Shown here: positions 1-8,465 of the stretch, piece by piece
Position numbering within the stretch: position 1 is the first letter of the stretch
How the letters are laid out: each line of letters starts with the position of its first letter
Source of the DNA: a virus
Lineage: Duplodnaviria > Heunggongvirae > Uroviricota > Caudoviricetes
Direction: 5' to 3' (one strand)
DNA: 8,465 nt
IMG/VR virus record: IMGVR_UViG_2671180454_000010
Translations under genes and position numbers: made by a program
Notes under the pieces: model-generated
Databases searched by the model: none
Told to the model about the DNA's origin: nothing
What the model saw: the letters and a program-made list of their open reading frames with translations, nothing else

Positions 1-20
1 CTGGCAAAAGTGTAGCGGTA

Positions 21-1298
21 TTAAGCGCAGCTATTTAGTGAATTAAGTAAATTAGTCAGTGACCTTGTAAAGTCTGTTAAACCTTCCTGTGAACCATCGA
101 ACATTAAGGCCAGATTATTATTCCATGAATTACTTAAGCGGCCTAACTGCGTCTGAGTAGAGTTAATAATCTTTTCCCATCCACCAGCTTTATCAATCAT
201 CCTTCCCATTTCAGCGGATACTTTAGGAAAAACATCTTTAGAAAGAACCTTACCGTCTTTCATGGCCTTGTCTAATTCTTCCGTAGTCATCCCAAGACTT
301 CTGGCAAATAACTGAAAAGCACCTGCCATTCTGTCACCTAATTGACCGCGTAGCTCTTCAGCCTGAATCTTTCCTTTAGATGCCATCTGCTCGAAAGCTT
401 TTAAAATCCCGTTAATTTCATCGGTGCTTAGCCCCATTAATCTGGATGTACCAATCACATTAGAAAATAAGGATTCTTTCTGGTCTGCATTCATATCACC
501 AGCACCAGCGGAAAACTTAGCAAAACTGCTTAATGTTTCAATCTGGTCTACACCACTACTATCAGCAAGATTCTTAACAAATTCTGTAGCTCGTTTAGCA
601 CCTTCATCACCTAAAACGAATTGTGCCGCTCGTTGTGATGCTTCTTTTTTCAGACCAACCTCCATAATCCGCCTGTAAGCTTCTAAGGCTGTCTGAAAAC
701 TATAAATGGCTGTACCTGCTTTGATTGCACTCGTAGCTAATACATCCAGACTATTTGAAGCATTTTCACTGTGATTATTTTTGCTGGTGGTCTTGTTAAA
801 CTTAGAAAGTGTTTCACGAAGAGACTGATTTAACTTTGCTAACTCACGATTAAAAGTTTCGTTTCCAAGTGTCTTGGATTTACTGCTTAAGCTGTAATAC
901 TGGCTTTTAAAATACTTCTCAAGCATAGGATTAAAGTCACGAAGCTTGCTCATATTCGCTGAGTAAGCTGCTGTGATTGCTCTGCTTCCGCTAATTCGTG
1001 GCTGTCTTGGTTGTCTAAGTGGCTTTAAAGTATCCTCAATTTCAGTTTTAATCTTAAACGCTCTAGTGTTTTTAAGACGCTGCTCAATCTTGGAAACAGT
1101 TTTATCGACATTTCTTTCCATTAGTTTGAGAGAATCATTTAAAGGCGTAGGATTAACTCTAAACGACTTATTCAATCGCTTCTCAATTCGTGATGCTACC
1201 TGCATCGTTTGTTTCTCGGCTTTTTCCAAGCCTTTTAAAACTTTCTGAGAGTTAAAACTTAACTCAATCAGAAAATCATCAACTTTAAATTGTGCCAT
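21..1298 (-). CDS. tape-measure-domain protein (phage tail length tape-measure-like), 425 aa
   Basis: ATG at 1296-1298 preceded by AAAGAGGTGA 6 nt upstream; stop at 21-23. The C-terminal half (SKGKIQAEELRGQLGDRMAGAFQLFARSLGMTTEELDKAMKDGKVLSKDVFPKVSAEMGRM) matches, from memory, the conserved tape-measure domain pattern; the N-terminal half is coiled-coil-like. Shorter than typical tape-measure proteins and ends 20 nt from the window edge. Confidence 0.5.
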   Translation of the reverse strand: MAQFKVDDFLIELSFNSQKVLKGLEKAEKQTMQVASRIEKRLNKSFRVNPTPLNDSLKLMERNVDKTVSKIEQRLKNTRAFKIKTEIEDTLKPLRQPRQPRISGSRAITAAYSANMSKLRDFNPMLEKYFKSQYYSLSSKSKTLGNETFNRELAKLNQSLRETLSKFNKTTSKNNHSENASNSLDVLATSAIKAGTAIYSFQTALEAYRRIMEVGLKKEASQRAAQFVLGDEGAKRATEFVKNLADSSGVDQIETLSSFAKFSAGAGDMNADQKESLFSNVIGTSRLMGLSTDEINGILKAFEQMASKGKIQAEELRGQLGDRMAGAFQLFARSLGMTTEELDKAMKDGKVLSKDVFPKVSAEMGRMIDKAGGWEKIINSTQTQLGRLSNSWNNNLALMFDGSQEGLTDFTRSLTNLLNSLNSCA

Positions 1299-1388
1299 TC
1301 ATATTTTTCACCTCTTTAAGCGTGTTGTACGTAAATTCTATTTTTCAGTGTGGGTATTAGCTTTACAGATTTCACGTAGCACACATAC

Positions 1389-1430
1389 AAAAAAAGGGAG
1401 AGCTACCGATGTCACTCGATAATCTCTCCC
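1389..1430 (-). terminator. candidate intrinsic terminator downstream of the 69-aa ORF
   Basis: Stem GGGAGAG (1396-1402) pairs with CTCTCCC (1424-1430); on the minus strand it is followed by U7 (complement of A-run 1389-1395). Loop is long (21 nt). Confidence 0.45.
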
Positions 1431-1454
1431 CGTATTTACCCAACCAATTCTTTT

Positions 1455-1664
1455 TTAATGTCGGACAAGATAATGTAATTCCGTTTCACCTATGATTTGA
1501 GCATCAGAAGGAATACGGTCAATACACCACTTTGGAATCTTGCGTGTTTTTGGTTTGTGTGAGGTGATAACTTGACGTTTGTTTTTAATTCTTAAGGCTG
1601 GCTTAGTTTGTAACTTTAAGTTTTCACAAACAGACCGAATAGTCTCTAAACGTTCTTCAAACAT
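1455..1664 (-). CDS. hypothetical small basic protein, 69 aa
   Basis: ATG at 1662-1664 with AAAGAGGTGA 5 nt upstream (same Shine-Dalgarno as the tape-measure-domain gene); starts 22 nt after the stop of the 236-aa ORF, so probably co-transcribed. Lys/Arg-rich. Confidence 0.5.
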   Translation of the reverse strand: MFEERLETIRSVCENLKLQTKPALRIKNKRQVITSHKPKTRKIPKWCIDRIPSDAQIIGETELHYLVRH

Positions 1665-1686
1665 TAATCACCTCTTTAATTCATAA

Positions 1687-2397
1687 TCAAACAGCCTTGC
1701 TATACTTCTGAGAAATCTTCGTTAACTGCTCAATATCAGCCATCAAAGCAATCTTCTTCTGCGACTCATATTCACTAACAAGTTCTTTCATAGTATCAAG
1801 TTCTTTTTTAAGCTTTTGCTTTAACTTATCCAGTTTACCGGAATAATGCTTAGTCAAATTAGCTTCAGCTAACTGAAGAATCTCTTCATCTGTTTTATCA
1901 GTCATCAGAATAAATTGACCAGAACCCCTTAATGCTTGTCTGACATCAATTAACCGGAACCCTTCAGGGATACTTTGAAGAACTTTAGGAACGTCTTCAA
2001 TCGCTGTACCAAAACCATCATTAAAGTTTCCTTCATAATAGATAAACGGGTTTGACTTAATCTCGTAAGCAATATCATATTCTGAAGGTTTCGAGGTTTC
2101 TTCGAAGTTCTTAACAGCATCGTAAGCGACATCAAGTCTAAGACGCTGTGATTTTAAAGCTGGGTAATATTCACGCTCAAGCTCAAATAGTGCTTCAGTT
2201 TTGCAGATATCAGGCATTTCTTGAGGCTCAGGAGACACAAAGGAAATTACCTTTGGTGACATCTTTAGCTCTTGCTCAAGCTCAATGCGCTTGTCATGCT
2301 CTTGACGCTGAATAGTATGTAGCGGATGTTCACCCTGTGGTGACCAGTCTCCGAAGCTATCAACCTTTTTACCGTTAATATATAAATCGTTTGTCAT
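1687..2397 (-). CDS. hypothetical acidic protein, 236 aa (paralog of 4041..4652)
   Basis: ATG at 2395-2397 with AGAGGAAA 7 nt upstream. Collinear homology to the 203-aa ORF: shared PEP motif, DG(F/W)G, then 13 residues to (I/L)PEG.R, then DK(S/T)..E(L/I)...A...L; coiled-coil-like Lys/Glu-rich C-terminus. Confidence 0.6.
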   Translation of the reverse strand: MTNDLYINGKKVDSFGDWSPQGEHPLHTIQRQEHDKRIELEQELKMSPKVISFVSPEPQEMPDICKTEALFELEREYYPALKSQRLRLDVAYDAVKNFEETSKPSEYDIAYEIKSNPFIYYEGNFNDGFGTAIEDVPKVLQSIPEGFRLIDVRQALRGSGQFILMTDKTDEEILQLAEANLTKHYSGKLDKLKQKLKKELDTMKELVSEYESQKKIALMADIEQLTKISQKYSKAV

Positions 2398-2424
2398 TAT
2401 AATTTCCTCTAAGTGTGGTTATTT

Positions 2425-2496
2425 CTTAATAGAGCACCTTCAACGCCAATACACTTAGAAGATGACTTAACGATTTATTAAAGATGCTCTATTAAG
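2425..2496 (-). promoter_or_regulatory. long-range inverted repeat in the leader of the 236-aa ORF
   Basis: Perfect 12-bp arms CTTAATAGAGCA (2425-2436) and TGCTCTATTAAG (2485-2496) separated by 48 bp, between the upstream hairpin and the ribosome-binding site. Confidence 0.3.
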
Positions 2497-2528
2497 AAAA
2501 GCCCTAAACATAATCTGTGAAGGGCTTT
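2497..2528 (-). terminator. GCCCU/AGGGC hairpin with U-tract (hairpin A, module 1)
   Basis: Stem GCCCT (2501-2505) / AGGGC (2521-2525), extendable to AAAGCCCT/AGGGCTTT; minus-strand transcript continues UUUUCUUAAU. Loop 15 nt. Near-identical to the hairpin at 4768-4791. Confidence 0.35.
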
Positions 2529-2600
2529 GGAGGTTTGCTTATAACGTTAACGAAGTTTCAGGAAAACTTTCTTTAAAAGCTCTGTTTAAAAACTCTTAAA

Positions 2601-2627
2601 GAAAGCCCTAACTCATGATTAGGGCAA
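2601..2627 (-). terminator. GCCCUAA/UUAGGGC hairpin with U-rich tail (hairpin B, module 1)
   Basis: Stem GCCCTA (2605-2610) / TAGGGC (2620-2625) with a 9-nt loop; on the minus strand followed by UUUCUUUAAG. Immediately 3' of the conserved core. Confidence 0.35.
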
Positions 2628-2633
2628 AGCTGT

Positions 2634-2745
2634 AAAGGATTCAATAATGAATGAACAAAGACTTTTTGAGATAGCCTCTCAGACCAACCTGAAAGGCTAG
2701 GACGAAAAGCATTGCACCTTTCCAACTCAGAATATCCATTCATCG
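2634..2745 (-). repeat. conserved non-coding element, copy 1 (candidate structured RNA or leader)
   Basis: 112 bp aligning to 4792..4905 with 4 substitutions and one 2-nt indel. The two copies do not share a reading frame across the indel, so the conservation is not protein-coding. Lies upstream of the 236-aa ORF. Confidence 0.7.
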
Positions 2746-2755
2746 CGCGGGCTAG

Positions 2756-2788
<33 letters not shown>

Positions 2789-2832
2789 ATGAGGTGTACT
2801 GGCAATAGCGGACACTACCATTTGTTCTTTTT

Positions 2833-3651
2833 TTAAGCAGCCATCTGATGATATTTTTCCCTGAAGGCTGCCGGGGAGATATTCCCCAGACGAGAGTGAC
2901 GACGCTGACGATTGTAGAAAATCTCAATGTATTCCCGTATTACTGAGATGGCTTCATCCCGGTTATTAAAACGATAGTGGCTCAGGCTCTCATTTTTCAG
3001 CGTTCCCCAGAAGCTTTCCATCGGAGCGTTGTCGTAACAGTTACCTTTACGCGACATTGATGTTTTCAGACCAGACTGCTCCTGTATGACCCGGTAATCG
3101 TATGCGCAGTACTGTGAACCTCGATCAGAGTGGTGGATTAGCCCGGCAGGTGGGCGCTGGCTCCTGAGCGCCATAAACAGGGCTTTACCTGTCAGCTCTT
3201 TTGTCATGCGCTCTCCCATGGCGTAGCCGACAATTTCGCACGTATAAACATCTTTGATGCCAGCGAGGTACAACCATCCCTCCTGTGTGGCAACATACGT
3301 CAGGTCCGCCACCCAGACCTGATTTGGTGCTGTAGGAGCGAACGTCTGGTTCAGCAGATTTGGCGCAACTGGCAGATTGTGGTTCGAGTTCGTAGTCGCT
3401 CTGAACTTGCGTTTCTGCTTACAGCGTAGCCTTAGCTCCTTACGAAGACGTGCCAGTCGGTCACGACCAACGATGATGCCATTCTCTGCCAGCTCCGTCT
3501 GGAGCCGCCGGGTTCCATATGTTTCGCGAGTGCGGATATGTGCCACCTTAATCTCCAGTTTTAGCCGCTCATCACTTTGTTTTCTGTCTGAGGGTTCATG
3601 CTGTACCCAGTTGTAATAACCGCTCCTGGATACACCAAATACCTGACACAT
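2833..3651 (-). CDS. IS3-family transposase OrfB (catalytic DDE domain), expressed as OrfAB fusion
   Basis: 272 aa from the first ATG. The same frame is open upstream to the A7 slippery site and is -1 relative to orfA. Integrase-like catalytic region typical of IS3-family OrfB (…HSDRGSQYCAYDY…RKGNCYDNAPMESFWGTLK…). Confidence 0.85.
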   Translation of the reverse strand: MCQVFGVSRSGYYNWVQHEPSDRKQSDERLKLEIKVAHIRTRETYGTRRLQTELAENGIIVGRDRLARLRKELRLRCKQKRKFRATTNSNHNLPVAPNLLNQTFAPTAPNQVWVADLTYVATQEGWLYLAGIKDVYTCEIVGYAMGERMTKELTGKALFMALRSQRPPAGLIHHSDRGSQYCAYDYRVIQEQSGLKTSMSRKGNCYDNAPMESFWGTLKNESLSHYRFNNRDEAISVIREYIEIFYNRQRRHSRLGNISPAAFREKYHQMAA

Positions 3652-3686
3652 CGCTTCAATGGGAAATTGTTGTCGCCATTGTTCGA

Positions 3687-3989
3687 TTAACGCGTATTTT
3701 TCAGCGACTCCTGTGCAAAATACGCTGTTGCTTTTTTTAATATATCTCGCTCAAGGCGAGCTTCATTTAACGCCTTACGCAGTTGCAGAATTTCAGATTC
3801 CAGTTCAGCCACCGTGCGGGAACCAGGAGTACCGAGCCCTTTTCTGGCGGCGGTAACCCATTGTCCTAAAGTGCCTTCAGGAAGAGATAATCGGGAAGCG
3901 CCTTCACTGATCGAAAGTTGATTTTCAGGAACCGTTCTGACAGCTTCGGCTTTGAACTCTTTAGAGTAACGTTGGGTTTTTCTGCTCAT
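3687..3989 (-). CDS. IS3-family transposase OrfA (HTH plus leucine-zipper-like region), 100 aa
   Basis: ATG at 3987-3989 with AGGAGC upstream. C-terminus (…ILQLRKALNEARLERDILKKATAYFAQE…) typical of IS3-family OrfA; ends just after the frameshift hairpin. Confidence 0.85.
   Translation of the reverse strand: MSRKTQRYSKEFKAEAVRTVPENQLSISEGASRLSLPEGTLGQWVTAARKGLGTPGSRTVAELESEILQLRKALNEARLERDILKKATAYFAQESLKNTR
3692..3739 (-). promoter_or_regulatory. programmed -1 ribosomal frameshift site of the IS (A7G slippery run plus downstream hairpin)
   Basis: Minus-strand TTA AAA AAA G (complement of T-run 3732-3738) in the orfA frame; slipping -1 reads …SNSVFCTGVAEKYALIEQWRQQFPIEAMCQVFG… into OrfB. A 9-bp stem GCGUAUUUU/AAAAUACGC (3692-3725) starts about 6 nt downstream. 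Confidence 0.6.
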
Positions 3990-4040
3990 TATTAGCTCCT
4001 TCTGATGCCATTCTATTTCAGGAAGGAGTGTCCGTTAAAC

Positions 4041-4652
4041 TCAGGCTACCTCACTAATCAGCTTAGCCAGTCTTGATTTCAGCAAATTAATCTCATTTTC
4101 TCTTGCTTTCATCAGTTTCTCTTTGGCAATTTCTTCAAGCTCAGCTTGTGATTTATCAGCAACAATTAGAGACAGTCGATGTGGTGCTCTGACAGCTCTT
4201 TCTGTACGAACAACTCTTTGACCTTCTGGTAAATCTGCAATCACTTTACCAATCTCTACAGGGTCATACCCCCAACCGTCACGGTCTAGTCGAGAGAAAT
4301 AAGCATAAGAATTGGTTTGAAGCTCCATCGAAATAACCATTTCGTCAATTTCGTCTTCAAGCTTGGACTGAATTTTCTCGTAAACACTTCTCATTGCTTC
4401 TTGAGAGTCTTTAATAGCTTGGAAATATCGGCGTTGTAGCTTCAACTTCAAATCAAGTTCACACCGTTCGTTCATAGAAAAATCAATTTCAACTCTTGGA
4501 ATCTCGAGTGGTTCTGGTGGAATATATGGACCTTTATTTACTTCGTGTGATTCCCGCCAAGCTCTATCAAAAGATTCACGCAAAGTTAATTCGTGAATAT
4601 CAAGTGCACTTGGTCTGTGTTCGATAAGCATTTCATGTTCATTTCTAATCAT
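4041..4652 (-). CDS. hypothetical acidic protein, 203 aa (paralog of 1687..2397); 3' end formed by the IS terminus
   Basis: ATG at 4650-4652 with AAGGGGTGA 5 nt upstream. Homologous to the 236-aa ORF (see above). The last 4 codons and the stop (4041-4053) lie inside the IS terminal inverted repeat, and the protein is about 30 residues shorter at the C-terminus than its paralog. Confidence 0.6.
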   Translation of the reverse strand: MIRNEHEMLIEHRPSALDIHELTLRESFDRAWRESHEVNKGPYIPPEPLEIPRVEIDFSMNERCELDLKLKLQRRYFQAIKDSQEAMRSVYEKIQSKLEDEIDEMVISMELQTNSYAYFSRLDRDGWGYDPVEIGKVIADLPEGQRVVRTERAVRAPHRLSLIVADKSQAELEEIAKEKLMKARENEINLLKSRLAKLISEVA

Positions 4653-4691
4653 TCGTTCACCCCTTAGTTTATTTGTTATTTCAATTTATAG

Positions 4692-4752
4692 AAGCACACT
4701 CAGCAATCAGAGGTGAAGAGTCTGACTGAACAAGAACCTGCCAAGTGTGCTT
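4692..4752 (-). promoter_or_regulatory. long-range inverted repeat in the leader of the 203-aa ORF
   Basis: Perfect 9-bp arms AAGCACACT (4692-4700) and AGTGTGCTT (4744-4752) separated by 43 bp; same position and geometry as the 2425..2496 repeat but unrelated sequence. Confidence 0.3.
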
Positions 4753-4791
4753 TTAAAAACTGAAAAAGCCCTAAACATTTCTGTGAAGGGC
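4751..4791 (-). terminator. GCCCU/AGGGC hairpin with U-tract (module 2)
   Basis: Stem GCCCT (4768-4772) / AGGGC (4787-4791), 14-nt loop; minus-strand transcript continues UUUUUCAGUUUUUAAAA. Directly abuts the conserved core. Confidence 0.4.
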
Positions 4792-4905
4792 AAAGGATTC
4801 AATAATGAATGAACAAGAGTACTTTTTGAGATAGCCTCTCAGACTAACCTGAAAGGCCATGACGAAAAGCATTGCACCTTTCCAACTCAGAATATCCATC
4901 CATCG
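4792..4905 (-). repeat. conserved non-coding element, copy 2 (candidate structured RNA or leader)
   Basis: 114 bp, about 95% identical by eye to 2634..2745; upstream of the 203-aa ORF. Predicted terminal helix 5'-GAUGGAUGGAUA (4904-4893) with UGUUCAUUCAUU-3' (4815-4804), plus internal hairpins GAAAGG/CCUUUC and GAGA/UCUC. Confidence 0.7.
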
Positions 4906-4910
4906 GATTA

Positions 4911-4942
4911 TTGAAAGAAAAATAAGAGAGAATTGCTCTCCC
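4911..4942 (-). terminator. hairpin GAGAG-CAAUU-CUCUC with U-rich tail
   Basis: Stem 4926-4930 / 4936-4940; the minus-strand transcript continues UUAUUUUUCUUUC. Could terminate the upstream 107-aa ORF transcript or be the first structure of the element's own transcript. Confidence 0.35.
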
Positions 4943-4951
4943 ATAATTAAA

Positions 4952-4980
4952 ATTATGCCATGCTTAAGGTTATTTGTCAA
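4952..4980 (-). promoter_or_regulatory. candidate sigma70 promoter facing the copy-2 element
   Basis: Minus strand TTGACA (4980-4975), 17-nt spacer, CATAAT (4957-4952): 11 of 12 consensus positions. Predicted start near 4945. Confidence 0.35.
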
Positions 4981-5081
4981 CAGCTTTTTAACAGGTTGAT
5001 AACATCAATTCTTATTTACCGCATTGTTAATAATACAACCAACAAATAAGCCAAGCAACGTCCAAGCAATTATTAAACCCA

Positions 5082-5405
5082 TTAGTGAACCCTCACAGAA
5101 TCCGTCACCAGAATATTATCACTGTACAGGATTGTCACAGCACCTTTCAAAAATTGCTCTGGGGAAATACTGTATATGTTCGTTTGCTCGATAACCAATC
5201 TTTTCATGTTGCTGTCTGTAATTGGTAGCATCATTCGAGGCTCGTTAAACTCCACCGACTGAATAAAGTCAGAGATGTTTTCTACATTATCAGCCATCAG
5301 CTTTAGTAATTTATCAAAATTAATTGCGATACCTGCATCAATGAAGCTTTGCACCATCATAGCAGTGTCGTTATCAACCATAATTTGCATTGGGTAATTA
5401 TTCAT
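5082..5405 (-). CDS. hypothetical protein, 107 aa
   Basis: ATG at 5403-5405 with AGGAG 8 nt upstream. The longer ORF to 5528 would start at TTG with no ribosome-binding site and would span leader hairpins, so the internal ATG is preferred. Confidence 0.55.
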   Translation of the reverse strand: MNNYPMQIMVDNDTAMMVQSFIDAGIAINFDKLLKLMADNVENISDFIQSVEFNEPRMMLPITDSNMKRLVIEQTNIYSISPEQFLKGAVTILYSDNILVTDSVRVH

Positions 5406-5572
5406 TTTTAAATCTCCTATGAAACACACCTCAGACCTCTTAAAATAGCCATTCTGAGGCCAGTAACCATGCGGGTTACAGAGGGAGTTGCACTGGCTGG
5501 TAAGGTAATTTATCAAATTAAGGTGCAACTCTGCCTGTAAAGTGCATTCTACCGTTTCTTAGATGGTTATTT

Positions 5573-5992
5573 TTAATTGTCTTTATTAATCAATGGCTTA
5601 ATGTAGAAATACTGTCTCCGTGAAATACCATATTTTTCTGTAATGTATCGCTGAGATTGACCAGCATTTATGGCCTGAGTGATATCATCACGGTTATAGC
5701 GGTTACCACGGGATTTATATTTGTCACCATCCACATCTTCTGAGGTATTGAAGTCTTCAATCAGCTTAATTGCATCGTGAAGGTCATCTTCTGAGGCATA
5801 ATCGAAGGTATGGATAATCTCAAAATCACCAGTATCTGCTGGTGCATTCTTCCATCTGGAGAAGCGGGATTTTAATTGCTGGTGTGTGAAGGGTTCAGCA
5901 TTACGAGTTAAATCTTTCCATGTTCCGTTATTCTCACGGACAAGGTGACCTCTATGGCGATAAAACGCATGATAATCAAATGTGCATAGCAT
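5573..5992 (-). CDS. hypothetical protein with C-terminal HTH-like segment, 139 aa
   Basis: ATG at 5990-5992 overlaps the stop of the upstream RHH ORF (TAATG). C-terminal …DDITQAINAGQSQRYITEKYGISRRQYFYIK… looks like a helix-turn-helix. Confidence 0.55.
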   Translation of the reverse strand: MLCTFDYHAFYRHRGHLVRENNGTWKDLTRNAEPFTHQQLKSRFSRWKNAPADTGDFEIIHTFDYASEDDLHDAIKLIEDFNTSEDVDGDKYKSRGNRYNRDDITQAINAGQSQRYITEKYGISRRQYFYIKPLINKDN

Positions 5993-6282
5993 TAAACCCC
6001 CAGCTTATCCGCCAGTTGATGAACCTTGGCACTCAACACCTGAATCATTGAGCAACCTGCCACTGCGGACTGTGCTTTGAGTAGTTCCAGTTGGCCCGTT
6101 GTGATTCTGATGGCCTTAGAACCCTCTGCAACGCCCTTGATAGCGTCAAACGGTGTAAGGGCTATGTGTTCCTTCAAAATCTCACCAACAAGTGCTGTGT
6201 GGCTCATGGCTGGGTATTTGTCTTTGATTGCTGCCAGTCTGGAATATGCCTCTGGCAAAAGGCGTGTAACTGTGTGTCTCAT
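5992..6282 (-). CDS. ribbon-helix-helix-like DNA-binding protein (apparent tandem RHH), 96 aa
   Basis: ATG at 6280-6282 with AAGGAAAA upstream. Two strand-helix-helix-like halves (TVTRLLPEAYSRLAAIKDKY… and IRITTGQLELLKAQSAVAG…). First gene of a minus-strand operon leaving a divergent promoter region. Confidence 0.5.
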   Translation of the reverse strand: MRHTVTRLLPEAYSRLAAIKDKYPAMSHTALVGEILKEHIALTPFDAIKGVAEGSKAIRITTGQLELLKAQSAVAGCSMIQVLSAKVHQLADKLGV

Positions 6283-6340
6283 TAAATTTTCCTTCTTAAA
6301 ATCTTTGACTTATAACTAACTTTAACATATTTATAACATA

Positions 6341-6369
6341 TTGTCAACAACTCATTTACATGTTAATAT
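6341..6369 (+). promoter_or_regulatory. candidate sigma70 promoter for the 61-aa ORF, in a back-to-back promoter region
   Basis: TTGTCA (6341-6346), 17-nt spacer, TAATAT (6364-6369). The complementary strand reads TTGACA at 6347-6342, a perfect -35 for the divergent RHH operon. Direct repeats TAACATATT at 6323-6331 and 6334-6342. Confidence 0.45.
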
Positions 6370-6420
6370 GGTTGTAGGGGGCTGATACAGGTCATTCCCT
6401 TTGATAAATAAGGGGAATTA

Positions 6421-6606
6421 ATGGGCTTTCTTGAAACAATTGCTGAATCTCACAGATTCGCAAGCTTAGGTTGCTTTGTGTTTCTGGTGCTTCTTGTGTA
6501 TCAGCTTTTAAAAATGATTATCGCCAGAAGTACACGATTCAATTTCAGCATTAAGCTTTTCAAATATGAAATCACAATTACGATTGATGATGGTAAAACA
6601 AACTAA
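6421..6606 (+). CDS. small single-pass membrane protein, 61 aa
   Basis: ATG at 6421 with AAGGGG 5 nt upstream; hydrophobic segment LGCFVFLVLLVYQLLKMII. Stop overlaps the stop of the convergent minus-strand ORF 6603..6893. Confidence 0.45.
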   Translation: MGFLETIAESHRFASLGCFVFLVLLVYQLLKMIIARSTRFNFSIKLFKYEITITIDDGKTN

Positions 6607-6893
6607 CGTTTTGTGATAATATTGGTGGCCTTTAAGTTGCTGGGGTCACCGTCTTTTAATCGTAGCTGGTGGATTGAATTCCAGATATCAAAATGATACA
6701 GCACTGCAAACCTCAAAGCGTCAATCTTTAAATCTGTCACACCATCGTAAAAGAAATAACCCCTCCCTTCTTTCTTTGGTCTAATCCGGTAAACTTCCCC
6801 GTGAGTATCCTTCATAAGATGACCTTCACGAGAAATGCTGTAACGCTTTAACAGGTAATCTTTGTATCTCTTTTCACCGTGATATTCTTTCAT
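6603..6893 (-). CDS. small protein with degenerate HNH/AP2-like fold (candidate DNA-binding module), 96 aa
   Basis: ATG at 6891-6893 with GGAGGAA upstream; start overlaps the upstream stop (TAATG). Pattern …EGRGYFFYDG…ALRFAVLYHF…RLKDGDPSNLKATN resembles HNH_3/AP2-type domains, but the expected catalytic His-x-Asp-Gly-Asn region reads LKDGD. Confidence 0.4.
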   Translation of the reverse strand: MKEYHGEKRYKDYLLKRYSISREGHLMKDTHGEVYRIRPKKEGRGYFFYDGVTDLKIDALRFAVLYHFDIWNSIHQLRLKDGDPSNLKATNIITKR

Positions 6894-7267
6894 TACTTAA
6901 TTCCTCCACCGGCAAAATACATCTTCGGTTTAATTTTTTGCTTCTTGTCATCCTGAGTTTGTTTCTTTTTCGGTGAAAGATAATAATCATCTTCACTGTC
7001 ATCGAATGGGTCTAAACCCGATACTTTGTTCTTTTGTCTTGCAAGCTCGAATCTCTTTTTCTTCTCTGCCCTCTTAATGGCTTTTTCACGTTCATCCTCT
7101 TCATCATCGAAGGGGTCCAACTCATCATCAGTGGCGGGGCACTGTGTGTTTTTATGGTCACTATCAACACTCACATCAGTGATTTCTCTGTCTTGTTTAG
7201 AAGTCTTTTTAGAGCTTACTTCAAGGTCAGATTCATTCATAGAGAGAAAATCATTTAATTCATCCAA
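6893..7267 (-). CDS. acidic protein with duplicated LDPFDD(E/S)EDD motif, start uncertain
   Basis: Frame is open from about 7375 to 6893 with no ATG before 7238-7240; the ORF track starts at TTG 7265-7267; neither has a clear Shine-Dalgarno. Two near-identical acidic motifs (DELDPFDDEEDE, SGLDPFDDSEDD) and a Lys-rich stretch. Confidence 0.45.
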   Translation of the reverse strand: MDELNDFLSMNESDLEVSSKKTSKQDREITDVSVDSDHKNTQCPATDDELDPFDDEEDEREKAIKRAEKKKRFELARQKNKVSGLDPFDDSEDDYYLSPKKKQTQDDKKQKIKPKMYFAGGGIK

Positions 7268-7334
7268 AGAAAGAAAGTCATCTTCTTTAATATCATCATT
7301 AAGTCCAGTCTCTTTATTCTTATCTGTAATATTA

Positions 7335-7366
7335 TTATCTAATGTTTTATCTAATAACTTATCTAA
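7335..7366 (-). repeat. tandem TTATCTAA repeats (3 copies, 12-bp period)
   Basis: TTATCTAA at 7335-7342, 7347-7354 and 7359-7366, plus a degenerate TTATCTG at 7320-7326; AT-rich, next to the TGACA-N3-TGTCA cluster. Confidence 0.5.
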
Positions 7367-7379
7367 ACTCTAACACGGG

Positions 7380-7437
7380 TGACATTTTGTCACTACCCCC
7401 ATGACATTTTGTCACTGGTAGTGGTGTCATTTTGTCT
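7380..7437 (-). promoter_or_regulatory. cluster of three TGACA-N3-TGTCA inverted-repeat sites (operator or iteron-like)
   Basis: TGACAtttTGTCA at 7380-7392 and 7402-7414, degenerate TGTCAtttTGTCT at 7425-7437; centre spacing 22-23 bp. Flanking inverted repeat CACTACC (7391-7397) / GGTAGTG (7417-7423). Overlaps the stop codon of the adjacent HTH gene. Confidence 0.55.
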
Positions 7438-7782
7438 TACTGAGGCTGCAACTTCCTGTGATGTAGGTCTTACAAGTAATTCCGGCTTATCATCCAGTGT
7501 GAATACACGATAAGTGCTTTGACGCCCCTGATTCTTTTGCACCTGAATTAAACCGTGTTTCTCAAGTGTCTCAATGGCTCTGATTGCTGTTCTCTTTGAT
7601 ACACCAGCCATATAAGCGAGATGGTCAATACTTGGTGAATATGATTTGTATTTCTCTTCATAGAAGTCACAGCTATGGACCATGACCATATAAATCAATC
7701 TTGCTGCTGCGTTAATTTCTTCTGAAAGTTGAGAGATTCGCACATCAAATTTATAAAACTGATTTGGGTTATATTTAGACAT
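7393..7782 (-). CDS. winged-helix/HTH DNA-binding protein, 129 aa
   Basis: ATG at 7780-7782 with GAGGTAA upstream. …LAYMAGVSKRTAIRAIETLEKHGLIQVQKNQGRQSTYRV… reads as helix-turn-helix plus wing. Family not identifiable by eye; could be a repressor or a replication-initiator N-domain. Confidence 0.6.
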   Translation of the reverse strand: MSKYNPNQFYKFDVRISQLSEEINAAARLIYMVMVHSCDFYEEKYKSYSPSIDHLAYMAGVSKRTAIRAIETLEKHGLIQVQKNQGRQSTYRVFTLDDKPELLVRPTSQEVAASVRQNDTTTSDKMSWG

Positions 7783-8145
7783 TCATAAATTACCTCATAC
7801 GTGAAAAGGCCAACCGGATAAAACCGATTAGCCTGTGTGATTAAAATATCTGGGGGATTGATGGACTGATAAAGAAGTCCATGCCTGAAACAGTACGATG
7901 ATTAAAACGCTGAGGTATACCCTGAATGAGAGGTTAATATACGCCAACCATCTGACACCTCCCCAAGTGTTACCACTTCAAGACATGAACTTTTTTATCA
8001 GCCCATATAGAAACTATAACAGATGCGATTATAAATTGCAACAATTATTTCACAGAATGATTACTGATTGGTCATTTATTGTTCACAGGGATACTTCTTA
8101 ATATCTGAATCACCTATCTTGTAAATGACCATATTTATGAGAATT

Positions 8146-8465
8146 TTAGCTCAACCTTTGAGCAATCCTGTATGACGTGCTCAGAGGCATTCTGAGAGCA
8201 TCTGCAATGCACTTAATGGGTTTTCCTTGCCTGTATAGTTTTATGAAGCTGTCGAGCGTCTCAGGTGGGTAAATGGTGGGTCTTCCTCTTAGTCCACCAC
8301 GGTTAATGATGGTTAACGGTAGCAATGTATCAGCACAGCAAACCATCTGTGTAATTTCATGCTTACGTGGTTCTTTTTTAAAAACAACGACTGCACTTGG
8401 AAACGGTGACCTAATAGTAAGCCTGTTATGCCCTGCTGGTGGAAGGTATTTAACTGCACGATGAA
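8146..8465 (-). CDS. 5'-partial ORF with resolvase-type (HTH_7-like) C-terminal DNA-binding segment
   Basis: Frame is open from the window edge to the stop at 8146-8148; the internal ATG at 8344-8346 has no Shine-Dalgarno. C-terminus …GRPTIYPPETLDSFIKLYRQGKPIKCIADALRMPLSTSYRIAQRL follows the GRP…IA…ST.YR pattern of serine-recombinase HTH domains; the upstream part does not look like a recombinase E-helix. Confidence 0.4.
   Translation of the reverse strand, partial: HRAVKYLPPAGHNRLTIRSPFPSAVVVFKKEPRKHEITQMVCCADTLLPLTIINRGGLRGRPTIYPPETLDSFIKLYRQGKPIKCIADALRMPLSTSYRIAQRLS

What the first reader, a model, noticed from the sequence alone, without database searches (positions are those of the whole stretch)
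2790..4053. IS3-family insertion truncates the 203-aa paralog and separates the two modules, with no target-site duplication
The element has canonical TG…CA ends, imperfect terminal repeats, and orfA/orfB linked by an A7G slippery site with a 9-bp stem-loop 6 nt downstream. The flanking triplets (CGA at 2787-2789, CTA at 4054-4056) do not match. The IS end provides the final SEVA-stop of the 203-aa ORF, which is about 30 residues shorter than its paralog. If the IS is conceptually removed, that reading frame runs on through copy 1 of the element. Together these point to insertion plus an adjacent deletion or IS-mediated rearrangement. The IS also lies only 44 bp upstream of the copy-1 core, where copy 2 has its candidate promoter.
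Basis: partly seen in the sequence, partly recalled or inferred. Interest (0 to 1): 0.45.

Follow-up and report, generated by a model that had tools for sequence, protein, structure and literature searches.

The report
IS600 copy at a chimeric join
The element is an ordinary, already known IS600 insertion sequence of Shigella sonnei. It really does cut short a gene of a small phage-like island, but its placement between "two modules" in this window is most likely a short-read assembly join of loci that lie far apart in real chromosomes.

Summary
Window 2790-4053 is a full-length IS600 (1264 bp, IS3 family). TG…CA ends, 19/27 terminal repeats, orfA/orfB, the A7G slippery site and the 9-bp stem are all confirmed. 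There is no 3-bp target duplication (CGA vs CTA), using ends that do give duplications in control copies.

The 4053-side junction is real and shared by every S. sonnei genome examined. It replaces the last 34 codons of a 234-aa island gene with EVA-stop.

The window is a mosaic:
- 1-2745 is the S. sonnei island at tonB/yciI.
- 2736-2789 is 54 bp of the core gene ybaV.
- 2790-8465 is IS600 plus a sister island at yecE.

In 17 complete-chromosome loci these pieces are never adjacent. There, this IS600 copy abuts a lambdoid prophage gene, again without duplication.

Several features point to a scaffolded, gap-filled short-read contig:
- Both window ends fall about 34 nt into repeats.
- A 230-nt patch carries a third island's alleles.
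- The island/ybaV join is an exact 10-nt overlap, GapFiller's default closing threshold.

Verdict: a known IS. "IS-mediated rearrangement" is right for the real locus. "Separates two modules of one element" is not supported. Low interest.

The parts
1..35 (.). Terminal ~35 nt of an IS630 copy that cuts the island's tape-measure gene. Also the left end of the window.
   Evidence: Window 1-2745 is 100% identical to S. sonnei L017, where an IS630 transposase gene abuts this point. E. coli island homology starts at 36/37.
21..1298 (-). Tape-measure gene of island 'sat1', truncated to 425 aa (688-726 aa when intact).
   Evidence: Pfam TMP_3 at 1.5e-21. Intact homologues are seen.
1687..2397 (-). 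236-aa protein of island sat1 (tonB/yciI site).
   Evidence: An identical protein lies in S. sonnei islands between tonB/yciA and yciI. It is 27% identical to the 203-aa protein.
2634..2745 (-). Conserved non-coding core, copy 1 (sat1), cut off at its upstream side.
   Evidence: Sat1 identity stops at 2745, while the true sat1 continues GATTATTGAAAG…. All 7 other islands keep homology beyond this point.
2702..2740 (.). 39-nt stretch identical in sat1 and sat2 cores. A de Bruijn contig with k<=39 must break here.
2736..2745 (.). CCATTCATCG: the exact 10-nt overlap at which sat1 sequence switches to ybaV sequence.
   Evidence: Three-way comparison. The bases on both sides differ. GapFiller closes gaps at an overlap of at least 10 nt by default (PMC3446322).
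2736..2789 (-). 54-bp fragment of the core chromosomal gene ybaV (comEA-like), nucleotides 180-233 of 372.
   Evidence: 100% match to ybaV in thousands of E. coli genomes. Complete S. sonnei genomes match 53/53, then carry G where the window has A at 2789.
2790..4053 (-). IS600, full length, 1264 bp.
2790..2816 (.). Terminal inverted repeat at the end downstream of orfB (IRR by convention).
   Evidence: 19/27 with the other end.
4027..4053 (.). Terminal inverted repeat upstream of orfA (IRL). It supplies T of the Ser codon, then E, V, A and the stop of the 203-aa ORF.
3687..3989 (-). IS600 orfA (100 aa, HTH_Tnp_1).
2833..3651 (-). IS600 orfB (DDE/rve catalytic domain), in the -1 frame relative to orfA.
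   Evidence: The fused 385-aa product is annotated with a programmed frameshift in RefSeq copies.
3692..3738 (-). Programmed -1 frameshift signal: A7G at 3731-3738 plus a 9-bp stem-loop at 3692-3725.
   Evidence: Direct reading; fold.
4041..4652 (-). 203-aa ORF: the first 200 codons of the 234-aa gene of island 'sat2' (yecE site), fused to the IS600 end.
   Evidence: The same protein occurs in at least 1000 S. sonnei contigs.
4793..4905 (-). Conserved non-coding core, copy 2 (sat2), in its native context.
8060..8289 (.). Patch identical to the third sister island (sat3, rut locus). It contains the only three differences from sat2 of complete genomes (8102, 8116, 8210).
8432..8465 (.). Right end of the window: the first 34 nt of a 174-nt exact sat2/sat3 repeat.

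Best explanation
The feature is a normal, probably still functional copy of IS600. IS600 belongs to the IS3 family: a DDE transposase is made as an OrfAB fusion by -1 frameshifting on A7G, the element moves by copy-out/paste-in, and it normally makes a 3-bp duplication.

In an ancestor of S. sonnei, IS600 inserted into the 3' part of a 234-aa gene. That gene belongs to a small phage-like integrative island lodged in yecE. The insertion replaced the last 34 codons with EVA-stop. This junction is fixed in the species (shown).

The other flank of that copy was later exchanged, most simply by homologous recombination with another of the many IS600 copies. In complete chromosomes it now abuts a truncated lambdoid-prophage gene, and no duplication remains. 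The different flanks are shown; the recombination mechanism is inferred.

In this window the exchanged flank is different again: 54 bp of ybaV followed by a different sister island, the one at tonB/yciI. The most likely reason is technical rather than biological. The window looks like a complete short-read de Bruijn contig or scaffold in which gaps across repeats were closed greedily. The IS600 body would have bridged two unrelated IS600 flanks. The island-to-ybaV join would have been made at a chance 10-nt overlap, just where the sat1 contig had to end in a 39-nt inter-island repeat. This technical reading is inferred.

So the lack of a duplication is genuine for the real locus, but the 'two modules separated by an IS' architecture is not a property of the genome.
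For: IS identity and anatomy.

Ends validated by duplications in control copies.

The 4053-side junction (…CCTCA|CTAATCAGC) is identical in 9 of 9 complete S. sonnei loci, where the 2790 side is TAACCCCTTATACCC from a DUF1737 prophage gene.

The uninterrupted orthologue continues for 34 aa.

Mosaic structure of the window.

The pieces lie at separate loci. sat1 sits between tonB/yciA and yciI/kch. sat2 sits next to yecN/cmoA/cmoB/torZ. ybaV sits between ppiD and fadM. In one genome (CBDDMI010000001.1), sat1 is at 1.80 Mb and ybaV at 3.37 Mb.

Duplication-less IS600 copies are common in S. sonnei (4 of 9 in one genome). IS-mediated rearrangements in Shigella are documented in PMC7373316.

Signs of an assembly artefact:
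- The window starts about 35 nt into IS630 and ends 34 nt into a 174-nt exact sat2/sat3 repeat.
- The only three differences from sat2 are sat3 alleles inside a 230-nt patch identical to sat3.
- The resulting Dam variant occurs in 151 collection blocks, all with contigs under 20 kb. The normal allele occurs in complete chromosomes.
- Sister assemblies carrying that variant contain N-gapped scaffolds that interleave sat1 and sat2.
- The sat1|ybaV overlap is exactly 10 nt, GapFiller's default minimum. It lies at the end of a 39-nt sat1/sat2 repeat.
- The Velvet+SSPACE+GapFiller pipeline was run on 299 S. sonnei isolates, and its authors warn of false joins.
- Neither junction exists in the species-representative genome contigs or metagenome contigs. 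Neither exists in 5426 E. coli genomes or in the plasmid collection.
Against: The ybaV|IS600 junction at 2789/2790 shows no overlap signature. It is also not the canonical S. sonnei one: complete genomes have IS600 in ybaV 79 bp further on, with duplication TAC and G instead of A at the 2789 position. At least this junction may therefore be a real strain-specific event, such as a new insertion or an adjacent deletion. If so, part of the arrangement could be biological.

Other limits:
- The window contains no N.
- I could not see the reads or identify the source assembly.
- No collection of Shigella DNA could be searched by similarity. Absence of the junctions rests on about 17 complete chromosomes sampled through protein look-ups.
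- An exact 10-nt microhomology can also arise in genuine illegitimate recombination.
Confidence: 0.75

Rival explanations
1. The arrangement is real in the source strain. Two or three successive rearrangements brought the tonB/yciI island, a ybaV fragment and the yecE island together. These would be IS600-IS600 recombination, a new IS600 insertion or adjacent deletion in ybaV, and a microhomology-mediated join at CCATTCATCG.
For: S. sonnei has hundreds of IS copies and frequent IS-driven rearrangements (PMC7373316). Four of 9 IS600 copies in one genome lack duplications. The ybaV|IS600 junction has no artefact signature and differs from the canonical one, so some strain-specific event is likely. 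The window has no N.
Against: This needs three independent non-canonical junctions within 1.3 kb. None was seen in 17 complete-chromosome loci or in any searched collection. The join that matters lies at the end of a 39-nt inter-island repeat and has exactly the gap-closer's 10-nt threshold. Both window ends and the sat3 patch mark a short-read contig that cannot span a 1264-bp multicopy repeat on read evidence alone.
Confidence: 0.17
2. One reading: one element carries two tandem paralogous modules. IS600 inserted between them and an adjacent deletion removed about 100 bp of the 203-aa gene plus the duplication.
For: There is no duplication, the ORF is truncated, and a second module lies on the other side of the IS. 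In-silico removal keeps an open frame.
Against: The sequence next to the IS is ybaV, not island DNA. The two modules are 100% and 99.9% identical to two separate S. sonnei islands at different loci. All related E. coli islands have a single module. The two proteins are only 27% identical, each with its own close orthologue in single-module islands. The open frame is YbaV's frame.
Confidence: 0.03
3. The sat1|ybaV join is a site-specific event directed by the conserved core and its neighbouring 236-aa protein, which is annotated 'transposase'. On this reading, the core plus that protein form a recombination module that captured ybaV.
For: The join lies near the upstream edge of the ~110-nt core and uses a 10-nt identity. 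PGAP labels the 236-aa protein 'transposase'.
Against: In 7 of 7 other islands, homology continues upstream of the join, so it is not a natural element boundary. The protein has no hit in Pfam, NCBIfam, PHROGs or PADLOC. Its predicted fold is a long helical hairpin with a small beta insert, and it has no significant structural neighbour and no recombinase-like fold. No second example of such a join exists.
Confidence: 0.03

Closest known systems
IS600 (IS3 family), as annotated in RefSeq 'IS3-like element IS600 family transposase'
   Same: 99-100% nucleotide identity over the full 1264 bp. Same TG…CA ends and 19/27 terminal repeats. Same orfA/orfB with an A7G -1 frameshift. HTH_Tnp_1 plus rve domains.
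   Different: This copy has no 3-bp direct repeat (CGA/CTA). That is a property of its history, not of the element, and many S. sonnei copies share it.
IS-mediated genome rearrangement and gene decay in Shigella (Hawkey et al. 2020, PMC7373316)
   Same: IS600 is one of five IS expanded in all Shigella. These IS interrupt genes and promote deletions and rearrangements between homologous copies. Here an island gene is truncated, and in complete genomes the two IS flanks come from an island and a prophage.
   Different: I could not locate the reciprocal junction, so inversion versus deletion is not resolved.
False joins by greedy scaffolding and gap closing (SSPACE/GapFiller; PMC5320598, PMC3446322)
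   Same: GapFiller closes a gap when the two extensions overlap by at least 10 nt. The pipeline authors state that false joins can result. The window shows an exact 10-nt overlap join at a contig-breaking repeat. It has repeat-bounded ends and paralog allele mixing. Sister assemblies have chimeric N-gapped scaffolds.
   Different: The assembler used for the source record is unknown to me. The ybaV|IS600 junction is not explained by an overlap merge.

Membership tests
IS3 family / IS600 | Near-identity of the whole element to IS600 copies, with sharp homology ends | tested here: met
   99-100% over 2790-4053 in over 6000 records. Matches begin at 2790 and end at 4053.
IS3 family / IS600 | DDE (rve) transposase preceded by an HTH orfA | tested here: met
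   PF01527 at 2e-19; PF00665 at 9e-26; NF033516 transpos_IS3 at 1e-99, 334 bits against a cut-off of 160.
IS3 family / IS600 | orfB in the -1 frame, with an A-rich slippery heptamer and a downstream structure | tested here: met
   A7G at 3731-3738(-). The frame offset of orfB is -1 (coordinates). A 9-bp stem lies 5-6 nt downstream, though its energy z-score is only -1.2. RefSeq copies are annotated 'programmed frameshift'.
IS3 family / IS600 | Imperfect terminal inverted repeats ending 5'-TG…CA-3' | tested here: met
   27-nt arms, 70% complementary, TGAGG…CCTCA.
IS3 family / IS600 | 3-bp target-site duplication | tested here: not met
   CGA vs CTA in the window; CCC vs CTA at the same copy in complete genomes. 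Control copies do show it: TTC, GTT, CAT, AAC, AGC, CCA, GAC, CGG, TAC. The failure reflects post-insertion flank exchange or mis-joining, not a different kind of element.
   E. coli islands L001-L004 and S. sonnei sat1, sat2 and sat3 each carry one module.
Gap-closing artefact (GapFiller-type merge) | Join at an exact overlap of the minimum allowed length, at a contig end, unsupported elsewhere | tested here: met
   Exactly 10 nt with differing bases on both sides. Default n = 10. Located at the end of a 39-nt inter-island repeat. Absent from all other data searched.
Gap-closing artefact (GapFiller-type merge) | No read or long-read support for the join in the source isolate | not testable with these tools
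   Reads and the identity of the source assembly are not available.

The most novel reading that the evidence does not exclude
The join between the conserved non-coding core of the tonB/yciI island and ybaV is a genuine in vivo recombination at a 10-nt identity. On this reading, the core region of this uncharacterised island family is a recombination-prone or actively recombining site. IS600 would then have linked two sister islands in one strain, creating a hybrid island.
Probability: 0.05. Interest if true: 0.4.

Novelty: already known. Interest (0 to 1): 0.08.

Why it matters
Mostly as a caution. An IS without direct repeats, sitting between two look-alike modules, invites a story about rearrangement within one element. 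Here the flanks come from three loci, and the arrangement is probably an assembly product. Any downstream analysis of the two 'modules' should treat them as counterparts from separate sister islands, not as a tandem pair. It should ignore window 2736-2789 as island sequence. The biologically real part adds one more routine example to the well-documented IS-driven decay of Shigella genomes: IS600 inactivating a gene of a small phage-like island in S. sonnei, followed by flank exchange.

Tried and rejected
- Rfam scan of the whole window: only a sub-threshold miRNA hit, so nothing relevant.
- Exact look-ups of the 82-aa ORF spanning IS, ybaV and core, and of predicted IS-fused YbaV fragments: not on record.
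- YbaV homologue search: returned only full-length proteins and frameshifted forms from error-prone assemblies.
- Exact scans for the 33-mer junction in species-representative genomes and metagenomes: zero hits. These collections hardly contain Shigella, so this is weak evidence.
- Apparent extensions of BLAST matches 7-21 nt into the flanks in some plasmids and genomes: direct inspection showed chance partial similarity, not shared flanks.
- Hawkey et al. supplements: no mention of ybaV or yecE.
- The 'transposase' label of the 236-aa protein: no support from four profile libraries, a PDB sequence search, a 1.84-billion-protein search (18 clusters only), or a fold search of an AlphaFold model with pLDDT 76.
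- Literature search for a named satellite family with this gene set: nothing specific.
- Alternative IS end definitions shifted by 1-3 nt: none produces a direct repeat.
Full report
**What is at 2790-4053.** The segment is a complete copy of IS600, a well-known IS3-family insertion sequence of Shigella and E. coli. It matches thousands of copies at 99-100% identity. The homology starts exactly at 2790 and ends exactly at 4053.

- TGAGG…CCTCA ends and 27-nt terminal repeats, 19/27 complementary.
- orfA at 3687-3989(-), with an HTH_Tnp_1 domain.
- orfB at 2833-3651(-), with an rve domain, matching NCBIfam transpos_IS3 at 334 bits. orfB is in the -1 frame.
- An A7G slippery run at 3731-3738(-).
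- A 9-bp stem, GCGUAUUUU/AAAAUACGC, starting 5-6 nt further on. Its energy is not unusual against shuffles (z = -1.2).

RefSeq annotates equivalent copies as a 385-aa fusion made by programmed frameshift. By the usual convention the end at 4053, upstream of orfA, is the left end.

**The missing duplication is real.** The flanks are CGA and CTA. The end definition is sound, because the same ends give perfect 3-bp repeats in control copies:
- TTC and GTT in S. sonnei loci.
- Five of nine full-length copies in one S. sonnei chromosome.
- TAC at the canonical ybaV insertion.
- Three of four E. coli or plasmid copies.

The controls also show that copies without repeats are commonplace in S. sonnei: four of nine in that one genome.

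**The truncated gene.** The 203-aa ORF is identical in at least 1000 S. sonnei contigs. Its first 200 residues align with a 234-aa protein of related E. coli islands (L002, 98% nucleotide identity). At the junction the orthologue reads …LIS-DHQALAKEY… for 34 more residues. The window reads …LIS-EVA-stop, with EVA-stop supplied by the IS end. So the insertion truncates the gene, as claimed.

**What the flanks are.** Local BLAST against fetched loci shows that the window is a mosaic:
- Positions 1-2745 are 100% identical to an island of S. sonnei. This island, which I call sat1, lies between tonB/yciA and yciI/kch. The match includes the IS630 that cuts its tape-measure gene.
- Positions 2736-2789 are 54 bp of the core gene ybaV, found in 5424 of 5426 E. 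coli genomes.
- Positions 2790-8465 are 99.9% identical to IS600 plus a second island, sat2, lodged in yecE next to yecN/cmoA/cmoB.

S. sonnei also has a third sister island, sat3, near the rut operon. Related islands in E. coli are about 11-12 kb. Their gene order is: large serine recombinase, Dit-like baseplate protein, tape-measure protein, a ~70-aa protein, a ~235-aa protein, the non-coding core, small ORFs, an HTH/Rep-like protein, Dam, and a small resolvase. Each carries one module.

The '236-aa paralog' and the '203-aa protein' are only 27% identical. Each has its own close orthologue in single-module islands. They are therefore counterparts from different islands, not a tandem pair. 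The 44 bp between the IS and 'copy 1' are ybaV coding sequence. This also explains the in-silico read-through: the added residues RVSINNASAEELARAMNG are YbaV 61-78.

**The real S. sonnei locus.** In nine complete-chromosome loci the 4053-side junction is the same as in the window (…CCTCA|CTAATCAGC). The 2790 side, however, is TAACCCCTTATACCC, inside a truncated DUF1737 gene of a lambdoid prophage remnant. Again there is no repeat.

So in real genomes this IS600 copy joins two unrelated elements. The simplest history is:
1. Insertion into the island gene.
2. Later recombination with another IS600 copy, producing either an inversion or a deletion. I could not find the reciprocal junction.

This is the ordinary behaviour of expanded IS in Shigella (PMC7373316).

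**Why the window's own arrangement is probably not biological.**
1. In eight complete loci holding sat1 and nine holding sat2, the other island is never within 10 kb. In one genome sat1 is at 1.80 Mb and ybaV at 3.37 Mb.
2. The window begins about 35 nt inside IS630 and ends 34 nt inside a 174-nt exact sat2/sat3 repeat. This is the pattern of a complete de Bruijn contig with k around 35.
3. The window differs from sat2 of all nine complete genomes at only three positions: 8102, 8116 and 8210. All three are sat3 alleles, within a 230-nt stretch identical to sat3.
4. The Dam protein variant this creates is found in 151 collection blocks, all with contigs under 20 kb. The normal variant is present in complete chromosomes.
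5. Assemblies carrying the variant include N-gapped scaffolds that interleave sat1 and sat2 segments.
6. A short-read contig cannot cross a 1264-bp multicopy IS on read evidence. It has to be scaffolded and gap-filled.
7. The sat1-to-ybaV switch occurs in an exact 10-nt overlap (CCATTCATCG), with different bases on both sides. It sits at the end of a 39-nt stretch identical in sat1 and sat2, where such a contig must break.
8. GapFiller declares a gap closed when the two extensions overlap by at least 10 nt by default (PMC3446322). The Velvet+SSPACE+GapFiller pipeline was applied to 299 S. sonnei isolates, and its authors note that false joins can occur (PMC5320598).
9. In seven of seven other islands, homology continues upstream of the join, so it is not a natural boundary of the conserved core.
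10. Neither junction is found in E. coli genomes, plasmids, species-representative genomes or metagenomes.

**What remains unexplained.** The ybaV|IS600 junction at 2789/2790 is not the canonical one. Complete S. sonnei genomes carry IS600 in ybaV 79 bp further on, with a TAC repeat. They have G where the window has A at 2789. There is no overlap signature at this junction. It may be a genuine strain-specific insertion or an IS-adjacent deletion. This keeps a real, multi-step rearrangement alive as a rival, at about 0.17.

**The exotic reading.** One could suppose that the core and its neighbouring 'transposase' directed the join. This is disfavoured. The 236-aa protein has no hit in Pfam, NCBIfam, PHROGs or PADLOC. 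It belongs to a tiny family: 18 representative clusters among 1.84 billion proteins. Its AlphaFold model (pLDDT 76) is a long helical hairpin with a small beta insert, with no significant structural neighbour and no recombinase-like fold.

**Verdict.** The element is already known. It is partly wrong: 'separates the two modules' of one element. The window's architecture around the IS should not be used for biological inference until the reads are checked. Interest is low.

Noticed in passing
window 1-2745 and 4054-8465; loci L001-L004, L016-L023, L006-L014, L048-L050: A family of ~11-12 kb integrative islands: large serine recombinase, Dit-like baseplate protein, tape-measure protein, ~70-aa and ~235-aa proteins, conserved non-coding core, HTH/Rep-like protein, Dam, small resolvase. 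It occupies at least three sites (tonB/yciI, yecE, rut). At least 492 of 5426 E. coli genomes match, and S. sonnei has three copies. They have tail genes but no capsid or terminase genes in view. I found no named satellite family for them.
   Followed up: partly
window 1687-2397(-) and 4041-4652(-): The ~235-aa island protein is labelled 'transposase' by PGAP but has no hit in any profile library. It belongs to only 18 representative clusters among 1.84 billion proteins. It is predicted as a long helical hairpin with a small beta insert and has no significant structural neighbour. The label looks unfounded.
   Followed up: yes
window 2634-2745 and 4793-4905 (minus strand); alignment A1: A ~110-nt non-coding core is strongly conserved across islands, including an invariant GAAAGGTGCAATGCTTTTCG. 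Upstream lie a terminator-like hairpin and a near-consensus sigma-70 site (TTGACA-17-CATAAT with TG, 4980-4952). Downstream are GCCCTAA…TTAGGGC hairpins. There is no Rfam match. The short ORF through it is broken in copy 2, so it is probably an RNA or a DNA site.
   Followed up: partly
window 6893-7782(-): The island's HTH/replication-initiator-like gene is split into 129-aa and 124-aa ORFs. It is intact (306-317 aa) in E. coli relatives and in sat3. This suggests sat2 is a decaying island in S. sonnei.
   Followed up: no
window 8060-8289: A patch identical to the paralogous island sat3 inside sat2 creates a Dam variant (Cys instead of Tyr) that is seen only in short contigs. It is either paralog mixing by the assembler or gene conversion.
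   Followed up: yes
L044-L046 (S. sonnei ybaV locus): ybaV (comEA-like) is interrupted by IS600 in complete S. sonnei genomes, with a TAC duplication. In one genome that IS600 is itself interrupted by an IS21-type element.
   Followed up: partly
L033 (S. sonnei nadB locus): An IS600 copy inside nadB has both flanks in the same gene but no 3-bp repeat (GAC vs TAC). So loss or imperfection of the repeat also occurs without an obvious flank exchange.
   Followed up: no

What the first reader, a model, noticed from the sequence alone, without database searches (positions are those of the whole stretch)
4911..4980. Near-consensus promoter immediately upstream of the copy-2 element, followed at about +10 by a hairpin with U-tract
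TTGACA-17-CATAAT on the minus strand (4980-4952) would start transcription near 4945, directly into the GAGAG/CUCUC hairpin and U-rich run (4942-4911) and then the conserved core. That gives the element its own promoter and suggests it is transcribed as a unit, possibly with early pausing or termination as a control point. In module 1 the equivalent position is replaced by the IS end; it retains only a GC-rich hairpin (GCGCGG/CCGCGC, 2756-2777) and traces of similarity.
Basis: seen in the sequence. Interest (0 to 1): 0.45.

Follow-up and report, generated by a model that had tools for sequence, protein, structure and literature searches.

The report
Conserved promoter of a structured leader RNA
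A very strong-looking, evolutionarily conserved bacterial promoter starts an unannotated, highly structured ~185-nt non-coding RNA that begins with a small protective hairpin and ends at terminators in front of the distal genes of a small phage-like island found in about 9% of E. coli genomes; the hairpin is real, but its U-run is not a conserved stop signal.

Summary
On the minus strand, TTGACA(4980-4975)-17 nt-CATAAT(4957-4952) with a TGn extended -10 is the best promoter match in the window; 0 of 200 shuffles give an equal match. The hairpin 4944-4922 with a U-run follows it.

Among 116 related loci, the -35 hexamer is intact in 114, the spacer is 17 nt in all 115 that keep a -35-like hexamer, and TG, -11A and -7T are invariant.

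The hairpin begins at about +1 to +4 of the RNA in most loci. It is kept by compensatory changes (97.9% of cells paired, 13 G-U against 0 A-C). Its U-run is present in only 45 of 95 loci, so a conserved early-termination checkpoint is not supported.

The promoter drives a non-coding, mosaic, structured RNA with no Rfam match. It holds an invariant 19-nt block and a 15-21 bp bipartite hairpin, and ends at 1-3 intrinsic terminators. A long hairpin carrying an anti-Shine-Dalgarno sequence then precedes a 233-246 aa gene. I read it as the terminated leader of the island's distal operon, comparable to lambdoid PR'-tR', put or canT. How read-through is triggered is unknown.

The parts
4981..5004 (-). 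Conserved A-rich stretch immediately upstream of -35 (CTGTTAAAAAGCTG), possibly an UP element or operator. It resembles the stretch upstream of a second promoter at 6347-6319.
   Evidence: The A-run is almost invariant in 116 loci. There is a 28-nt similarity to 6341-6368 (repeat D6). Its function is inferred.
4975..4980 (-). -35 hexamer TTGACA
   Evidence: Intact in 114 of 116 homologous loci. One locus has TTGATA, and the other is window copy 1, which has lost the region.
4952..4960 (-). Extended -10: TG (4960-4959), G, CATAAT (4957-4952)
   Evidence: The hexamer is CATAAT in 96 loci, GATGAT in 16 and GAAGAT in 2. TG, -11A and -7T are invariant, and the spacer is 17 nt in all 115 loci that keep a -35-like hexamer.
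4943..4946 (-). Predicted transcription start, most likely A4944 or T4945, 7-8 nt after the -10 hexamer
   Evidence: Inferred from sigma-70 promoter geometry. It has not been mapped.
4922..4944 (-). H1, the 5'-terminal hairpin AUGGGAGAG-CAAUU-CUCUCUUAU (core 4942-4926)
   Evidence: dG -8.5 kcal/mol. 97.9% of cells are paired, 4 of 7 pairs change on both sides, and there are 12 stem haplotypes with 13 G-U and 0 A-C. It starts 7-10 nt after the -10 hexamer in most loci.
4911..4925 (-). U-rich run after H1 (UUAUUUUUCUUUCAA)
   Evidence: Present here. A T-rich tail is present in only 45 of 95 related loci.
4891..4912 (-). H2 hairpin AAUAAUCC-GAUGGAU-GGAUAUU, whose loop holds a (GATG)n repeat
   Evidence: Read directly from the sequence. 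Alternative modules form equivalent hairpins (AACAAUUCC/GGGAUAGUU; AUCRUC/GAUGAU), and the repeat has 2-5 copies among loci. It was not tested column by column because the modules do not align.
4863..4881 (-). Invariant 19-nt block AAAGGUGCAAUGCUUUUCG
   Evidence: It was used as the search anchor. It is also exact in all 10 promoter-anchored island loci and in the 3 lowest-identity BLAST-selected E. coli loci.
4822..4869 (-). Core bipartite hairpin: basal helix CUUUUCG/CAAAAAG, internal loop, and upper helix AUGGCCUUUCAG/CUGAGAGGCUAU
   Evidence: All 32 sequence variants fold into the same shape with 15-21 bp, using at least 4 different apical stems. The lower helix is 99.2% paired, with GU26/GC24/AU3 and GC30/GU17/AU6 at two pairs. 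The covariance model finds one copy per island, scoring 78-91 bits on the sense strand and 15-31 bits antisense.
4798..4813 (-). H5, a small hairpin UUCA...UGAA whose loop holds a (CATT)n repeat
   Evidence: three of four pairs invariant. Support is weak.
4755..4791 (-). T1, an intrinsic terminator GCCCU...AGGGC followed by UUUUUCAGUUUUU. The predicted RNA 3' end is near 4763-4755, giving an RNA of about 182-190 nt.
   Evidence: dG -11.3 kcal/mol. 1-3 such terminator-like hairpins lie between the core and the downstream gene in all 107 loci examined.
4679..4765 (-). Long hairpin whose apical loop (CUCUUCACC) is complementary to the Shine-Dalgarno region (GGGGUGAA, about 4664-4657) of the 203-aa gene
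   Evidence: dG -32.1 kcal/mol, z -4.1 (inverted repeat I2). The anti-SD complementarity averages 9.4 nt against 5.7 nt in shuffles and is kept in three sequence classes.
4041..4652 (-). First gene of the distal operon (203 aa here). Its 3' end is cut by IS600, and intact relatives are 233-246 aa.
   Evidence: No Pfam, PHROG, NCBIfam or PADLOC match.
2790..4053 (-). IS600 (IS3 family)
   Evidence: Terminal repeats beginning TGAGGT at both ends. 99% identity to annotated IS600 copies.
2746..2789 (-).
   Evidence: 100% identical to ybaV over window 2740-2789. The joint with the core falls in CGATG(A/G)ATGG.
2634..2745 (-). Core copy 1: 5'-truncated and without promoter, H1 or the 5' arm of H2
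   Evidence: 95-100% identical to 4792-4905.

Best explanation
Positions 4980-4952 (minus strand) are a genuine, strong sigma-70 promoter of the extended -10 class. It lies inside a co-directional gene array of an ~11-kb phage-like integrative island that sits in yecE in E. coli.

The promoter starts a non-coding RNA near 4944. The first element of that RNA is a small hairpin (H1, 4944-4922) at the extreme 5' end. H1 is selected as an RNA structure. Its most likely role is to cap and stabilise the 5' end and help the leader fold in order. It is not a conserved early terminator, because the U-run behind it is a feature of only some sequence variants.

The RNA continues through a second hairpin, an invariant 19-nt block and a long bipartite hairpin. 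It ends at an intrinsic terminator (T1, 4791-4755) after about 185 nt, and relatives carry up to three terminators in a row.

Beyond the terminators lies a long hairpin that masks the ribosome-binding site of the first distal gene. The mRNA of that gene must therefore begin upstream of the terminators.

The promoter, leader and terminators together work as a gate. In the resting state a short terminated RNA is made and the distal operon is silent. That operon comprises the 233-246 aa protein, small proteins, a tape-measure-like protein and a baseplate-like protein. Its expression needs terminator read-through, as at lambdoid PR'-tR' or downstream of put/canT RNAs.

Shown: promoter conservation, RNA-level structure, non-coding nature, the terminators, the anti-SD complementarity, and the absence of another sigma-70-like promoter. 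Inferred: the transcription start, the stabiliser role of H1, the existence of read-through control, and what triggers it.
For: Promoter:
- It is the best site in the window, and 0 of 200 shuffles match it.
- In 116 core-anchored loci, -35 is intact in 114, the spacer is 17 nt wherever a -35-like hexamer is kept (115 loci), and TG, -11A and -7T are invariant.
- Spacer positions and -10 positions 1 and 4 do vary.

H1:
- 97.9% of cells are paired, against 32-60% when the partners are slid.
- 4 of 7 pairs change on both sides.
- Twelve stem haplotypes carry 13 G-U and 0 A-C, which indicates RNA on this strand.
- It starts 7-10 nt after the -10 hexamer in most loci. Variants that carry an extra hairpin also start with a hairpin.
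- The U-run is present in only 45 of 95 loci.

Leader:
- All 32 core variants fold into the same 15-21 bp bipartite hairpin.
- The 19-nt block is exact even in loci chosen without using it.
- The 4-nt repeat copy number varies and a 28-nt insertion is optional, so the frame is not kept and the RNA is non-coding.
- No Rfam family comes near its threshold.

Gate:
- 1-3 terminator-like hairpins are present in all 107 loci.
- No promoter-like site lies between T1 and the gene.
- Anti-SD complementarity is kept in three sequence classes, 9.4 nt against 5.7 nt in shuffles.

Context: the island carries a serine recombinase, an O-like initiator with iterons, and tape-measure and baseplate genes. It is present in 473 of 5426 complete E. 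coli genomes, with nothing annotated under the RNA.

Precedents: a constitutive PR' terminated immediately downstream yields a short RNA (PMC7547250); putL lies just downstream of PL (PMC9378689); canT is a cis-acting RNA antiterminator in a mobile element (PMC11658703).
Against: - There is no transcript evidence of any kind. The start site, the 3' end and any read-through are predictions.
- No antiterminator was identified. Island proteins near the promoter match no Q, N or other known family. The 139-aa HTH protein gave no significant fold match.
- The family is narrow (Escherichia, Shigella, Citrobacter) and mosaic. The compensatory changes therefore trace back to a limited number of events.
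- Most loci were collected with the 19-nt block as bait.
- The covariation does not say what the structures do.
- About half the variants, including this window, do have a U-run after H1, so some early termination in those variants cannot be excluded.
- An activator-dependent promoter without a -35 element downstream of the terminators would not be seen by the scan. The anti-SD hairpin argues against one lying after it.
Confidence: 0.55

Rival explanations
1. The RNA is a stand-alone, trans-acting small RNA. The promoter and T1 define a complete ~185-nt gene whose product acts on other RNAs or proteins, for example on a helper phage or host target through the invariant 19-nt block. The distal genes are expressed independently. 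This can coexist with the gate model, as StxS does at PR'-tR'.
For: A strong promoter plus an intrinsic terminator define a discrete unit. The invariant block lies partly single-stranded or in a loop. The RNA sequence stays about 95% identical while the downstream proteins are only 25% identical. A short terminated RNA from a constitutive phage promoter can act as a regulator (PMC7547250).
Against: No complementary target was found in the window. Two or three terminators in tandem and the anti-SD hairpin immediately behind them fit a gate on downstream genes better. No separate promoter for the distal operon was found.
Confidence: 0.25
2. The hairpin with its U-run at about +3 to +33 is an early attenuator: most transcripts stop or pause there, and regulated release is the control point.
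For: The consensus scan calls it terminator-like in this window, with 9 pairs, 3 G-C pairs and a T-rich tail. 45 of 95 relatives also have a T-rich tail.
Against: The U-run is missing in 50 of 95 loci although the stem is kept. The stem is weak at -8.5 kcal/mol and is closed next to the U-run by A-U and G-U pairs. The conserved, stronger terminators lie 150 nt or more further down.
Confidence: 0.1
3. The conservation is at the DNA level. The palindromes would be operators for a repressor placed just after the start site, or a recombination or packaging site, rather than RNA structures.
For: H1 is a palindrome placed where operators such as lacO sit. A rearrangement joint (ybaV to core) falls inside the element at the GATG repeat. 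The leader is a hot spot of mosaic exchange.
Against: The mismatches are strand-asymmetric: 18 G-U against 1 A-C across the H1 and core stem haplotypes. Stem sequences are replaced wholesale while pairing is kept. The covariance model scores 78-91 bits on the sense strand and 15-31 bits antisense. The ybaV joint is unique to this window.
Confidence: 0.07
4. The promoter, RNA, terminator and gene form a type III-like toxin-antitoxin or other RNA-protein defence pair.
For: The order promoter, structured RNA, leaky terminator and then a ~200-240 aa protein is the same as in ToxIN-type loci (own knowledge of that family).
Against: There are no tandem repeats in the RNA. The protein matches no PADLOC or Pfam family. 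The RNA is nearly identical next to proteins that share only 25% identity, which is contrary to a co-evolving pair. The gene is the first of a five-gene operon.
Confidence: 0.03

Closest known systems
Lambdoid late promoter module PR'-qut-tR' (lambda 6S RNA; StxS of Stx phages)
   Same: A constitutive-looking strong promoter sits at the end of an upstream operon. A short RNA of about 190 nt is terminated immediately downstream, with late or structural genes behind the terminator. [quoted passage not shown]
   Different: There is no nucleotide similarity to any phage record. No Q-family protein is encoded nearby. Here the transcribed region is a conserved, co-varying RNA structure with an invariant block, which is not known for the lambda 6S region. 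One to three terminators are followed by an anti-SD hairpin.
HK022 put RNAs (putL/putR), cis-acting processive antitermination RNA
   Same: The structured RNA begins within a few nucleotides of the 5' end of a transcript from a strong early promoter, and terminators lie downstream. putL lies just downstream of PL, and its structure starts at A3 (PMC9378689).
   Different: put is about 70 nt with two long stem-loops and an RNA triplex, and occurs twice per genome. Here the leader is 180-310 nt, built of five or more hairpins, and occurs once per island. No sequence relation is evident. Binding to RNA polymerase is untested.
canT of Tn916 (cis-acting RNA antiterminator of a mobile element)
   Same: It is a mobile-element leader that must overcome internal terminators to express distal genes. 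[quoted passage not shown]
   Different: It comes from a Gram-positive conjugative element with unrelated sequence. Antitermination activity is not shown here.
5'-terminal stabiliser hairpins (for example the ompA 5' UTR; protection from RppH and RNase E 5'-end-dependent decay)
   Same: It is a short stem-loop starting within 1-4 nt of the 5' end, whose sequence is free to vary as long as pairing is kept. The comparison itself rests on my own knowledge.
   Different: No half-life data exist. In some variants a second hairpin precedes H1, and in about half a U-run follows it.
Satellite P4 immunity leader (CI RNA made from the constitutive PLE transcript; Rfam C4 family)
   Same: In a satellite-type element, a constitutive promoter makes a leader RNA that governs premature termination of its own operon (own knowledge).
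   Different: No match to the C4/CI family in Rfam. No seqA/seqB/seqC-type internal complementarity is conserved. The genes behind the gate are structural-type, not replication genes.

Membership tests
Sigma-70 promoter, extended -10 class | -35 TTGACA-like hexamer, 16-18 nt spacer, -10 hexamer with -11A and -7T, and TGn immediately upstream of -10 | tested here: met
   TTGACA-17-(TGG)CATAAT matches 13 of 14 specified bases, and 0 of 200 shuffles match as well.
Sigma-70 promoter, extended -10 class | The functional positions are conserved in relatives while neighbouring positions drift | tested here: met
   In 116 loci, -35 is intact in 114, and TG, -11A and -7T are invariant. The spacer and -10 positions 1 and 4 vary.
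Sigma-70 promoter, extended -10 class | A mapped transcription start 6-9 nt downstream of -10 | not testable with these tools
   No transcript data are available. The predicted start is 4944/4945.
Intrinsic (Rho-independent) terminator, applied to H1 plus its U-run | A G+C-rich stem directly followed by a U-tract | tested here: inconclusive
   The scan flags it in this window (9 pairs, 3 G-C). However, the stem is only -8.5 kcal/mol and is closed by A-U and G-U pairs next to the U-run.
Intrinsic (Rho-independent) terminator, applied to H1 plus its U-run | The stem and the U-tract are conserved together in relatives | tested here: not met
   The stem is kept (97.9% paired), but the T-rich tail is present in only 45 of 95 loci.
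Intrinsic terminator, applied to T1 (4791-4755) | A G+C-rich stem plus a U-tract, conserved in position | tested here: met
   GCCCU/AGGGC stem, -11.3 kcal/mol, followed by U5. 1-3 such hairpins occur in all 107 loci. Termination itself was not measured.
Any Rfam 15 family | Score at or above the family's gathering threshold | tested here: not met
   The best hits are microRNA-precursor models at 26-29 bits against thresholds of 90 or more.
HK022 put RNA | About 70 nt, two stem-loops, starting just after the promoter | tested here: inconclusive
   The structure does start at +1 to +4. However, the leader is 180-310 nt with five or more hairpins. The put features are taken from PMC9378689.
HK022 put RNA | Two related copies per genome, one downstream of each early promoter | tested here: not met
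   The covariance model of the core finds one copy per island and none after the promoter at 6347-6319.
HK022 put RNA | Protein-independent antitermination through the beta' zinc-binding domain | not testable with these tools
   This needs in vitro transcription or rpoC mutants.
Lambdoid Q/qut late control | A Q-family antiterminator gene upstream of the promoter | tested here: not met
   No Pfam, PHROG or NCBIfam match for the 96-, 139- or 148-aa proteins. The 139-aa model has no significant PDB fold match.
Lambdoid Q/qut late control | A constitutive promoter, a short terminated RNA, and late genes behind the terminator | tested here: met
   (architecture only).
Type III toxin-antitoxin (ToxIN-like) | An antitoxin RNA made of tandem direct repeats, and a toxin of the ToxN/AbiQ type | tested here: not met
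   No tandem repeats. No PADLOC or Pfam match for the downstream protein.
Protein-coding small ORF (69-aa ORF 4771-4980) | Reading frame preserved among relatives | tested here: not met
   The 4-nt repeat copy number varies (2-5 copies), a 28-nt insertion is optional, and whole modules are swapped. The ATG at 4944 is absent in many variants.

The most novel reading that the evidence does not exclude
The leader is a new class of cis-acting RNA that itself makes RNA polymerase terminator-resistant (put/canT-like), or that senses a helper-phage or island factor. It would act as the master switch for the distal operon of a previously undescribed family of ~11-kb phage-satellite-like islands carried by about 9% of E. 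coli. Those islands have a serine recombinase, an O-like replication module, and tape-measure and baseplate genes.
Probability: 0.2. Interest if true: 0.75.

Novelty: new member of a known kind. Interest (0 to 1): 0.5.

Why it matters
It would add an unannotated, widespread structured RNA to the E. coli/Shigella mobilome, with a clear transcription unit that can be tested directly. It would also give a handle on how an uncharacterised phage-like island keeps its distal, structural-type genes silent and turns them on. Only a few RNA-based or promoter-proximal antitermination switches are known (N/nut, Q/qut, put, EAR, canT), so a new one in E. coli would be easy to dissect genetically.

Tried and rejected
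**Database and homology searches**
- Rfam scans of the window and of a variant leader found nothing near threshold.
- Nucleotide search of phage and plasmid collections with the leader or the island found no match, apart from the IS end in Stx phages.
- I looked for more distant islands using the downstream protein profile. Only the same 13 viral contigs came back.
- A promoter-anchored scan gave three unrelated chance hits, L022-L024.
- Pfam, PHROG, NCBIfam, PADLOC and PDB sequence searches of neighbouring proteins gave only an O-like initiator and a tape-measure domain.
- The 139-aa protein was modelled with AlphaFold at pLDDT 69.5, showing a beta-sheet N-terminal domain and a C-terminal helix-turn-helix. 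Foldseek against PDB gave no hit better than E = 2.

**RNA-level ideas tested**
- A second, diverged copy of the core motif, in the manner of nutL/nutR or putL/putR, was not found.
- A target complementary to the invariant block was not found in the window.
- A long-range pairing of the (GGAU)n and (AUUC)n repeats was rejected, because the repeat numbers do not co-vary and the modules combine freely.
- An antiterminator that competes with T1 was not found in any conserved form.
- Similarity to boxA/boxB was noted by eye only and is too weak to claim.

**Other**
- Coding potential of the 69-aa ORF was rejected.
- Literature searches for the island returned nothing specific.
Full report
**1. The observation**

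On the minus strand the window reads TTGACA (4980-4975), then the 17-nt spacer AATAACCTTAAGCATGG, then CATAAT (4957-4952). The TG at 4960-4959 makes an extended -10. This is the best promoter-like site in the window at 11/12. Promoter-like sites in general are not enriched: 15 were found against 19.9 expected. This particular match is exceptional, though. TTGACA-N14-TGnTATAAT with at most one mismatch occurs once in the window and in none of 200 dinucleotide-preserving shuffles.

Seven to eight nucleotides after the -10 hexamer begins AUGGGAGAG-CAAUU-CUCUCUUAU (4944-4922), followed by UUUUCUUUC. It folds at -8.5 kcal/mol with z = -2.7.

**2. Where the window comes from**

The window belongs to a chromosomal island of about 11 kb. 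In E. coli 2011C-4315 the island interrupts yecE. It carries a large serine recombinase, a baseplate-like and a tape-measure-like gene, several small unknown genes, a helix-turn-helix replication-type protein and a Dam methylase.
- In the window, the protein at 7393-7782 matches O-like replication initiators. Three 14-nt iterons lie at 7378-7436.
- The leader region is present in 473 of 5426 complete E. coli genomes, always on the chromosome, with nothing annotated under it.
- Close relatives of neighbouring proteins occur in Shigella sonnei, S. flexneri and E. albertii. A diverged copy is in Citrobacter.

**3. The window is a rearranged copy**

The IS between the two "modules" is IS600, at 2790-4053, with terminal repeats starting TGAGGT. 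It cuts off the 3' end of the 203-aa gene, whose intact relatives are 233-246 aa.

On its other side IS600 is not followed by a degenerate copy of the promoter region. It is followed by a stretch that is 100% identical to the host core gene ybaV, a gene found in 5424 of 5426 genomes. The match covers 2740-2789. The three-way alignment shows ybaV identity running up to CGATGAATGG, after which the sequence continues as the conserved core ATATTCTGAGTTGG....
- The joint lies in the GATG repeat of the leader, a 9-10 nt microhomology.
- The GCGCGG/CCGCGC inverted repeat (2745-2766) is ybaV coding sequence (...AEELARAMNG).
- Its resemblance to the 5' hairpin is coincidental, and no other locus has this junction.
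- Copy 1 is therefore a promoterless, 5'-truncated remnant.
- An IMG/VR contig is identical to the window over 2788-6282 but differs on the far side of IS600.

**4. Is the promoter conserved?**

I used an invariant 19-mer from the core as bait, so the sampling was not biased towards the promoter. This collected loci from species genomes, viral contigs and metagenomes. Of these, 116 related loci had at least 150 nt of upstream sequence.
- The -35 hexamer is TTGACA in 114. One locus has TTGATA, and the other exception is window copy 1.
- The spacer is 17 nt in all 115 loci that keep a -35-like hexamer.
- The -10 hexamer is CATAAT in 96, GATGAT in 16 and GAAGAT in 2.
- Position by position, TG, -11A, position 5 and -7T never change. 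Spacer positions and -10 positions 1 and 4 do change.

The three lowest-identity hits from a BLAST of complete E. coli genomes, chosen without the bait, also carry the promoter and the exact 19-mer.

**5. The hairpin and its U-run**

In an alignment of 53 distinct leaders the seven H1 pairs are 97.9% paired, against 32-60% when the partners are slid by 1-3 columns. Four of the seven pairs have changes on both sides; examples are GC 24/GU 18/AU 11 and GC 41/AU 10/GU 2. The twelve distinct stem haplotypes contain 64 Watson-Crick pairs, 13 G-U pairs and no A-C pair. That asymmetry fits an RNA made from this strand rather than a DNA palindrome.

H1 starts 7-10 nt after the -10 hexamer in most loci, which is at about +1 to +4 of the transcript. 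In variants where H1 lies further in, another hairpin (GGAUAG-UCUU-CUAUCC) takes the 5'-terminal place.

The tail is another matter. A T-rich tail (at least 5 of 8) follows the stem in 45 of 95 loci. In the other 50 the stem is followed by AAAAUCAUAU..., GAAUUAAACU... and similar sequences. The stems are weak, at -4.5 to -9.9 kcal/mol.

H1 is therefore selected as a structure at the very 5' end of the RNA. The combination of hairpin plus U-run is not selected. From general knowledge of 5'-end-dependent decay, the most economical role is protection of the 5' end, perhaps together with ordered folding of the leader. That role is inferred, not shown. In variants such as this window, some early termination cannot be excluded.

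**6. What the promoter transcribes**

From the -10 hexamer to the first terminator the region is 189-318 nt, in 84 distinct versions. It is strikingly mosaic, with discrete alternative modules recombined in many combinations. The order of elements in the window is:
- H1 (4944-4922);
- H2 (4912-4891), whose loop holds a GATG repeat of 2-5 copies;
- in some loci, an extra 28-nt hairpin;
- the invariant block AAAGGUGCAAUGCUUUUCG (4881-4863);
- a bipartite hairpin (4869-4822);
- a small hairpin (4813-4798) whose loop holds a CATT repeat;
- terminator T1 (4791-4755; -11.3 kcal/mol; U5).

All 32 variants of the bipartite hairpin fold into the same shape with 15-21 pairs, although at least four unrelated apical stem sequences are used. 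Its lower helix is 99.2% paired, with GU/GC/AU exchanges. The CUUUUC of the invariant block can alternatively pair with the upstream GAAAGG. Because both partners are invariant, the comparison cannot decide between the two pairings.

The region is not coding. The 4-nt repeat numbers vary, the 28-nt insertion is optional, and the ATG at 4944 is absent in many variants. No Rfam family comes near its threshold. A covariance model of the core finds exactly one copy per island, scoring 78-91 bits on the sense strand against 15-31 bits antisense.

**7. What lies behind it**

In all 107 loci with a complete downstream gene, 1-3 terminator-like hairpins separate the core from a 233-246 aa gene. Copy 1 in the window has two of them, at -11.4 and -14.3 kcal/mol.

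After the last terminator comes a long, nearly perfect hairpin directly in front of the ribosome-binding site: -32.1 kcal/mol for copy 2 and -37.3 kcal/mol (z = -8) for copy 1. Its apical part is complementary to the Shine-Dalgarno region.
- The longest perfect complement to the 21 nt before the ATG averages 9.4 nt, against 5.7 nt for shuffled controls.
- Three unrelated sequence classes keep the complementarity: CCUCUUCUAAG/CUUAGAAGAGG, UCUAAGUGU/ACACUUAGA and UUCACCUCU/AGAGGUGAA.

The mRNA of the distal gene must therefore include that hairpin and must start upstream of it. In the window the hairpin begins inside the U-tract of T1, and the scan finds no promoter between T1 and the gene. Upstream, a conserved 25-codon hydrophobic ORF ends only about 25 nt before the -35 hexamer, with no terminator between. 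Transcripts from the promoter at 6347-6319 would therefore also run into T1.

**8. Mechanism**

The best-supported reading is a gate. A strong promoter at the end of the proximal operon makes a short, stable, structured RNA that stops at T1, with back-up terminators in relatives. The distal operon is reached only by read-through, and translation of its first gene is additionally masked.

[quoted passage not shown] Because the transcribed region is itself a conserved structure starting at the 5' end, it also resembles HK022 putL (PMC9378689) and Tn916 canT (PMC11658703).

I could not find the trigger. No Q, N or other known regulator family is encoded nearby. The 139-aa protein has a C-terminal helix-turn-helix but no significant fold match. 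The first gene after the 6347 promoter looks by eye like a tandem ribbon-helix-helix protein. The two promoters share about 28 nt upstream of and including -35, which could be a common operator or an UP element.

The rivals, in order, are:
- a trans-acting sRNA, which is compatible with the gate model, as StxS is;
- a DNA-level site;
- a type III-like toxin-antitoxin pair;
- a small protein-coding ORF.

**9. Limits**

- Nothing here is transcript evidence.
- Most loci were collected with the 19-mer as bait, although the promoter-anchored and BLAST-anchored controls agree with them.
- The family is narrow and recombining, so the compensatory changes represent a modest number of independent events. 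The shuffle controls overstate significance for related sequences.
- H2 and the terminators could not be scored column by column, because alternative modules do not align.

**10. Verdict**

The promoter and a transcribed structured unit are well supported. The early-termination idea is not conserved. The module-1 remark is wrong.

The element is an unannotated leader or small RNA of a known general kind, sitting in an uncharacterised and fairly common E. coli island. Interest is moderate. It would be considerably higher if the leader proves to be a self-acting or helper-sensing antitermination RNA.

Noticed in passing
window 2740-2789 (minus strand; joint at about 2737-2746): A 44-50 nt fragment of the host core gene ybaV (comEA-like helix-hairpin-helix protein) lies between IS600 and the truncated core copy 1. 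It is joined to the core through a CGATG(A/G)ATGG microhomology inside the leader's GATG repeat. This junction was seen in no other locus.
   Followed up: yes
window 2790-4053: IS600 (IS3 family) truncates the 3' end of the 203-aa gene, whose intact relatives are 233-246 aa. An IMG/VR contig is identical to the window over 2788-6282 but differs on the far side of the IS, so the sequence to the left of the IS may reflect a rearrangement or an assembly join at a repeated IS.
   Followed up: partly
window 5005-5082 (minus strand): An unannotated 25-codon hydrophobic ORF (MGLIIAWTLLGLFVGCIINNAVNKN). Its ATG overlaps the stop of the upstream gene (TAATG), and it ends about 25 nt before the -35 hexamer. 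It is conserved in relatives with synonymous changes (MTLIVLWTLLGLFVGCIINDAINKN; MTLVILWTALGLLCGCLIASEANRN). It is probably a real small membrane peptide.
   Followed up: partly
window 4679-4765 and 2422-2499 (minus strand): Long near-perfect hairpins (-32 and -37 kcal/mol) lie directly upstream of the ribosome-binding sites of the 203-aa and 236-aa genes. Their apical part is complementary to the Shine-Dalgarno region. Three unrelated sequence classes keep this complementarity (9.4 nt on average against 5.7 nt in shuffles). This suggests translational masking, an RNase III site, or both.
   Followed up: partly
window 4897-4904 and 4801-4810 (minus strand); related loci: Two tetranucleotide repeats inside the leader vary in copy number among loci: (GATG)n with 2-5 copies in the loop of H2, and (CATT)n after the core hairpin. 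Their copy numbers do not co-vary.
   Followed up: partly
window 6319-6347 (minus strand) and 6341-6369 (plus strand): A second strong promoter-like site (TTGACA-17-TAAAGT with TGn) lies in front of the 96-aa gene. It is overlapped back-to-back by a plus-strand site (TTGTCA-17-TAATAT). Its upstream 28 nt resemble those of the promoter at 4980, which could reflect a common operator or an UP element. The 96-aa protein looks by eye like a tandem ribbon-helix-helix repressor.
   Followed up: partly
window 7378-7436: Three 14-nt direct repeats (GGTGACATTTTGTC) spaced 22-23 nt apart lie at the 3' end of the O-like or DnaD-like initiator gene (7393-7782). They are probably origin iterons. In L001 the equivalent gene is one 306-aa ORF, whereas the window has two ORFs (129 aa and 124 aa).
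   Followed up: no
window 1687-2397; proteins P0011-P0130: The 236-aa protein family (over 3000 database relatives, in E. coli, Shigella and Salmonella) is named 'transposase' in NCBI records. It has no Pfam, PHROG, NCBIfam or PADLOC match, so the name looks unfounded.
   Followed up: partly
L001 9621-20985 (E. coli 2011C-4315): The whole ~11-kb island comprises a serine recombinase, baseplate-like and tape-measure-like genes, the leader, small ORFs, an initiator and a Dam methylase. It is inserted in yecE right next to a lambdoid prophage that uses the same gene. It has no capsid or terminase genes, so it may be a phage satellite or a tail-interfering element. I found no description of it in the literature searched.
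   Followed up: partly

What the first reader, a model, noticed from the sequence alone, without database searches (positions are those of the whole stretch)
5573..6282. Translationally coupled pair: tandem-RHH protein followed by a 139-aa protein with an HTH tail
The RHH ORF stop and the next ORF's start overlap as TAATG, the typical arrangement of antitoxin-toxin or regulator-effector pairs. The operon leaves a back-to-back promoter region that contains direct repeats TAACATATT (6323-6331, 6334-6342), a plausible RHH operator. The second protein does not resemble any toxin family I recognise, so a toxin-antitoxin assignment is unproven; a relaxosome-accessory role (TraY-like tandem RHH) is an alternative.
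Basis: partly seen in the sequence, partly recalled or inferred. Interest (0 to 1): 0.4.

Follow-up and report, generated by a model that had tools for sequence, protein, structure and literature searches.

The report
Island regulator pair: tandem-RHH plus HTH protein
Two small overlapping genes at the head of the main operon of an ~11 kb chromosomal island in Shigella/E. coli both look like DNA-binding regulators, a double ribbon-helix-helix protein and a protein with a resolvase-type helix-turn-helix tail, and not like a toxin-antitoxin pair or a conjugation accessory.

Summary
The minus-strand ORFs 6282..5992 (96 aa) and 5992..5573 (139 aa) overlap as TAATG. TAACATATT occurs twice, 11 bp apart, inside a predicted promoter. 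Both genes are real: RefSeq annotates homologues and dN/dS is about 0.15-0.2.

The 96-aa protein is predicted as beta-alpha-alpha twice, and its best fold matches are F-plasmid TraY, DndE and single-chain Arc. It shows no sequence homology to TraY. The 139-aa protein has an orphan ~85-aa N-domain, a linker and a resolvase/Hin-type arm plus HTH.

The pair is confined to an uncharacterised Enterobacteriaceae island family carrying a large serine recombinase, tape-measure and Dit-like genes. A paired ATGTTA hexamer at 11-bp phase sits beside the -35 box even in islands whose RHH is only ~30% identical, and the predicted DNA-reading strand residues are invariant.

RHH and partner alleles assort independently (RHH 96% vs partner 28%; partner 98% vs RHH 39%). 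No toxin family matches. There is no relaxase and no plasmid copy.

Most likely this is an autorepressing tandem-RHH operator protein with a co-translated second DNA-binding regulator. It is ordinary in kind, and both sequence families are new. Toxin-antitoxin and relaxosome readings are not supported.

The parts
5992..6282 (-). Gene for a 96-aa single-chain tandem ribbon-helix-helix protein, predicted operator-binding autorepressor. Repeat 1 is residues 3-35, the conserved linker is 36-56 and repeat 2 is 57-94.
   Evidence: ORF. RefSeq homologues are annotated as hypothetical proteins. dN/dS is about 0.19. AF2 secondary structure is E3-7 H10-22 H28-35 / E57-61 H62-75 H79-94, mean pLDDT 59. 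Best Foldseek matches are TraY chains 9f0x_E/G (prob 0.94-0.97), DndE, single-chain Arc and ParG. No Pfam, PHROG, NCBIfam or PADLOC hit.
5738..5992 (-). N-terminal domain (residues 1-85) of the 139-aa partner protein: an orphan beta-beta-beta-alpha-beta-alpha module of unknown activity.
   Evidence: AF2 gives E7-13 E16-21 E24-27 H37-42 E58-64 H68-83, block pLDDT 60-83. The fold matches listed are accounted for by the C-terminal HTH and none is attributable to this domain. Only 13 relatives at E<1e-3 among 1.84 billion representative proteins. A stand-alone 73-76-aa version occupies the same position in other islands.
5573..5737 (-). Linker (residues 86-100, including the G-N-R-Y arm) and C-terminal three-helix HTH (residues 101-135) of the 139-aa protein, plus the stop codon.
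5990..5994 (-). TAATG stop/start overlap (translational coupling).
   Evidence: Sequence. The same 1-nt overlap is kept in L001 (18834), L003 (9006), L009 (8001) and L013 (9013).
6319..6347 (-). Predicted promoter of the leftward operon: -35 TTGACA 6347-6342, 17-nt spacer, extended -10 TGTTAAAGT with -10 hexamer at 6324-6319.
   Evidence: Scan, 10/12 matches with TG. Almost invariant in 9 islands.
6323..6342 (.). Two direct repeats TAACATATT (6323-6331 and 6334-6342), core hexamer TAACAT (ATGTTA in operon sense), 11-bp period. Candidate operator covering the spacer and the edge of the -10 of the leftward promoter.
   Evidence: The core pair with 11-bp phase is conserved in type-A islands and recurs next to the -35 box in two of three type-B islands whose RHH is 27-35% identical (L009, L015); in the third (L013) the second copy reads TTGTTA. 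Both copies are mutated in L002, where the RHH gene is frameshifted.
6341..6369 (+). Predicted divergent promoter for the 61-aa membrane-peptide gene. Its -35 overlaps the -35 of the leftward promoter. A third, inverted TAACAT (6360-6365) abuts its -10 box.
   Evidence: Scan, 9/12 matches with TG. The third hexamer is not conserved among islands.
6421..6606 (+). Divergently transcribed gene for a 61-aa single-pass membrane peptide. Likely under the same control region, function unknown.
   Evidence: ORF. Annotated homologue WP_000506009.1. 58-72-aa counterparts sit in the same position in type-B islands.

Best explanation
The pair forms the two leading genes of the long leftward operon of an integrated ~11 kb mobile island: large serine recombinase, Dit-like, tape measure, small unknown genes, then this pair. 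Both products are DNA-binding regulators.

The 96-aa protein is a single-chain pseudo-dimer of two RHH motifs. One molecule is inferred to read one ATGTTA hexamer with its two-stranded sheet (T4, T6, R7 on strand 1; R59 on strand 2). Two molecules would sit on the same DNA face (11-bp phase) across the spacer and -10 edge of its own promoter. That would shut off the operon (negative autoregulation) and probably affect the overlapping divergent promoter of the membrane-peptide gene.

The 139-aa protein is made in step with it through the TAATG overlap. It binds DNA through a resolvase/Hin-type arm plus HTH. Its orphan N-domain is inferred to act as a dimerisation or partner-binding module, which makes the protein a second regulator (co-repressor or activator of downstream island genes).

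Shown: gene structure, coupling, purifying selection, predicted folds, conservation and enrichment of the repeats, and independent assortment of the two genes. Inferred: which protein binds the repeats, the direction of regulation, and the role of the N-domain.
For: Tandem beta-alpha-alpha prediction, with best fold matches to TraY, DndE and single-chain Arc.

The repeats lie inside the best-scoring promoter of the region and are enriched.

The ATGTTA pair at 11-bp phase is kept beside TTGACA in type-A islands and in two of three type-B islands (imperfect in L013). The RHH strand residues T4, T6, R7, R59 and I60 are invariant although overall identity falls to 27-34%.

Apart from the recombinases, the RHH is the only predicted DNA binder present in every island variant examined (frameshifted in L002). 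The repeats persist where the partner lacks its HTH tail (L003, L007) and are degraded where the RHH gene is frameshifted (L002).

The partner tail is a resolvase-class HTH.

Both genes are under purifying selection.

The pair and its 1-nt overlap are conserved in divergent islands.
Against: No binding or expression data exist.

The AF2 models are of moderate to low confidence, and the Foldseek E-values are weak (0.04).

Two of the three hexamers in the window coincide with extended -10 elements (TGT-TAAAGT, TGT-TAATAT), so part of the 'repeat' may simply be promoter sequence.

In type-B islands the repeats lie upstream of -35, a position better suited to activation or to control of the divergent promoter than to autorepression.

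The whole 70-bp core is conserved, not only the repeats.

The N-domain has no detectable relative of known function, so an enzymatic or toxic activity cannot be excluded.

The two halves of the RHH protein are not significantly similar in sequence.
Confidence: 0.55

Rival explanations
1. Arc-Ant-like arrangement. The RHH is the autorepressor of the operon. The partner is not a transcription factor but an effector whose N-domain binds another protein, for example a helper-phage or host repressor, the island's recombinase, or the RHH itself. The HTH tail would be an optional tether.
For: The N-domain alone (73-76 aa, no HTH) occupies the same coupled position in other islands, so its function is separable from DNA binding. 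The RHH-first, effector-second layout resembles P22 arc-ant (established knowledge of P22 immI, not tested here). Truncated and in-frame-deleted partner variants are common.
Against: There is no similarity to any antirepressor family (PHROGs and Pfam negative). The HTH tail is the better conserved part across the most distant full-length members. No interaction data exist.
Confidence: 0.15
2. Recombination accessory. The partner (resolvase-like arm plus HTH without a catalytic domain) and/or the RHH bind at the island's recombination or resolution sites and set the direction or timing of excision or inversion by the island's serine recombinases.
Against: Known directionality factors of large serine integrases act by binding the integrase, not DNA (established knowledge of Bxb1 gp47 and phiC31 gp3). 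The only repeated sites found are in the promoter region, not at the island ends. The HTH similarity is generic for the class.
Confidence: 0.1
3. Type II toxin-antitoxin module: RHH antitoxin and autorepressor, with the 139-aa protein as a new toxin.
For: Small overlapping genes with the DNA-binding protein first, located on a mobile island. The orphan N-domain has a few conserved polar residues (R19, D27, D53, D64, D70).
Against: No toxin family or fold match; the HicA lead was rejected.

The RHH protein has no C-terminal neutralising extension, and the candidate 'toxin' carries an HTH.

Alleles assort independently: RHH 96% identical with partners 28% or 57% identical, and partners 98% identical with RHHs 39% identical. 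A recombination breakpoint lies at the gene junction (dS 0.50 vs 0.024).

An HNH gene is inserted between the two genes in L015.

The RHH is frameshifted while the downstream ORF is intact in L002.
Confidence: 0.07
4. TraY-like relaxosome accessory protein that prepares an oriT for nicking.
For: The best structural matches of the 96-aa model are the TraY chains of the F relaxosome.
Against: hhalign to F TraY gives 1.3% probability, and there is no Pfam TraY hit. No relaxase, coupling protein or T4SS gene is in the island. All E. coli copies are chromosomal. No tblastn hit in the plasmid collection.
Confidence: 0.02

Closest known systems
TraY of F-like plasmids (single-chain tandem RHH; PDB 9f0x chains E-G)
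   Same: One polypeptide carries two beta-alpha-alpha repeats joined by a linker, of similar size. It is the best fold match (Foldseek prob 0.94-0.97). TraY also binds phased sub-sites and regulates a promoter (established knowledge).
   Different: No sequence homology. No oriT, relaxase or conjugation context. The gene sits on a chromosomal island, first in an operon that ends in phage tail genes.
Arc / Mnt of phage P22 (immI) and single-chain Arc (PDB 1u9p)
   Same: An RHH repressor encoded as the first gene of the operon it represses, with divergent overlapping promoters and an operator overlapping the -35/-10 region. The engineered single-chain Arc is among the fold matches.
   Different: Arc is a 53-aa monomer that forms dimers and tetramers on a palindromic operator. 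Here the dimer is fused in one chain and the sites are direct repeats. The downstream protein is unrelated to Ant.
Omega (pSM19035) and CopG/ParG-type RHH repressors that bind direct or phased short repeats
   Same: Short (6-7 bp) repeats in direct orientation read by successive RHH units on promoter DNA. ParG is a weak fold match.
   Different: Those are homodimers with one RHH per chain. No sequence similarity. The omega-epsilon-zeta system includes a true toxin, and none is detected here.
DNA-binding domain of small serine recombinases (gamma-delta/Tn3 resolvase, Hin, Sin; Pfam HTH_7)
   Same: The partner's residues ~91-135 align with the resolvase arm plus three-helix HTH, including a Gly-x-Arg arm motif before helix 1.
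   Different: There is no catalytic domain. The N-terminal 85 residues are an unrelated orphan fold. Pfam scores are below threshold.
Type II toxin-antitoxin modules with RHH antitoxins (ParD/ParE, CcdA/CcdB, RelB/RelE)
   Same: Two small overlapping genes, with an RHH DNA binder first and an autoregulatory promoter.
   Different: There is no toxin-neutralising tail, no toxin fold and no co-inheritance of cognate alleles.

Membership tests
Type II toxin-antitoxin module | Two small adjacent, co-transcribed and often overlapping genes | tested here: met
   TAATG overlap at 5990-5994, conserved in L001, L003, L009 and L013.
Type II toxin-antitoxin module | The antitoxin has a DNA-binding domain plus a separate toxin-neutralising segment | tested here: not met
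Caveat: the 20-residue linker is conserved and modelled with low confidence.
Type II toxin-antitoxin module | The second protein belongs to a known toxin family or fold | tested here: not met
Type II toxin-antitoxin module | Cognate toxin and antitoxin alleles are inherited and evolve together | tested here: not met
   L001-L003: RHH 96% vs partner 28%. L006-L015: partner 98% vs RHH 39%. Window-L001: dS 0.50 (RHH) vs 0.024 (partner).
Type II toxin-antitoxin module | Growth arrest by the toxin, relieved by the antitoxin | not testable with these tools
   Needs inducible expression in vivo.
TraY relaxosome accessory proteins | Two RHH repeats in one chain | tested here: met
   AF2 secondary structure is beta-alpha-alpha twice. 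Best Foldseek matches are TraY chains. Model pLDDT is only 59.
TraY relaxosome accessory proteins | Sequence homology to the TraY family | tested here: not met
   No Pfam hit at E<=1. hhalign of profile A2 against F TraY gives prob 1.3%.
TraY relaxosome accessory proteins | Encoded next to an oriT and relaxase on a conjugative or mobilisable element | tested here: not met
   Island gene content has no relaxase or T4SS. 232 of 232 E. coli places are chromosomal. No plasmid hit.
RHH (MetJ/Arc/CopG) transcriptional repressors | Beta-alpha-alpha motif whose strand carries the base-reading polar or basic residues | tested here: met
   Predicted strands HTVTR (3-7) and AIRIT (57-61). T4, T6, R7, R59 and I60 are invariant from type A to type B. 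This is prediction only, and no Pfam RHH model is matched.
RHH (MetJ/Arc/CopG) transcriptional repressors | Binds repeated operator sites overlapping its own promoter | tested here: inconclusive
   Phased repeats lie inside the predicted promoter, are enriched and are conserved. Binding itself cannot be tested here.
Resolvase/Hin-type HTH (Pfam HTH_7 class) | Three-helix HTH preceded by a Gly-Arg minor-groove arm | tested here: met
Serine recombinases | N-terminal catalytic domain with the nucleophilic serine | tested here: not met
   No Resolvase domain hit. The N-domain topology is beta-beta-beta-alpha-beta-alpha, and no listed fold match is attributable to it.

The most novel reading that the evidence does not exclude
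The pair is the master switch of a so far undescribed family of ~11 kb elements in Enterobacteriaceae. These elements integrate with a serine recombinase and carry tail genes (tape measure plus Dit-like) but no capsid or packaging genes. They could be a phage satellite or a tail-assembly-interfering defence island.

In this reading the fused-dimer RHH holds the tail-gene operon silent. The orphan N-domain of the partner senses a helper-phage or host protein to release it. The N-domain would then be a new sensor or anti-repressor fold.
Probability: 0.15. Interest if true: 0.65.

Novelty: new member of a known kind. Interest (0 to 1): 0.3.

Why it matters
The pair itself is a modest result. It adds two sequence families with no database annotation (a fused-dimer RHH outside conjugation systems, and an orphan domain fused to a resolvase-type HTH) to the known class of autoregulated repressor-led operons. 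It also removes a tempting but unsupported toxin-antitoxin label.

Its wider value is as an entry point to the island it controls. That island is a compact, mosaic element under purifying selection. It is found in Escherichia, Shigella, Citrobacter and Salmonella, inserts at several chromosomal sites, and carries only tail-initiation genes of a siphovirus. If the island is a satellite or an anti-phage element, this promoter-operator-regulator set is where its induction would be decided.

Tried and rejected
1. Family libraries (Pfam, PHROGs, NCBIfam, PADLOC) for both proteins gave nothing above noise, only HTH_28 at E 0.12 on the tail.

2. PDB sequence and profile searches gave only chance hits for the RHH and weak resolvase-DBD hits for the tail.

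3. Megablast of the locus and tblastn of both proteins against the phage and plasmid collections found no match.

4. HicA-like toxin lead for the N-domain (recalled motif resemblance G-H-L-V-R ... P-x-x-H): hhalign prob 9% over 11 columns, rejected.

5. Homology to F TraY: rejected.

6. Internal sequence duplication of the RHH protein: BLASTP finds nothing. hhalign of the two halves aligns them in the right register but is not significant (E 0.018, prob 2.6%).

8. Third, inverted TAACAT at 6360-6365 as part of the operator: not conserved among islands.

9. Rfam scan of the window found no family. The 167-nt gap after the 139-aa gene folds only slightly better than shuffles (z -2.3) and has no terminator.

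10. Three literature searches for the island found nothing relevant, and one search on tandem RHH was badly framed and useless.

11. The genome-contig scan with the partner profile returned only two loci, confirming a narrow distribution without adding diversity.

Full report
**1. The observation**

The window carries two minus-strand ORFs, 6282..5992 (96 aa) and 5992..5573 (139 aa). The + strand reads CATTA at 5990-5994, which is TAATG on the coding strand, so stop and start share one base. Each start has a plausible Shine-Dalgarno: AAGGA 7 nt upstream of the first ATG, and GGGGG 4 nt upstream of the second.

TAACATATT is present at 6323-6331 and 6334-6342, with an 11-bp period. An adjacent 9-mer repeat arises in 1.7% of composition-matched simulations of the 138-nt intergenic region. 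The core hexamer TAACAT/ATGTTA occurs four times in the whole window, three of them within 43 bp here (simulation p = 0.002).

The consensus scan finds two overlapping divergent promoters. On the - strand: TTGACA 6347-6342, 17 nt, TAAAGT 6324-6319, with TG extension, 10 of 12 matches. On the + strand: TTGTCA 6341-6346, 17 nt, TAATAT 6364-6369. The two repeats fill the spacer of the leftward promoter and touch its -10 box. The scan as a whole is not enriched over shuffles, so the promoter call rests on position and conservation.

**2. Are these real genes?**

RefSeq annotates homologues of both as hypothetical proteins in many E. coli chromosomes. Across islands the median dN/dS is 0.19 for the first gene and 0.15 for the second. 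No Rfam family is present in the window.

**3. What the proteins look like**

Neither protein matches any model in Pfam, PHROGs, NCBIfam or PADLOC. The one exception is a sub-threshold HTH_28 hit on residues 106-127 of the 139-aa protein. PDB sequence searches are negative.

*The 96-aa protein.*
- AlphaFold2 with 35 homologues gives E3-7 H10-22 H28-35, a low-confidence linker, then E57-61 H62-75 H79-94, i.e. beta-alpha-alpha twice (mean pLDDT 59).
- Its best Foldseek matches in the PDB are chains E, F and G of the F-plasmid relaxosome (prob 0.94-0.97, E 0.04). I confirmed these are TraY, the classic single-chain double RHH.
- The next matches are DndE, permuted single-chain Arc and ParG.
- There is no sequence homology to TraY (hhalign prob 1.3%).
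- The two halves are not significantly similar to each other.
- 'Tandem RHH' is therefore a fold-level call of moderate confidence.

*The 139-aa protein.*
- The model (pLDDT 70) has an N-domain E7-13 E16-21 E24-27 H37-42 E58-64 H68-83, a disordered linker 84-100, and three helices at 101-109, 114-121 and 125-135.
- A profile of the family aligns positions 91-126 with gamma-delta resolvase 143-178.
- hhalign aligns the tail with the HTH of the island's own small serine recombinase (E 4.9e-5).
- The conserved G-N-R-Y just before helix 1 corresponds to the resolvase/Hin minor-groove arm.
- The N-domain has no structural or sequence relative of known function. An exhaustive profile search of 1.84 billion representative proteins found 13 hits at E<1e-3.

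**4. Context**

The window is part of an ~11-12 kb chromosomal island.
- In E. coli EC20017429 it lies between tonB and yciI. Its gene order is: large serine recombinase, 'baseplate' (Dit-like) protein, tape-measure protein, several small unknown genes, the pair, a divergent 61-aa membrane peptide, a 96-aa gene, a 322-aa replication-initiator-like HTH_36 protein, a Dam methylase and a small serine recombinase (Pfam on relatives).
- Related islands are inserted in mdtG and in yecE.
- No capsid, portal, terminase, relaxase or secretion gene is present.
- All 232 E. coli places are chromosomal. Neither the phage nor the plasmid collection holds either protein.
- The RHH family comprises 162 clusters, all from Escherichia, Shigella, Citrobacter or Salmonella and all unnamed. 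The closest (99%) is from Shigella sonnei.

**5. Comparative evidence on the pair**

A second island type ('type B': L009, L013, L015) has a 185-aa gene, then a 92-aa gene, then a 128-130-aa homologue of the partner (43-59% identity). The 92-aa protein is a full-length homologue of the 96-aa RHH (hhalign E 2.8e-5 over 88 columns, 27% identity). The 1-nt overlap is retained. The pair is thus an old, conserved unit.

The two genes are nevertheless shuffled independently.
- Islands L001 and L003 have RHH proteins 96% identical, but their partners are 28% identical (a 141-aa HTH form versus a 76-aa N-domain-only form).
- L006 and L015 have partners 98% identical, but RHH proteins 39% identical.
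- Between the window and L001, dS is 0.50 in the RHH gene and 0.024 in the partner gene. A recombination breakpoint therefore lies at the junction.
- In L015 an HNH_3 homing-endonuclease-like gene sits between the two genes.
- In L002 the RHH gene is frameshifted while the downstream 73-aa ORF is intact.

**6. Comparative evidence on the operator**

Among nine type-A islands the 70-bp promoter core is almost invariant, and the hexamer pair keeps its 11-bp phase (consensus TTAACAT-N4-TTAACAT). In L002, the island with the broken RHH gene, both copies carry substitutions (TAACAC, TAGCAT).

In type-B islands, whose intergenic sequence is otherwise unrelated, ATGTTA-N5-ATGTTA appears again next to a TTGACA -35 box, but 8 nt upstream of it instead of inside the spacer. 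This holds in L009 and L015; in L013 the second copy is imperfect (TTGTTA). In L009, 3 of the 7 hexamers in 16.4 kb lie in that 147-nt region.

The residues expected to read DNA from the two RHH strands (T4, T6, R7; R59, I60) are invariant between types A and B, although overall identity is 27-34%.

The repeats persist in islands whose partner lacks an HTH (L003, L007). Apart from the recombinases, the RHH is the only predicted DNA binder common to all island variants examined (frameshifted in L002). This points to the RHH protein as the binder.

Caveats:
- Two of the window's three hexamers coincide with extended -10 elements.
- The third, inverted copy (6360-6365) is not conserved.
- The type-B position fits activation, or control of the divergent promoter, better than autorepression.

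**7. Most likely mechanism**

The leftward promoter drives an operon that starts with the RHH gene. The fused-dimer RHH binds one ATGTTA per molecule, and two molecules sit on one face of the helix. This occludes the promoter (autorepression) and probably influences the back-to-back promoter of the membrane peptide. The partner, made in step through translational coupling, is a second DNA-binding regulator whose orphan N-domain dimerises or binds another protein. I put this at 0.55.

Rivals:
- Arc-Ant-like effector, where the N-domain acts on a protein: 0.15.
- Accessory factor for the island's serine recombinases: 0.10.
- Toxin-antitoxin: 0.07.
- Relaxosome accessory: 0.02.

The remainder is left unassigned.

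**8. Comparison with known systems**

The system works most like Arc/Mnt-type or omega/CopG-type RHH autorepressors. It is built like TraY, with two RHH repeats in one chain. It is not a member of the TraY family, since sequence and context tests fail. It does not meet the TA criteria that could be tested: no neutralising tail, no toxin fold, no co-inheritance. The partner's tail belongs to the resolvase/Hin HTH class but lacks a recombinase domain.

**9. Verdict**

Its two functional suggestions, which it had itself hedged, are not supported. The pair is a new sequence-level member of a familiar kind of regulatory module, and its interest is modest (0.3).

The island around it is more unusual. 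It carries tail-initiation genes only, a large serine recombinase and mosaic modules, and I found nothing on it in the literature searches. That is where a follow-up would pay off.

Noticed in passing
whole window; L001 11700-22624; L009 4942-15168; L003 1846-13786: The window belongs to a conserved ~11-12 kb island family in Escherichia, Shigella, Citrobacter and Salmonella. It carries a large serine recombinase, a Dit-like protein and a ~690-aa tape-measure protein but no capsid, portal or terminase genes. It is inserted at three or more chromosomal sites (tonB-yciI, mdtG, yecE). It may be an undescribed phage satellite or tail-interference element, and three literature searches found nothing on it.
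   Followed up: partly
window 6421-6606 (+): A 61-aa single-pass membrane peptide gene is transcribed divergently from the RHH gene. Its 3' end overlaps the convergent gene 6603-6893 by 4 nt. Counterparts of 58-72 aa sit in the same position in type-B islands (L009 6841-7017, L015 10941-11159). Function unknown.
   Followed up: partly
window 6893-7267 and 7393-7782 (-): These two ORFs correspond to the C-terminal part (residues 194-322, 75% identity) and the N-terminal part (residues 6-109, 40% identity) of the single 322-aa replication-initiator-like HTH_36 protein of L001. In this window the gene appears split, probably a pseudogene, and its N-terminal part is a different allele.
   Followed up: yes
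window 2573-3989: An IS3-family insertion sequence (orfA 3687-3989, 100 aa; orfB 2833-3651, 272 aa) interrupts the island. It matches thousands of places in E. coli genomes. Its exact IS name was not determined.
   Followed up: no
window 4041-4652 and 1687-2397 (-): The 203-aa and 236-aa proteins flanking the IS look like paralogues (similar C-terminal halves by eye). Related islands have only one copy, which PGAP sometimes names 'transposase'.
   Followed up: no
L015 9529-9801: A 90-aa HNH_3 endonuclease gene is inserted exactly between the RHH gene and the partner gene in one type-B island. This fits the mosaic junction seen between the two genes.
   Followed up: partly
L009 5518-6840; L015 10636-13605: Long stretches (1.3-3 kb) without annotated genes lie between the small recombinase or island end and the membrane-peptide gene in type-B islands. 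At least in L009 the stretch is repeat-rich (e.g. TATAGGGTGAATTTATGTCACTGATTTTAAAG twice in L009). They take the place of the Rep-like and Dam genes of type A and may be an origin or packaging region.
   Followed up: no
window 5400-5572: A 167-nt untranslated gap follows the 139-aa gene. It contains inverted repeats (GAGTTGCAC...GTGCAACTC) and folds only slightly better than shuffles (z -2.3). Window 5400-5488 alone is shared with most of the other E. coli genomes that match the region but lack this pair (15 of the 30 sampled rows), which marks a module boundary.
   Followed up: partly
window 8146-8465 (-): The C-terminal end of the island's Dam-type N6-adenine methyltransferase carries an HTH_7-like segment (Pfam E 3.3e-5). 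The gene runs off the window end.
   Followed up: no

What the first reader, a model, noticed from the sequence alone, without database searches (positions are those of the whole stretch)
6341..6606. Small membrane protein gene with Shine-Dalgarno-sequestering hairpin and convergent stop overlap
The 61-aa ORF has a good promoter (TTGTCA-17-TAATAT) and a leader in which CCCUU (6397-6401) pairs with AAGGG (6410-6414), occluding the Shine-Dalgarno, while an upstream G-run (6377-6381) could compete for the same C-run. Its stop overlaps the stop of the convergent HNH-like ORF, so the two transcripts are antisense at their 3' ends. Small hydrophobic proteins under this kind of translational control include type I toxins and holin-like peptides.
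Basis: partly seen in the sequence, partly recalled or inferred. Interest (0 to 1): 0.4.

Follow-up and report, generated by a model that had tools for sequence, protein, structure and literature searches.

The report
Small membrane-protein gene of a phage-like island
The 61-codon reading frame is a real, conserved gene for a tiny single-pass membrane protein, with its own promoter and a ribosome-site-hiding hairpin, found only in an ~11 kb phage-like island of Escherichia, Shigella and Citrobacter; its function is untested, and it is not a demonstrable type I toxin.

Summary
The sequence features are at the stated coordinates. The ORF 6421-6606 is a real gene: dN/dS is 0.07-0.44, and it is intact in 14 of 14 evaluable, independently fetched loci. 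It encodes a helix plus beta-hairpin protein with predicted N-out/C-in topology. The family is an orphan (4 clusters at 50% identity among 1.84 billion proteins) and is confined to a serine-recombinase, tape-measure/Dit-carrying island.

The extended -10 promoter holds in all 10 distinct leader sequences. Pairing of the Shine-Dalgarno (or of the AUG) with an upstream UUCC tract also recurs, although the arm sequences differ (combined p about 2e-4).

- The G-run competitor is not conserved.
- The neighbour cannot be shown to be HNH.
- The stop-stop overlap is derived. Every other clade has a terminator hairpin (GCTGGTG...CACCAGC plus a T run in most) after the stop, and the window's clade has lost it.

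No antisense promoter or known RNA family was found, so type I toxin membership is unsupported. Leader plus ORF form an allelic cassette: 39-47% identity between classes, with flanks of 90-100% in several recombinant loci.

My best reading is a translation-throttled membrane effector used in phage conflict. An invariant 5' motif, GGCTGATAC, is shared with the replication-operon promoter and its structured leader RNA, and remains unexplained.

The parts
6341..6369 (+). P_small: -35 TTGTCA (6341-6346), 17-nt spacer, TGn-extended -10 TAATAT (6364-6369). The predicted start is near A6376.
   Evidence: 9/12 match, TG present. The extended -10 is conserved in all 10 distinct leader sequences. The TSS is inferred, not mapped.
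6380..6388 (+). Near-invariant motif GGCTGATAC at about +3..+12 of the predicted mRNA. It is shared with the replication-operon promoter.
   Evidence: identical in about 40 loci, with one substitution in L032. In the window there are 6 matches at <=1 mismatch against 1.08 expected.
6394..6418 (+). Anti-SD/SD hairpin: ATTCCCTTT (6394-6402), loop, AAGGGGAAT (6410-6418). The SD is GGGG, 5 nt before the ATG.
   Evidence: (I9). The SD core is paired in the MFE fold of 9 of 10 distinct leader sequences, and the AUG is paired in the tenth.
6421..6606 (+). 61-aa ORF: periplasm-facing N tail with the conserved ESHRF motif, TM helix (about residues 16-34), basic cytoplasmic beta-hairpin (39-56).
   Evidence: homologues; dN/dS; AF2 model; hydropathy and charges. 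Annotated in RefSeq as WP_000506009.1, hypothetical protein.
6607..6613 (+). CGTTTTG, the remnant tail of the intrinsic terminator that follows the stop codon in the other clades. The hairpin itself is missing here.
   Evidence: (L025 GCTGGTGATTCGTCACCAGC GTTTTTCAAT).
6603..6893 (-). It is of unknown family and is an optional gene of the element.
   Evidence: Absent in the L004, L009, L012, L016 and L018 types.
6319..6347 (-). P_div: -35 TTGACA (6347-6342, overlapping the -35 of P_small back to back), -10 TAAAGT (6324-6319) with TG.
   Evidence: 10/12. The same arrangement appears in L003, L025 and L018.
6324..6341 (.). Two direct repeats AACATAT (6324-6330, 6335-6341), 11 bp apart: a candidate operator between or over the two promoters.
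   Evidence: Read. TAACAT repeats are kept in L001, L003 and L018. Binding is inferred.
5992..6282 (-). Divergent 96-aa tandem ribbon-helix-helix (TraY-like) DNA-binding protein, the probable regulator of the promoter pair.
   Evidence: AF2 gives beta-alpha-alpha twice. Foldseek top hits are chains of the F-plasmid relaxosome, DndE, single-chain Arc and ParG, at prob up to 0.96 and E 0.04. The family is confined to the element.
7995..8041 (-). P_rep: TTGCAA-17-TATAGT (8041-8013), then GGCTGATAA (8003-7995) 9 nt downstream. It is convergent with P_small.

Best explanation
SHOWN. The region 6341-6606 is a self-contained gene for a 58-67-aa single-pass inner-membrane protein. It is a core component of an ~11 kb serine-recombinase, phage-like (satellite-like) island.

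PREDICTED FROM SEQUENCE. It is transcribed against all neighbouring genes from an extended -10 sigma-70 promoter. That promoter stands back to back with the promoter of a tandem-RHH regulator. In the ancestral state transcription ends at an intrinsic terminator right after the stop codon. The ~45-nt leader folds so that a UUCC-containing tract pairs with the Shine-Dalgarno (or with the AUG in one clade), which should keep translation low.

INFERRED.
- The protein inserts N-out/C-in, with the conserved ESHRF motif at the periplasmic face and a basic beta-hairpin in the cytoplasm.
- It acts at the membrane as a dose-sensitive effector in phage-element-host conflict. That would be superinfection exclusion or abortive-infection-like activity, or membrane perturbation during induction of the element.
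- Leader plus ORF behave as an allelic specificity cassette that is swapped by recombination.
- Expression is probably co-controlled with the replication operon through the shared GGCTGATA site at +3..+12, and through RHH operator repeats.

It is not a classical type I toxin-antitoxin pair.
For: Real gene:
- dN/dS is 0.07-0.44. L006 vs L007 differ by 6 synonymous and 0 non-synonymous changes.
- The ORF is intact in 14 of 14 evaluable loci that were fetched through the neighbouring RHH gene.

Membrane protein:
- AF2 gives a helix at 4-36 and a beta-hairpin at 39-46/49-56.
- The best 19-aa hydropathy window scores KD 2.15-2.62 (KD = Kyte-Doolittle hydropathy) in six allele representatives. N flanks are net <=0 and C flanks +2 to +6.

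Own transcription unit:
- Promoter.
- Terminator hairpin in all non-window clades.

SD occlusion:
-. The Fisher combination over 7 hairpin types gives p about 2e-4.
- The arm sequences differ between clades while pairing is kept: UUCCCUU:AAGGGGAA, UUUCCUUU:AAAGGAAA, CCCCU:AGGGG, CCGUUCC:GGAAUGG, UUCCUU:AAGGAA.

Allelic cassette:
- 41-56% nucleotide identity over 6420-6600 in L014 and L017, whose flanks are 81-100% identical.
- Six allele classes at 39-47% protein identity.

Shared control site.

RHH regulator.

Orphan family restricted to the element:
- 4 clusters at 50% identity among 1.84 billion proteins.
- Nothing in sequenced phages or plasmids.
Against: - No expression, localisation or phenotype data exist.
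- There is no homology to any exclusion or defence family. PADLOC, PHROGs, Pfam and NCBIfam are empty, and BFVD gives no fold match.
- SD occlusion is only marginal against shuffled controls in several leader types: 20-45/300 for the L004, L009 and L012 types, and not significant for L007 and L018.
- The gene is universal in the element, not accessory, which fits a core life-cycle role as well as a defence role.
- Allele identity does not track the tape-measure protein (rho -0.15, n=7), so there is no sign of a TMP-specific partner.
- GC is only slightly below the flanks (34% vs 37-40%).
Confidence: 0.42

Rival explanations
1. Type I toxin. The small hydrophobic peptide kills by membrane damage and is held off by an RNA antitoxin. 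The antitoxin would be either the convergent transcript overlapping its 3' end, or a trans RNA (the ~200-nt replication-leader RNA, whose 3' arm UUUAUCAGUCC is complementary to the mRNA 5' end).
For: - A small TM peptide with an SD-sequestering leader, which is a hallmark listed for type I systems (abstracts of PMC8594479 and PMC6733600).
- 9-bp complementarity between the invariant 5' motif and the conserved rep-leader 3' arm.
- In the window clade the terminator is lost, so 3' overlap with the convergent mRNA is likely.
Against: - No antisense promoter in or next to the ORF in four clades, and no Rfam toxin or antitoxin family.
- The ancestral arrangement has a terminator between the convergent genes.
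- The leader is only ~45 nt with one modest hairpin, unlike the long metastable leaders of known systems.
- The rep-leader 3' arm is itself locked in a ~25-bp helix.
- There are one to two copies per genome, always inside the element.
- The 61-aa protein has a structured beta-hairpin tail.
Confidence: 0.13
2. Holin-like or lysis-timing protein, comparable in role to small membrane proteins with which satellites or phages set the time of lysis. It would be made together with replication functions after induction.
For: - One TM helix with a highly charged C tail.
- Translation control by a hairpin at the start site.
- A promoter that shares the +3..+12 site with the replication promoter, which suggests co-induction.
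- Natural TM-length polymorphism of 58/61/64/67 aa through LVL repeats.
Against: - No endolysin, spanin or any lysis gene is recognised in the element (Pfam/PHROGs of window ORFs; Pfam labels).
- The gene sits in the regulatory/replication region, in antisense orientation.
- There is no dual-start motif and no hit to any holin family.
Confidence: 0.12
3. The protein is a structural or regulatory accessory of the element's own cycle. For example it could be a membrane tether or anti-regulator acting on the RHH or replication proteins, or the transcript could mainly serve transcriptional interference against read-through from the convergent replication operon.
For: - The gene is universally present as a core gene.
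- It occupies the position divergent from the regulator and convergent with P_rep.
- There is a weak correlation of allele identity with the adjacent RHH (rho 0.32).
Against: - Strong purifying selection on the peptide argues against a purely RNA or interference role.
- The extreme allelic divergence, against the 72-99% conserved RHH, argues against tight co-evolution with it. The correlation can be explained by linkage.
Confidence: 0.15

Closest known systems
Moron-type prophage genes for small inner-membrane exclusion proteins (HK97 gp15, P22 SieA)
   Same: It is an independent transcription unit with its own promoter and terminator inside a phage-derived element, and it encodes a small inner-membrane protein. 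It shows mosaic exchange between related elements. The definition and the gp15 function are taken from PMC3594210.
   Different: - There is no sequence relation. gp15 belongs to the YebO family (per PMC3594210), and Pfam finds nothing here.
- The gene is present in every evaluable element examined, so it is core rather than 'more on'.
- GC content barely deviates from the flanks.
- Expression in the repressed state and any exclusion activity are untested.
Type I toxin-antitoxin systems (e.g. hok/Sok, tisB/IstR-1, timPR, B. subtilis prophage txpA/RatA)
   Same: A small hydrophobic peptide, an anti-SD sequence occluding the ribosome-binding site, and location on a prophage-like element. The class definition comes from the abstract of PMC8594479.
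   Different: - No antitoxin RNA gene is detectable.
- The leader is short and simple.
- A terminator insulates the gene from the convergent transcript in most clades.
- Toxicity is unknown.
Lambda S-type holin translational control (sdi stem-loop) and satellite lysis modulators such as PLE LidI (both from my own knowledge, not checked in papers here)
   Same: A small membrane protein whose start region is embedded in a stem-loop, encoded by a phage-derived or satellite-like element.
   Different: There is no lysis cassette, no dual start and no homology. The genomic position is in the regulatory/replication module.
F-plasmid TraY and other tandem ribbon-helix-helix proteins (for the divergent neighbour)
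   Same: Two beta-alpha-alpha repeats in one chain. The top Foldseek hits are chains of the F relaxosome structures 9f0y/9f0x, which I take to be TraY from my own knowledge, at prob up to 0.96.
   Different: E-values are weak (0.04), identity is 12-20%, and the model pLDDT is 70. There is no relaxase context. Here the protein sits at a divergent promoter pair, so a repressor role is inferred.

Membership tests
Type I toxin-antitoxin system | Small (<~60 aa) hydrophobic, membrane-targeted toxin ORF | tested here: met
   61 aa. One TM segment with KD (Kyte-Doolittle hydropathy) 2.38, and AF2 helix 4-36.
Type I toxin-antitoxin system | A non-coding antisense RNA antitoxin gene (cis-overlapping or adjacent) with its own promoter | tested here: not met
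   There is no minus-strand promoter-like site in or next to the ORF in the window, L003, L025 or L018. There is no Rfam hit at E<=10. This test is computational only, so a weak or non-sigma-70 promoter cannot be excluded.
Type I toxin-antitoxin system | Toxin mRNA folded so that the SD is sequestered | tested here: met
   The SD core is paired in the MFE fold of 9 of 10 distinct leader sequences. In the window P(unpaired) is 0.01, against 0.45 in shuffles. The hairpin is modest and the leader is short.
Type I toxin-antitoxin system | Toxicity of the peptide on expression, relieved by the RNA | not testable with these tools
   This needs controlled expression in vivo.
Moron (independent prophage transcription unit) | Own promoter and own terminator | tested here: met
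   A conserved promoter. A terminator hairpin after the stop in all clades except the window's own. In the window itself the terminator is lost.
Moron (independent prophage transcription unit) | An addition that is present in some and absent from other related genomes | tested here: not met
   All 14 evaluable loci fetched through the RHH gene carry an intact copy. No element without it was seen.
Moron (independent prophage transcription unit) | Base composition that deviates from the surrounding genes, and horizontal exchange | tested here: inconclusive
   GC is 34.4% against 37-40% in most flanking genes, which is a small deviation. Cassette-like recombination is clear.
Moron (independent prophage transcription unit) | Expression from the repressed element | not testable with these tools
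   This needs RNA-seq or a reporter in a carrier strain.
Holin | At least one TM domain and a charged, basic C terminus | tested here: met
Holin | Membership of a lysis cassette (adjacent endolysin or spanin), or a match to a holin family | tested here: not met
   There is no lysis gene among the window ORFs or among the Pfam-labelled genes of related loci. There is no holin family hit.
YebO / HK97 gp15 superinfection-exclusion family | Sequence membership (Pfam YebO profile) | tested here: not met
   Pfam gives 0 families even at E<=10.
HNH endonuclease (the convergent 96-aa neighbour) | A match to an HNH-type profile or to a solved HNH structure | tested here: not met
   Pfam at E<=10, NCBIfam, PHROGs and PADLOC give none. 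PDB phmmer and profile searches give only chance hits.
HNH endonuclease (the convergent 96-aa neighbour) | A beta-beta-alpha-metal fold with catalytic His/Asn residues | not tested
Alignment A6 keeps H67, N86 and N91 invariant, so a degenerate HNH-like fold cannot be excluded.

The most novel reading that the evidence does not exclude
The near-invariant 5' end of the small-protein mRNA (GGGGCUGAUAC) mimics the 5' arm of the closing helix of a conserved, structured ~160-nt leader RNA of the island's replication operon. That leader ends at an attenuator-like terminator. Either the leader RNA's 3' arm (UUUAUCAGUCC) acts in trans on the membrane-protein mRNA, or the mRNA acts as a decoy that opens the leader. 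In either case an RNA-RNA switch would couple production of a membrane-active peptide to the replication decision of a phage-satellite-like element. This would be a new kind of type I-like toxin control tied to a replication attenuator.
Probability: 0.1. Interest if true: 0.75.

Novelty: new member of a known kind. Interest (0 to 1): 0.4.

Why it matters
Small membrane proteins of prophages and satellites are routinely missed. Here gene callers annotated the ORF in only 4 of 14 loci. Where such proteins have been studied, they often decide phage exclusion, lysis timing or host killing.

This one is the only gene transcribed against the flow in a compact, uncharacterised island that carries just a tape-measure and a Dit tail gene. 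Its deeply diverged alleles sit in near-identical backbones, which points to a specificity function under conflict-type selection. It also gives a clean natural series of anti-SD/SD hairpin variants for testing translational occlusion.

The shared 5' motif links it to a conserved structured RNA in front of the replication gene. If that link is functional, it would be the more interesting discovery.

Tried and rejected
- **Profile searches.** The small protein and nine neighbours were run against Pfam, PHROGs, PADLOC and NCBIfam. Nothing was found for the small protein, the RHH or the 'HNH-like' ORF.
- **PDB sequence and profile searches.** Chance hits only.
- **Foldseek of the small-protein model against BFVD.** No hit below E=1. 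The afdb50 library was unavailable.
- **Rfam.** The whole window and two sub-regions scanned at permissive thresholds gave only sub-threshold noise.
- **Long-range 5'-ORF pairing as a conserved hok-like fold-back.** It is real in the window allele (11 bp, -15.7 kcal/mol, 0-3/200 shuffles) but absent in all other alleles. I rejected it as a general feature.
- **Upstream G-run as a competitor for the C-run.** It is not conserved and is not used in the MFE folds.
- **A formal column-wise covariation count on the MAFFT leader alignment (A5).** I abandoned it because the hairpin arms are in different registers in different clades. Per-sequence folding with shuffled controls was used instead. A broader -13..+3 window gave no significance outside the window clade.
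- **Co-evolution of the allele with the tape-measure or replication protein.** None was found.
- **Mini-ORFs.** A leaderless M-G-stop at the motif is not conserved in the P_small leaders of the window and L004 types. A five-codon ORF in the rep leader is absent in type-2 leaders.
- **Literature.** Searches for the element found no description of it.

Full report
**1. What is in the sequence**

- -35 TTGTCA at 6341-6346, a 17-nt spacer, and -10 TAATAT at 6364-6369 preceded by TG (an extended -10).
- GGGGG at 6377-6381.
- An inverted repeat, ATTCCCTTT (6394-6402) / AAGGGGAAT (6410-6418), that buries the GGGG Shine-Dalgarno (I9; MFE fold).
- ATG at 6421 and TAA at 6604-6606.
- The convergent ORF 6603..6893 ends with TAG at 6605-6603, so the two stop codons share two bases.

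A promoter scan also finds a minus-strand promoter, TTGACA (6347-6342)-17-TAAAGT (10/12 match). Its -35 overlaps the -35 of the small gene back to back.

**2. Context**

The window is part of an ~11 kb island found on the chromosome of 150 of 5,426 complete E. coli genomes. It has no match in sequenced phages or plasmids.

In E. coli 2011C-4315 the island splits yecE (DUF72). Its genes, as annotated there and in related loci, are:
- a large serine recombinase;
- a Dit-like baseplate protein;
- a tape-measure protein;
- several small ORFs;
- a 96-aa protein;
- the small ORF, the only gene on the opposite strand apart from the recombinases at the ends of the island;
- an optional 96-aa ORF;
- an HTH_36 replication-initiator-like protein;
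- a Dam-type methylase;
- a small resolvase.

The same island sits at other sites in E. albertii and Citrobacter.

The window's copy is decayed. It carries an IS3-family insertion (about 2573-3989), and its replication gene appears split into 7393..7782 and 6893..7267. Near-identical proteins are recorded from Shigella sonnei.

**3. The ORF is a real gene**

A word-indexed search and a profile search found 33 clusters, all 50-82 aa, from Escherichia, Shigella and Citrobacter. An exhaustive HMMER pass over 1.84 billion representatives found only four clusters at 50% identity.

Six allele classes exist: GFLET (window), SFIES, DLLKL, two HDFFT classes, and ENMLR. They are 39-47% identical to the window protein. 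All keep I-x-ESHRF-x-x-L/C, a hydrophobic stretch, a basic segment and an alternating beta-like tail.

Nei-Gojobori estimates give dN/dS of 0.07-0.44 wherever dS is not saturated. Examples are window vs L006 at 0.14, window vs L009 at 0.13, and L006 vs L007 with 6 synonymous and 0 non-synonymous changes.

Loci fetched independently through the neighbouring RHH protein carry an intact copy in 14 of 14 evaluable cases. Gene callers had annotated only four of them. RefSeq sometimes lists the gene as WP_000506009.1, hypothetical protein.

**4. The protein**

AlphaFold2 on the family alignment gives a helix at 4-36 followed by a beta-hairpin at 39-46/49-56 (mean pLDDT 70.7). In six allele representatives the best 19-residue window has a Kyte-Doolittle (KD) hydropathy mean of 2.15-2.62. 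The N flank is net 0 or -1, and the first 15 residues after the TM carry +2 to +6. By the positive-inside rule this predicts N-out/C-in, which is an inference.

Natural variants of 58, 61, 64 and 67 aa differ by LVL units inside the TM helix. No family in Pfam, PHROGs, PADLOC or NCBIfam matches, and there is no fold match in BFVD.

**5. Promoter, leader, terminator**

Across the 10 distinct leader sequences (6-7 hairpin types), a TGn-extended -10 lies 7-10 nt upstream of a near-invariant GGCTGATAC. This holds even where the upstream DNA is unrelated, as in L009, L012 and L018.

Each leader has a UUCC-containing tract that pairs with the SD in the MFE fold:

| Leader type | Anti-SD : SD pairing |
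|---|---|
| window | UUCCCUU : AAGGGGAA |
| L003 | UUUCCUUU : AAAGGAAA |
| L004 | CCCCU : AGGGG |
| L009 | CCGUUCC : GGAAUGG |
| L012 | UUCCUU : AAGGAA |
| L018 | an 8-bp helix covers the AUG instead |

Against shuffles of the upstream leader, SD occlusion scores as follows:

| Leader type | Shuffles at or below the observed value |
|---|---|
| window | 1/300 |
| L003 | 0/300 |
| L004, L009, L012 | 20-45/300 |
| L007, L018 | not significant |

Fisher's combination over the seven hairpin types gives p about 2e-4. So the hairpin is a recurring, modest translational brake.

The proposed competing G-run varies (GGGGG, GGGG, GGG, TGG) and is not used that way in the folds. I regard it as unsupported.

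Downstream, every clade except the window's has a hairpin GCTGGTG(N4-9)CACCAGC immediately after the stop codon. L003-type loci have the variant GCTGGTG...ACCGGC. The hairpin is followed by a T run in the E. coli and Citrobacter types. The scan calls it a terminator in L025 and L003.

The window clade (window, L001, L002, L016) has lost the hairpin and keeps only CGTTTT. That loss is why its stop codon abuts the convergent ORF. Elsewhere the gap is 9-27 nt. The stop-stop overlap is therefore a derived accident of one clade, not a conserved regulatory design.

**6. Neighbours**

*The divergent 96-aa protein.* It is predicted as two beta-alpha-alpha repeats. Its best structural matches are chains of the F-plasmid relaxosome (TraY is a tandem RHH protein), DndE, single-chain Arc and ParG. 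It is a tandem ribbon-helix-helix DNA binder.

Two AACATAT repeats 11 bp apart (6324-6330, 6335-6341) lie across the promoter pair. TAACAT repeats recur in divergent loci. They are the obvious candidate operator, but this is inferred.

*The convergent 96-aa ORF.* It has no HNH or other profile or PDB-sequence support. It is missing from several island variants. The fold was not tested.

**7. Allelic cassette**

Pairwise identity profiles show that leader plus ORF (about 6390-6600) can be 41-56% identical in loci whose flanks are 81-100% identical to the window, namely L014 and L017. The left boundary falls just after GGCTGATACAGG.

Such deep allelic divergence in a shuffled backbone is typical of specificity or conflict determinants. 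Allele identity does not track the tape-measure protein (rho -0.15, n=7) or the replication protein (rho 0.04). It tracks the adjacent RHH only weakly (rho 0.32), and linkage can explain that.

**8. The shared motif and the replication leader (outside the finding, but linked to it)**

GGCTGATA(C/A) occurs a second time on the minus strand at 8003-7995. It lies 9 nt downstream of TTGCAA-17-TATAGT (8041-8013), the promoter of the replication operon.

That promoter's ~225-nt leader is a structured RNA. RNAalifold pairs the first ~25 nt, including the motif, with window 7884-7861. It reports 8 compensatory pairs in total, 5 of them in this closing helix, between two leader types. A terminator-like hairpin follows at 7833-7804, before the gene. 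Rfam has no family for it.

The 3' arm, UUUAUCAGUCC, could also pair with the 5' end of the small-gene mRNA (9 bp with one G.U). The simplest reading is a shared DNA operator at +3..+12 of two convergent promoters, with the RNA complement following from it. A trans RNA interaction cannot be excluded and is my 'novel case'.

**9. Mechanism and comparison**

*Shown:* a conserved small membrane-protein gene.

*Predicted from sequence and supported by conservation:* its own promoter, an SD-occluding leader and (ancestrally) a terminator. The same applies to the regulator next door and to the allelic cassette behaviour.

*Inferred:* low, controlled expression of a dose-sensitive membrane effector that serves the island in conflicts with phages or the host. 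This could be exclusion, abortive-infection-like activity, or induction-phase membrane perturbation.

The gene works like a moron-type membrane protein such as HK97 gp15 (PMC3594210). It is not a YebO/gp15 homologue, and it is core rather than accessory.

It resembles type I toxins in peptide type and SD occlusion (PMC8594479, PMC6733600). It fails the defining test of an antitoxin RNA gene. It lacks the lysis cassette expected of a holin.

**10. Verdict**

This is a new, orphan member of a known kind: small prophage- or satellite-encoded membrane proteins under translational occlusion. Interest in the finding itself is moderate. The linked replication-leader RNA and the shared motif deserve their own follow-up.

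Noticed in passing
window 8041-7995 (-) and 6380-6388 (+): Two convergent promoters, P_small and the replication-operon promoter TTGCAA-17-TATAGT, carry the same near-invariant GGCTGATA(C/A) at about +3..+12. It is conserved in about 40 loci, with one substitution in L032. It could be a shared operator or a shared RNA 5' element.
   Followed up: partly
window 8006-7800 (- strand): The leader of the HTH_36 replication gene is a conserved structured RNA. A ~25-bp closing helix (8006-7982 with 7884-7861) and inner helices have 8 compensatory pairs between two leader types. A terminator-like hairpin follows at 7833-7804. There is no Rfam family. It may be an attenuator or a ~200-nt sRNA.
   Followed up: partly
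whole window; L001 5106-16470; L006, L010: The host element is an ~11 kb island with large and small serine recombinases, a Dam-type methylase and an HTH_36 initiator-like gene. Its only recognised virion genes are a tape-measure protein and a Dit-like protein. It is inserted in yecE, next to cls (YCII/YciY neighbours), or near putA. It is absent from sequenced phages and plasmids. It looks like an undescribed satellite-like element.
   Followed up: partly
window 5992-6282 (-), repeats 6324-6341: The divergent neighbour is a single-chain tandem ribbon-helix-helix protein (TraY-like). Two AACATAT repeats 11 bp apart lie over the back-to-back promoters.
   Followed up: partly
window 6478-6500 (TM-coding part of the ORF); proteins P0002-P0005: Natural length variants of 58, 61, 64 and 67 aa differ by in-frame LVL units inside the TM helix, so there is repeat-mediated TM-length polymorphism. 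One HDFFT-class variant (P0027, 62 aa) has a different 4-residue in-frame duplication in the TM region.
   Followed up: no
window 6381-6389 and 6497-6505: In the window-type allele only, the mRNA 5' end (GCUGAUACA) is perfectly complementary to UGUAUCAGC inside the ORF. The extended duplex is 11 bp at -15.7 kcal/mol (0-3 of 200 shuffles reach it). It is absent in the other allele classes.
   Followed up: yes
window 2573-3989, 6893-7782: The window's copy of the island is decaying. It has an IS3-family insertion (orfA 3687..3989, orfB 2833..3651). The replication gene appears split into two ORFs (7393..7782 and 6893..7267), where relatives have one ORF of 255-330 aa.
   Followed up: no
L028-L042 (RHH-anchored loci): Automatic gene callers annotated the small ORF in only 4 of 14 loci where it is intact. 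This illustrates how the family is under-annotated.
   Followed up: yes

What the first reader, a model, noticed from the sequence alone, without database searches (positions are those of the whole stretch)
6893..7375. Acidic protein with duplicated LDPFDD motif and no canonical start
The frame is open for about 480 nt but the first ATG is 45 codons in and lacks a Shine-Dalgarno; the alternative TTG start also lacks one. The N-terminal extension is encoded by the TTATCTAA repeat DNA. The protein carries two near-identical acidic motifs (DELDPFDDEEDE and SGLDPFDDSEDD) and a Lys-rich segment, and its stop overlaps the start of the HNH-like ORF. Short acidic repeats of this kind are often protein-docking peptides, but I cannot name a partner.
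Basis: partly seen in the sequence, partly recalled or inferred. Interest (0 to 1): 0.45.

Follow-up and report, generated by a model that had tools for sequence, protein, structure and literature searches.

The report
Broken half of a replication-initiator gene
The "acidic protein without a start codon" is the stranded back half of a lambda-O-like replication initiator gene that carries its own replication origin inside it, and in this Shigella sonnei-type copy the gene has been broken by loss of one origin repeat plus a 7-bp insertion.

Summary
The open frame is 7369..6896, with its stop at 6895-6893. It is not a separate gene.

In E. coli relatives one continuous 301-323 aa CDS runs from the ATG at 7782, which has a GAGG Shine-Dalgarno, to this stop. 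That CDS has three parts:
- an N-terminal winged-helix domain;
- a stretch that is also DNA-functional: four 22/23-bp dyad-symmetric iterons, then an AT-rich region holding the 3x TTATCTAA repeat;
- a mostly disordered acidic/basic C-terminal half carrying the two LDxFDD motifs.

This is the lambda O / ori-lambda layout.

The window lacks one 23-bp iteron (3 instead of 4) and has a 7-bp insertion that creates the TAG bounding the acidic frame. Only reversing both lesions in silico restores a 301-aa ORF. The truncated 129-aa N-terminal ORF occurs on at least 1000 S. sonnei contigs, so the split is real, not an assembly error. NCBI's annotation pipeline (PGAP) marks a comparable 3-iteron E. coli allele as "frameshifted".

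In intact alleles the C-terminal half is under purifying selection (dN/dS about 0.3-0.4). It probably recruits the replication machinery; the partner is unknown.

Verdict: an ordinary pseudogene fragment of an uncharacterised lambda-O-like replicon. Interest is low to moderate.

The parts
7393..7782 (-). Truncated 5' half of the initiator gene. It encodes a 129-aa ORF with a winged-helix DNA-binding domain. It ends prematurely at TAG 7395-7393, inside the iteron array.
   Evidence: ORF. Pfam HTH_36, 31.2 bits against a cutoff of 25. PHROG 'replication initiation protein / O-like' families, E 1e-11 to 1e-8; the exact sequence is on at least 1000 contigs named S. sonnei.
7792..7795 (-). GAGG Shine-Dalgarno, 9 nt upstream of the real start codon (ATG 7782-7780).
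   Evidence: Read from the sequence.
8013..8041 (-). The only sigma-70-like promoter match upstream of the initiator gene (TTGCAA-17-TATAGT). No such match lies inside the gene.
   Evidence: This is a consensus match only.
7423..7439 (-). Iteron 1 (AGACAAAATGACACC on the coding strand).
7420..7421 (.). Junction where one 23-bp iteron copy (TACCAGTGACAAAATGACACCAC) is missing relative to intact 4-iteron alleles.
   Evidence: Alignments A1 and A2; repair test.
7400..7416 (-). Iteron 2 (GTGACAAAATGTCAT), with dyad symmetry GTGAC-N5-GTCAY.
7378..7394 (-). Iteron 3 (GTGACAAAATGTCAC), the last before the AT-rich region. Iteron start-to-start spacing is 22-23 bp.
7367..7373 (-). 7-bp insertion (TTAGAGT; placement ambiguous by a few nt) that is absent from the E. 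coli alleles examined. It contains the TAG (7372-7370) that closes the acidic frame upstream.
   Evidence: E. coli matches span 167 or 144 nt, that is, without the 7 bp.
7280..7366 (.). AT-rich region of the embedded origin (18-27% G+C), including 3x TTATCTAA at 12-bp spacing (7335-7366). It is the likely DNA-unwinding element. In intact alleles it is also translated, as ...LDKLLDKTLDNN...
   Evidence: The same arrangement is seen in L001. The other two specificity types (L007, L008) have four iterons at the same position, and in L008 the following stretch reads as AT-rich.
6893..7369 (-). Orphaned 3' half of the initiator gene: 158 open codons plus a stop. This is the finding itself.
7091..7126 (-). 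First acidic motif, DELDPFDDEEDE.
   Evidence: It is variable among alleles (DEMDPFDD, DELPDVDLDD).
7022..7090 (-). Lys/Arg-rich segment REKAIKRAEKKKRFELARQKNKV, predicted helical in the homolog.
   Evidence: helix 240-261 of P0121; low-confidence model..
6986..7021 (-). Second acidic motif, SGLDPFDDSEDD. Its L-D-x-F-D-D core is invariant in the 19 sequences of alignment A3.
6903..6907 (-). GGAGG Shine-Dalgarno of the downstream ORF, lying inside the codons for the conserved ...AGGG tail of the initiator.
   Evidence: Read from the sequence. G302 and G303 are invariant in A3.
6603..6893 (-). Downstream 96-aa ORF, whose ATG overlaps the initiator's stop (TAATG). It has no Pfam or PHROG match.
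   Evidence: cluster of 1335 members, all named hypothetical.

Best explanation
The acidic ORF is the out-of-frame 3' half of a replication-initiator gene built like lambda O, with its origin inside the coding sequence.

The intact gene, as seen in E. coli, encodes a protein of about 306 aa. Its parts, in order, are:
- a winged-helix DNA-binding domain;
- a linker encoded by four dyad-symmetric iterons spaced 22-23 bp apart;
- a segment encoded by an AT-rich region that includes the 3x TTATCTAA repeat;
- a largely disordered acidic/basic C-terminal half with conserved short motifs, including LDxFDD twice.

Inferred mechanism, by analogy with lambda O and iteron plasmids: dimers of the N-terminal domain bind the iterons, the adjacent AT-rich DNA opens, and the C-terminal half recruits the helicase-loading and replisome machinery. 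That machinery must come from the host or a helper phage, because the island encodes no helicase, loader or primase.

In this window, a Shigella sonnei-type chromosome, two lesions split the gene: loss of one 23-bp iteron and a 7-bp insertion. What remains is a 129-aa DNA-binding stub and a 158-codon tail with no start codon or ribosome-binding site. The tail is therefore most likely not translated, and this replicon is dead.

Shown: homology to intact genes, the two lesions, the iteron and AT-rich anatomy, co-variation of the DNA-binding domain with the iterons, and purifying selection on the C-terminal half in intact alleles.

Inferred: iteron binding, origin function, and the partner-recruiting role of the C-terminal half.
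For: 1. One continuous CDS of 306-313 aa ('helix-turn-helix domain-containing protein') covers both window ORFs in E. coli chromosomes, at 88-94% DNA identity. The full-length query gave 2220 hits at E <= 0.001, and the 120 best are all 301-323 aa.

2. Alignment A1 shows the window lacks exactly one 23-bp iteron and has 7 extra bp. Only reversing both lesions restores a 301-aa ORF.

3. The N-terminal part matches Pfam HTH_36 above its cutoff and PHROG 'replication initiation protein / O-like' families.

4. There are 3 iterons (4 in intact alleles) at 22-23 bp spacing, followed by DNA of 18-23% G+C with 3x TTATCTAA.

5. Three N-terminal specificity types exist (P0121, P0245, P0246). Each has a different set of four iterons at the same position in the gene: GTGACAAAATGTCAC, AACCAGAATTTGGTTAC and TTACTCAGTCAGTCAA. 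All three are joined to a homologous C-terminal half.

6. In proteins that read through the array, iteron number changes only in pairs (2, 4 or 6; 45 nt = 15 codons). Alleles with 3 or 5 iterons are split. PGAP labels a 3-iteron E. coli allele 'frameshifted'.

7. dN/dS of the C-terminal half is 0.3-0.4 between divergent intact alleles. The N-terminal half has dN = 0.

8. No in-frame start codon in the tail has a Shine-Dalgarno sequence, and no promoter-like site lies inside the gene.

9. The exact 129-aa stub is on at least 1000 S. sonnei contigs, so the break is genuine.

10. The lambda precedent: ori-lambda lies within the O gene, with four inverted-repeat iterons bound by O dimers followed by a 40-bp A+T-rich region (PMC5043065). 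Stx phages carry six iterons instead of four (PMC7466680).
Against: - No experiment shows that this family replicates anything.
- Pfam's own lambda-O family (Phage_rep_O) was not hit. Only the generic HTH_36 and PHROG O-like profiles were.
- No P-, DnaC- or DnaB-like gene is present in the island, so the partner of the C-terminal half is unknown.
- The structure model has low confidence (mean pLDDT 44), so 'disordered' is a weak statement.
- Low-level translation of the tail from the TTG or ATG, or by reinitiation, cannot be excluded from sequence alone.
- Odd-iteron, split alleles recur in several lineages. This leaves open that split forms retain some role.
Confidence: 0.88

Rival explanations
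1. It is a genuine separate small acidic protein, translated from the TTG at 7267 or the ATG at 7240 (124 or 115 aa), whose LDPFDD repeats act as docking peptides.
For: The frame is still open for 158 codons, with no further stop. S. sonnei annotations list a 115-aa and a 124-aa 'hypothetical protein' here. Many database entries start near the iterons with 'MSPVLDK...'.
Against: No candidate start has a Shine-Dalgarno sequence. The 120 best matches to a full-length homolog are all fused 301-323 aa proteins. The one 'MSPVLDK...' entry whose contig was read lies on a contig that ends within the iterons, and other short entries come from odd-iteron alleles. An exhaustive search with the tail found only 11 clusters, and the complete ones are 312-317 aa fusions. 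The window's 7-bp insertion even puts the iteron ATG used by other split alleles out of frame.
Confidence: 0.05
2. The two halves are still joined in S. sonnei by recoding, that is, programmed frameshifting or stop-codon read-through, so a full-length initiator is made.
For: The tail is in the -1 frame relative to the stub. One database protein (P0046) reads through the region, with Q at the TAG.
Against: The stub's stop (7395-7393) lies 5' of the stop that closes the tail's frame (7372-7370), so no single shift can join them. The DNA behind P0046 is identical to the window and does not translate to that protein under the standard code. The Q at the TAG is therefore a gene-caller recoding artefact.
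Confidence: 0.01
3. The split is functional rather than decay. Gain or loss of a single 23-bp iteron acts as a reversible slip-strand switch between a fused, active initiator and a DNA-binding-only stub that occupies the iterons and represses or excludes replication of related elements.
For: Alleles with 2, 3, 4, 5 and 6 iterons all exist. Odd numbers always break the frame and even numbers keep it. Three-iteron alleles occur on at least two sequence backgrounds, with the middle iteron ending CATG or CATA. The stub keeps its start, its Shine-Dalgarno sequence and a fully conserved sequence.
Against: The window also carries a 7-bp insertion that iteron slippage cannot reverse. The same island carries an IS3-family insertion, and a related 3-iteron island is likewise riddled with pseudogenes, which fits plain decay. 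Four iterons dominate: 35 of the 40 listed complete-genome matches.
Confidence: 0.06

Closest known systems
Bacteriophage lambda O protein with ori-lambda inside the O gene (lambdoid O/ori modules, including Stx phages)
   Same: - An N-terminal DNA-binding domain is followed, within the same reading frame, by four dyad-symmetric iterons and then an AT-rich region, then a C-terminal half (lambda layout from PMC5043065).
- Iteron number varies in frame-preserving steps. Stx phages carry six iterons instead of lambda's four (PMC7466680); here 2, 4 and 6 are seen.
- The specificity module (DNA-binding domain plus iterons) is swapped among relatives while the C-terminal half stays homologous. The same is known for lambdoid phages (my own knowledge).
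   Different: - Pfam Phage_rep_O is not matched. Only HTH_36 and PHROG 'O-like' profiles are.
- No P-like helicase loader follows the gene. The next gene is an unrelated 96-aa ORF.
- The C-terminal half is an acidic/basic, apparently disordered region with LDxFDD motifs. No match to any profile-library family was found for it.
- The host element is an island of about 11 kb with a serine recombinase, not a lambdoid phage. The initiator protein has no homolog in the phage, plasmid or IMG/VR collections searched, apart from a 31% winged-helix match.
Iteron-plasmid initiators (RepA of pSC101/pPS10, pi of R6K, RepE of F, TrfA of RK2)
   Same: A winged-helix initiator, directly repeated iterons at a spacing of about two helical turns (22-23 bp), and an adjacent AT-rich unwinding region.
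   Different: In those plasmids the iterons lie outside the rep gene and the Rep proteins have two winged-helix domains (my own knowledge). DnaA boxes are usual there (my own knowledge). Here there is a single winged-helix region, the iterons are inside the coding sequence, and DnaA boxes are not enriched.
Acidic C-terminal tips of single-stranded DNA-binding proteins (E. coli SSB ...DFDDDIPF) used as docking peptides
   Same: Short clusters of acidic residues with an aromatic residue in a disordered region, e.g. LDDFDDSDDDFTF in some alleles. The comparison rests on my recollection of the SSB tip sequence.
   Different: The SSB tip works through its free C-terminal Phe carboxylate (my own knowledge). 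Here the motifs are internal and are followed by about 30 basic residues. No binding was tested.

Membership tests
Independent protein-coding gene (the finding as proposed) | Its own start codon with a ribosome-binding site | tested here: not met
   No in-frame ATG, GTG or TTG has a Shine-Dalgarno-like sequence within 20 nt.
Independent protein-coding gene (the finding as proposed) | Homologs exist as separate genes of similar length | tested here: not met
   The full-length homologs examined are 301-323 aa fusions. The short entry whose contig was read ends within the iterons, and other short entries come from odd-iteron alleles.
Lambda-O-type initiator with an internal origin | N-terminal origin-binding winged-helix domain related to O-like initiators | tested here: inconclusive
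   PHROG 'replication initiation O-like' and 'replication initiation protein' families match at E 1e-11 to 1e-8, and Pfam HTH_36 is above its cutoff. Pfam Phage_rep_O is not matched.
Lambda-O-type initiator with an internal origin | An array of dyad-symmetric iterons inside the coding sequence, followed by an AT-rich region | tested here: met
   Three iterons in the window and four in intact alleles, at 22-23 bp spacing, followed by DNA of 18-23% G+C. Different iterons sit at the same position in the other two specificity types.
Lambda-O-type initiator with an internal origin | The C-terminal domain binds a P-type helicase loader encoded next to it | tested here: not met
   No P-, DnaC- or DnaB-like gene is in the island. 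The C-terminal half matches no profile-library family. Binding itself cannot be tested here.
Lambda-O-type initiator with an internal origin | The initiator binds its iterons and drives replication | not testable with these tools
   Needs EMSA or footprinting and a mini-replicon assay.
Iteron-plasmid Rep proteins (Rep_3 / RepA-pi-RepE type) | Two tandem winged-helix domains, with the iterons outside the gene | tested here: not met
   No Rep_3 match. The model shows one winged-helix region, residues 7-93. The iterons are inside the CDS. There are no plasmid homologs.
DnaD-like primosomal / helicase-loader proteins | A DnaD N-terminal winged helix plus a DnaD/DnaB C-terminal domain | tested here: not met
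   Only sub-threshold DnaD_N (14 bits against 27) and PHROG 186 matches, both limited to the winged-helix region. There is no C-terminal domain match.
Frameshifted pseudogene | Frame-breaking indels relative to intact orthologs, whose reversal restores the ORF | tested here: met
   A 23-bp loss and a 7-bp gain. Reversing both together restores a 301-aa ORF. PGAP flags an analogous allele as frameshifted.

The most novel reading that the evidence does not exclude
Two readings go beyond plain decay, and my evidence does not exclude them.

1. Iteron parity switch. The origin's 22/23-bp iterons lie in the coding sequence and only pairs (45 nt) preserve the frame. Single-iteron slippage could therefore be a built-in, heritable on/off switch for island replication. 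The off state would produce a DNA-binding stub that occupies the iterons and blocks related incoming elements.

2. Loader-independent recruitment. The disordered C-terminal half, with its LDxFDD motifs, could recruit host replisome proteins directly, without a phage-type helicase loader.
Probability: 0.08. Interest if true: 0.6.

Novelty: new member of a known kind. Interest (0 to 1): 0.28.

Why it matters
It removes a false 'orphan acidic protein' from consideration. It also assigns a function to a widespread E. coli/Shigella protein family that databases name only 'helix-turn-helix domain-containing protein': it is a lambda-style initiator with its origin inside the gene.

It explains three database observations:
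- draft assemblies can break at this gene, as one Logan contig does, ending within the iterons;
- many database entries for it are 'partial';
- odd iteron numbers always give split genes.

If the intact module is a working replicon, it is a compact one: a single gene of about 0.9 kb containing its own origin, with three ready-made specificity types. It would also make a tractable system for asking how an initiator recruits a helicase when no loader gene accompanies it.

Tried and rejected
- Programmed frameshift or read-through joining the two ORFs. Rejected because the order of the stop codons makes a single shift impossible. The one 'read-through' protein (P0046) comes from DNA identical to the window that does not translate to it, so its Q at the TAG is a recoding artefact.
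- Assembly error. Rejected because the exact truncated ORF is on at least 1000 S. sonnei contigs, with a longest contig of 5.3 Mb.
- Chance open frame across repeats. Rejected: the probability is about 1e-5, and there is homology and purifying selection.
- Homologs in phage genomes, plasmids and IMG/VR viral contigs. None found beyond a 31% winged-helix match in a Parageobacillus phage.
- PDB profile search. Only weak MarR/SlyA winged-helix matches.
- AlphaFold2 model of a full-length homolog. Mean pLDDT was 44, so it was used only for secondary structure and no fold search was run.
- DnaA boxes near the origin. No enrichment.
- Rfam families. None in the window.
- Literature on a small island at yecE. 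Only unrelated Stx prophages at that locus turned up.
- An SSB-tip mimic as the role of LDxFDD. This stays a loose resemblance, because the motifs are internal.

Full report
**Observation**

The feature lies on the minus strand. Translating 7393..6893 gives VTKCHPC*, then 158 open codons (7369..6896), then a stop at 6895-6893.

- The first in-frame ATG is codon 44 (7240) and a TTG is codon 35 (7267). Neither has a Shine-Dalgarno-like sequence in the 20 nt upstream.
- The first dozen codons are encoded by three exact TTATCTAA copies 12 bp apart (7335-7366), in DNA of 18-23% G+C.
- The motifs DELDPFDDEEDE (7126-7091) and SGLDPFDDSEDD (7021-6986) flank a Lys/Arg-rich stretch.
- The stop overlaps the ATG of the next ORF (6893..6603) as TAATG.
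- At this base composition an open frame of this length has a probability of about 1e-5.

**What it is**

Immediately upstream, on the same strand, is a 129-aa ORF (7782..7393). It has a good GAGG Shine-Dalgarno sequence (7795-7792). It matches Pfam HTH_36 above its cutoff, and PHROG families annotated 'replication initiation protein' and 'replication initiation O-like' at E 1e-11 to 1e-8.

The 1.4-kb region matches 151 of 5426 complete E. coli genomes, always on the chromosome, at 80-99% identity; the best full-length match is 93.9% identical. It matches nothing in the phage or plasmid collections.

In those E. coli genomes a single CDS of 306-313 aa, annotated 'helix-turn-helix domain-containing protein', runs from the equivalent of 7782 to the equivalent of 6893. 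A search with the full-length E. coli protein returned 2220 hits at E <= 0.001, and the best 120 are all 301-323 aa. The acidic ORF is therefore the C-terminal half of this protein.

**Why it has no start codon here**

Alignment of the window with three intact alleles shows two differences that break the frame:
- one 23-bp repeat unit is missing, at the junction 7421/7420;
- 7 bp (TTAGAGT, 7373-7367) are inserted just after the last repeat.

The TAG at 7372-7370 that bounds the acidic frame lies inside this insertion.

I repaired the sequence in silico. Restoring the repeat alone, or removing the 7 bp alone, leaves the gene broken. Doing both gives a continuous 301-aa ORF.

The stub's stop (7395-7393) precedes the stop that closes the tail's frame, so no single ribosomal frameshift could join the two. 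A database protein that appears to read through (P0046) comes from DNA identical to the window that does not translate to it. Its Q at the TAG is a gene-caller recoding artefact.

The break is not an assembly error. The exact 129-aa stub is recorded on at least 1000 contigs named Shigella sonnei, with a longest contig of 5.3 Mb. The closest match to the tail (100% identity) is also from S. sonnei.

**Anatomy of the intact gene: an origin inside the coding sequence**

The repeats are 15-bp dyad-symmetric units (GTGACAAAATGTCAC) spaced 22-23 bp apart. There are four in intact alleles and three in the window. They are followed by the AT-rich stretch containing the TTATCTAA triplet.

This is the arrangement of ori-lambda. 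[quoted passage not shown]

An exhaustive profile-free search with the tail found only 11 clusters. The complete members are 312-317 aa proteins, and they have three different N-terminal domains. I fetched DNA for the other two types. Each has its own set of four iterons at the same position in the gene, at 22-23 bp spacing:
- ACCCAACCAGAATTTGGTTACCT (L007);
- TTACTCAGTCAGTCAA (L008).

Each array is then followed by the same conserved C-terminal half, and in L008 the intervening stretch reads as AT-rich.

Co-variation of the DNA-binding domain with the repeats is what an initiator/iteron pair predicts. It is the strongest computational evidence that these repeats are its binding sites.

**Iteron parity**

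I examined the proteins that read through the array. The iteron-encoded peptide is 34 aa (4 iterons) in about 140 of them, 19 aa (2 iterons) in one, and 49 aa (6 iterons) in two. In-frame variants therefore differ by pairs of iterons: 22 + 23 = 45 nt = 15 codons.

Odd numbers break the gene:
- 3 iterons in the window;
- 3 iterons in five complete STEC genomes, where the one fetched (strain 90-3040) is annotated by PGAP as a 'frameshifted' pseudogene;
- 3 iterons in Escherichia sp. MOD1-EC7003, split into 127 + 197 aa;
- 5 iterons in GCA_054690015.1, split into 133 + 181 aa.

Of the 40 complete-genome matches listed, 35 have the 4-iteron length.

Many of the short 'MSPVLDK...' and 'partial' database entries probably trace to contig ends within the iterons or to these odd alleles. 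The one 'MSPVLDK...' entry whose contig I read does end within the iterons. Stx phages offer a parallel: they have six iterons where lambda has four (PMC7466680).

**The C-terminal half**

Between divergent intact alleles its dN/dS is 0.3-0.4, with dS of 0.6-1.0. The first 125 codons have dN = 0 and dS of 0.01-0.1. So the tail is genuine coding sequence under moderate constraint, and the gene is a mosaic.

An AlphaFold2 model of a full-length homolog has low confidence (mean pLDDT 44). It shows a helix-helix-helix-strand-strand winged-helix region at residues 7-93. After that it is mostly coil, with short helices at 178-185 and 240-261; the latter is the Lys/Arg-rich segment.

Conserved elements are:
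- EDDFLSLDELNDFLS;
- SDHKNTQCPATDDE-[LM]DPFDD, which is degenerate in some alleles (ELPDVDLDD);
- the basic helix;
- L-D-x-F-D-D with an acidic run, invariant in the 19-sequence alignment A3;
- a basic tail ending ...KPKMYFAGGG.

The terminal Gly codons coincide with the GGAGG Shine-Dalgarno sequence of the next gene (6907-6903). Part of that conservation may therefore act at the DNA level.

One allele (P0112) has lost everything between the two motifs. Recombination between the similar motif-encoding stretches could explain this.

No library family, PDB sequence or phage protein matches this half.

**Mechanism proposed**

*Shown:* gene structure, lesions, origin anatomy, co-variation, selection.

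*Inferred by analogy with lambda O and iteron plasmids:*
- the N-terminal domain binds the iterons as dimers;
- the AT-rich TTATCTAA region melts;
- the acidic/basic C-terminal half docks the helicase-loading or priming machinery.

The island encodes no helicase, loader or primase. That partner must therefore come from the host or a helper phage. I put about 0.45 on a recruitment role for the tail, and well under 0.1 on any specific partner.

In this window the tail is most likely untranslated and the replicon is inactive. This fits the IS3-family insertion elsewhere in the same island.

**Comparison and novelty**

The module works like lambda O with ori-lambda. Membership of the curated lambda-O family is not established: there is no Phage_rep_O match, no P-like neighbour and an unrelated C-terminal half. 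It differs from plasmid Rep proteins, which have two winged helices, iterons outside the gene and DnaA boxes (one search found no DnaA-box enrichment here).

I class the family as a new member of a known kind, and the window's copy as its pseudogene. Interest is low to moderate.

The finding as stated dissolves into a frameshifted gene. The underlying replicon, the iteron parity rule and the loader-less C-terminal half are modestly interesting and easy to test.

Noticed in passing
window 1-8465; L001 1109-11340; L002, L003, L006-L010: The initiator sits in a compact, conserved chromosomal island of about 11 kb. Its genes are a large serine recombinase, a Dit-like tail protein, a tape-measure protein, about seven small ORFs with no family match, the initiator with its internal origin, and a Dam methyltransferase fused to a resolvase-type HTH. 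The island is found inserted in yecE (DUF72), next to rutG/ymdF, or in mdtG. It has no capsid, terminase, helicase or loader genes. The gene set is much the same in the six or so copies examined, which looks more like a satellite-type element than random prophage decay. I found no paper describing it.
   Followed up: partly
window 2833-3989 (-): An IS3-family insertion sequence: an orfA (HTH_Tnp_1, 3687-3989) and an orfB (rve integrase core, 2833-3651). It lies between two ORFs that look paralogous by eye, 1687-2397 (236 aa) and 4041-4652 (203 aa). This is a further sign that this copy of the island is decaying.
   Followed up: partly
window 8146-8465 (-): The right end of the window is the 3' part of the Dam-HTH_7 methyltransferase gene, which runs off the window. 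It aligns to residues of about 116-220 of the L001 protein. The 66-aa ORF listed at 8146-8346 is only its C-terminal HTH.
   Followed up: yes
window 6603-6893 (-): The 96-aa ORF translationally coupled to the initiator (TAATG) has no Pfam or PHROG match. By eye it resembles a NUMOD4/HNH_3-type endonuclease that has lost the catalytic His (...RLKDGDPSNL...). It follows the initiator in every island copy examined (cluster of 1335 members), so it is a candidate partner of the acidic tail.
   Followed up: partly
window 6893-7782; alignment A1: The gene is a sharp mosaic. The first ~400 nt (DNA-binding domain plus iterons) are nearly identical among the type-1 alleles (dN = 0, dS 0.01-0.1). The 3' half diverges to dS of 0.6-1.0. 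This implies recombination at or near the embedded origin.
   Followed up: partly
L004 656-1189 (Logan SRR22313047): A database protein (P0046) reads Q at a TAG codon, yet its DNA is identical to the window. This is an example of a gene caller applying an alternative genetic code and producing a spurious read-through protein.
   Followed up: yes
L008 3810-4780: The type-3 initiator in this Logan contig is itself split, into a 60-aa ORF and a 259-aa ORF, by a lesion in the N-terminal domain. This is another independently broken copy.
   Followed up: no

What the first reader, a model, noticed from the sequence alone, without database searches (positions are those of the whole stretch)
7320..7437. 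Three phased TGACA-N3-TGTCA sites plus TTATCTAA tandem repeats at the 3' end of the HTH gene
Palindromic sites at 22-23 bp centre spacing (two helical turns) are the signature of cooperative binding by a dimeric HTH protein, as in tripartite phage operators or plasmid iterons. The adjacent AT-rich block has three or four 12-bp-period TTATCTAA repeats. The cluster overlaps the stop codon of the 129-aa winged-helix gene and precedes the acidic-protein/HNH-like pair. It could be an operator controlling the downstream genes or a replication origin with the HTH protein as initiator.
Basis: partly seen in the sequence, partly recalled or inferred. Interest (0 to 1): 0.5.

Follow-up and report, generated by a model that had tools for sequence, protein, structure and literature searches.

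The report
Decayed replication origin inside broken initiator gene
The repeats are the binding sites and easily melted AT-rich stretch of a replication origin that sits inside its own initiator gene, a well-known design, and in this Shigella sonnei-type copy the loss of one repeat has broken the gene in two.

Summary
There are two exact copies of TGACATTTTGTCACT and one imperfect copy, 22-23 bp apart, next to three exact TTATCTAA units and the least stable 60 bp of the window.

The gene structure was misread. In intact E. coli relatives the 129-aa "HTH gene" and the 124-aa "acidic protein" are one 301-328-aa gene. That gene encodes an N-terminal winged helix, then four iterons, then an AT-rich block, then a conserved acidic C-terminus. 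The window lacks one 23-bp iteron unit, which shifts the frame and creates the stop codon.

The origin reading is supported and the operator reading is not. This is a new member of a known kind, and this copy is probably inactive. No binding or replication was tested. The surrounding ~11-kb island may be an undescribed satellite-like element.

The parts
6893..7782 (-). Disrupted replication-initiator gene (pseudogene). It is the equivalent of the single 306-aa gene of E. coli 2011C-4315.
   Evidence: Alignment A1 with L001 22857-23777. More than 100 intact 301-323-aa homologues were found.
7393..7782 (-). N-terminal fragment ORF of 129 aa: a winged-helix DNA-binding domain ending at a frameshift-created TAG (7393-7395).
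7425..7437 (-). Distal, imperfect iteron. It reads AGACAAAATGACA on the coding strand and is iteron 1 of the intact array.
7402..7416 (-). Middle iteron (GTGACAAAATGTCA on the coding strand). It is the fusion product of iterons 2 and 3 of the four-iteron relatives. The deletion junction TCATGGGGGTAG spans 7393-7404.
   Evidence: Alignment A1.
7380..7394 (-). Iteron next to the AT-rich block (GTGACAAAATGTCA on the coding strand).
7367..7373 (.). 7-bp insertion (ACTCTAA on +) between the last iteron and the AT-rich block. It is absent from intact relatives. S. sonnei 53G has a 4-bp variant here.
7313..7373 (.). AT-rich block and presumed DNA-unwinding element. It is the least stable 60 bp of the window and is A-rich on the coding strand. 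It contains TTATCTAA x3 (7335, 7347, 7359) and a degenerate copy at 7320.
6893..7267 (-). Out-of-frame remnant of the conserved acidic C-terminal half (DPFDD motifs). It appears as a 124-aa TTG-start ORF.
   Evidence: Modelled as mostly disordered, with one helix at residues 239-261.
6603..6893 (-). Downstream 96-aa gene whose start overlaps the initiator stop (TAATG). It is conserved 81-94% across all specificity classes. Its function is unknown and it carries an HNH_3-like motif.
   Evidence: No Pfam, PHROG, NCBIfam or PADLOC hit.
8013..8041 (-). Promoter-like site TTGCAA-17-TATAGT upstream of the initiator gene. The hexamers are conserved in all three classes.

Best explanation
The repeats are the iterons and the AT-rich unwinding element of a theta-type replication origin. 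That origin is embedded in the coding sequence of its own initiator gene, on an ~11-kb island integrated in yecE of Escherichia/Shigella.

How intact copies would work (inferred by analogy with lambda O and pSK41 Rep):
- Dimers of the N-terminal winged helix bind each semi-palindromic iteron (arms TGACA/TGTCA around an A4 tract).
- Four iterons 22-23 bp apart put the dimers on one face of the helix, where they form a bent nucleoprotein complex.
- The adjacent block of ~15% GC melts.
- The acidic C-terminal half, shared by all specificity classes, recruits a host or helper helicase or primase.

What happened in this window:
- One 23-bp iteron unit was lost by misalignment between repeats.
- The loss shifted the frame and created a stop codon inside the array.
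- Only the 129-aa DNA-binding fragment can now be made, and the C-terminal half is out of frame.
- Three iterons and the AT-rich block remain, with a further 7-bp insertion between them.
- This copy is therefore most likely a dead initiator with a decaying origin. At best the origin could fire if an intact class-A initiator were supplied in trans.
For: **Shown**

1. In E. coli 2011C-4315 the homologous region is one 306-aa ORF. Alignment A1 shows that the window lacks exactly one 23-bp iteron unit and has a 7-bp insertion.
2. Of the 120 best intact homologues, 118 encode the four-iteron form. Two carry +15 aa, equal to 45 bp or two extra iterons, which keeps the frame.
3. Odd changes in iteron number break the ORF every time they are seen:
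   - three iterons in the S. sonnei-type copies, in L008 and in L020;
   - three iterons with a different junction in L015;
   - five iterons in the class-B copy L022.
4. There are three classes of N-terminal domain, 30-40% identical to each other. Each has its own four semi-palindromic, A/T-centred iterons:
   - class A: GACAAAATGTCA;
   - class B: AACCAGAATTTGGTT;
   - class C: AGTCAAAATCTTTGAC.
   
   In every class the iterons are 22-23 bp apart, start at codons ~116-141, and are followed by a block of 15-17% GC and the same C-terminal half.
5. Iterons fall in all three codon phases, so the repeat is conserved as DNA and not as peptide.
6. Lambda O has its four iterons at codons 117, 124, 132 and 139. 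Class A has them at 116, 124, 131 and 139. Both genes reach their AT minimum at nt 441-480.
7. The AT-rich block is the least stable DNA of the window. It is A-rich on the coding strand in all classes and in lambda.
8. The modelled N-terminal domain is closest to replication initiators:
9. PHROG hits are to replication-initiation and O-like families.

**From papers**

- The lambda origin lies in the middle of O, with 4 iterons in lambda and 6 in Stx phages (PMC7466680).
- pSK41 Rep binds four Rep boxes located centrally in rep, and the ori-encoded linker is dispensable. pPR9 has a swapped ~500-bp module of N-terminal domain plus ori, carrying a PF13730 HTH (PMC5703833).
- RepA_N iterons are semi-palindromes converging on a poly-A tract (PMC7145576).
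- The PLE RepA N-terminal domain covaries with the ori while the C-terminal domain is conserved (PMC8263062).
Against: - No binding, unwinding or replication has been measured for any member of this family. The mechanism rests on analogy.
- Sequence membership in the classical families fails:
  - BLASTP and hhalign find no similarity to lambda O;
  - there is no Pfam Phage_rep_O or RepA_N hit.
- No helicase, primase or P/DnaC-like loader gene was recognised on the island, so how a replisome would be recruited is unknown.
- The family was not found in sequenced phages, IMG/VR contigs or plasmids. There is therefore no independent sign that the island ever replicates autonomously.
- Linkage alone would make adjacent iterons and N-terminal domains co-inherit. 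The argument rests on conserved architecture with diverged sequence, not on the association itself.
Confidence: 0.85

Rival explanations
1. The phased palindromes are a transcriptional operator. The 129-aa HTH protein binds them cooperatively to repress or activate the downstream genes, or itself.
For: - The protein is a winged-helix protein that also scores weakly against MarR, GntR and Crp HTH models.
- Generic winged-helix regulators appear among the fold matches.
- Phased dyad sites are typical of operators.
- Iteron-bound initiators of some plasmids also autoregulate (general knowledge).
Against: - In intact relatives the sites lie in the middle of a 306-328-aa ORF, with no promoter-like site at or downstream of them.
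- The actual rep promoter region is nearly identical in classes A and B although their iterons differ, and it contains no iteron-like sequence.
- The sites are always followed by a strongly AT-rich, A-skewed block, as in origins.
- The best fold and PHROG matches are initiators.
Confidence: 0.06
2. The truncated 129-aa DNA-binding fragment is retained because it is useful. By occupying class-A iterons it would block replication of incoming related elements, so the site cluster would now serve as an incompatibility or exclusion determinant and not as an origin.
For: - The identical 129-aa allele is present in many assemblies (2126 index blocks) and in at least two genomic contexts.
- The fragment keeps the whole winged-helix domain.
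- N-terminal fragments of initiators are classical dominant-negative ori binders (general knowledge).
Against: - The abundance is explained by heavy sequencing of the young S. sonnei clone.
- The same junction arises trivially from a deletion between iterons 2 and 3 of a common parent type.
- Further small indels accumulate right next to the iterons in S. sonnei copies (window +7 bp, strain 53G +4 bp), and an IS600 has rearranged the island. Both indicate decay.
Confidence: 0.05
3. The repeats are a different kind of protein-binding array, such as a partition centromere or a packaging site, or they are a peptide repeat or a chance repeat with no DNA-level function.
For: - Phased dyad repeats also occur in centromere-like parS/parC sites.
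- The 12-bp TTATCTAA period is a multiple of three and encodes L-D-K/N repeats, so that part could be a peptide-level repeat.
Against: - No partition or terminase genes were recognised.
- The 22-23-bp iterons occupy all three codon phases.
- Their cores are invariant while the spacers vary.
- 0 of 300 shuffles reproduce such a repeat.
- Three diverged classes keep the same architecture.
Confidence: 0.03

Closest known systems
Bacteriophage lambda O protein and ori-lambda (lambdoid and Stx phages)
   Same: - The origin lies inside the initiator gene, between the DNA-binding N-terminal domain and the C-terminal domain.
- There are four dyad-symmetric, A-tract-centred iterons at codons 117-139 (116-139 here), 20-24 bp apart.
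- An AT-rich block, A-rich on the coding strand, follows immediately at nt 441-480 in both genes.
- Four-iteron and six-iteron variants both occur, and the extra pair adds 13-15 in-frame residues.
- The downstream gene overlaps the initiator stop codon.
   Different: - No detectable sequence similarity (BLASTP E 1.3; hhalign probability 0.1%).
- No Pfam Phage_rep_O domain.
- The C-terminal half is acidic and modelled as disordered.
- There is no P-like loader gene.
- The element is an 11-kb island with a serine integrase, not a lambdoid phage.
RepA_N-type plasmid initiators (pSK41/pTZ2162 Rep) and the chimeric pPR9 Rep with a PF13730 HTH
   Same: - Protein of ~300-320 aa whose N-terminal ~120-residue winged helix binds four Rep boxes located centrally in the rep gene.
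- The ori-encoded central segment acts as a linker, and the C-terminal domain is conserved separately.
- Iterons are semi-palindromes converging on a poly-A tract.
- A ~500-bp module of N-terminal domain plus ori is exchanged while the C-terminal domain and upstream region are kept, as in pPR9 versus pSK41.
- pPR9's N-terminal domain is PF13730, as here.
   Different: - The known examples are Gram-positive plasmids, whereas this is a chromosomally integrated element confined to Escherichia/Shigella.
- No Pfam RepA_N hit.
- The C-terminal domain is unrelated, and a DnaG interaction is not known here.
- No antisense-RNA control was identified.
RepA of the Vibrio cholerae phage satellite PLE
   Same: - The element also carries a large serine recombinase.
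- The N-terminal domain and iterons covary as a swappable module while the C-terminal domain is conserved.
- No helicase or primase is encoded.
   Different: - The PLE ori is intergenic, with three ~30-bp iterons, and is not inside repA.
- Only 18% sequence identity.
- No other PLE-like gene was recognised here.
- Satellite behaviour of the Escherichia island is untested.

Membership tests
Lambda-type O/ori module | Origin (iterons followed by an AT-rich tract) located inside the initiator gene, between its two domains | tested here: met
   Intact relatives. Iterons at codons 116-139 against 117-139 in lambda O, and the AT minimum at nt 441-480 in both.
Lambda-type O/ori module | N-terminal domain belongs to Pfam Phage_rep_O (PF04492), or shows sequence homology to lambda O | tested here: not met
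   Lambda O scores 123 bits on PF04492 and this family does not score at all. BLASTP E 1.3. hhalign probability 0.1%.
Lambda-type O/ori module | P-like helicase-loader gene immediately downstream | tested here: not met
   The downstream 96-aa protein has no Pfam, PHROG, NCBIfam or PADLOC hit.
RepA_N-type initiators (pSK41-like) | N-terminal winged-helix domain with the RepA_N/DnaD-NTD fold | tested here: met
   [not shown]
RepA_N-type initiators (pSK41-like) | Sequence match to Pfam RepA_N (PF06970) | tested here: not met
   Not among the hits at E <= 0.1 or E <= 0.01. There are only weak DnaD_N hits (E 0.034 and 0.0053).
RepA_N-type initiators (pSK41-like) | Four semi-palindromic Rep boxes with a central A-tract, located centrally in the rep gene | tested here: met
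   Definition taken from PMC5703833 and PMC7145576.
RepA_N-type initiators (pSK41-like) | The N-terminal domain binds the boxes, the central linker is dispensable, and the C-terminal domain binds a host replisome protein | not testable with these tools
   The only indication is a modelled disordered segment at residues 116-230.
PF13730 (HTH_36) replication proteins (pPR9-type, phage Rep) | Pfam HTH_36 score above the gathering threshold | tested here: met
   31.2 bits (window fragment) and 29.3 bits (P0001) against a cut-off of 25. Class B scores only 18.4 bits and class C has no hit.
Transcriptional operator (tripartite phage-type) | Sites overlap or flank a promoter that they control | tested here: not met
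   The sites are intragenic in intact relatives. The only promoter-like site lies at 8041-8013, upstream of rep. The upstream region is unchanged between classes A and B, whose iterons differ.
Phage satellite (PLE-like) | Helper-phage-dependent excision, replication and packaging | not testable with these tools
   The island has a large serine integrase and an initiator with a RepA_N-like fold. It is absent from IMG/VR and INPHARED.

The most novel reading that the evidence does not exclude
The ~11-kb yecE island may be an undescribed phage-satellite-like replicon of Escherichia/Shigella, built on the same logic as Vibrio PLEs.

- It carries a large serine integrase, a tape-measure-like gene, an endolysin-like gene, about eight unknown genes, this initiator and a Dam methylase.
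- Relatives of the region occur in about 9% of complete E. coli genomes.
- Like PLEs, it has an initiator with a RepA_N fold, no helicase of its own, and swappable origin-specificity modules. These could be driven by incompatibility or by phage counter-attack on the origin.
- Slippage of the 22/23-bp iterons would then act as a frequent, in principle reversible, on/off switch of replication competence. Single-unit changes frameshift the initiator and double-unit changes do not.
Probability: 0.15. Interest if true: 0.6.

Novelty: new member of a known kind. Interest (0 to 1): 0.35.

Why it matters
The result turns two 'hypothetical' ORFs of Shigella sonnei into one interpretable pseudogene. It also assigns a probable replication module to a small island found in roughly a tenth of E. 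coli genomes.

It gives a clean natural example of how an origin embedded in a gene constrains both. Iteron number can change only in pairs without destroying the initiator, and single-unit slippage is a recurrent route to inactivation.

The three interchangeable classes of N-terminal domain and iterons offer ready-made specificity variants. They could be used to study initiator-iteron recognition or to build compatible replicons.

The structural link to PLE RepA, together with the large serine integrase, suggests that the island deserves testing as a possible satellite. None of this changes the general understanding of iteron origins.

Tried and rejected
- **Megablast of the whole window against phages and plasmids.** Only IS600 (about 2790-4055) matched.
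- **tblastn of the intact initiator against 50,697 phage records.** No match.
- **Pattern search of IMG/VR.** No relative.
- **GTDB species representatives.** One locus, from an Escherichia sp..
- **Lambda O homology.** Tested by BLASTP and hhalign, with nothing found.
- **PDB sequence search.** Nothing meaningful.
- **NCBIfam.** Only sub-threshold HTH regulator hits.
- **PADLOC on the island's unknown proteins.** Only the orphan methyltransferase.
- **Rfam and tRNA scans of the window.** Nothing.
- **DnaA boxes.** TTATCTAA differs from TTATCCACA at 2-3 positions. This was judged by eye and is not supported.
- **IHF sites.** Two near-matches, each with a mismatch in the ATCAA core. This was judged by eye and not pursued.
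- **Dam control of the origin.** There is no GATC in 7268-7440 (read), so this was rejected.
- **Programmed frameshifting.** Rejected because the broken copies differ in the shift they would need to restore the frame: the window has a net -16 and L012 -19, while L008 has -23.
- **Literature searches.** They found no description of this island.

Full report
**1. The observation**

All genes in this part of the window run on the minus strand. On the plus strand:
- TGACATTTTGTCACT occurs exactly at 7380-7394 and 7402-7416.
- A third, imperfect copy (TGTCATTTTGTCT) lies at 7425-7437. Start-to-start spacing is 22 and 23 bp.
- Only the first two copies are TGACA-N3-TGTCA palindromes. The core common to all three is TG[A/T]CATTTTGTC.
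- TTATCTAA is exact at 7335, 7347 and 7359 (12-bp period; TRF score 43). A degenerate copy is at 7320.
- The stop codon of the 129-aa ORF (7393-7395) lies between the first two sites.

The phased repeat is not a chance feature. No exact 13-mer pair at 18-26 bp was seen in 300 dinucleotide-preserving shuffles, against 3 observed. The adjacent segment 7313-7373 is the least stable 60 bp of the whole 8.5-kb window (dG -60.0, against mean -78.0, sd 5.1). The octamer TTATCTAA on its own is not over-represented. Only its tandem arrangement stands out.

**2. Where the window comes from**

- Against phage and plasmid collections only an IS600 copy (about 2790-4055) matches.
- Window 2790-8465 is 99.95% identical to Shigella sonnei chromosomes.
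- Relatives of 4100-8465 occur in 493 of 5426 complete E. coli genomes, always on the chromosome.
- In E. coli 2011C-4315 the region is part of an ~11.4-kb island that splits yecE. The island carries a large serine integrase, a phrog_3721/endolysin-like 'baseplate' gene, a tape-measure-like gene, about eight unknown genes, the HTH gene and a Dam methylase.

**3. The gene structure was misread**

In that relative the 'HTH gene' is a single 306-aa ORF. Its order is winged helix, then four iterons, then the AT-rich block, then an acidic C-terminal half. The C-terminal half is the window's 124-aa 'acidic protein'.

The pairwise alignment shows four differences in the window:
- exactly one 23-bp iteron unit is missing;
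- there is a 7-bp insertion (7367-7373) between the last iteron and the AT-rich block;
- there are two in-frame deletions further downstream.

The 23-bp loss shifts the frame and produces ...SDKMSWG-stop. The window therefore holds a pseudogene of a ~306-aa protein, not two genes.

More than 100 distinct intact homologues of 301-323 aa exist in E. coli. Of the 120 best, 118 encode the four-iteron form. Two carry an extra 15 residues (SDKMTPLPVTKCHGG). That equals 45 bp, or two more iterons, which preserves the frame.

Odd changes in iteron number are found only in broken genes:
- three iterons in the S. sonnei-type copies, in L008 and in L020;
- three iterons with a different junction in an Escherichia sp. 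(L015);
- five iterons in a class-B copy (L022), which NCBI annotates as two ORFs.

Slippage between iterons is thus a recurrent way of inactivating the gene.

**4. Comparative test of function**

A distant blastn search showed that many relatives match only the 3' half of the gene, from nt 508 or 570. Fetching them revealed three classes. Class-C positions were counted by hand from the sequence printed.

| Class | N-terminus begins | Iteron (coding strand) | Iteron starts (codons) | Spacing (bp) |
|---|---|---|---|---|
| A (window) | MSKYNPNQFYKFD... | GACAAAATGTCA | 116, 124, 131, 139 | 23, 23, 22 |
| B | MKKETNAFIMVD... | AACCAGAATTTGGTT | 118, 125, 133, 141 | 22, 23, 23 |
| C | MEKFHMFDD... 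| AGTCAAAATCTTTGAC | 118, 126, 133, 140 | 22, 22, 22 |

- The N-terminal domains are homologous but only 30-40% identical, and they differ in the predicted recognition helix and wing.
- In every class there are four iterons with dyad symmetry around an A/T tract. A block of 15-17% GC, A-rich on the coding strand, follows, and then the same conserved C-terminal half.
- The iterons fall in all three codon phases. Their cores are invariant while the spacers vary. What is conserved is therefore DNA, not peptide.
- The Dam-rep intergenic region, including a promoter-like TTGCAA-17-TATAGT at 8041-8013, is almost identical in classes A and B right up to the start codon.
- No exact copy of the iteron motif occurs elsewhere in the 44-kb relative.

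The exchanged unit is thus a ~500-bp module made of the N-terminal domain, the iterons and the AT-rich block.

**5. What the protein is**

- The 129-aa fragment passes the Pfam HTH_36 threshold (31.2 bits against 25).
- It matches the N-terminal parts of PHROG 'replication initiation protein / O-like / DnaD-like' families down to 1.4e-11.
- An AlphaFold model built from a 12-sequence alignment gives a confident winged helix for residues 10-105. Residues 116-230, the part encoded by the iterons and the AT-rich block, have low confidence. There is one helix at 239-261 and the tail is otherwise disordered.
- Foldseek gives the same initiator matches: 4RO3, 4PQL, 4PT7 and 5KBJ.
- According to PMC7145576, 4RO3 is the N-terminal domain of RepA of the V. 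cholerae satellite PLE, a RepA_N-type initiator.

**6. Comparison with known systems**

*Lambda.* The origin lies in the middle of O, as four iterons followed by an AT-rich tract. Stx phages have six iterons, which add 13 residues. Three iterons are reported to suffice for lambda (PMC7466680). In the lambda record the iterons start at codons 117, 124, 132 and 139 and the AT minimum is at nt 441-480. Class A has iterons at 116, 124, 131 and 139 and the same AT minimum. Even so, BLASTP and hhalign find no similarity to lambda O. This family has no Phage_rep_O domain, and no P-like gene follows.

*pSK41.* Rep is 319 aa. Residues 1-120 bind four Rep boxes located centrally within rep. Residues 121-199 are encoded by the ori and form a dispensable linker. 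The C-terminal domain binds DnaG. pPR9 is a natural chimera in which about 500 bp (N-terminal domain plus ori) are replaced by a PF13730 HTH and a new origin. The C-terminal domain and the upstream control region are retained, and the result is a compatible replicon (PMC5703833). That is the same modular pattern seen here.

*RepA_N iterons.* They are described as semi-palindromic direct repeats whose inverted arms converge on a poly-A tract (PMC7145576). [quoted passage not shown]

**7. Most likely mechanism**

*Shown.* The anatomy, its conservation with diverged sequence in three classes, the frame constraint on iteron number, the initiator-like fold, and the low duplex stability of the AT block.

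*Inferred by analogy.*
- Dimers of the winged helix bind each iteron.
- The 22-23-bp phasing puts them on one face and bends the DNA.
- The adjacent AT-rich block opens.
- The conserved acidic C-terminal half, with two DPFDD/DDFDD motifs, recruits a helicase or primase from the host or from a helper phage.
- The 12-bp TTATCTAA repeats are specific to class A and may be repeat units of the unwinding element. Because their period is a multiple of three, they could also reflect the L-D-K peptide repeat.

*In the window.* The initiator is truncated to its DNA-binding domain, and the origin has lost one iteron and gained 7 bp. The S. sonnei 53G copy has a different small indel at the same place, and IS600 has rearranged the island. 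All of this indicates decay. The origin could at most respond to an intact class-A initiator supplied in trans.

**8. Verdict**

- The origin/initiator reading is supported by comparison. The operator reading is not.
- The description 'at the 3' end of the HTH gene, preceding an acidic-protein gene' is an artefact of a frameshift.
- The design is already well known from lambdoid phages, RepA_N plasmids and pPR9. This is a new member of a known kind, and this particular copy is a degenerate one.
- The family is narrow. Only five clusters at 50% identity score E < 1e-30 among 1.84 billion representatives. There is one locus among GTDB species representatives and none in IMG/VR or INPHARED.
- I found no paper in the held library that describes the island.
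- Its possible nature as a PLE-like satellite is the most novel reading that remains open. I rate that reading as unlikely but worth a test.

Noticed in passing
window 2790-4055: A complete IS600 (IS3 family; orfA 3687-3989, orfB 2833-3651, minus strand) sits inside the island. To its right the window is 99.95% identical to S. sonnei chromosomes. To its left (1-2789) it is not, and it resembles a different variant of the island (L008-like, ~81%). This suggests an IS-mediated junction between two related copies.
   Followed up: partly
window 4041-4652 and 1687-2397 (minus strand): Two paralogous genes of unknown function (203 and 236 aa; 25% identity, BLASTP E 2e-15) flank the IS600. The intact relative L001 has only one of them. 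Neither has a Pfam, PHROG, NCBIfam or PADLOC match.
   Followed up: partly
window 21-1298 (minus strand); L001 17034-19202: The tape-measure-like ORF (Pfam TMP_3, phrog_4036) is 425 aa in the window but 722 aa in the intact relative. It is probably truncated here as well.
   Followed up: no
L001 14572-25900 (E. coli 2011C-4315): The whole ~11.4-kb island splits yecE. It combines a large serine integrase, a tape-measure-like gene, an endolysin-like 'baseplate' gene, about eight unknown genes, the initiator and a Dam methylase, with no capsid or terminase genes. Relatives occur in 493 of 5426 complete E. coli genomes, but none were found in phage, plasmid or IMG/VR collections. It could be a satellite-like element or a conserved prophage remnant.
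   Followed up: partly
window 6283-6602: This intergenic region holds the second least stable 60 bp of the window (6281-6341) and an 11-bp tandem repeat, AACATATTGAC x2.4 (6324-6349). It lies between the 96-aa gene 5992-6282 (minus strand) and a small plus-strand ORF, 6421-6606, which is annotated in relatives as a 61-aa hypothetical protein. It may be a divergent regulatory region.
   Followed up: no
window 7783-8145: A promoter-like TTGCAA-17-TATAGT (8041-8013, minus strand) is followed by a leader of ~230 nt before the initiator start codon. The leader is nearly identical in classes A and B and diverged in class C. It has no Rfam match. Some RepA_N plasmids control rep through such leaders with antisense RNA.
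   Followed up: partly
L008 and L020, last iteron of the array: In two E. coli copies the iteron next to the AT-rich block reads GTGACATTTTGTCAC instead of GTGACAAAATGTCAC. The palindromic arms are kept and the central A-tract is flipped.
   Followed up: no
window 6603-6893 (minus strand): The 96-aa gene overlaps the initiator stop codon (TAATG). It is 81-94% conserved in all three classes and has an HNH_3-like motif (HQLRLKDGDPSNL) but no family hit. Its position is the one the P gene occupies after lambda O.
   Followed up: partly
C-terminal half of the initiator (window 6893-7267; P0001 residues 225-280): Two conserved acidic motifs, (L/M)DPFDD or LDDFDD followed by acidic and aromatic residues, loosely resemble the acidic tip of E. 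coli SSB (DFDDDIPF; recalled from memory, not tested). They could be short docking motifs for replisome proteins.
   Followed up: no
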